A DNA stretch of 61,239 nucleotides, counting the filler, from Platydemus manokwari (Eukaryota): NCBI GenBank assembly GCA_037951405.1. It is 5 parts of 5 records of this genome, joined end to end, with 100 filler letters (N's around TTAATTAATTAA, not from the genome) between each part and the next. Parts side by side here need not be neighbours in the genome. Positions count along the whole stretch, not along the records: positions 10,274 to 21,057 come from JBBMOY011105775.1; 4 more parts are not named here. One strand, 5' to 3'. This document shows, piece by piece, positions 1 through 61,239 of the stretch. The notes beneath the pieces were generated by a model, which worked only from the letters and a program-made list of their open reading frames with translations, was not told the origin of the DNA and made no database searches. Both the position numbers and the translations under genes were made by a program. Numbering within the stretch: position 1 is the stretch's first letter; the number at the start of each line of letters is the position of its first letter.

Positions 1-719
1 GTTTAAATGATTTGGTAAAACAAAAACTTTAAACAACTAAAAAACATGAATAACTTTTGACTCAGCCTAATATTTATCTATGTTCATATTCTGAAATTGG
101 AAGAATATTTAAATGTCCAGTTTTATAATAAATATTTAAAACTTCTTCATAATTTTGTAAATGCCCTTGGAGATTCGATTCAACCCCTGTAAAATTATGT
201 ACATCATAAAGTTTTAACTTAGGACCTGTGCGATTAATGCGTAACTTGTTATTCTACTTTCTATATATTCCAGTTTTCATTTTTTGATTCAAATTTTGAT
301 TATTCAACTCGTTGCTTGTACATTTGCAATGCCAAGTTCGCTTTTCCTTATCACTTTCATTCCAGTTAACATTTCTTCTTTTCACTTAAATATGACAAGG
401 TTTTTATATTGAACTCTTCTAATTATGAGCACCAGCAGAATATGTATTATTCATTACACAATCAGCTATTTTTATAAAAATAATTAGTTAGACATTCTAA
501 GGTTAATTTTAAATGATGCACAGATCAGAAAAATGTACCCAATACATAAACGTTGATAAATGAATGTAAATACTGACAGAATACAGAGAGTTATATAAAT
601 AATTTGAAAAAAACAAAATATAAAATTCAGATCCTTCGTATTCTAATAGTGATTGAAATCAAAAATGGAATTAATTTAAATAAAAATGAAAACAGAAATT
701 TTTTAAAAAAATTACTAAA

Positions 720-1650
720 AACAAATATTTATTCATAAACATTGATAATCTAGATACCCGTGCATCAAAATATGGGATGTAAATGGTTCTTTTTTTCGAT
801 CGTTCCATGAATCACAGTACATTGGTTCAATAATACACTCGATTCAACGTTTCAACCAATTCTATCTCCGTCTTCCAGTCTCTGGGACATGCTTTCTCCT
901 AATTTTTAAACATGCCTTTTGGAACGCATTTTGGAGGTCTGAGTATTTTTCTATATTTTTTAGCGATTTTGACTATTAACGCAGGTTCGTCCATGGTGTA
1001 TTTTACATCGATCAGGACGTTCGTAGATTTTTTTGTTTAATTCTTTCAGCCTTGGCCAATAACATGTCTCGATTGCATTATGGGTGCATTAAAATATGTA
1101 TAACTATCATTCTCGGTGATTCTGAAAGTGGCATTGGGTTCACTTTCATATTTCTGGATATTTTTGGTAAAGATTACTGTAGAATTGGTTACCTTAGATC
1201 TCCGTTGAATTGTTTTAGTAATTTCATTGTACTCTTTCATGGTTCATTTATGTAAGGTAAATATGGTCAATTACAATGCTAACGAAGATAATTAATATAG
1301 TAAATAAATACTAATATCCACCATACATACTCGCAATTAATTCTGCAACAATTGAATTTCAGTAATTGATGTTCCGTTTAAATAATATGACCATTCTATA
1401 TGGTTGATGTCTGACTCAACATTTCGTTCGGTTTTCTTTGACTTCTCCAATTGAGCCTATTTATCGATTATCTTTCTGTACTTCGGAGTTTTTCTAATTC
1501 GCTCATATGAATATCCATTTTCAAGGCAATCCAGACTTGGTGACTTTTATCGGGAACACTTTCCTAAGGTTTCCACAATGAATGAGTCCCATAAGATTTT
1601 TACTATATGGGCACTCAATTATTTTGGTCACTTATTAGTCAAATATTCCC
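720..1650 (-). mobile_element. Highly degenerate Ty3/gypsy-like pol remnant
   Basis: ORF 1046-1240 SEPNATFRITENDSYTYFNAPIMQSRHVIG loosely resembles the RT-RNaseH linker (xPxxxFxLxTDASxxxIGAVLxQ). The minus-strand SLDCLENGY near 1520-1540 loosely resembles LDLxxGY. Many stops. Confidence 0.3.
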
Positions 1651-3079
1651 CCTTAACTCATTGGTTCTGCAATTTTTTCGCCCCCTGCAATACTCATTTC
1701 TGAACGACAATTTACATGTTTAAGTTTCCACATAAATGAACTGCACAAATGTTATAATATAATTTTTCCTTGGAATAGTTTTACATGTTGCCATTATTTG
1801 GTCGTATTTTGCTATGAGATCCATTTTTACTTTATTTTTCTCATTTTCTTATATTTGTTATTGATGCTCTCTTATTTGGTATCTTTTTGCCAGGTTTATC
1901 GCTGTCATTCTGATCATGACACATATTGCAATTATTTTAATTCATATAGGAGTATTATTTCTTACTAAGTTCCAACGCTTGGGATGGTACTTGTTTCTCG
2001 TTTTGCTTTGTCTACCTCCATGGTTATTTTTTGCATCATTCCAAGTACAACAATTGTCTCGGCGTTCCTCCTACATTCCATCATCTACATATTTTTAGGC
2101 AAAGTTCTTAATACTTGATAATTTCCTTTAGAAAACCTGTTTAATTTTGCTGTTTTTTCTTTCCTAACCTCTGAGCTGAGTATTCGGACTCTAGAAATGT
2201 ATTTATTATTGAGTTTATTTATTAGATTCTTGATGTTTTACTTTATTAAAAGGAGCATAAAGAGATATTTAAAATTTCATTTATTAAGAACGAATTGTGA
2301 GAAAAGATATACAAGTAATTATTTTGAGATTGATTAGCAACGAAACTGCTTAATTGTGTTAAACCGAAAATTAACCATGTAACTCACGAAATATTGATTA
2401 ATCAATAGTATTTGTCAGTTAATTTAAGTAGTCATAAATCTAAAATTGATAGTGCCTAAATCTAACATATTCACCTACGTTTTAAATTGTTATCGTTTTA
2501 ATTATGGCTAGTTTGGGACATCATAAAATCAATACTTGTTACAATTCAAATAATCAAAACATCCTTTTTTGAATATAAAATTGCATAATTAATGTTTTAT
2601 AATTCAATTAATTCCAAAAATCTTAACCAAATCATTTATCCATAGATAGCACATATCGACTGCAAATGTGAAATTTAATTTTCTAATTGATTTATTTTCA
2701 TCGCTAGATATCCATTTAATAATCTTTCTCATAATTTTCTTGGAATAATTTCATTTTCATTTTCAATTCAATCTCAACGCATCGAAGTTGATTTCTACTA
2801 AAATTATGAGGTAATTCGTTGACAAAGAAACTGTTGTTGATTTATTAATTTTACTATTAGCACATTCTCAAATACGTCGATATAAAACATGGGTGTGATT
2901 AAATAATTTAAAATATGAAGGTGTGCATCCAATCAAAAATATCAGAAAAACAAACAAATAAACCAACGAAACACTTCTATAATTGTATTATATCAAGTTA
3001 TTATTGAAAATCAGAGTCAACAAATATCCAAAACCAATATTATCCGGATCCAATATCAATCATAGATTATCGAAAAATA

Positions 3080-4781
3080 TCAACTCAAACCATTCAATTT
3101 TTTATCGATAATCGCCATATTCTTGGACATTGTTTCGAAATTGCCATTAATCGAAGATTGAATCTAAATCAAATTTCATCAAACATTTACATATTCAAAA
3201 CAATATCCATCAATATAATTCACATTTTTCAGTGCCATTTGACATGTTTGTTGCTTGAAACACATTTCCTGATGTTTCGTGTCGAGATAAGTGATGCATT
3301 GACCCAACTTTATACCTGAAAACATATTTATTCATTTAATTATATGAATAATGTTATGTGTCGAGTAGTCCCTGCAATTACCACACTATTTAACCGCCCT
3401 ATTCCCCCAAGTATTCTCTCATGATCCCAACCCACAACTAAATTCATCAACTCGAATTCCCGTGTGGACGGGCAGAGGGTGATCACATGCTGCGATTGCA
3501 TTTACGGTTTCATATCAACACATTTCTCAACACAAAAACTACTTTTCATATGGAAATCCTGCATGGAAACACATTGATCGATAATACTGGGAACGGCATC
3601 CACCACATGATCCCATTTTTTCACCAACTCATACAAAGCAGCAATCTAAATGAATTAATAAATCACTTATTCAAACACCGTCTCACTACAAAAACTGAAC
3701 CTTCATTTGTGATTCTTGATCCAAAGTGCTGGCATCGGAAGCGACTGTTGTCAGATTTTTAAGCTTATTTGACACAGCAACCAGCCTGCTTTCGATGATA
3801 TTTAATTGTGGATTGTTTAACAGGCCGGTTTTGGCTGTTAGCCTCTCAACTGCTTCAACGATGCCTTTGTTTGGACATTCGTTAACAATATAAGATAATT
3901 TAATACTGTCATCACCAAGCACCTTTTCAATAACGTCTAATCTCTTGCAAAGATTTGCCATCTGTAAATTTCATAGCAAATCATCACAAATAATCCACGT
4001 TTTATTGTTTAATTAATTATTAAAAATACATCTTTTCTTTACTTTTATTTGATTAATGTGTTCATTGACATCGGTATGATTCGTTATAACGTACGAATGA
4101 TTAGAAGACACTGTTGGCTTTTTCGACGCATCAAATTTCAATTCATCAATGTGGTTCGTTAATTTTCTTCAAAGAAAATGCAACATTTAACGAACTATTC
4201 AATTATGAAGTAAAAATGATTTCTTTACTTGTAAAGAAATTTATTTGGATCTTTAATTTCAAAACTTGCTTCAGGACCAAAATATTTATTTAAATTTAAC
4301 TCTTTAACTTGTAAACTAAGCCCTTCAATTAACATTAGCAATTGTTCTTTGGTAACTGGTTCATTTTTATTGGCACTGTTATTATCATAATTATTTTCTA
4401 TTTCTTTCGTAAGTGCATCCAATTCTGAAAGAATTCTTTTGGCTTTATCAAATGGATTCGTATTTATAGTCTGCAGAGAGATAATGATATTAATGAAAGA
4501 CATAAAAACACTAACATATTTAGATGTTTTTGTTATATCTATATGATAAAAATAAATAAATTATAAAATTATTTTAAAAACCATTTAATATTGCTTCCTT
4601 TCCTCTAAATCTGTTGAAAGCTGCAAGAGGGGTAACATTTAATTTTTCAACGCAATCTTTGATATCCTAACCGATATTTGTAAGTAATCAAAATCAAAAG
4701 CTTATTTCGTTTTACTTCTTCAAAATCTTGCTCAGCCTCTGGTAGATCTTCCGTTTCATAAACATCTTTGTAATCCATCAT
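3080..4781 (-). CDS. DCTN2: Dynactin subunit 2 (p50, dynamitin), about 8 exons
   Basis: Spliced minus-strand translation gives MMDYKDVYETEDLPEAEQ (dynamitin DVYETxDLPE motif), VEKLNVTPLAAFNRFRGK, NPFDKAKRILSELDALTKEI, KRLDVIEKVLG...VEAVERLTAKTGLL...IESRL, IAALYELVKKWDHVVDAVPSII, KLGQCITYLDTKHQ and IQSSINGNFETMSKNMAIIDKKLNGLS*. Junctions are GT-AG. An extra 5' exon is possible because a CAG acceptor directly precedes the ATG. Confidence 0.9.
3354..3488 (-). ncRNA. Putative intronic box H/ACA snoRNA in DCTN2 intron
   Basis: GC-rich 135-nt island in the only long (~225 nt) DCTN2 intron. Hairpin 1 has stems GUGAUC/GAUCAU, CCACA/UGUGG and GAAUUC/GAAUUU. The hinge has an H box AGAAUA. Hairpin 2 has UUGGG/CUCGA and GCGGUUA/UAAUUGC. 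ACA lies 14 nt after the upper stem. Confidence 0.7.
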
Positions 4782-6529
4782 CTGGTATATTTATGTATGA
4801 AGTTATAGTTAATTAAGAGATAGAATGTTATTCAAAATTATAATAGATTGAAATATTAAAACAACCATATATATGTATTTATACATGATTAGTCATTATT
4901 TAAGAAATTTATGCTCATAATAGATTAAATAATCTCTAAAGATTCTGATCACTTCAATAATTTAAACATAAATTGCATATCAGAAAAGGTGAAAAATCAT
5001 TAAAAAATAAAAGATTTCATTTATGTTATACCTGATTTCAAATAAAATAAGACAATTATTTTTAAATTAAATAAATTATTAGTTAAACGGGTTCTTTGAA
5101 AGTTATGAGTTTCTTAAAAATTAATATCTATTATTCCTGGTGAGGTAGGCCACTAATTGAAACTATTAATTTTTAATTTAACTAAAAGTATTTGCAATAC
5201 TCAATAATTTTAGTATTTTGTTAGGGTTTATGTGAGAACAGAGAAGGTTTACAGCTAATTGACCCTGAGCTAACCCGGTTCTACCAGACGCTTTATCTAT
5301 TTTGATAAGCAAGATATGGCAAGACAATCTGAAAATACAATGCCGATTTCATAAGAAGGTAAGTTCGAAAATCTTCGATCATAACTGAAGACAAATCTAA
5401 ATAAATATAAACTGATGCTGCATCCTACTGATTTTTGGGATCTGTGAATCACCAACCTTGACAGTTATATAATCGTGATCTTTGCTCCAGCGTTTATAGA
5501 TTATAATACATCATACTTATCTATTTATTTTATAAAATGAATCTTTATCTAATGGATGTATATGTTTTATGATTTACATGGTTTGTACTTTTTGAAAATT
5601 AACCCAAAAATGTTTGAAAATGTTGCTGACGAATTAACAAACTCACTGCCATAATTTGTTTGAGTTAAATTTGTTTACTTGAAAAATATTTTAATATAAG
5701 GAGTGTTGGTCCGTTTAATTAATTAAAAATCAGTATTGAGTTGTAAAGTATTCTTAAAAGTTGTATATTTGTTTTTAAAAGCGGAGTTTCTATTTAAATT
5801 GTCTTTGACTTTTGGTTTGTAAAAGTAATTAATTATTGAAAGAATAAATAGTAGGTTTTAAATATAATTAAATAGTAACTTGTTATATAATTTAAATAGA
5901 CTGATGGTCTAGAGGGTTAATTTAATTTTACGTCAAATTAGCGTCATCGAACTCACTTGTTAAAAGACTTTATAAGCCCAAGGGGACCCAAAAATTATGT
6001 GATAGTAATAACAATAAAATAAGAATTATGATTTTTAGCTGATAGTAGTTAATAAAAATAAACAAAAATTAAAGATTCTCAAAAAATTTCTAATCAAGTT
6101 AAAATCATATTTTTAAAATGATCTCAGAAACCAGTGAATCATAAAAATAACAAACCGAAAAAAATTTTAATAGTCAAACGAACAAATGGTGAGTCACTAA
6201 AATGATAACAAATCCGTTCAAACAATCATAGGCGAAAGAAAATAAACAAACACAAAATTATTCAGTTTAAATAGTCACATGTGAAAAAAGGCAACGGAAT
6301 TTTGAAGAAGAAAATAAATTTTATTTCAATTTAATATGAACCATGTTTAATATGAACATAACTTAATGTGAATTTTTAAGTCAAAAATTTTTGGAAATCA
6401 TATGCTTCCCATAGAAAATTATGTTTTATAATACGAACATTTTTTATTTTGAACAATGGAACAAAAATAGTGCAAATTAAATCAATAAATTATACAATTA
6501 TTGTTTAAGTATTTAATTTTTAACTGTCT

Positions 6530-7560
6530 TTTATGAACATGATAAACACAAATTCAAAACGAAAGAGAAAGGATTTAAGTATCGAAAAGAAACAAAAATT
6601 GATAAAATAATTCGATGAAGATAAAGGTTCTTCTCAACGCTTTTTTTCATTAAAATTAAATCTTTATTAATCTCTGTAAATAATCTAATGAAATCTAATG
6701 ACTCCATTTTGAATTCAAACTTAAATACCAAACAAAAGCGAAAACACATTTACTTAGTGTATATCAAGTTGATGTCATCTTATATGAATGGTTTCAGATC
6801 CAGAAAACAAGAAATATCAGTATCAGTGATATACTACAACAAAAAACATTAGAATTAGTAAATCACTTATGAAATCATGATTTTAAAGCATGACGTGATT
6901 GGCTTAATTCTTTTCTTTCCAGGCTTATGATATCATCCTAAAAGAATTATTGGGGAATCTAAAACTGTATGTTCTTAATTTTAAGGAATTGTATATGGAA
7001 AAGTTAAAAGAATATGAAGATAGAAACGTTAATAATTATGACGAAACTGGACTGTTCTGAAAATTCTCATTTAACAGAACATATACAATTTCTAAAGAGG
7101 GTAAGGCAAATGGTAAGTTTTCTAAAGATCGAATTGCTATACTCTTGGGAGCAAGCATGTTATGAGAAAAATTAAAGCTTTTAGTGATAAGCGGGTCGAA
7201 GGAACCTCGTTGTTTTAAAAATTATTATATAGGAAAATTGCCTACTTATTATCGTTGGAATATAAAATCTTGGATGACGTTGGCAATTTTTCAAAATTGG
7301 TTAACATATTTAAACAGTGAAATGAAAGCAGTGGATAGGAAAATTTTATTATTGTTAGACAATGTTAGACCTATTCATCCAAAAGACTTTGAATTGAGTA
7401 ATATCGAATTATTCTCTTTCTCAACAAATATGTCATTTCTTATTCAGCTTCTTGATTAAGGTATTATAAAAGGCTTTAGAGACTATTATAAGAAACTTTT
7501 GAGCCTGTAAGTGAATTTTAATTTAGATAATAACGTAACACAAGAGATATGGTGTAAAAA
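6530..7560 (+). mobile_element. Tigger/pogo-family DNA transposon remnant (CENP-B HTH + DDE_1 transposase, disrupted)
   Basis: Fragments LYEWFQIQ, DFKA*RDWL, NYDETGLF*K, KFSKDRIAILLGASML*EKLKLLVISGSKEPRCFK, KSWMT, RKILLLLDN, LIQLLD*GII. Contains stops and frameshifts. Confidence 0.85.
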
Positions 7561-10173
7561 GGTTGATTTATATCAAGCAGCAGACCTTAGGCAGCTTTTA
7601 AATTTGGAAATACTCTAAATCAACAAAAGTAGCCTTTTAGCTACGAGAAAATTAAATTACAGATATCCAGAAAATACAGCTGTCTGAGATCATATTTTAA
7701 AATATAATTGTATAAAATTATAGTTAAACTTACGTTAGAATTTCATTGACGTTTGTTTATTATTTTTTGATATTTCTATAAGGGACTTCGATAATGAGTA
7801 TTAAAGACTACAATATCAGTAACGGATTATCTAAAGGTTCCTTTTGATTTATAAATTAATAATTGAGCATCAATTGTTTTTAGACTGAGTGTTACCTACG
7901 TTGTATTGAAACTGAACGAATTTCATTAATAATAAAAGTTTAAATTAATACCTATTCAAATCACAACAAATATGAATGTTCGGTTATTATGAACACGATT
8001 GTAATTTGTAACCGTTTCCAAGAAAATTACTGAAAATGATATACATCATATTTAAGAATATTCGAAAAAATAACCAGTTTAAATTCTCCAAAGAACATCA
8101 AAGGGTTTTCACTAATGGCCAATGCATCACGCAAATTGATTATTGGAAGTCCAAAGCGGTCGGAAAAATAAGGAAAAATTGACATTAATAAAAATGCAAT
8201 GGCGAAATAACAGCTTAATGATACGAATATGAGTAAAAGCACATACGCGTAATTAATATTAATAATTATGTATAACAATTACTCCTCTTAAGTTGAAAAA
8301 AATCCAGATGTTAAATTAAAATCATTGAAGAAAAAATGATACCTGATTCGACTTCTTAAATAGAATTCTCGATCACGACAAATCGAATATAGATCTCGAT
8401 AATTATGATATTACTGTTGTAGCCTAGATGCATCGGTCTTACGAAATTCTACGGCATGTTGAGATTTCAGTATTCAAACTTTTCATTACAAAGTGTTAAT
8501 ATGCCAAGTCTTTTTTGTGAAAACTTTTTCGTGGTATTCTTTTTCGGTTTCCGATTATGTAAATACTATGTATTTTTTATGGCTATAAAATCTTTTTTAA
8601 TGCTTATTCTCTTTACTAATTATCTTATTAATTGATTATCTATTTTATTTTTCGATATTTTATTTATCTCGCCATCACATCTCAATTAACTCTTCATCTT
8701 CCCTTACACACAAAATAAAATTCAAAATATAATAGACTAATTAAATAAAGCAAATATCAATTGCAATCACATGTCAATTAATTAAAATCAGTTAAAAACC
8801 TAAAATAATCAATGCTGGATAAATAATCAAATATTGATAGTTAAAATGTTTTTTATAGTAAATATTGAATTGATATTAAATTTTTGTTGATCAGATATAG
8901 GCACGATACGTTACAAGATTTTTGGCTAAATCTGAATAGATTGATAAGAGATTATGTTTGAATTTGATTTGAACGGGTTGATAGGAGATTATGTTTGGAT
9001 TACTTATTTCAGATTATTTATAATGGAATACTTGAGCTGTACTCCAATAAACGTGCATGATAATAATGTGGAGTCTACATAATTCCTTAAAAATTGATCA
9101 GAATGAACTAAATTGAATTATTTGCTGAATAAAGTATGTTGAATTTCTAATTTTTTTATTTGTTGAAAATCAATATTGAGTTAGGAAAGATTAATAATTT
9201 TTGAATTGTACCTGGATTATCAGATCAATTATATTGTACGTGAAGTTAGTCAGGGCTACCAGAAATCGTATACATAGCTTACTACGGTGTACATTTTCTT
9301 TCTTGAAGCTTAGAGAATTTTCAATTTGGTTTTACAGTTGACCGGATACAATAATTGTTTGGCTACTGACAAACAATTTAATGTAATTATTTAAGTTTTT
9401 AATAATAGTATTTAATTCTCAAAATCTTAGTTATCTGATAACGTAAATAATCCTAAATGTATTTGTATTTTAAACTGAGACTGATCTTATATAAGCAAAG
9501 CAAGCTTATGCAGTTGAATCTTCTTTACATTCCATCAGCTAATCATTATTAAATTCATAATTTATTTACGTTTGTCCTTGAAGCCAGAGTCTCGATTTAC
9601 TTTAAATCGGATATTTTATTTATTTCTTTATTGAAAATTGTAGGATTCTAGTGGAGTTTTTTAAAAGATAACTAGTAAAATCAATAACCTCATTTCAAAA
9701 GAGTAAGTTTAATTTTTTATTATTCATGTCTTGTTTAATAGTATGACAATTTTCAATAATTTTTCGATTCCTTAACTATTTATCAAGAAGAATATCAAGT
9801 TTTATATCATGGATTTCAAAATAAATTTTCAAAAGAAAGTATAATAGAAATATTTAATCACCTAGACAATTTTGATAAAGATCTATCTATCAAAAAAATT
9901 TGTGAACTCTATACAGAAAGATTTTCTAAAAAATTTAATAATTCTATAACTATAACAATGGTATCTAAATGTGAAAAAATTATAAATATTATTATAAAAA
10001 TAAATATTTATTTGAGTTTAATATAATGATAAATATAGAAAGCATTGCCTCAATATTATCAGTAATTATTAATACCAGAGATGATTTAGAAATTATGATA
10101 GGAATACCATTATTTACTGATAATAATTTACTATTAAAAAAATAAATATAAATTTTCTGTATAAAAAAATGTC

Positions 10174-10273
10174 NNNNNNNNNNNNNNNNNNNNNNNNNNN
10201 NNNNNNNNNNNNNNNNNTTAATTAATTAANNNNNNNNNNNNNNNNNNNNNNNNNNNNNNNNNNNNNNNNNNNN
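10174..10273. other. Assembly gap with TTAATTAATTAA spacer (also ~21058, ~34979, ~51795; plain N gap 60954-61145)
   Basis: 100-nt N runs with a central all-frame stop linker. Confidence 0.95.
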
Positions 10274-10632
10274 TCTGCAAATGGAAAATATTTTGATTGA
10301 ATTTCATTAAATAAATATTTTAAAAAATGTTTTTGTTTTTAAAAAAAAAAGCCGGAATCATTCTAATACACCTAATAATTCAGTTTACATTTACTTTTAA
10401 TACCTTAATTTTATTGATAAATTATAATATAATTATTTATTTTAATAATAATATTGACATTATTATTAATTATTATTATTAAAATATTATTATTATTAAA
10501 ATGAAAACATTAATTATAAGAAATTTTACTAAAATTATACAACGGTTACTAAAAATATCTTGATGCTATTGATAAATTATCAGATAAAATCACTAGTCAT
10601 TTATTGGATAAATCGATACTGAAATAAATTTG

Positions 10633-13083
10633 ATGATTGTGATTATTATTTATTTATTCTTATTTACATTGTTGATGATTAGTTTCGTGTATTTATCAGC
10701 ATTATTATTTTTTCTCATTTGTCCTTTCATATGTTCATCATCGAAGTTAACATCTTTTCCGAGTTATTTCGATGTGTCTTTTGGAAAATGTGATGGAATG
10801 TTTTTATTAGAATATGGTCGAATCAAGTTCAATAAAACATCCGAATTGTTTATCCAAGAAATCGTTAATTCGTCAAGTATCCAATGCCAATGGGTTTGTA
10901 GTCGAGAACTGGAAAATTGTCGAATGATTGAATATATTGGTTTGAATTGTCGATTGTATAAATCAGATTCCATTGAAATTAGTGGACCGGATTTAGTGGA
11001 CCTTTGGAAATGCCCGAAACCGGTTTGTGTTACGTTTCCCAAAAGATGCCCAGCATATTGGGTTGGTTATGACAAATATAAATCAATTAATGATCGTCTA
11101 ATTCCAGTTAATAGAATCGATAATACAACTAAATTCGAATGCCAAACATTGTGTGAAAGAAATATCAATTGTGGTTCGTTTACATTTTATTGTTTCGACA
11201 GTAACAGGTGTTCGTATTCCTTAGGCGTTTGTACTTTATATTTTGGTTATCTGAAACCGATCACGGAGAAGCTTGATTCGCAAATTTATAATGATAGTAT
11301 GACTCTCAGATGTTGTGATAATGATGAAGTATATTATAAACAACAACAAATGACGAGAATAATGGGGAAAAAATACGAGAACGTCACGGGTCAATGGAAT
11401 GTCGTCAAATTTAAAAATAAATACCATTATAATTTATCGATATTCCAAAATATTGTTGCAACGAAACTTATATGTCTTGATTACAAGGAATGTATTGAAA
11501 CTTGTTCAAAAGAGCCATTCTGTTTGACACCTATTTTCGTGAATGGTCAGATTCCAATTTGTTATTTGCATTTGGACCAAGCCATTGGAAATTTTAAAGA
11601 GTCTTCATCCATTATCGATGACATTAACAATACAGACTCTGTGATCTGGGAATGGAGAACCAATCAGAATCATAAAAACAACACTCATCAAACGTCAATG
11701 TTTGGATCATGTATATGTTTTCAAAAAGGTCGTAAATTATTCATTCAAAAATCCTGTAATTCAAAATATACAGACATTGTAGTTAGTTCAACATTAAATC
11801 TATATTTGAAAGGTTTTTTAAACGATCATGCAAGAAAAAATCAAATATTTAGTATGAGTGATGGTCACAATATGTATACAATTCGAGTCGATAATATTTT
11901 TAAAGAAGAAATCTGTGAATTTGAAAACTGTGATAAATATAGTGAGAAAATCTACAACAACGACATTCAGCAATTTGTGAACCGCACTGAATGGCTGGCA
12001 GTCAAACCTAAAGAAGAAAACCCACATAAGTTACCTGCAGATATGTTAATAATTTTGAATACATACAGACCAAATGGTCGATGCTTTTCCCGCTCCCTGT
12101 GTTCAGCATACGTTAGAGATTTTCAAAATACTCACTTTAACAAAAAATTCTCTGACATTGCTTATAATTTTCTAATAGGAGAAGATGGAAGGATCTATAT
12201 AGGTCGAGGTTGGCATCTTATCGGAGCGCATACTCGCGGTTACAATTTCAAAAGCATCGGTGTGGCTTTTATAGGTTGGTTTAAATTTGTTGAACCTAAT
12301 AGTAAAGCTTTGATTGCTCTTCGAAATCTGATACAGTTAGGAATTAAAAATAATTATTTGAAATCCAATTTTAAACTTACTACTAATAGAGCTTTAAGGA
12401 GCAGTGATACACCGGGTGAGAAGCTTTATCGTATTATAGGAAGTTGGTCTTTTATGAATCTAACAGAATATACAAGCTGCAATAGAATAGATGATGGCTT
12501 CAATTTTGCACTTTTGATAATTCCTATCGTTTTGGTATTATTTCTCCTTATTGGTATCTCATATGCATTTCAGAAAACCTTTCATTTTCACAAACCCTGT
12601 CAAAAATTGAAAAAGTACCTAACATCCAAAGAAAATAAGTTCAAATATTATAACATGAATATATATAAAATGGAAACAGAGAAAGTCAATATGAGTAAAG
12701 ATTGGATTTATTTTTGTCAGGAAATGTCTGGTAATAAGCTCACACAATGCAACTGTTTTGAATATATTCGTGGATTATGGATGTTTTGTTATATTAAACC
12801 GGAAATCAATTTCATGAACAGGCTACATGATTTGTTTCACACATTAAATTGCTCTTATATTATCAATATTTATGTAGAGAAATCAAAATCCTTAAGCGAT
12901 TCAAAATCTATTGTGCTCTTTCACATGAAATGTAACAATCCATTGTTAGATAATTCGATTCTAACAGAACTCTCGCTAGATAAATTTTGCTTATGTAAAC
13001 GATTTTTAACAAAGAAAATCCCTCAAACAAGTCATGGAAAAATGGAGAAATTCATAAACAATATTTTGCAAGAATCTTCATAA
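10633..13083 (+). CDS. Intronless type-I membrane protein: signal peptide, 3 PAN/apple-like domains, non-catalytic PGRP (amidase_2) domain, TM helix, ~170-aa cytoplasmic domain
   Basis: Open 2.45-kb ORF (ATG 10633 or 10675). PAN Cys patterns are CQWVC..NCRMIEY..CRLY, CQTLC..CGSFTF..CTLY and CIETC..FC..CYLH. PGRP motifs are FVNRTEW, FSDIAYNFLIGEDGRIYIGRGW, GAHTRGYNFKSIGVAFIG and TPGEKLY. TM FALLIIPIVLVLFLLIGISYAF lies at ~12505-12570. Confidence 0.9.
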   Translation: MIVIIIYLFLFTLLMISFVYLSALLFFLICPFICSSSKLTSFPSYFDVSFGKCDGMFLLEYGRIKFNKTSELFIQEIVNSSSIQCQWVCSRELENCRMIEYIGLNCRLYKSDSIEISGPDLVDLWKCPKPVCVTFPKRCPAYWVGYDKYKSINDRLIPVNRIDNTTKFECQTLCERNINCGSFTFYCFDSNRCSYSLGVCTLYFGYLKPITEKLDSQIYNDSMTLRCCDNDEVYYKQQQMTRIMGKKYENVTGQWNVVKFKNKYHYNLSIFQNIVATKLICLDYKECIETCSKEPFCLTPIFVNGQIPICYLHLDQAIGNFKESSSIIDDINNTDSVIWEWRTNQNHKNNTHQTSMFGSCICFQKGRKLFIQKSCNSKYTDIVVSSTLNLYLKGFLNDHARKNQIFSMSDGHNMYTIRVDNIFKEEICEFENCDKYSEKIYNNDIQQFVNRTEWLAVKPKEENPHKLPADMLIILNTYRPNGRCFSRSLCSAYVRDFQNTHFNKKFSDIAYNFLIGEDGRIYIGRGWHLIGAHTRGYNFKSIGVAFIGWFKFVEPNSKALIALRNLIQLGIKNNYLKSNFKLTTNRALRSSDTPGEKLYRIIGSWSFMNLTEYTSCNRIDDGFNFALLIIPIVLVLFLLIGISYAFQKTFHFHKPCQKLKKYLTSKENKFKYYNMNIYKMETEKVNMSKDWIYFCQEMSGNKLTQCNCFEYIRGLWMFCYIKPEINFMNRLHDLFHTLNCSYIINIYVEKSKSLSDSKSIVLFHMKCNNPLLDNSILTELSLDKFCLCKRFLTKKIPQTSHGKMEKFINNILQESS

Positions 13084-13899
13084 AGATTTCCCGGTCATCT
13101 TCAAAAAACAGAAGTCACTTTAAATATTATATATTGGTCTTTATTTATGATATTTATTATGTTGCTTATTTAGAGTTGATCGTTCATATTGTCTGCACTG
13201 GTGGTTTATATTTCGATACAGTGTGTTAAAAATGTGATAATTAATTGGTGGAAAGCAATGAATTATTTTTGAAGGATTTTGAGTTATTAATTTCGGGTTG
13301 TTTAAACAAATCCGTTTTACATTTCAGAATTTACTTTTTTCAAATAGAAGAAATAATTTTAATAAAATAACCGGATTGAGATAAGACAAGAAGTTTTTTG
13401 ACTTAATTTCATTTTAATGAATTTTAAGTATGGTTTTCTTAAATCTTATTTTAAAATTTAATTTTATAACCAAAAATAATTTTAATGAAAAATAAAATGT
13501 ATAAATGATTGATACGGCCTTTAGCAACTTCAGTTAAATATAAATTGTTACATAAAATGTTAAATTTATCTTTATCTTGTTATTATTACCTCTAGATTTG
13601 TTACATTTCGATTTTGGACTGGAAATCGTGACAACTACAAACTATTTATATTAATAAATGCTTTTAAAAATGTTTGGTTTAAATTTTATATTTTTTTACC
13701 ATTTTATAATGGTATAAAGATTAAGGATATCGAATAAAGCTCAAGCAGAATTGTTAAACTATTTCCTGTTCTAATAACAACACTGCTTACATTTGTAACG
13801 TTGTCACTCATGTAATTATTTGCATTTACAAGAAATAAACAAAATATTTATATTGCAAAAACTATAATTATATCACAAAATAAACAACACGGATAGAAG

Positions 13900-14326
13900 C
13901 CAAGGTTGTTCAAGAAACAATCGAGAAATTAAGAGAAGCTGACCATAGAAAGCAAAATTTCACTGGGTGACGACTCTTTAAATACTTGTCAAATATCTGC
14001 ATAGAGGTTTATCTCAGTATTTTTCCGGTTTTAGTATTTTCGATTCCAGCATCTTATACTTGTACCGAAAGTTGCGAAAAAGTCTTCTGAGATTTGCTTG
14101 TGTTTCAATTTTGTGATATACCTCCAAAATAACATCAACATTATTGTAAAATCATTAAAAAATATAAATTTCACGATCGGGATTTTATGAATCGGAAGAT
14201 AGATAAAAATATTGATAGATATAAATAAAAACTTCAAAGAAGAAACTGTTGACAAAAATAAACTATAAATAATCTAAGATAGTGCACTTTTATTTTCAAA
14301 TTTCGGATTTTGTTAAGGGCCTAGTA
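13900..14326 (+). mobile_element. Possible decayed Tc1-like transposon fragment
   Basis: Faint echoes of Tc1 motifs (KIFTGDDSL ~ KILWSDES; IFDSS ~ IFQQDN) and a TIR-like end ttttgttaagggcctagta. Confidence 0.25.
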
Positions 14327-14488
14327 ATATGGATTATTGTGATTACTTTACAAAATAAATTTTTAATAAGTAATAAGTTAGAATTTATAAAATCTATCGT
14401 TTAAGAAATAAAATTTTTGGGTGAACTTCTTGAATTCGTATTCAATACAAAACTATATTGAAATAGCATAGACTAATAATGATTATTA

Positions 14489-15100
14489 TATTAGATTCTT
14501 GCATAAAATCCCGGCGTTACATGAAACTATTTGTTCTACAAAAGCTTTTTGATGTTTGGCGAAATATTATATATCATTCGGAAGCCCGTGCTATGATCTA
14601 CAGGAATAAAGTTATCGTTTTTACCTATATCATTTTTTGTATTTCTTTAGAACCGTCAAATGAATTGTCAAGTCTACATAAAATAGCATTTTCAGCACCT
14701 ACTTCTTTTTGCCTTTAATCGAAACTACCACAGATATTTTGCCTTGCATGGAGAGGACGCTATAGCTGACAGAACTGTTCGGGATTTGTTTACCATGTTC
14801 AAAAACGTTAAGTTCGACCTCAACGACGCTCTTCGTTCCGGAAGACCAGTCGAGATGTACGAGAACCAAGTCGTGGATATTTTGAAGGAAAATTCTCACC
14901 ACGGATGTAGAGAATTTGGCGAAAAGATGAATTGAGATTTTTCTTCAATTTTAACTTCAGTCGATGGATTTCACTCAAAAGCTTGGAGTTTGGATCCCGC
15001 ACGAATTCACCCAAAAACAGAAGAATAAACGGTTAAAATTCCTTGATTTCTTTTAAAATAAATGTTTAAAAAACGCGGGAACTAATTCAACAACTCAATA
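14489..15100 (+). mobile_element. Internally deleted mariner element
   Basis: HTH GEDAIADRTVRDLFTMFKNVKFDLNDALRSGRP, and LGVWIPHEF (WVPHEL motif) at ~14983-15009. Diverged TIRs tattagattcttgcataaaatcccggcgtt and aacgcgggaactaattcaacaactcaata. No DD34D domain. Confidence 0.85.
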
Positions 15101-17597
15101 GATATTTAATTATCATTATTATTATAAATTATTAATAATTATTATTATAAATTATTAATAATTATTATAAATAAATATAGATTTATCTACAAATTTTGTT
15201 GACACAAACTAATGAGAATAATCTTATATAATTTAGATTAAAATTAATTTCCTCATATTATATTTTAAATATTTATAAAATCGATATCAATTTTCTAAAT
15301 GGTGTTAGAAAAGTTATCAAAAGTACCAACCTACTTTTGACAGTTTAAGTTCCTAGCTATATTAGCATTTGATCACACTGGTTATGGATAGATTTTAGAT
15401 AACCAAACTTGCTGGGTTTTATGTAGCTTTTATCAATAAATTTACCATTGTAGAAACTGATAAATGCACTTGTTGCAGTTTAACCCAACAGGCGAGTTCT
15501 TTGAAATTTTGATAACCAAAATATGTAAGCAATGTATCATACACGACCTCAAATCAATCAGACAACTTCACCTTAACTTAAAATTTTAAATTAAGTAAAA
15601 TAAAAGTAATAAATACTATAAATTACCTTCCTAGTCAAGAACTTCAAAAGGCTTTATTTTTATTTATATGAAAATATCAGAGATAGCAGTATAATCACAA
15701 ATTAGATGATCTACATTTGGTTCTTCAATTGTGGTAGGTTTATGATTGTCGCACTATACAAGACTTTGGTGTAAGGAAAAAATGAGGATTCTACATTCAA
15801 TGTGAGGCTTTTATTTTGAAATTTAAATCACTTATGAATTTAGATACTGTACAAATCGAATTGGAATTTGAGATTATCGTGTTTAAGGGTTTGGATATTA
15901 TTTTAGGTTTTTAGTATTATGCTAAAATTATTTAACGTTTTACCGAGTTTATCAATGAATTATATGGTTTTTCACTAATTCAGACTTTATTTTGGACTAT
16001 GGTGTGACCGTTTCAAAAATTGATACTGTTGATACCTTATTTTAGTACTTTAAACATATGCATACCTACACGACCATACAGGCGTAACAACCAGCCAACT
16101 ATAGCGGAGTTAGTTGATAAACAACAATTGGAAAAAGTGCGTTGGCCACACAACAACAAACACATAGGGATAGACTTATCCCATTCATACAGAAACTAAT
16201 AAGTCCAATAGGAACATAGAAAAGCAAATATAGAATCAAAATATGATACAAAAATTACAAGCAGACCTCGAATATAAAAATCGATGTAAAGATGACCAAT
16301 TGCCAGTTGGAAGCCAGGTTCTCTTTATGTTCTATATCAAAAACTTTACTTTTGTACTTTGTGATCTGATATCATGCAGTTGATTTGAATATTGAGTATC
16401 TACTTTATTATTCATTAGAGCTGTAGATGTCATTTAATTATAGAATCAAACATCGGTTTGCATCAGAGTTATAAACTAGAAACTACATTATGATATTAGA
16501 TATCTCTGGATTACATTTCGAGTTGCACTATGTTGAAAGTTTTTGAAACTGGTTAAATGTCGTAGCGCTTGAATTTCGTGTCTATAAAGCTTTGTATATA
16601 ATTAAGATGTCGGTTGGATAATCTCTAGAATGAAAGATAAATACTTTTCATTTCCGTGCACTCCCGACACAGTGTGACGTTGAAACTTCTATTGAAACTT
16701 TCCTTTCACTGCCAATTACCTTCACAATATAAACACCAATAAATAACACATTTTTTATGATTTCTAATGGCAACCGATCCGATTTGTTGCGATATTTATA
16801 ATCAATAGTTTCTATGTGATGCACGTGGTTAACTTCTGTTCGGTATTTCGAATTCCGATTGTGTGTGTGTTATGTGTGGCCACGTATTTTGTCAATTTAA
16901 AATTTTCGATTTACACTGATTCTGATTGATAGTTCGCATATCTGTATTCCTGCAGCCATGCGAAATATGGAAACAGAATTTCCAAAGTGTCAAATTTTCC
17001 TATTAAATATACGATGTTTATATACTCGAAATTTTTTCAAATGAAAGGGAACGGTCAGTAATCACATTAGTACTTAGAGAAACGAAATTCATGCTGGACA
17101 TTGGCTAAGAAGGTCAGTTAAGTATATTTTGAGAGAATGCTTTCCAATATTTTGCAGTTGCTCTTTAATTGATAATCTGGTTTCTCCTAGCTGGGAACTT
17201 TTTTGGTAATTCCACTGGTGGTAGTTACCTTATAAATTTCAAAATTGATTATGACATCTTTTTCCTCAAAAGAAAAGTCATAATCTAATATAGTCACGAA
17301 ATATCTCTTTGATGTTTAACCGATAATGTATTGAATATTTATCTGGTTAAGATTATATTAAAAATTGTTACATTTATTTTAAAGCATTGATCTGGAATAA
17401 AATTATAATATTGGAAACATAAAAATATTGCTAGATCGTTCTGAAAACTCTATTTGCGATAACTTAGATCAGTACTTTAAATTTTGAGAAAAATTATGTG
17501 CATAAAAGTAGAATTAATTTGAGAATTCAGTCCACGTTTATTTTTAAAATAAATTTATTCAATGAATCATTATTTATACAAATGTAATTGATCGATA

Positions 17598-18773
17598 ATG
17601 GCGGACATAAATCTGAAACCGATGTTTTTACGTGAAAATGATAGTGGACTGAAGGAAAATGATTCATTTACCAATTCTTCAACTCGACATCCCGTGATTA
17701 ATAAGATCCTGACGACTCTCGATTCCGAACCTTCTTTGGATGATTCCGATGTTTTTAAGTTGGATATTGATAAAATTATTCAAGATCTTCTAGGCAATGT
17801 TAATACTGATGACAAAGCACCATTGTCGTTGAATGAAATGCAAGCATTAGCAATTGTGGCCAGAGAACAATTCAAAAGCGAAAATTTCGTCTTAGAAATT
17901 AGTTCACCAGTTCGCATTTGTGGCGATATTCACGGTCAATTTGATGACTTGATTAGAATCTTCAAATTGGCTGGATTTCCACCAGAAAAAAAGTATTTGT
18001 TTCTCGGAGATTATGTTGATAGGGGTAAGAAAAGTTTGGAATGTATATGCTTGTTATTGGCATATAAAATCAAGTATCCTGATCGGGTATTTTTATTGAG
18101 AGGTAATCACGAATCAGAACCAGTTTCAAGAATTTATGGATTTCGAGAAGAGATAATTGAAAGATTCAGAACTTCAAAATTGTGGTGGACATTTTTAAGG
18201 ACATTCAATTTTCTACCAATAGCAGCCATCGTCGCAAATAGTATTTTCTGCTGTCATGGCGGTCTGTCACCAGAATTTATGAAACCGAAATTCCTTAGTC
18301 TAACTAAAGACCTCAATAAAATTCAAAGGCCTTTAGAAGTACCTATTAAAGGATTGATATGTGATCTTCTGTGGGCAGATCCTCTCGATCAAGTTGGCAC
18401 TTCTATTCCTATTGGTTTTCTTCCTAACGAAAGAGGTTGTAGTTGGTCATTTGGTTTCGATGTCATTGAGAGTTTTTTGGAAAAATTTGATCTGGATTTG
18501 ATCGTTCGAGCTCATCAAGTTGTCGAAGATGGGTATGAATTTTATGCCCATAGGAAATTGATTACAATTTTTTCAGCACCAAATTATTGTGGTGAATTTG
18601 ACAATGCTGGCGCGATATTTTGTTTGGATAACAATTTTACTGATGATAAGACTCCAATTGTCGATGGGGGATTTTTGATATTGAAACCACTCGTCCAAAG
18701 ACCACAACGAATGTGGTTGAAATCGATTGGTGGTGGCATAAGATCTATTAAAAAAAGTTTGAAGCTCAAATGA
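17598..18773 (+). CDS. Intronless PP1-like Ser/Thr protein phosphatase catalytic subunit (divergent paralog)
   Basis: [33 protein letters not shown] and the PP1-type [13 protein letters not shown]. Confidence 0.95.
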
Positions 18774-19249
18774 AATCGAATAAATATTTTTCATTGAATA
18801 TTTTTATTTTTATAATTAATATTTCTTTTTATTGTGTATTTGTTTGATGTACATCATGATGAGTTTGATTTAAGATTAAAGAAAGTACATTTTTGAGTAT
18901 TGGTCTATATTTTTTAGAAATTCTAAAAAACAATTATTTATTTTTAAAGAAATTGAACTTGATTTAAGAATTGTTAGACATGAAATTTGTAGACAATTTT
19001 TCTTCTGGTATTAATATGTGATTCATATTATGTCGATATTTATCAATTTGTATGATGATGGTTGTGAGGAATACACCGATAAAGAACTTGATGGAATATA
19101 GATCAATAAAATACCACCATATCTTCTCAGACGTGTCATAGTTTTAAATTTCAGGGTAGACTTGCATATAAATGACATCCTAAAGCAAATAATATTCCTG
19201 GAAGACATCAAATATCACTTAACCAAAATTAATAAATGAATGAGAATCA

Positions 19250-19830
19250 TTAAAATTCAACAGCAATTAAAGACTCCATAATGCAACATAAAGCAGTCTA
19301 AGCTGTCTCAATTCCTGAAAGTATGCTCATTATCGTATGAGCCATTAGAATTTCATTCTAAACATGCACCCTTTTAATATCAAATATTCGAAACTCTACT
19401 CTTAAATGACACCACAGTTATACTAGTTTACTAATCCTTTTGGTTGAAGAATCTGATCAACAAATCATGGGCTAAACTCATATACCCAAGTAACAGATTT
19501 TTCTCTTTGTCTCATTGGGAGGTCATTATAACAATCTCATCATGCATTGCTCTTCAAATCTTTGACCTAACAGTATGTAAAGCAAATACTCCATCAATTC
19601 AGCTATTAGCACTCCACAAAGTAATGAAATCAGTCAATTTGATCTAAAAAATAAATGCCTTTAAATTTCAACCCAATATCCTTAATTTCAATCAATTCTA
19701 TCCTAATATCCAAAACTTTGACTTTATCCAGTAATTTCTTTTTCACAATAGAACATTAATCTAACTATGATTAATTCAGTTATTAACAATCCAATAGTCC
19801 TTTGGTTTTCAATGAGAATTTACAGTCCGA
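19250..19830 (-). mobile_element. Degenerate non-LTR (LINE) reverse transcriptase remnant
   Basis: Minus-strand fragments in RT order: IENQRTIGLL (~ENYRPIxLL), MHDEIVIM (~YADDIVL), CYLGI (~KYLG). Confidence 0.4.
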
Positions 19831-20386
19831 TATTTTAACTCAAGTTCCAACCTTAAAATGGATCATAGATGAGAGTGCAGTATTATTATTTTATAATTCA
19901 TAAAAAAATTTTCATCCAGATTAAATTTTTCTTACACATACGTGTAACGTTTCTATTTAAGGATACGCCAAATTTATACTTAAGTTATACCCAAAGAAAC
20001 AGCTTCTAAATCTATAATATTTTAAATTAAGTTAACATTTAAATTTCATACCTGCTTCAAAGATTCACAAATATTCACAAATAAATCATGAAATATGTAT
20101 TTATTTATCATTTTAAGAAGTAAAACTTGATATAAAATTATAATTTTTTTAAAAATTCAAATTGAAAATGTTTTATTTATTCAAATAACTAATAAAAACA
20201 TAAATAATGATATTAACCAAGATTTTTAGATTAACAAATTAATATTAGAGAAACTATCCAATTTTGAAATTTTATTTGTTTAAATCTAATAATTGATGTA
20301 TTTGTTTTTAAACATTATTTATATTTAACGAATAAGTAAAAATTATATCTATAAGTTTGTATTTTGATAGATTGTAGCGAATTCCA

Positions 20387-21004
20387 ATGAATCATCAAGT
20401 CCCACCATATAATCAAAATGTTCCGATATTAAGTCACACTGATTGGGCATCAATGGCTAAACAATGGGCAACTTTGAGAGCTAATGTGAATATACCACCA
20501 GCTGTAAATAAAATTGAGAATTACAATTATCACAACATTCCTCCACCTCCACCTCCACCACCATGTTTATCAATACAAAAGCCGAATACGATATACAATA
20601 ATGATTATCAGCCTATGATTAATCATGATCCCATGATGTCTTTTAATCGCAATCCTCCAAATTTGCATAATACTAATAATAATGTTTACGAATCTTCTAT
20701 GCACAGTCAATACAATGAAATTCCACCTTCAAATTTATCTCAATGTGAAACCTTTGACTACAATCATCGTGACCGGGCATTCGTTAATTACAATAATGTA
20801 AATAGTTATAGACCACCTCCTTCCACGACACCATTTGCACAAAATATCTTTAATTTGCCACCTCCAACACATCAAGATTATATCGACACACAACAAATGA
20901 AACCAAGCCCATATCTACCAGAAGTCCATCCACCAAAATTATTTCCTATTATTAATTCAGACGAATATAGTACAGTTAAAAGTCAACCCACCTACAGTAA
21001 ATAA
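20387..21004 (+). CDS. Proline-rich N-terminal part of a PNISR (SFRS18)-like splicing protein; remainder lost in gap
   Basis: DWASMAKQWATLR resembles the PNISR N-terminal DWAALAQAW motif, followed by Pro-rich low complexity. A gap begins at ~21058. Confidence 0.5.
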   Translation: MNHQVPPYNQNVPILSHTDWASMAKQWATLRANVNIPPAVNKIENYNYHNIPPPPPPPPCLSIQKPNTIYNNDYQPMINHDPMMSFNRNPPNLHNTNNNVYESSMHSQYNEIPPSNLSQCETFDYNHRDRAFVNYNNVNSYRPPPSTTPFAQNIFNLPPPTHQDYIDTQQMKPSPYLPEVHPPKLFPIINSDEYSTVKSQPTYSK

Positions 21005-22289
21005 AGAAACAAAACCAAACCCTCAAAGCAAAGAAATAGCATTTGGAACAAATCTAANNNNNNNNNNNNNNNNNNNNNNNNNNNNNNNNNNNNNNNNNNN
21101 NTTAATTAATTAANNNNNNNNNNNNNNNNNNNNNNNNNNNNNNNNNNNNNNNNNNNNAATACGTATTTAGTTAAATAATTGTAATGAAATGTTAACATGT
21201 TTAAATACGACATTACTTTCCGGTACCCCTAATAGAAACCATATATTTTTTGTTGGTGATATATCACAGCATAAATTTACAAATCAAGACATGGAAAGAC
21301 CATAAAGAAAATACAGGAATATGACACAGTGTCCAGTATTTCAGGACTGGTAATGTTGTAAGTTCAATCATTATTAAAATTCATTAAAGTCGAGGTGAGG
21401 GATTTCCCATCGCCTCGTGAAAAACAATGTACAATAAATCTTAGTTTTTTATATTTAATGGTTTGATTTAGTATAATATAGTGGGATAAATGGAAAATAT
21501 ATTTGGTTATGGAAAATAGAGCAAATAAATATAATATGAAAGGAAGTCAGATTATTAATTAAAGAAACGTGAGAAGTTGTTAATGAATTGTTATTAACAA
21601 TTACTCTTGTAGGGTGAAAGAATTAGCAGGCCGAAAAACAATTAAAATGCAAATATGTGAGCAGGTATTCCACAAAAAATCTGCAAGAGTAAAAGTACTC
21701 ACATTATTATTATTATTAATCAGCTTGTATAAATGAAAAGGAAAAAATTTTAACGCCACTAATTTCTCAAAAGTTTACTACAAAATTTAATAAACCTCTT
21801 ATATTTCGTCAATTGTTCTCATCGTTATAGCTTCCACTTCTTTTTGAATTATTTTTCCTAACCCATATCACGGTTAGGCAGGTGAAACAAAATCAAATTA
21901 TAACTGCTTTGTGATATTCTGAAATTTTATTGAATTTTTGAATACAAGTATTAAATTGAGTCTCTTTATTCTTTTAATTTTATCAAAGGTAAATTTCACC
22001 GATAATCATTTGTGTACACATTTGAATCTCTGAAAATACCTACCAATTCTTGAAAAGCGGAGAATTCTTCACATTATACACTCATTCCTATAAAGGTCAT
22101 CAAAAAAATTTAACAGGCTCTTCAGTAGAATATACTCAATGAGCACCATTCAAATAAATTTATAAAAAACAACATAGATTTTTAATATAAAATTTCTATT
22201 TATTAACACTGAAGCTATCTAAATGCTTGTCGATCTCAACCCACACTCACATCCAATATAAAAATCATTTGAATCAATCGAGTCAGCTT

Positions 22290-23768
22290 TTAGTATATAT
22301 TGATGAACCTGTGATTCAAAACATCTTCTAAAATCGTGAAAATATTATTTATTTCATATTGGTTATAATAACTGATCGACCTGCATTGAATCTTTCCTGA
22401 CGATTTACTTTTAGAATCATGGAAATCAAATGTTCTAATTGATCAGAAATGTCACAATTTGTATATCTACAAGAACATTTTCATTCAATCATTTCATGGT
22501 ACAAATATCATACTGCAAATCATTAATATCTCGCGATAACATAAAACACACAGTGATCCCCAAACTCCAGATGTCTGCATTGAAACTTGACGCTTTACTT
22601 TCTCGTATTTCTGGAGCCTGTTTCGTATCAATAATTTCAACAAAATAATATATATTTTACCATAAACGCAATACTGCCAATAAAGGTCATTATTTGGCTA
22701 TATTCGATCATTTTCGATATTCCAAAATCGCCTAAACGAAACAAATCAATGATCTAAATGTAATTTAACATCCATTTGTATATCTAAGTATCAAACAATA
22801 ATTTTCTTTTCGAATATTATTATTATTTCGTTTTGAACAATTTATTAGATTTACGATAATTATTGATTATATGACAAAAACATTACTGATAAACAAACAC
22901 CAATAATAATTCTTCATTCGATGTTACTAAAAATAGATTTTTCCACTTGGAAAGAGCATTTATGAAAAATAATTATTTACTAATGAATTATTATCATATA
23001 AAATAATCAGTAATTATTTATTATATTTATTAAATACAAATATTTATTATTCACTTTTGACATAATTTAAAATCGAACCTATTTTGTAGATGATTTTTCG
23101 AGACACTCGCTTGATCAAGATATTTGCAGGTTTTATGTCGCGATGTACAATGCCGTTCTTGTGAATGTATTGCAATCCCTTGGCTAATAAAATCATATCA
23201 TCATTAGTTTATGTGATGTAGAAGATGATCTGTACCTGTTTGGCGAAGAAAGTTCCTAATTTCTGGTTCCGAAATATCTCGTCCTGTAACACAATACAGA
23301 ATGATCCAAAAATATTTTAATCTATTTCTCACCAATATTTTTTATTCTACTTTCCAGATCTTCAACACAAAGCTCCATGACAAGGAATACTTTTCTACTG
23401 CAAGTCTTGAAAGATAGCAGATTACAATGAGTCGTTCTGATAAAAACAAAAATTACATGATATTCGAAGAGACGCACGATATATTGACAATTCATACCCT
23501 ACATTTAACCATCAATGCAATCACCATTACATGCCTGCTTACCTTTAAATTATCGATTTCTCTTCGTTGTTGATTACTGAGATCATAATTGTAAATAACT
23601 TTGATTGCTACATTTTTTTTGGTCTATCATAATTTACATGATGAAAATTAATCGTTAAAATTATAATTGAAAACCAACATTTATATTTCTCCCTCGATAT
23701 ACAGAACCAAAAGCACCTTCCCCAAGAAAGTCTTTGTTATGATATTCGTATTGTCCGATAGAAAACAT
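22290..23768 (-). CDS. Kinase-domain-only ULK/ATG1-like Ser/Thr kinase, copy A (10 exons, ~250 aa, intact)
   Basis: Spliced: MFSIGQYEYHNKDFLGEGAFGSVYRGRNIN|TKKNVAIK..RREIDNLK|..VMELC..|HRDIKPANILI|GDFGISK..FIGSIAFM|APE..NADIWSLG|..EDVLNHRFINIY*. All phases are consistent with GT-AG introns. Missed by the ORF track. Confidence 0.9.
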
Positions 23769-23826
23769 AGTTCAAAATATTTAATAAATTTTTTGTGACA
23801 ACAAGAATTTATGAAATTATCGTGAA

Positions 23827-23880
23827 CCAATAGAATTGTGACAGGTCATAGTTCTATTAATAGAGATGGAATTACCAAAT
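23827..23880 (-). promoter_or_regulatory. Kinase copy A promoter module: MEF2-consensus site + CCAAT box
   Basis: CTATTAATAG at 23854-23863 (CTA-W4-TAG) and CCAAT at 23827-23831, with a 22-nt spacer. The same module precedes the other copies. Confidence 0.55.
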
Positions 23881-25992
23881 CGTTTCAATCATTTGACTAT
23901 TTATTGCGACGTTGTCTGCTTAAATTGACTGCAATCTTGTCTATTGTAATGTTATATCGTAAAACAATTTAATTTGGTAATAATCACTTTAAATAAACGT
24001 GCCACTCAGCTCACTTTATGTAAAAGTTATTTGATAATTTTATTTGATTTGTAAATAGTTAAAACGAGCAAAAATTTAATGAAAATAGATTGAATTATTC
24101 ATAATAGTGTCATATGATTGGTGAATATAAAACTCTAAATAGATTGCACCTATAGACTTTAAAATTTAAAGGTTAAATGAGCGAATTCTAATGCAGTATA
24201 AAACCACTGTGGTATTGACCAATTTTATTAAATATTAAAAAATAAATAATATTAAAAAGTATAATAATAATATAATAATAAGTATAATAATAACAATAAT
24301 AATAATAGCAACATAGAAATAAATTACCTTCTAATTGTGTTGGGGATATCAGAAACATCTGACTTACAAACAATTTATTTTTATAAACGTATAACTGGTG
24401 ATTGCATGAAAATTCTGAATGTTGCATATCTGTAATTTTTTATTTAAAAAGACAATCTTATTTGTAACTTTATAATTTTTACTTACTGACAACAATATTA
24501 ATTTATTGGGTGTATTGATTTTTTAGATTTTTTATGGTAGCGAAATATTTTAGTCATGACTTGGCAAATAAAATAAAGAAATGACATTAATAAAAAAATA
24601 TTCTGGAGAAGGAGCGGTCGAAATAATATAAACAACTATAATTTTCTAATAACAAAGGAGAATATTTTCCCAAGGGGCAAAATATTATAGCGCTTTATTT
24701 GTTAATCTTTAGAGAATTTTAAAAAATTAAAAAAAGATTAAACATCTATTTAAAAAAATCATATATATAAGGGAAGTCAAAGCCCATTATTGGAGAAACC
24801 ACTAGAGAACTCTATCGGTTTGAAAAGCGTAAATCTATCAGCATCTACAATCACTTGTTTTATGCCCTACGAGTTTAATATTGTAACCCACTGATTGATA
24901 GTATGATATCTGTTATCTTTTACAATCGAGCTTTGACTTCAATATCCTGATGGTAAAAGGTTTTGCCTAAACAACGTGGAGCATATCAACCGTCGCTTAC
25001 ACTTGAATTCGTTAAGGTTACATCATAGGATCAATTGTATATGGTATTGATAAAATCAATTGTATTATTGGTGTCATTTTTAATTGTTAGTGTCAAGTGT
25101 ATAAAATCAAAAAATTGGTTTTTGATGGATTAAAAATCGGTAATAGAACAATAAGATTAGAAATAGCATTTAGAGACATTAAGTTAAGGAGGATTATTAG
25201 AATATTCACAATAGTTGATAGGACATCGTTGCAGCTTTTATCGTCTGCATAAGGTATTAAGCGTGGGGTGAAGAAAAATAGTTACAATAAGGTTACACTG
25301 ATACCTGAGGTATTGATCTGATACTCACAGAGAGTGATAAAGTCAACGGTGATCATAGATAAAAAATCGATAGTTAAAGTGTTAAACAAAAAACCATACA
25401 AGACCCAAAGCAACGTCTTCAATAAATGTATTTGCACGAAAATCGTTTTCTATCTTGTGTAGAGAATTCAGAAGTTTGCATATATCATCTGGTTAATTTT
25501 CCAATTTTAATTTAGCTTACGGTAATAAAAGAAGTGCTAAACTCAGTCGCATAATAATAATGATGATGATAATAAAAATATCCACAAATTCCATAAATCT
25601 TTAGATTGTACAGCTATCTTTCTCCGATAGTGTAGTCTTCAATACTCACAATCGAACCCCCTTAAGACCAGTAAACTCAACAAATCAATAAAACAAATTA
25701 TATATTTAATACGTTTAAAATTAGTTATTAAATACGTACATGTTGAGAACAAGTAAAGGAATTCAATAAAATATATTAAAGATTATCTGTCACCCGGCCA
25801 ATCTTCTTATTTTTCATGTAAATCCAACTAAATATTTGAAAAGTTTAGCTATTTATCGATAATAATCATTATTTCAATTACACCTTAAATCAATAAATAC
25901 CTTAGAGTTAGAACTGGACATGTACTTTGTCGAGTTTTTAAATCGATTTCACCTAATTTATAAAAACAAATTCAATATGCGGAAATGTATAT

Positions 25993-27584
25993 TCAATATA
26001 AAGTTTCGTAAAACATATTTTCAATTTTCGTGCGCTCTATCATCTGATCACTGGCTGGCAACAATGTCTTGTCGAGATCAGTGAAGTAGTTGTGCAATAA
26101 TGCATCTCTAATGCTTATTCTTTCTGGTGGATAATATTCCAGCATTTTCTAATATAGAAATATCAATAAATAAATTAAAAAAAAACTTTGGTGATATTTG
26201 CTCCATCCTCATTATCGAGGTGTAGAAACTTGATACAGTCTTAATTTTTGTAGTGAGTTAATAATTTGTTTACGTCACACTATTTTAAACTGAACTGCGA
26301 TTGTCAATGCCGTATAATGCAACAAAAATTTACTCCGAAGAATAATCAGAAGCAAAAATATCACTGTTTGTGTGTATCTGGACATCGCCACTGTGCAGAA
26401 ACATTATATACGAATGCGTTGACTTTTTACTGCGGATGAATTAATATCGATTGTTGTTTAAATTAACTCGTGGATTTAAATATTTTTAGTGCATTCTTTC
26501 ACAACTTATTGATTATTAATCCAGTATTTGTTTTGATATTATTAAAAGTCATTTAATTATATCGATTTTACAAATTTATTTAAAATGAGAACAGGTGAAA
26601 CAATAATATCGATTTTACAAATATTAAACAGACCATAATTAAATCTAAACAAAGAGGATCAACGGAATCCTCTAAATGAATTTCAATTTTCCTATACCAC
26701 ACGGGGAACATGCTATTCCATGCCGGTAAATTGCACACATCCGGCCAGACATCTTCTGTTGGAGTGCCGAGTATTTTGAAAATCTGAAACAGCTGATCGA
26801 TTTCTGATGTGCCTTGAAATAATAATTTTCCCGTTGACATTTCTGCAATTATACAAGCCATAGACCACACGTCAATACCGGTGGAATACTTCTCCGCATT
26901 TAACAGGATTTCAGGAGCACGATACATCAGTGTTACAACCTAAATAAGTTTTTGTTAATTCAGCCATTGACATCGAATAACAAGATTTCCAGTACCTCAT
27001 GTGATAGAATTCTGGTGGATGAGTTGTATTTCCTTGCCAGTCCAAAATCTGCAATCTTTACGATATTTTTACTGATATTAACAAGGAGATTCGATGGTTT
27101 CAGATCTCTGTGTATGTATCCTTTGGTGTGACAACATAGTAAACCTTGCATAATTTGAAAAGAGAAATTTTTGACAAGCCATCTATTCATCGGGCCTTCC
27201 AGATTCTTCAGGTAATTGTCCAAATCCGCATCGAGATATTCAAACACCATATATAACCGACCATTCTCAATGATAGTCTGATGCATGCTACAGAAAGAAT
27301 TCCAAATCATTCATATTTCGAATATCTTACGTGATTATGTTTGGATGCTGAATCTCTTTAAGAATTGCCACTTCTCTCAAAGTGGTTGACCACAGTCCAT
27401 CTACATCATTTTTGCATTTGATTTTTTTTAGAGCGACTAATTCATTGGTCACTAAATTCACTGCCTTGTAAACAATGCCGTATGTTCCTGACATTGTTGT
27501 TAAAATCCATCTTTACTCATTATTCAGATATTTACCTTCACCGATTTTTATAAGATTTTTAAAATCTTTTAATGCAAATTTCAT
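25993..27584 (-). CDS. Divergent CDK1/CDK2-like cyclin-dependent kinase (5 exons)
   Basis: KIGE|[50 protein letters not shown]|[21 protein letters not shown], and last exon [32 protein letters not shown]. Confidence 0.92.
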
Positions 27585-28989
27585 TTTTTTTAAAATTAAA
27601 AACAACCTTGAACTGTTTAAATGACGAATTATTCAAACAAAATTAAACCCACTCTCATCTATGAATTATTTATCTACCCGATTTTTCAACAATCCAGAGC
27701 AATTTCATGTGAAATCAATCAGGAGATTTGTTTTTCAAACAATTTTTATGGCATAACACACACGCATATTTATGCAGCCAATAAGAAACGAAGAGATACA
27801 AAATGAAATTGAGCTTTCAAATCAACGGACTGCCCAAACACGTTGGAAAAATGGTTTTAGGAATATTCATATTCGAATTCTTGTTTCCATTTTTATTCGG
27901 CCAAGCTGATAAATATTAGTCGAGTGTGTGATTGAGGTTCTGAACAAATTCGATCACTTTGGTATTTTGAGAATGGTTTGAAGTAAGAATTTGCTTGTTA
28001 TTTTATACTGCAATCTAGCACTGATGAATTTTCGAAATTTAAAGTTAAATGTCAGCAAAATCGCTCTTAACGGTACGAAATCGTTAGTTAATTTCAAAAA
28101 CAAAATTTTATAAATATATAAAATTATAAAAATCTCTATTTATAGAATTCAAAAATTAATGTTTTCGAACATTGGTCATCACAACTTCTCCTTGAAAATC
28201 TCTTTCATTTACCGCGTAAACGGCGTCCGCGAGCGAAATTGACCAAAATTTTAAAATATATTTCAGTTGAAAACGGCAAATCATATTTTATCGCAACGAA
28301 TAACATTCAAATAAAATATGTTATTCTATTTTTGGATAATCAAAACCAATCATGACGCTTGTGAAGTTGGCATCGATTATCACATTCATTTCGAAGGAGC
28401 TCGATTATTATGATTGTTGGGTAAGAAATTAAATTCTTAAATAATCTGAATAATTTTAATCAATAAATCACAGTCAATCATGCCTACTAATTCCTCGTCT
28501 AATTTTCATTTTGAGAACTTTTTTGAAGCCCACAGAACAGATTGAAATATGTTATTATCGATTGCATTTTAGATTGAAAATACTAACTAGAGAGAAGACT
28601 CAATATATTGGATTCATCGGATTGTGATTATTCGCTATGGAATCAAATCTTTTGATTGGATTTTTGTTGAATGACTTGTATCTTTTGAATCCGTATCATT
28701 AGATCATCAAGTAAATCCTTATCGGTATGAATCAAAGCACAAATAATCTGAGAAACCTCTGAAAATAATTCGGAAAGTTGTCAAGAAATGGTAATCATTG
28801 GAAGAATTTCTAAACGATTAGCAATTAGACTATCACAAATCGATTTCGATGAAAACGTAAATATTTAAATTCTACCCACCGAAATATCATTCATTAAAAT
28901 GTATATCGAGTAATTTGATTCTGTTAAAATCCAAAAACCCAACTCAACTTACAAAACTATACAATTAATCGTGCCTTAATTCAAAAAAA

Positions 28990-29060
28990 TTGGTAATTCC
29001 ATATCTATTATTAGAACTATGACTTGGCGCAGTTCTATTGGCTCTTGATAAATTTATAAA
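28990..29060 (+). promoter_or_regulatory. Kinase copy B promoter module: MEF2-consensus + inverted CCAAT + TATA-like
   Basis: CTATTATTAG at 29005-29014, ATTGG at 29037-29041, TTTATAAA at 29053-29060. Confidence 0.55.
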
Positions 29061-29103
29061 TTAATGTTTTCAATTGAAATTTCATTATTAAATATTCTAA
29101 GCC

Positions 29104-30623
29104 ATGTTTGCTGTTGGAGTATATGAATACCATGAAAGAAATTTTCTCGGAAAAGGTGCTTTTGGTTCTGTATATCAAGGAAGAAATAGGAATGTTAGTC
29201 TTGAATGATAATATTAACGATTAATTATCAGGATGTAAATCATTGCAGACAGGAATGAATGTAGCAATCAAAGTTGTTAACTATTATATCAATAATCAAC
29301 AACGAAGAGAAATTGATAATTTAAAAGTAAGTAGGCATATATTGATGATTTTATTGATAATTAATTATAGGACATGAATTGTCAAAACATCGTGAGTCTC
29401 TTAGATTATTACGTAATCTTAGTTTTTTAAAAGTGACCTATTTCTATTTATTATCGTTTTAGACTTTTCGTGGAAGAGTATTTATAGTAATGGAGCTTTG
29501 TGTTGAAGATCTGGAAAGTAGAATAAAAAATATTGGTGAGAAATAGATTAAAATATTTTTGGATCATTCTGTATTGTGTTACAGGACGAGATATTTCGGA
29601 ACCAGAAATTAGGAACTTTCTTCGCCAAACATGTAAAAATCATTTACTACATCACATAAACTAATAATGATATGATTTTATTAGCCAGGGGATTGCAATA
29701 CATTCACGACATGGGCATTGTACATCGCGACATAAAACCTGCAAATATCTTGATCAAGCGAGTGTCCCGAAAAATTATTTACAAAATATGTTCGATTTTT
29801 AATTATATTTATCCCGAATATCTAACTAAATGACTGATTAATAAATTATCAAAGATGATATATAATTATTTATTTTATTGGATTATAATATAATAATAAT
29901 GATAATAAGTAATTAACAAATTAAAATATCAATAAATAATTTTTAGATATTTAATGTCTAAAAATCCAAATCTATTTTTAGTAACATGCTAAATAATTAT
30001 TATTAGTTGATTAGTTTTAAAGTTTAAGTTTTTGTCATATAATCAATATTTGGAATTATCTATCTTGTATAAAATTATTTAATACGGAAGAATAATATCT
30101 GGAAAGACGATTATTGTTTATGAACTCAATTTGCGTTTTTTATTAGAAGAGTATTTTTAGAATATTGATTTATACATTTCAGCTGATTTTGGAATATCGA
30201 AAATGATCGAATATAGTCAAATAATGACTTCTATTGGCACTGTATTTTATATGGTAAAATTTATTATTCAAATGAAAGTATTAATGTCATACAGGCGCCA
30301 GAATTAAAAAAAAATAAAACATCAAGTTTCAATGCCGACATCTGGAGTTTGGGGATCACTGTGTGTTACATGTTATCACGAGACATGAGTGATTTGGAGT
30401 ATGATATTCAATCCATGAAATGAATGAATGATTATGTTCTTGTAGCTACACAAATTTTGACATTTCTGATCAATTGGAACATTTGATTTCCATGATGCTA
30501 AAAGTAAATCGTCACAAAAGATACAATGCAGGTCGATGATTTGTTTTAAAAAAATATCAAATAAATAATATTTTCACGATTTTAGAAGATGTTTTGAATC
30601 ACAACTTCATCAACAATTATTGA
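29104..30623 (+). CDS. Kinase-domain-only ULK/ATG1-like Ser/Thr kinase, copy B (10 exons, ~250 aa, intact)
   Basis: Spliced: MFAVGVYEYHERNFLGKGAFGSVYQGRNRN|TGMNVAIK..|DMNCQNIVSLLDYY|..VMELC..|HRDIKPANILI|SDFGISK..SIGTVFYM|APE..NADIWSLG|..EDVLNHNFINNY*. Intron positions match copy A. Confidence 0.9.
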
Positions 30624-31199
30624 AAGACAAGCCGAACGATTAAGACGAGTTTCTTATTTTATTTGTCGATTAATAAAAGTGTATTTTCTACATTTTTAAA
30701 GTTGATTTCGATTTTATTAATAATTTTACAATTAATCTCTGATTTCGGGTTTTGATTTATAAATGGCCTCCACAACTAAGCATTGTAAAACAATGAGAAT
30801 TATAAAATTATATTCGATAATTTTAAATTTTAAAATGTGTAAATAACGAAAAAAATTAAAAATTCAATACTCATTTTTATTGACTAAAACCAACTTATTA
30901 TTTTAGTCTGATTTACGAATAATGTAATTATTGATTGTTACCCCATCTGTATCTTGTGGTTGTATGTCCTAATCTTCCACAACTCCGGTGATTATATTAA
31001 TGACTCTGGTAATTCATAGATCATTTGTCGTTTAATTTGGTTTGGGTAGAATTTTTAACCAATAGTACATCGTGGTATTTTCGACGATCCTATAACTGAA
31101 GTTTATTACAGCTCATAATTCTGTAATTGATGCCCTTGTTTTTTCGTCAGATAGACCAGGTGTGGTTGACTTCTTCATCCTCAATCTGCTTTTAATCGC

Positions 31200-31800
31200 T
31201 TGAAGTTCGTTATCTACTTTGTTATTGGTAGATATGAACAACATAAAATCTTCCGTGACAATTTGAACACTTCTTCTAATGTTTACCCTGCCTTTAACTA
31301 TGAAAAGATCACTTGAGTTAGCATTATGATCAAATATATGGCCACATCTTGAAATTCTTTCTATAAACTTTTCAACATTCCTTTGAGAATTTTGTTAAAA
31401 TGAACCGTTAATTGCAATCATCAGCAGTTTAAGCAGCGTATATGCTCCCGTATAATATTTTTTGAACCATATTCAATTTAATATTATCAACTGTTAGTTT
31501 GATTTTCTATCTACAGTCATTTTTCATGTCATTGACTAACTGAAATTCTAAGAGTCCTGTTAATTCTACTACTTTTTTCATTCGGTATTCCTTAAATCCA
31601 GTTTGAGATCGTTCTTCTATCATAGATATTGGTTCTATGACACTTTGGTTTACTAATATCTATTCGCTTGAGGTCTTCTAATGATTTTAATGTAATTTGG
31701 CAACTTTTTAGCTAGTGGTTTCAAACGATAATGAGCCTCAGTTAATGTTCGCCATCTCTATTTATAATGATGGTTTATGCTCGTATGTGATTTTTCTTCA
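31200..31800 (-). mobile_element. Possible degenerate Ty3/gypsy RNaseH-integrase remnant
   Basis: Minus-strand KITYEHKP (~TDHKPL) followed by RWRTL (~RWxxL). Confidence 0.3.
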
Positions 31801-33149
31801 TCGATTATTAATTGAGTTTATATTTAAGAGGACATTTTAATTTATTTTGAAGTTCTAATTTTACTCACTGTACTTTCGCTGCAATTATTTTGATATTATT
31901 AAACTAGAATCGTAGAGATAAATAATGTTTATCACATCTTTATAATAAAATTAACTATTTTCTTAAAAATAACAAAATAGTTTATCCGCATTCACTAAAC
32001 AAAAATTGCCGATAATTTCAAAAATACCGAGTGCACTTGAAAAAAATAAAAATTATCATCAATCATGTTGCATTTGTTGTGTACTGCGTGGAGGTTTAAA
32101 TTGCAAATATTGACAGTTATTTTATGATTGCTAATAGCTGAGACAATTATTGATTGTTGATCGATATTGATTTTACTTTAGGGTCTTGTATATTTTATTA
32201 TTTTCTTAATACCAAACTTATTTCTATTTGATATCTATATTATTGGGAGTCAAATTCTTCAGAATTTTCTTTTTTATGCTCTTCTATTAGATCAAATAAA
32301 ATGAGATCAAATCACATTTAGTCCATAATTCAATGTATCGTTTCCAAAATACTCTGCCAATTTTAACAACTTTCTTGCACACATAACCACTGATACTAAT
32401 ATTTTTTTAATTCTCTATACCTAGAATGACTCATACATTATAACATCAACTTCACAATCACAGCGTAAATGTTATTTTCTGTTCTCCTTAATATTCAAAT
32501 TTAATTCTAAAATAAAATCTCTAGATTTCTTGAGATTATTCAACAAAAGGAGGGATTGTATTTTTATTTGAAAAAGAGTTGCGAAAAACCCAAATCTCTG
32601 TCAAATAATTTAATCAACTTCTGTTTTTCTTCAATGTATTTTGTTTCTCCAGTTCAAATTTCGATTCATACTGGATGCTTTTTATTCCTGCAAATAAAAT
32701 GTTTATTAAAGGTATAGGTTCTTCAGATGAAGAGTTTGTCGAAAAATTACACACTTACAATGGTATTACAAATATGTATGTGATGATTGATTATTTTAAA
32801 CATCAACAACTGGTTATTGTTTTTGAAAAGTAAATATTGATTTTTTTAAAATAAAACCGATTTCGAGGAATGTAAAATTATTTAAATCTTATTCAACACT
32901 TATTAAACACTAAATAGAATTTCTTTCATTGACAATCTTTTCCATCGCAAATAAAGTCATTTGATTCTGTAAAAGTTAAGAAAAAATCCAACTTCTATGC
33001 AATGAATAATCTTACGATTCACAAAATATTTGGTAATTCCATATCTATTAATAGAACAATATTTGTCGCAATTCTATTGGCTGCAACTTAACTAACAGCA
33101 TTTATAAGATCTTGTTTTCTTTCGAAATTTAATTCTTTAATCCTTTAGA

Positions 33150-34770
33150 CAGCGTTTTCGGTTGGAAAATACGAATATCACAATGAAGACTTTTTGGAGA
33201 AGGTGCTTTTGGTTCTGTCTATTGTGAGACAAATAGAAATGTTAGTATTTAATGATAATATTAACGATTAATTATCACGATGAAAATTATTGCAGACAAA
33301 ACGAGATGAAGCATGCAGTGTCGAAGAGAAATCGATAATTTGAAATTAAACAGGCATGTATTGATGATTATATTGATGATTAAATATAAGGTTGAATTGT
33401 CAAATCATTGTGCGACTCTTTGAATATCATTTAATTTGTCTTCTAAAAACGGATCATTATCTATTATGACTTGCAGTAGAAAAGCATTTCTAATAATGGA
33501 GCTTTGTGTTAAAGATCTAGAAAGTAGAATCATAAATATTGGTGAGAAATATTAGAAATATTATTGGATCGATTTATATTGTGTTACAGGGCAAGATATT
33601 ACGGAACAAGAAAATACGAACCTTTTTAAACAGGTAAAGATCATTTTCTATATCACATAAACTAATAATTGTATCATTTCAATAGATAATAGATCACGTT
33701 ACATTCGCAACAACTCATAGTAAATTCCAGGTTTAAACATCGAAACTTCTCATATATCTGTTTTATATTATTATTTTCAATAGAATGATATATTTTACCA
33801 TAACCAATACATTAGCATTGGGAAGTTCCAAATTTCAACAATATATTTCATCAAATATTCCAACAATATTTCACATATTTTTCACCACTACTTTGATCCT
33901 ACTTTCCAGATCTTCAACACAAAGCTCCATTACTAGGAATACTTTTCTATTGCAAGTCTTGAAAAATATCAGATTTAAATGACTCGTTTTTTCGAAGACA
34001 AATTAAATGATTGTCGAAGAGACACACGATGTTTTGACAATTCACACCCGGTATTTAATCACCAATACTTGCCTATTTAATTTTAAATTATCGATTTCTC
34101 TTCGGTGTTTTTTATTGAGATCATCTCGTTTGCAATAATTTATGTCGTTATAATTAATCGTCAAAAGACAGAACCAAAATCACCCTTTTCGAGAAAATGT
34201 TTGTTATGATATTCATATTGTCCGATAGCAAATATGAGTTAAAATATTTAAGAATCAAATTTTAAAACGAAAACATGGACCCTTAATTTATTATGAATTA
34301 TGTTAGAACCAATAGAATTGCTAGAATTAATGTTTCTTTTTATAGGCATGGTATCAGTTGTCGTTATTTATTAGAATTTGTTTTTTATATTTCTATAATC
34401 CACTATAAAGATTTTATAATATGATAATAATGATTGGGATTAAGCATCATTTATTAAATCATTTAATATTGATTAATAACATTTTAAATAAAGATTATTG
34501 TTGTATTAATCCATATTTTTGGGAATTCGAATACTTTGAATATATATTAGGTGTTCTATCGATATTTTATTGATCTGTATTGTTCAAAACTTGTTCGAGA
34601 AAAGTCAAAAACGACCCTTTATTGATTTTGTATTGGTCATGGTAAAATATATTATTTTATTGAGATTATTGATATTAATAGAGCAATATAAATGTAAATG
34701 AAGCTAGATGTTTCAATGCTAACATCTGGAATTTACATATCACTGTCATTCTATATGTTATCAAGGCATT
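33150..34770 (+). pseudogene. ULK-like kinase pseudogene, copy C (exons 1-5 at 33150-33640; exon 7-8 relics at 34600-34770)
   Basis: Clear nucleotide homology to copies A/B. ATG lost, frameshift in the G-loop, VAIK deleted, donor sites mutated. Promoter module retained at 33031-33080. Confidence 0.85.
33870..34235 (-). pseudogene. ULK-like kinase pseudogene, copy D (exons 1-4), inverted inside copy C
   Basis: ATG>ATA; reads IFAIGQYEYHNKHFLEKGDFGSVF*. Exon 4 VFLVMELCVEDLESR is intact. CCAAT at 34309-34313. Confidence 0.85.
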
Positions 34771-35462
34771 TTTAATGGTTTGTAACACTTACTCTTGTGG
34801 TGCTTTGTTATTTTGTGTATTTGATGTTCAAGAAATCCTGTGAATGAAGAATAATATTATTGATTTTTTGATTATTTTGTATTGATATTAAGAAGAATGA
34901 GATGAGTTTTGTGAATAGAAAATAAAGAAAACTACTTAAAAATAAAAAGCCACTGGCCTGTTTTAAGCAAATGGGTTANNNNNNNNNNNNNNNNNNNNNN
35001 NNNNNNNNNNNNNNNNNNNNNNTTAATTAATTAANNNNNNNNNNNNNNNNNNNNNNNNNNNNNNNNNNNNNNNNNNNNGATTATAAACAACTTTAAATTT
35101 TCTCAAGCACTTAAATACAAAATTGAAAATGTTTTAGAAGAATTTAATTAAATAAACTATATAGGATTTTACTATACACTGCATAAATTAAAAATTTTAT
35201 TTTATGACCATTTTTTAAAACTTTAGACCAATGTTTTATATCAACTTTTTATCTGTCACATTTTTAATTTTTAGAAGACATTTAAATGCAAAGGCATTGT
35301 GTACATCAACTTTATTTGAAAATTTTTTGAATAAACTTCGTATTTATATTTTATAATTTTTTATTAAAATTGTTTTAATAATTAGTTTTAGTAAGAATTT
35401 TGAAAAATATTTTTTAATTGAAATTATATTAATTGAATTTTAGAAAATATTAATGTTATCTC

Positions 35463-50942: not shown

Positions 50943-51280
50943 CCGGAGGTTCTCAAACTTTTTTCTCTCGTAGACCCCTTGCTATACACGATAAAAGTTT
51001 TAAATTTCAACAGTATCAAAGTTCCCATAATGTGAAAAAGCAAAAAAAAACAAAACATTTTAATATAATTTATATATGCCTAATTACCAGTTTATATTAT
51101 TATTAAATATTTTCCCGACTTGATAATGCTACAAGGTTACATTTTTATAATTTTTTTAAAGATTAAAATTGTATCAATCATACTCTTTTTTGGAATTTTT
51201 GAAAATCTCTTCCCATTGACCCCTCCCCAATTTTTTTTAACCCACGAAGACCTCTTGTGGGTCAATATGGACCACTCAAA
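50943..51280 (+). mobile_element. Non-autonomous hAT (Charlie-like) remnant
   Basis: Terminus-like ggaggttctcaaactttttt..gtagacccctt and subterminal gacctcttgtgggtcaatatggaccac resemble hAT/Charlie ends. Confidence 0.45.
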
Positions 51281-51686
51281 GAAAACGAAATCAAGATTTG
51301 AAAGAGTGAAGAGATATCTCGCAGTCTCTAATTCTAATAATATTGAAATTTGTCAAACCATCTCGAATTACTAATTCTTGACAAAAAACTATTATCTTAT
51401 GACTTTCAAGGATCCATTTGCACATCCAGATATAATAAAATGTTGGCCGATTAAATACATTTAATAATTCATCAAAATATATTTTCATTATTATCAAAGA
51501 ATTAAAGCAAAACTGAAACAAAACAATATCCAAAAAGTAATTTCCATCCGATTTAACAAAATACTCGGTGCCATTGCAGAATAGATAATGCTTATCCAAT
51601 CGTAAAGTTGACTTATTATTGTTGATATACGGTATAAAATATTTCCGATGTAAAATGATTTTGATAAGAATCGATGAGATAAAAAT

Positions 51687-51794
51687 TATTAGGTTGTCCC
51701 ATATGAAATGTCCGATTTTTAAATCAAAATTTTTTAAAAACTACTTAACATATACTTTGTTTTAATGTTTTATTTGATAGATATTTAGTGGTAT
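51687..51794 (+). mobile_element. Mariner-type terminal inverted repeat running into a gap
   Basis: TA-TTAGGTTGTCCCATATGAAATGTCCGATTTT resembles mariner TIR starts (ATTAGGTTG...). Confidence 0.5.
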
Positions 51795-54700
51795 NNNNNN
51801 NNNNNNNNNNNNNNNNNNNNNNNNNNNNNNNNNNNNNNTTAATTAATTAANNNNNNNNNNNNNNNNNNNNNNNNNNNNNNNNNNNNNNNNNNNNTGTCTT
51901 CCTCATCAATTTTTGAAGTTTCTGATTTACAAAAATAATGTATGAATTCTGTTCTTATTTTACATCAGCTGTCAAAAATTTATAGGAATTGAACATCATC
52001 TAATTAATCTTCAAATGTTGGTTTTTTATCCAAATTCATTTTTCATGAGAATTTCACCATAATGAAACAGACAACAAGAAAATTGGTGTTTGTTTGTTTA
52101 GTATGGAATTGTAAAGAGATAAGAATCAAACAAATGGAATCGAGTGGGATTTTTTTTTCTCTTTTTACTATTTCCATTCACCATCCATGCTTGTCTGACG
52201 ATCTTCATTCTCATAGACCTGCTGTTACTGAAATGTTAATTAATTCATATTTTTTCCAAGGAGAAAAAACTTTTTTCTTTACATTACTAAAACAAACTCA
52301 ACTGAAATTTGATCATTAATTATTTAAAATTATTTTGTTCACTTAAATTTAAGGGAAATTAAAACAACTTTTTCCACTGAACTGAATGATGAAACGAATT
52401 ATTCATCCGAATTTTTTGTGAATATATTTATCAAAAATAAAATAAATCAATACAATTATAATGCCAATGAAAATTATGTCATCATATTTTATGAAAAGAA
52501 TATTTTGGATTTAAATATCACAAATTATAAGTTATCAGTTAAAAGATTAAGTTGCAAAATTTATTTTCATCGATCGAAATGATTTTTGTAATCAATGTAA
52601 TCAATGAGAAAATCTGATTGGTTTTTCCTACAATTCAGTGAACTTTGAACTGGTTTTTGCAAATGAAAATCTCTACATTGAAGTCACTTACAATGTGTGA
52701 GTAGATTTAATTACACAAAAATAATTAAAAAATATATTTATCAATACGAGGTGTAATTTAACTTTACATTTTTAATTAAATTGATGAAACCAATAACTTT
52801 ATATTTAATGCTATCAAGCATTTAAATTTTCATTTAAAAATAAATTTAAAAAGAATCATTTTGCTAGATTATTTTATTCTTATAAATGTTATTCTGGTAA
52901 TAAATAAAAATATAATAAAATGCCAGGTTGTTTCCGAAGTCGATAAAATAAGTGATATGATAATTTTATAAGGTATCACGATATGTGCTTAAAATTACCG
53001 GGAGGGGGGATAAAATGTATCTATTGATTGTTTTTTATAATTTTACGACAGCTAAATTAAAGTTAAAACATTGGATATTTTCAAACTCATATTTAAATAT
53101 TTGTTTATAAACAAAACCCTCATTTTTACAACCATAACCACCAGAGAAATACGATCACCTCAACCATCGTAAATACACAAAGAAAACATATGTCCTATGG
53201 CTCAAGTTATGTCAGAAAAAAATATTCTTATAATTGAGAGTCACAGCTGGAAAATATCTTGTAATGCTTAGTTCGACATTGATATTGGAAAAAAAACCAG
53301 ATTCTTACAAATCAAAACAGCGCACAAAATCAACTGTGAAAAATCTTCATTCGATTTTCTCGTAATACGTAATAATCGAGTATCTTAGGTATTGACGGTT
53401 TTATAAAAATACATTTCTATCATTTTCTTTGAATAAATGAATTATTTTTTTATTTATAAAATTTAATTAAATCGCATAAGGATTGATGCTTTGGTTGGTC
53501 TATGTCTGTGCAGATTTATTTATTGAATTTATTTTGAGCAGGTTTATCGTTAAATCTACATTGAGTCTGCAAAAATCACGAGCATCACGACTAAGTTCAT
53601 TCTTTTTGTATATTATCTTTTAGCTAGATTGATTCGTTTGTTTTCAAAAAATAGAAGAAGAAAATGGGAATGAAAAACAATCTGTACTGTAAACATAATC
53701 ATGTCTTAGTAAGAAGTGTCATATAATTGTTATTTAAACTCAATTTTTGTTCGAGGACTTATAATGTGTTGTTTTAATTATTCTCGAGTGCTATATTATT
53801 AAAAGAAATTCTTACAACCAATCAACATATTAAACGAAATCTCATCGATTTTGAAAGAAAGGCGACGTCAGAAACAAATTATCAAACTAAAAACAACAAT
53901 ATTTTTTTTTCTAATTTTCAATGGTCAATGGAAAAAAGAATGAGAATAATTTTCAATCGCGGTTCTTTTATTTATTTCAATTTGGGTTCTTTCGAATAAC
54001 AATAATAATAATCACCAGTGAGTAGTTAATGAAATCGGATTTCAGTTTTCCAGTGCACATTTATCGCCTCCAGTGAATTATTGATCATTTTTTCCCTCGA
54101 TTTTTACTGAAATTAAAATTCTCCTACCAAAATTCTTTTCTGTAGGCGCTTTATGTCTCACTGAATGTATTAAATGTTTATTCAGCTGCAGTTATAATCG
54201 CTAAAATAGGGAAGCGATCAGATTATCATCTGGTAAAACGATGGGAAAAGAAGAAACAACTTTAATTCTGTTTTTTTTTCTGCTGAGAAAATAATATCCA
54301 ATCGCTATAACAATGGACGCAAGAAATACCTTCAAACCAGACGCGACATTTCAATTTATGGTAAATGAATTTCAGCTCATTTGATTCATTATCATTATGA
54401 TTTTACCCAACTCTACAGTATCACTTTATTCTGCAGTACAAGCATTAATTTTGCTTTTTCGTATTTAGTGAAATCAGGATATCATTATGGTATGTAATAA
54501 ATAATTAATTTATTTGCTAGCAGGTCCCAATGAAATCGATTTCTGTTTAAAATAAATTGTTCTTCAAGACAGGTTTAATTTAGATAGGAAGTTTGATTCT
54601 TAGAGGATAATTCGAAAATATGGCTCTATTTACAATTTCTGTTTTCTAATTTGCTTAAATAGATTGTATTCAAAACACTAAATTCATTTCCGGTCTTGCG

Positions 54701-55368
54701 AATAAAAACTTTACTTTGGGTCTCAAGAGAAGGAAAATTTTAAAATCAAAGTTTTATTTTAATTCAAAATGGTCAAGCCAATATATTTTCGATGATACCA
54801 ATGATGTTAGAATAAAATTTGAAAGGGAAAAATATTTTACAAAGTAACACCATCAATATGTATCGATTGATCCAGTGGTTGTGTTGTTATATTAAATACT
54901 TTGCCTCCTTGTTTCATTGTTACAGGCACGAATTGAATCTTTGTGAAAATACATTTAATGGATTAGTATTATTTTATTATCATCCATTTTTTTCTAATAA
55001 TTTTCTCAATTTATATTTCGTTTTCCCAGTCGTATTTATAGGTTGAATTTTTATTGGATGTTTTGTTAGTACCATATTATTTAATATTACTGATAAAATA
55101 AGCAGAATTCATATGATACTGGGCATCGGGTGAAAGAAATAAGAAAAATAAATATTATTTCATTAAACTTGATAGAATATGGGAAATGCAATTAATAAAA
55201 AACCGTAGAAGTGTTGGCTAATATTATAAATAGGTTATTTAAGATACTTTTTATATGTTTTTGCTTATTAATCGGTTGATATCATCTTGCTTTTAAATGG
55301 ATTAAATATTTAATTTGATTTCAATTTTTTTCTATTTTATTCAATCTATAATAAATAATTATGATATA

Positions 55369-55924
55369 CCATGCGATCCATAAGTTTCCGTCTCTAAAAC
55401 TAAAAATAAAATAACAGTACGAACAAGCTAAATGTATTGAGTTACTTTAATGCACAACAAAACACAATAACAGTAAAATCAAATAACGATAAATAATAAG
55501 CAATTTCATAGCAACTTTTCGAAATGTTCAACATCTTACTCCAAGCAGAGATTGCATCGTTCCCTGAAGCTTGAATAATAGTTACGGGTGTGTTTCCAGT
55601 TTCTTCAAACTTCTGTTTCCAGTATTGCGCTGTTGTCCTGGCTGGTGGTGTACGATTGAAATGTTGTTGAAATTCTTTTTTTTTATTTGTACTCGGGTAC
55701 ACTATTGCATGGCTAACTATAAACACTCTATCTGCTAGCGAAAATTTATCATCACCAGCTGCATCCGTCATATTGTAATAATGCAACTGATTAATAAGAA
55801 ATAAGAAATAAAATGCATTAATCAGTGAATAATAATTAATATCAATGAGTATAAATATGAGAGTTTAAATTATATTGTGTTTTGCTTTATTTTAGTTTTA
55901 GAGATCGAATTATGAATCGCACGG
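55369..55924 (-). mobile_element. Internally deleted Tc1/mariner-type element with DUF4817-like HTH
   Basis: TA-flanked imperfect TIRs CCATGCGATCCATAAGTTTCCGTCTCTAAAACTAAAA and (rc) CCGTGCGATTCATAATTCGATCTCTAAAACTAAAA. ORF DRVFIV...EFQQHFNRTPPARTTAQYWKQKFEETG. Confidence 0.85.
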
Positions 55925-57102
55925 TATTTAATTTAAAAGCTAATTATCATTTTCCAGAAAATTAAAACTATTTCTAACTCATTAGAATTTACAATAGAAA
56001 ATGCCTTGTTTATCTATTACAAAAATATGATCGAAAAACTTTGCTAAAAATCATAGAATTTTCAAATTTTTATTTGAGAATACCAAATATTTGAACTTTA
56101 TCATTGAATTTTCTGATCTATTTTGATAGGTTGAAATCCATCACATGATTTTTGTTTATTGATTTTCTGCCGTTTATCTTGAATATTATTGGATAATGAT
56201 AATTTCAATAACAATCTTTTATTTGAATAATCTGTTGAAATTAATAAAATTACTCTTTACACTTAATTTAAAAGATTATTAAACTGAAATAATTTTATTA
56301 TAATATAAATACCAAGTCGATTATAAATAAAATTTTATGATTGGATTTCATAATGTAAAGGGTGTGAAAATATTTAATTTTTATATTGATTAATAAAAAA
56401 TTTGCTGGCAAGTTTAACGTGGGTCTATTTATTTGTATGAGTTAATTATCTCTTTTATCAATTATGTTTTTCATATCATGTTTACTAACATATAACTTAT
56501 TCGCATACTAAACAGAAACCGAGATAAGAATCAAGCACATTTATAGTTATTATTATAATATCCTGAATAAACTACTTCAGCACAGAAACTACTTATATTG
56601 AAAACGCATTTCTCGTTTATATAGGCTAACGAAGATATATTTTTAATTATTGTGTGAGATTATGTTTGATAAGTAGTATCGATAAGAGTCGCAAATTATT
56701 ATTATTCATGTAAAAATAATTAATTATAAAGAATAAATTATATTAATTCTCACAATTGTTTCCTCTAATCTTCACTTCAAATTAAATCGATTCATAAAAC
56801 ATAAAATATTGTTTGTGTTGTAAAAGAATTTTATAATTTTCTCCTTTTCAACTTATATAATTTTCGAGAGGATCAATCATATGAAACACACACTTATTTT
56901 GATTTTTTTTTAATAAAAATCAATATTTTATAAATGGATTATTAAAATTAATCAATACAGTGAAACAGTCTTCAAATTAATTTGTACTTTAGACATTTTG
57001 ATCGTTTAATTCCAATTTTCTGAATGTGAAAAACATTTCCATAATGACCCTAATTCAAGTTCTAAATCACTTCCTAGATATACTGTTTCTTTATGAAAAC
57101 CG

Positions 57103-57447
57103 TATGATTAATTTCGATAACGAACGAGACTGTTACCTTTGTGTTTAAAAAGCAAATATGACTTTTTACAGGAATTATTAATGTTTTACTAAATAAAATT
57201 GAGCAAATAACAGGTCTGTGATGCTCTTAGATGGCTGGGATTGCAAACGATCAACAATGGCAGTAACTGCGAGTTTATTCCTGGCTAGAAATATTTGGGT
57301 AACCTGCTGAAACCTTATCGTATGTATTCGGAATAGTGGTTTGAAATTTTCCCATTTGAACAAGTAATTCCTAGTAAGTGCAAATCATCAACTTGAACTG
57401 ATTACGTCCCTGACCTTTGTACACACCATCCGTCGTTACAACCGATT
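57103..57447 (+). pseudogene. Decayed, isolated 18S rRNA 3'-region fragment
   Basis: Co-linear with 18S conserved blocks: ttaatttcgataacgaacgagac; ttgagcaaataacaggtctgtgatgctcttagatg; aattcctagtaagtgc; gattacgtccctgacctttgtacacaccatccgtcg. Universal positions are mutated. Confidence 0.9.
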
Positions 57448-59980
57448 TTGTTGGCCTAATTGCTTGTTATGATACTGTGTGGAATTTCTTCTGCAACTCA
57501 TATCAGATTTTTGTTTATACTTTATAATTATCGGTTCTGAAATGGTTTATTCGAATTCTTTCGAGACACCAGCCTTGTACGGGAATCATTTCTTCTAAAT
57601 ATAATTTACTGATATTGCTATTTTTAAGTAGTAGTTTATTATGATTTATCTCATTTCATTTCGGCGCAAAGGATTCGATTATTTGCTTTCATTCTTAAGC
57701 AATCATAGAAATTCATTTGAATAAATTTAGATTAAAAAAAAACCCAATTCCAACTCAAAGCCAAAAGAAGCACCTCAATTCTAAGACAATTTTTTCAATA
57801 TCAAATATGCTGTTCTGTATTGCGAAAATCTGAGACATAATTGCACGATGCCGTGATATTCGTTATTATAATTAAACCAAGCGTTTTTAGTGGAATATAA
57901 ATATTACAATAAAATATATGATTATGAAATATTAGCGGTTTTAAAAATATTAATTTATCTCGATTTAGTTTCGAAAATATTTGCTTTGTATTGGTTTATT
58001 TTCTTTATCAAGATAAATTTTAATTATTTTCTTTACCAGTGTGATTAACGACTCTAATAAATGAGTATTTTATTTATCAAGTGCTTCGAATAATGTGATC
58101 AGAACTGAATTCACTTTCAAAAAATTATTGAATTCACTTTTACAATTCCTATAAACTGTTAAAGTCCCTAATTCCTCTTGAAATAAAAGTTTTTTGTTGA
58201 ATTATATGTATTCAATGTGTTAATATTTTTATTTCTTTACAAAAATTCTTTATCCGATAAATTCTTTATTCATAAAACATAATGACTTTATCTAATAAAG
58301 CTTTACTGTCGAATACAGTCAACCACTTTTAAAAAGTTTCACAGTGGGTTTTAAAATATTTTAAAAATATTTTTTTATCATTTTTATAATCAGATAATTT
58401 AATTTTACTAAAATTCAGTGTTTTTAAATATATTTGATACAATTTATTTCAAGATGAAAAGATTTGGTGGAAATGTAAATATTAAAATGGACTAAGCTAT
58501 TAAACGACAGTATGATCGGTATATTCAATTTAATATACATCAGCAATTACTTATCTATGCACCTTCAATGAAATTATCATTAAAATGTTGTAATAATATG
58601 GCGAAATGAAGTACAATTTTTGAGATTTTTTATGTGCTTTGGTAGTTACCTCAAATTCTTTAATGTAAATGATAAATTTTGAATAGTGTTTTAATTCCAA
58701 AGATATTATATGTATTTATAAATCGTCTTTAGAAATGATTTAATTACGAATTAAGTAAATATAATTTTCTCAGGACTAACTGCAAATAAATAAATTACTC
58801 AAATATCGATGACAGTCTCTCAATTTAAATCATACAAATGATGTATAATGCGCCCATATATAATTTCCGAGTTTTGAGCATCATAAAATTTATTATCCAA
58901 TAAATTTACTGATATGAATTAATTGGGGATTTTCTAAAAAGGAAATAATAAGCCTTTGAAACTTTTAATTATTTATTTTATCCGGTTTCATTATCAGGTT
59001 CTTGATATTTAATATTATTTATTGTTTTTTTATATAAAATAATATTATATATGGATATCATTGGACTGTGATTGTTGGATTGTCTATATAGTCGCAATAT
59101 GAGCCTGCCCAATTTCTATTTATCATCGTACGGCATTTACATTTATTGTATTAAATATTCTATATAAATCACTTATTTATTTATCTTATGCCAGTAAAAT
59201 TTCCATAATAAATTAAATGGCCTGACTTCTATACATTGTCTCTGATGGCATTTTTAGAATAATTTTGGATGCGAATCAGTTTTTATTTTATATGCGATTG
59301 TAATTGATATTTCATCAGAAAATAATTTGCAAAAGATTATACGGATTGTGAATGTGATTCTCAAACTTTTCCGAAAAGACCTTGATATTGATTTTTTGAT
59401 GATCTAATGTTTGAGCGCTTTCAAGTGATTGTGTAGATTTGTGGTCTACGTTTTTTTTTTAATTTCAAATGATAATATAGACTCATTGGATTGAAATTTA
59501 AATTTAAATCCTGCAGTTTTATCAGTGATTTCTATCAGCTATCTCCATTCAAAAGCTAGAATACGTTCTAGAGTTTGATCTTATCATGCTTATCGAAATC
59601 GATTATCTCCGGTATTATTCTTGGGGAAATTTATTTCCTCAAGTATGCTGCTTTCTTATGTTGACTCGAGACAATGGACTTTGTCTCAACCATAATGCTG
59701 TGTTTGTCATTAATGGCATGCGCATATCGTTGATTAAATTTTGTGAAATGTAATTATTTGGATAATATTAATATATTCAACTATAATCTCTAATGATAAT
59801 ATCAATATCATTGTTAGTAAAATCGCTCATATTATTATAATTTATATTTTGCTTTTATTATTAAATATTTATATTATATTATATATTATTATTAAATTCA
59901 TTTTAAACATTGATAACTGGTTAATTGAAGTCTTAAAAATATAATTTTAATTTTAAATTATTTTATATATTATAATTTAG

Positions 59981-60664
59981 TCTATCAGAACAAGCGATAA
60001 CTCGTGACAAAGATCCAGTAAAAGTACTATTAATATAGAAAATATAGTTCTTAATGATAATTATTTTTCCCAGAAAAATAACCCAATCGTCGTGGCCAAA
60101 CAGAACTGTTCCAATATTGAACCCATTCAAAATTTCGACTGTAAAGTATCTGATTCTGTCGGTATCATCAGGCCTATAGTGTCGTACAAAATCAATCCTG
60201 CTACAACATCGACAGAAATAACGTAAGATTATTAAACGAATCCCCATCTGCTGTTATCGGATATCATTTCTCATGTTTTTTCCAGAACGACGTCAGACAC
60301 AGAAATCGTTACGGAAAATATCAAATCAGAAGCCGTCACAAATTATCGATCGCTTGAAATAACCCATGTTGGCGCTATTAACATTTGGTTGATCATTGGC
60401 TTTTCAATTGGCGGAAGTTTATTGTTGGTGTTCATTACGTGTTTTATTTACAGATGCTTTCGCAAAGACGAAGGCTCATACAATGTTGAAGAGGATCACA
60501 TTTTCATCGATCCAGCATACAAATCACTGAATCCATTAAATTCCTCAAAAGACATTGAACTTCAGAATAATAATCGAACTATGAACAGTGTTTCATTCAC
60601 CAATTCTAAACAGAAATTAACCCGAAATGATAAATCATCAAATACCAAAGAATGGTATGTGTGA
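59981..60664 (+). CDS. Neurexin-like C-terminal exons (Cys-loop, Thr-rich stalk, TM, 4.1-binding motif, PDZ ligand)
   Basis: Exons 59981-60017, 60073-60221 and 60286-60664 splice in frame: CSNIEPIQNFDC..ATTSTEITTTSDT..WLIIGFSIGGSLLLVFITCFIYRCFRKDEGSYNV...KEWYV*. Confidence 0.85.
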
Positions 60665-61239
60665 CAAGTGAAAGAAAGATAATGATATACATATTTTTGC
60701 ATTTACAATCCCACTTGTAAGAGAATAAAGGAAACAAATGTGCATTTATGAAACCGCTGATACTTCTTGACCATGTGTTTGCCAGCAAATTTAATTGTAT
60801 AAAGTGTAGTCACGATTTTTTTGAAAGACATTGTTAATAAAGCGAAAAGATTTTCAATTTTATAATTTAATTTTTGAAATTTTTTTCGATAATAATAAAA
60901 AAGATGAAAAAAAAAATAATAAAAATAATTACAGTAAAATTAATGACAATATTNNNNNNNNNNNNNNNNNNNNNNNNNNNNNNNNNNNNNNNNNNNNNNN
61001 NNNNNNNNNNNNNNNNNNNNNNNNNNNNNNNNNNNNNNNNNNNNNNNNNNNNNNNNNNNNNNNNNNNNNNNNNNNNNNNNNNNNNNNNNNNNNNNNNNNN
61101 NNNNNNNNNNNNNNNNNNNNNNNNNNNNNNNNNNNNNNNNNNNNNAATAATGATACGAAATTGATATTTATAAAATGATCTTGTTTAAAAAACTATTGTT
61201 AGCCTCTCAATTTTAAAAATAATTATTAAAATTAATAAA

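Follow-up and report, generated by a model that had tools for sequence, protein, structure and literature searches.

In Drosophila, PGRP-LC and PGRP-LF are type II proteins, and PGRP-LC uses a RHIM-like motif in its N-terminal cytoplasmic part for signalling; we know of no RHIM/IMD-type link described in flatworms. For the planarian S. mediterranea, Kumar et al. 2026 (PMC13453010) have described four long PGRPs of about 800 aa, PGRP-L1 to PGRP-L4, with a signal peptide, PAN domains, a single PGRP domain, and TM regions. In that study the short secreted PGRPs alone keep the catalytic residues, Smed-PGRP RNAi leads to poorer clearance of S. aureus, and the route from PGRP recognition to antimicrobial response pathways in planarians is stated as remaining to be elucidated. 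Arnold et al. 2016 (PMC4993586) had found Smed-pgrp-4 to be induced upon Pseudomonas infection, and their RNAi screen identified pgrp-1, -2, and -3 as activators, alongside TAK1/p38 components.

We analyzed a gene of the flatworm Platydemus manokwari in a window of 61 239 nt (five parts from five records of assembly GCA_037951405.1, joined with filler), within the part taken from JBBMOY011105775.1. All positions below refer to this window, and all features of the gene lie on its plus strand.

A complete gene of the planarian long PGRP family

The complete single-exon CDS of a flatworm long PGRP (PGRP-L type) occupies 10633..13083. It is an uninterrupted ORF of 816 codons plus stop that begins with the ATG at 10633, upstream of which there are stops in the same frame; GC content is 0.30–0.34 within the ORF versus 0.18–0.21 in the flanks. 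The second ATG of the ORF is codon 15. A full-length homologue, the 801-aa S. mediterranea protein P0001, has the same layout (38% identity, E 3e-175, 97% coverage). The ORF is an intact flatworm gene. It appears in no RNA run, the one public run found for this organism being non-RNA, and comparison of the contigs of that run with the ORF yielded short repeat-like fragments only; an unexpressed or decaying gene copy might look the same in this respect, yet we give that reading almost no credence, since the 2.45-kb frame stays open though the DNA is AT-rich, conservation with a homologue in another species extends over the full length, and the structural Cys residues are all retained, each of which argues against decay.

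Two observations concern the surroundings of the gene. A PP1-like phosphatase gene adjoins it and groups within a clade (support 100/99) in which every named member comes from a flatworm. The resemblance of a short ORF at 14744-14935 to a mariner HTH has no support from Pfam.

P0001 was the only full-length homologue in a full-length word-indexed search, and a search with the PGRP region among long proteins retrieved P0001 and one two-PGRP fly protein, nothing else. Both Smed-pgrp-4 qPCR primers (PMC4993586) translate to peptides present in P0001, TLDPKVG and YFWEWTT, and P0001 is therefore the product of Smed-pgrp-4. It is the one S. mediterranea sequence compared here; PGRP-L1 to PGRP-L4 were matched by their published description. 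By its architecture and its homology to P0001, the ORF product belongs to the planarian PGRP-L kind. The domain combination, which the preliminary description had not recognized, matches that of PGRP-L1 to PGRP-L4 (PMC13453010), and the full-length homologue is Smed-pgrp-4; the architecture is thus already known from the S. mediterranea long PGRPs, and in other respects the gene adds an unexceptional member to a family already on record.

Topology, PAN modules, and PGRP domain

Kyte-Doolittle hydropathy gives two hydrophobic segments, residues 1-37 and 623-646. The first (10633..10743) is an N-terminal hydrophobic signal sequence, assigned from hydropathy and from the alignment with P0001; it has the small residues SSS directly before K38, and is 21 residues longer than its P0001 counterpart. 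The second (12499..12570), with a hydropathy maximum of 3.07, is a single transmembrane helix. Eight K/R against one D/E in the 30 residues directly after the helix place the tail in the cytoplasm by the positive-inside rule.

Three PAN/apple-like modules follow the signal sequence. Module 1 (residues 38-130; 10744..11022), with 46% identity to P0001, has six Cys (53, 85, 89, 96, 106, and 127), spaced C53...C85-x3-C89-x6-C96-x9-C106...C127; in a low-confidence model it forms a helix bearing CxxxC and then a hairpin. Module 2 (residues 131-232; 11023..11328; best Pfam PAN_1 stretch 161-195) has the spacing C139...C170-x3-C174-x5-C180...C200...C227. Module 3 (residues 276-330; 11458..11622), assigned through PAN_4, is a four-Cys core, C287-x3-C291-x5-C297-x12-C310, in which all four Cys are invariant relative to P0001. 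All three spacings fit the apple pattern. Taken singly, the modules match weakly: module 1 through its P0001 counterpart only (PAN_1, E 0.053), module 2 by PAN_1 (E 0.0036), and module 3 by PAN_4 (E 0.02), modules 1 and 3 being below threshold. At the protein level PAN_1 passes its cut-off of 21.4 bits, scoring 25.1 bits over the full length and, within the N-terminal 466 aa, 31.3 bits (E 1.8e-7, three stretches). The ESM-Atlas feature and structure neighbours of the N-terminal part of P0001 are PAN / factor XI / kallikrein-like clusters. Profile match, apple-type Cys pattern, and PAN-clan neighbours of P0001 together identify these modules as PAN/apple at the level of sequence. Between them and the PGRP domain lies a conserved middle region (residues 331-443; 11623..11961; 28% identity to P0001), which found no family match in a Pfam search. 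An AlphaFold2 model of the ectodomain before the PGRP domain has pLDDT 36.6, too weak for a fold to be assigned.

The PGRP (Amidase_2) domain, at 11962..12468, has 61% identity to P0001. Pfam Amidase_2 (PF01510) matches residues 468-580 (E 1.6e-11; score 45.1 bits, cut-off 26), and structures of PGRP-LE, PGRP-LC, and PGRP-LF match residues 444-612 (E 1e-33 to 5e-35), the best being PGRP-LE 2cb3 (E 5e-35 over 169 residues). The zinc-ligand positions are occupied by N476, N585, and T593, where the aligned PGRP-LE, LCx, LF, and I-alpha have H, H, and S; the third position is C in amidase PGRPs. In this alignment none of the amidase ligands His, His, and Cys is kept, and N476 and N585 are unchanged in P0001. 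With all three zinc ligands lost, the domain cannot cleave peptidoglycan and could, at most, be a binder of it. Both His of the groove used for binding and catalysis are replaced, and F539 sits where PGRP-LE and LCx have their DAP-contacting Arg; given these replacements, peptidoglycan binding, and any ligand specificity with it, is putative only.

The layout given in the preliminary description is confirmed: in a single exon, a signal sequence, three PAN/apple Cys modules, and a PGRP domain are followed by one TM helix and a tail of 170 aa. Its view that the protein is membrane-anchored, of type I, and combines PAN modules and a PGRP domain in one chain is likewise supported, as is the intracellular domain, which is conserved; the topology is opposite to that of Drosophila PGRP-LC. 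Such a protein is plausibly a peptidoglycan-sensing receptor.

The cytoplasmic tail

The tail (residues 647-816; 12571..13080) consists of a Lys-rich juxtamembrane stretch followed by a Cys/His-rich domain at about 690-801. It aligns with that of P0001 at 34% identity with one gap in 169 columns, a conservation on par with that of the PAN modules. Cys is kept preferentially (8/9, hypergeometric P = 8e-4), and the residues conserved relative to P0001 include these 8 Cys, 3 His, and 2 Trp. The conserved positions are H651, C656, DWIY690-693, C695-x10-C706-x-C708-x10-C719, C740, H764, and C786-x-C788-x12-H801. About 110 membrane-distal residues are conserved without indels, their Trp, Cys, and His being invariant. 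From the 169-column alignment with its single gap, we infer that the tail is probably a folded, lineage-restricted domain, possibly a metal-binding one. A tail profile searched against 1.84 billion representatives matched P0001 alone, and two sequences of the family, that of P. manokwari and P0001, were available for comparison. An AlphaFold2 model of the tail (pLDDT 42) is too weak for fold assignment. Of the short motifs sought (RHIM, TRAF2/6, ITIM, YxxM, and dileucine), none is conserved across both tails, and a regular-expression search for the RHIM core [IV]Q[IVL]G found it in neither.

Proposed function and alternative readings

What is observed here directly is the architecture and the homology of the protein, together with its lost catalytic residues and its lack of TIR, SEFIR, and RHIM sequence signatures. 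The ORF very probably encodes a type I planarian-type long PGRP with a non-catalytic PGRP domain, a PAN ectodomain, and, behind the TM helix, a conserved Cys/His-rich domain of ∼150 aa. Such a protein would be exposed at the surface of the cell or on a bacteria-facing compartment, where its PGRP domain may bind muropeptides or bacterial surfaces with the help of the PAN modules. The tail would then relay a signal or serve for sorting of the protein; its conserved Cys/His probably bind metal, and a cytoplasmic partner probably docks on it. The likely downstream pathway in planarians would be TAK1/MKK/p38. More specifically, we tentatively raise the possibility, on balance a doubtful one, that the Cys/His/Trp tail (∼110–150 aa) is an undescribed metal-binding signalling domain, confined to the long PGRPs of free-living flatworms, that links peptidoglycan sensing to TAK1/p38. 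If true, the tail would be a third solution for peptidoglycan signalling, beside RHIM (insects) and TIR.

Two other readings assign the tail to a known fold. In one, raised in the preliminary description, it would be a divergent TIR/SEFIR-type (flavodoxin-like) domain coupling peptidoglycan binding directly to TIR signalling, a reading that suits the type I single-pass topology, the roughly TIR-like size (170 aa), and the alternating hydrophobic stretches, but that we now consider highly improbable. With E values of up to 10 admitted, Pfam finds no TIR, TIR_2, or SEFIR match in the two tails, and the tail profile retrieves no TIR protein among the 1.84 billion representatives. The PDB contains many TIR and SEFIR structures, and when the same profile was run on the full set of PDB sequences, again to an E of 10, a weak CDGSH match alone came back. 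The supposed boxes are mostly unconserved in P0001: of ‘YYNMNIY’ two Tyr alone are kept, of ‘KLTQC..FEYIRG’ K, C, C, and R with the G lost, and of ‘IP...EKFINNIL’ P and L; none of the three tail Gly is conserved, and the motifs sought for the BB-loop Pro/Gly and box 3 (PG, [RK]D..PG, and FW) are absent from both tails. The AlphaFold2 model, low in confidence (pLDDT 42), has the order beta-beta-alpha-beta-beta-beta-beta-alpha, not a beta-alpha alternation. In it the predicted strands 690-696 and 705-709 are connected by 8 residues, and 741-748 and 759-765 by a 10-residue polar loop; connections this short would leave no space for the helices that cross over between strands in a parallel beta-alpha-beta sheet. 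Foldseek with this low-confidence model returned no TIR, nor do the Atlas structure neighbours of the P0001 tail include one, and an Atlas feature search likewise gave no support. The tempting annotation as a TIR-coupled PGRP lacks support and is removed. The one PDB match would suggest instead that residues ∼758-801, the last third of the tail, are related in degenerate form to the CDGSH/mitoNEET iron-sulfur domain, a membrane-tethered cytosolic metal-cluster module. MitoNEET chains match profile positions 112-155 with an E of about 0.3, sharing with the tail residues that include H..K.NP, DK, one Cys, and KK.PF, and a CxC followed by a His is retained in both tails. The CDGSH motif is C-x-C-x2-(S/T)-x3-P-x-C-D-G-x-H, with three Cys and one His as ligands; the CxC of the tail is two residues out of register with the mitoNEET CRC, its His is also offset, and the next mitoNEET Cys is aligned to T (V in P0001), so that three of the four mitoNEET cluster ligands are unmatched. 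Moreover, an E of 0.3 is near chance level, the six matches represent one protein, and Pfam zf-CDGSH matches neither tail. With a match that is not significant and ligands out of register, we did not accept CDGSH membership, and regard this relationship as very unlikely.

The remaining alternative dispenses with signal transduction: the protein would be a membrane-tethered binder. It might resemble Drosophila PGRP-LF in being a decoy or negative regulator, be an anchor of adhesion or opsonin-like type, or work as an endocytic or scavenger receptor, with a tail for sorting, palmitoylation, or turnover. Such a role is favoured by the tail, in which no signalling module of a known type and no short motif (RHIM, TRAF, ITIM/ITAM) is conserved, by the juxtamembrane C656, which is conserved and could be lipid-modified, and by the generic binding character of PAN modules; in published planarian work, too, the strong phenotype is that of a secreted PGRP, and the question of signalling is left open. 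Still, the ∼110 conserved membrane-distal residues are more than sorting motifs require, and the induction of Smed-pgrp-4 by infection, with pgrp-1, -2, and -3 acting as activators together with TAK1/p38 components (PMC4993586), speaks against a mere binder, a role that we judge unlikely overall. For the long PGRP with a conserved intracellular domain, the useful outcome is that pgrp-4 and a 38%-identical flatworm homologue share an indel-free Cys/His-rich cytoplasmic domain without detectable relatives, a concrete piece of protein for testing of partners and metal content.

Comparison with known systems

Plasma kallikrein and the factor XI heavy chain have tandem PAN/apple modules in common with the PGRP-L protein, which differs in having no protease domain and, as its module 3, a four-Cys core only. 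MitoNEET, like the PGRP-L tail, is a membrane-tethered cytosolic Cys/His module. Toll/TLR, IL-1R, and IL-17R resemble the PGRP-L protein in being type I and single-pass, and their cytoplasmic domain is globular and similar in size, but their ectodomains are of LRR, Ig, or FnIII type rather than PAN plus PGRP, and no likeness of the tail to TIR/SEFIR receptors was detected in sequence, in motif, or, with weak models, in structure. For the PGRP domain, the closest structural-sequence matches are Drosophila PGRP-LC, LE, and LF (E 1e-33 to 5e-35). PGRP-LC and LF, sensor and regulator, respectively, are non-catalytic and membrane-bound, as is the protein described here, which in contrast to them is type I, carries PAN modules, lacks [IV]Q[IVL]G, and no longer has the two His retained in the fly PGRP receptors. 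The S. mediterranea long PGRPs belong to another species, and the hydrophobic N-terminus is longer in the P. manokwari protein; yet in both species these proteins are ∼800 aa, combine PAN domains and one PGRP domain with a signal peptide and TM, and are without the amidase residues, and P0001 aligns with the P. manokwari protein end to end, tail included, at 38% identity overall, 61% in the PGRP domain, and 34% in the tail.

Gene structure and membrane topology

The gene is a single open frame of 816 codons at 10633-13083 (+), with in-frame stops upstream of its ATG and a G+C content of 0.30-0.34 as compared to 0.18-0.21 in the flanks; among public runs only one, not on record as RNA, contains it, which points to a little-sequenced flatworm rather than a model planarian. 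Directly 5' of the gene, positions 10394-10520 are ATT/TAA-like low-complexity sequence of ∼18% GC, and 10400-10510 were treated as a repeat. Hydropathy places two hydrophobic segments in the product, residues 1-37, terminating in CSSS with K38 next, and residues 623-646. The 30 residues behind the latter contain eight Lys/Arg and one acidic residue, and the region N-terminal to it holds all 10 N-x-S/T sequons as well as 31 of the protein's 40 cysteines. Together with the hydropathy, these distributions indicate type I membrane topology and place 170 aa in a cytoplasmic tail, in agreement with the preliminary description.

Membership in the planarian long PGRP family

Searching 5.8 billion proteins with the full-length sequence retrieved a single relative, P0001, a Schmidtea mediterranea protein of 801 aa (E 3e-175, 38% identity, 97% coverage) that aligns end to end with its parts in identical order. 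Identity is highest in the PGRP domain (61%), followed by the PAN/apple-like modules PAN-1 (46%) and PAN-3 (42%), the tail (34%), PAN-2 (29%), and the middle region (28%). P0001 is a nameless UniParc entry. The qPCR primers printed for S. mediterranea pgrp-4 by Arnold et al. 2016 (PMC4993586) translate to TLDPKVG (forward) and YFWEWTT (reverse complement of the other); P0001 contains these peptides, at residues 285 and 309, respectively, and the window protein has neither. P0001 is therefore the product of Smed-pgrp-4, a gene induced by Pseudomonas infection (Arnold et al. 2016, PMC4993586).

Seven S. mediterranea PGRPs have been described, three short secreted forms that keep the amidase residues and four long forms (Kumar et al. 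2026, PMC13453010). The latter, PGRP-L1-L4, are ∼800 aa and are depicted as carrying signal peptides, transmembrane regions, and, in addition to PAN domains, a single PGRP domain (PMC13453010). The window protein has every one of these features and is homologous to one member, and thus belongs to the same family; the domain combination, which had been taken as unrecognized, already exists in S. mediterranea (PMC13453010). In that species the PGRP genes are expressed chiefly in the intestine and the epidermis; infection and injury both induce them, and their RNAi impairs Staphylococcus aureus clearance, most strongly for the secreted PGRP-S3 (PMC13453010).

Smed-PGRP-L3 is described as having “two N-terminal TM domains” in place of a signal peptide (Kumar et al. 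2026, PMC13453010). A predictor could also call two such segments in the 37-residue hydrophobic N-terminus of the window protein (10633-10743 +), which exceeds that of Smed-pgrp-4 by 21 residues and in which codon 15 is a second ATG; as a lead only, the protein could be an L3-type member.

Ectodomain

The identity of the PGRP domain is beyond doubt: Pfam Amidase_2 matches at E 1.6e-11, and the solved PGRP-LE, LCx, LF, and LB and human PGRP-I-alpha match residues 444-612 at E 1e-33 to 1e-29. In the alignments, N476 and N585 stand at the first and second His of the solved PGRPs, and T593 stands at the Ser of the fly receptors, a position where amidases carry Cys; all three zinc-ligand positions are thus lost, and both Asn residues are invariant in P0001. 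The domain is accordingly non-catalytic. F539 replaces the Arg of “GYNR” in PGRP-LE/LCx, the residue that contacts diaminopimelic acid.

PAN_1 scores 25.1 bits against the whole protein and 31.3 bits, over three stretches, against its N-terminal 466 aa, both above the Pfam cut-off of 21.4. Scored singly, the modules are weak; all three have the apple-pattern cysteine spacing, and in a low-confidence ectodomain model every CxxxC lies on a helix that precedes a hairpin. The ESM-Atlas neighbors of the N-terminal part of P0001 are PAN, factor XI, and kallikrein-like clusters. Between PAN-3 and the PGRP domain, residues 331-443 (11623-11961 +) are conserved with Smed-pgrp-4 (WEW, LNLY, DG, and C433...YSE invariant), are beta-rich in the low-confidence model, and matched no family searched for; they may form an undescribed ectodomain module.

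Cytoplasmic tail

The two tails are 34% identical, and their alignment needs a single gap in 169 columns. Invariant residues include both Trp, eight of nine Cys, and three of six His (H651, C656, C695, C706, C708, C719, C740, H764, C786, C788, and H801), among which is a symmetrical C-x10-C-x-C-x10-C; conservation of Cys is enriched (hypergeometric P = 8e-4). From this conservation we consider the tail a real domain rather than a spacer. A cytoplasmic Cys/His pattern of this kind would most often denote metal ligands.

The tail had been proposed to be TIR/SEFIR-like, a reading that found no support in Pfam, PDB-profile, Foldseek, Atlas, or motif searches. At E up to 10, the window tail matches no Pfam family and the P0001 tail only LPD23, at chance level; a two-sequence tail profile retrieves only P0001 from 1.84 billion representatives and only mitoNEET (E 0.3) from all PDB sequences. 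Atlas feature searches with the tail gave nothing usable. Neither Foldseek with the window tail model nor the Atlas structure neighbors of the P0001 tail gave a TIR or any significant match. Pro-Gly, [RK]D..PG, and FW are absent from both tails, no Gly is conserved between them, and the residues assigned to TIR boxes mostly fall outside the conserved positions. AlphaFold2 modeled the tail poorly (pLDDT 42), as two strands, a helix, four strands, and a helix; 8-10-residue loops join neighboring strands in the model, an arrangement at odds with a parallel beta-alpha-beta sheet. No RHIM, TRAF, ITIM, or YxxM motif is common to both tails.

The mitoNEET match, at residues ∼758-801 (12904-13035 +), shares H..K.NP, DK, KK.P(F), and CxC...H with the CDGSH domain. 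It is not significant, its CxC and His do not line up with the mitoNEET cluster ligands, and it is probably due to chance.

Neighboring sequence

The product of a single-exon gene at 17598-18773 (+) is a Ser/Thr phosphatase of the PP1 type (Metallophos E 8e-44), extended at its N terminus by ∼100 aa. In a maximum-likelihood tree it falls in a clade (support 100/99) whose named members are flatworms only; this clade stands apart from canonical PP1 and includes several unnamed Logan/MetaClust paralogues. The closest relative of the phosphatase is P0003 (76% identity, run SRR33002330). The 4.5 kb between the two genes (13084-17597) has no ORF of at least 80 aa. A 63-aa ORF at 14744-14935 contains DLNDALRSGRP, which to us resembles mariner transposase HTH regions; Pfam gave no support for a mariner HTH there, and the ORF may be a decayed transposon. 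Near the piece edge, a 205-aa Pro/Asn/Tyr-rich ORF (20387-21004 +) with a PPPPPPPPP run matches no Pfam family; it could represent either a genuine protein of low complexity or a first exon.

Proposed function

The ectodomain may bind peptidoglycan or bacterial surfaces, with recognition falling to the PGRP domain and an auxiliary role, in binding or oligomerization, to the PAN modules; the tail, probably metal-stabilized, would dock a cytoplasmic partner. A serious rival is that the protein does not signal and instead acts as a decoy, tether, or endocytic receptor. For the signaling reading, the best candidate downstream pathway would be TAK1/MKK/p38, because knock-downs of pgrp-1, -2, and -3 scored as activators beside those of TAK1, MKK, and p38 genes in a planarian infection screen (PMC4993586). 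The report of PGRP-L1-L4 does not discuss their tails and describes the intracellular pathways as remaining to be elucidated (PMC13453010). The remaining interest is the conserved Cys/His tail without relatives, common to at least two flatworm species, which makes the question of planarian PGRP signaling slightly more approachable. As a whole, the window protein extends to another flatworm a family that was described in 2026 and of which one gene had been named in 2016.
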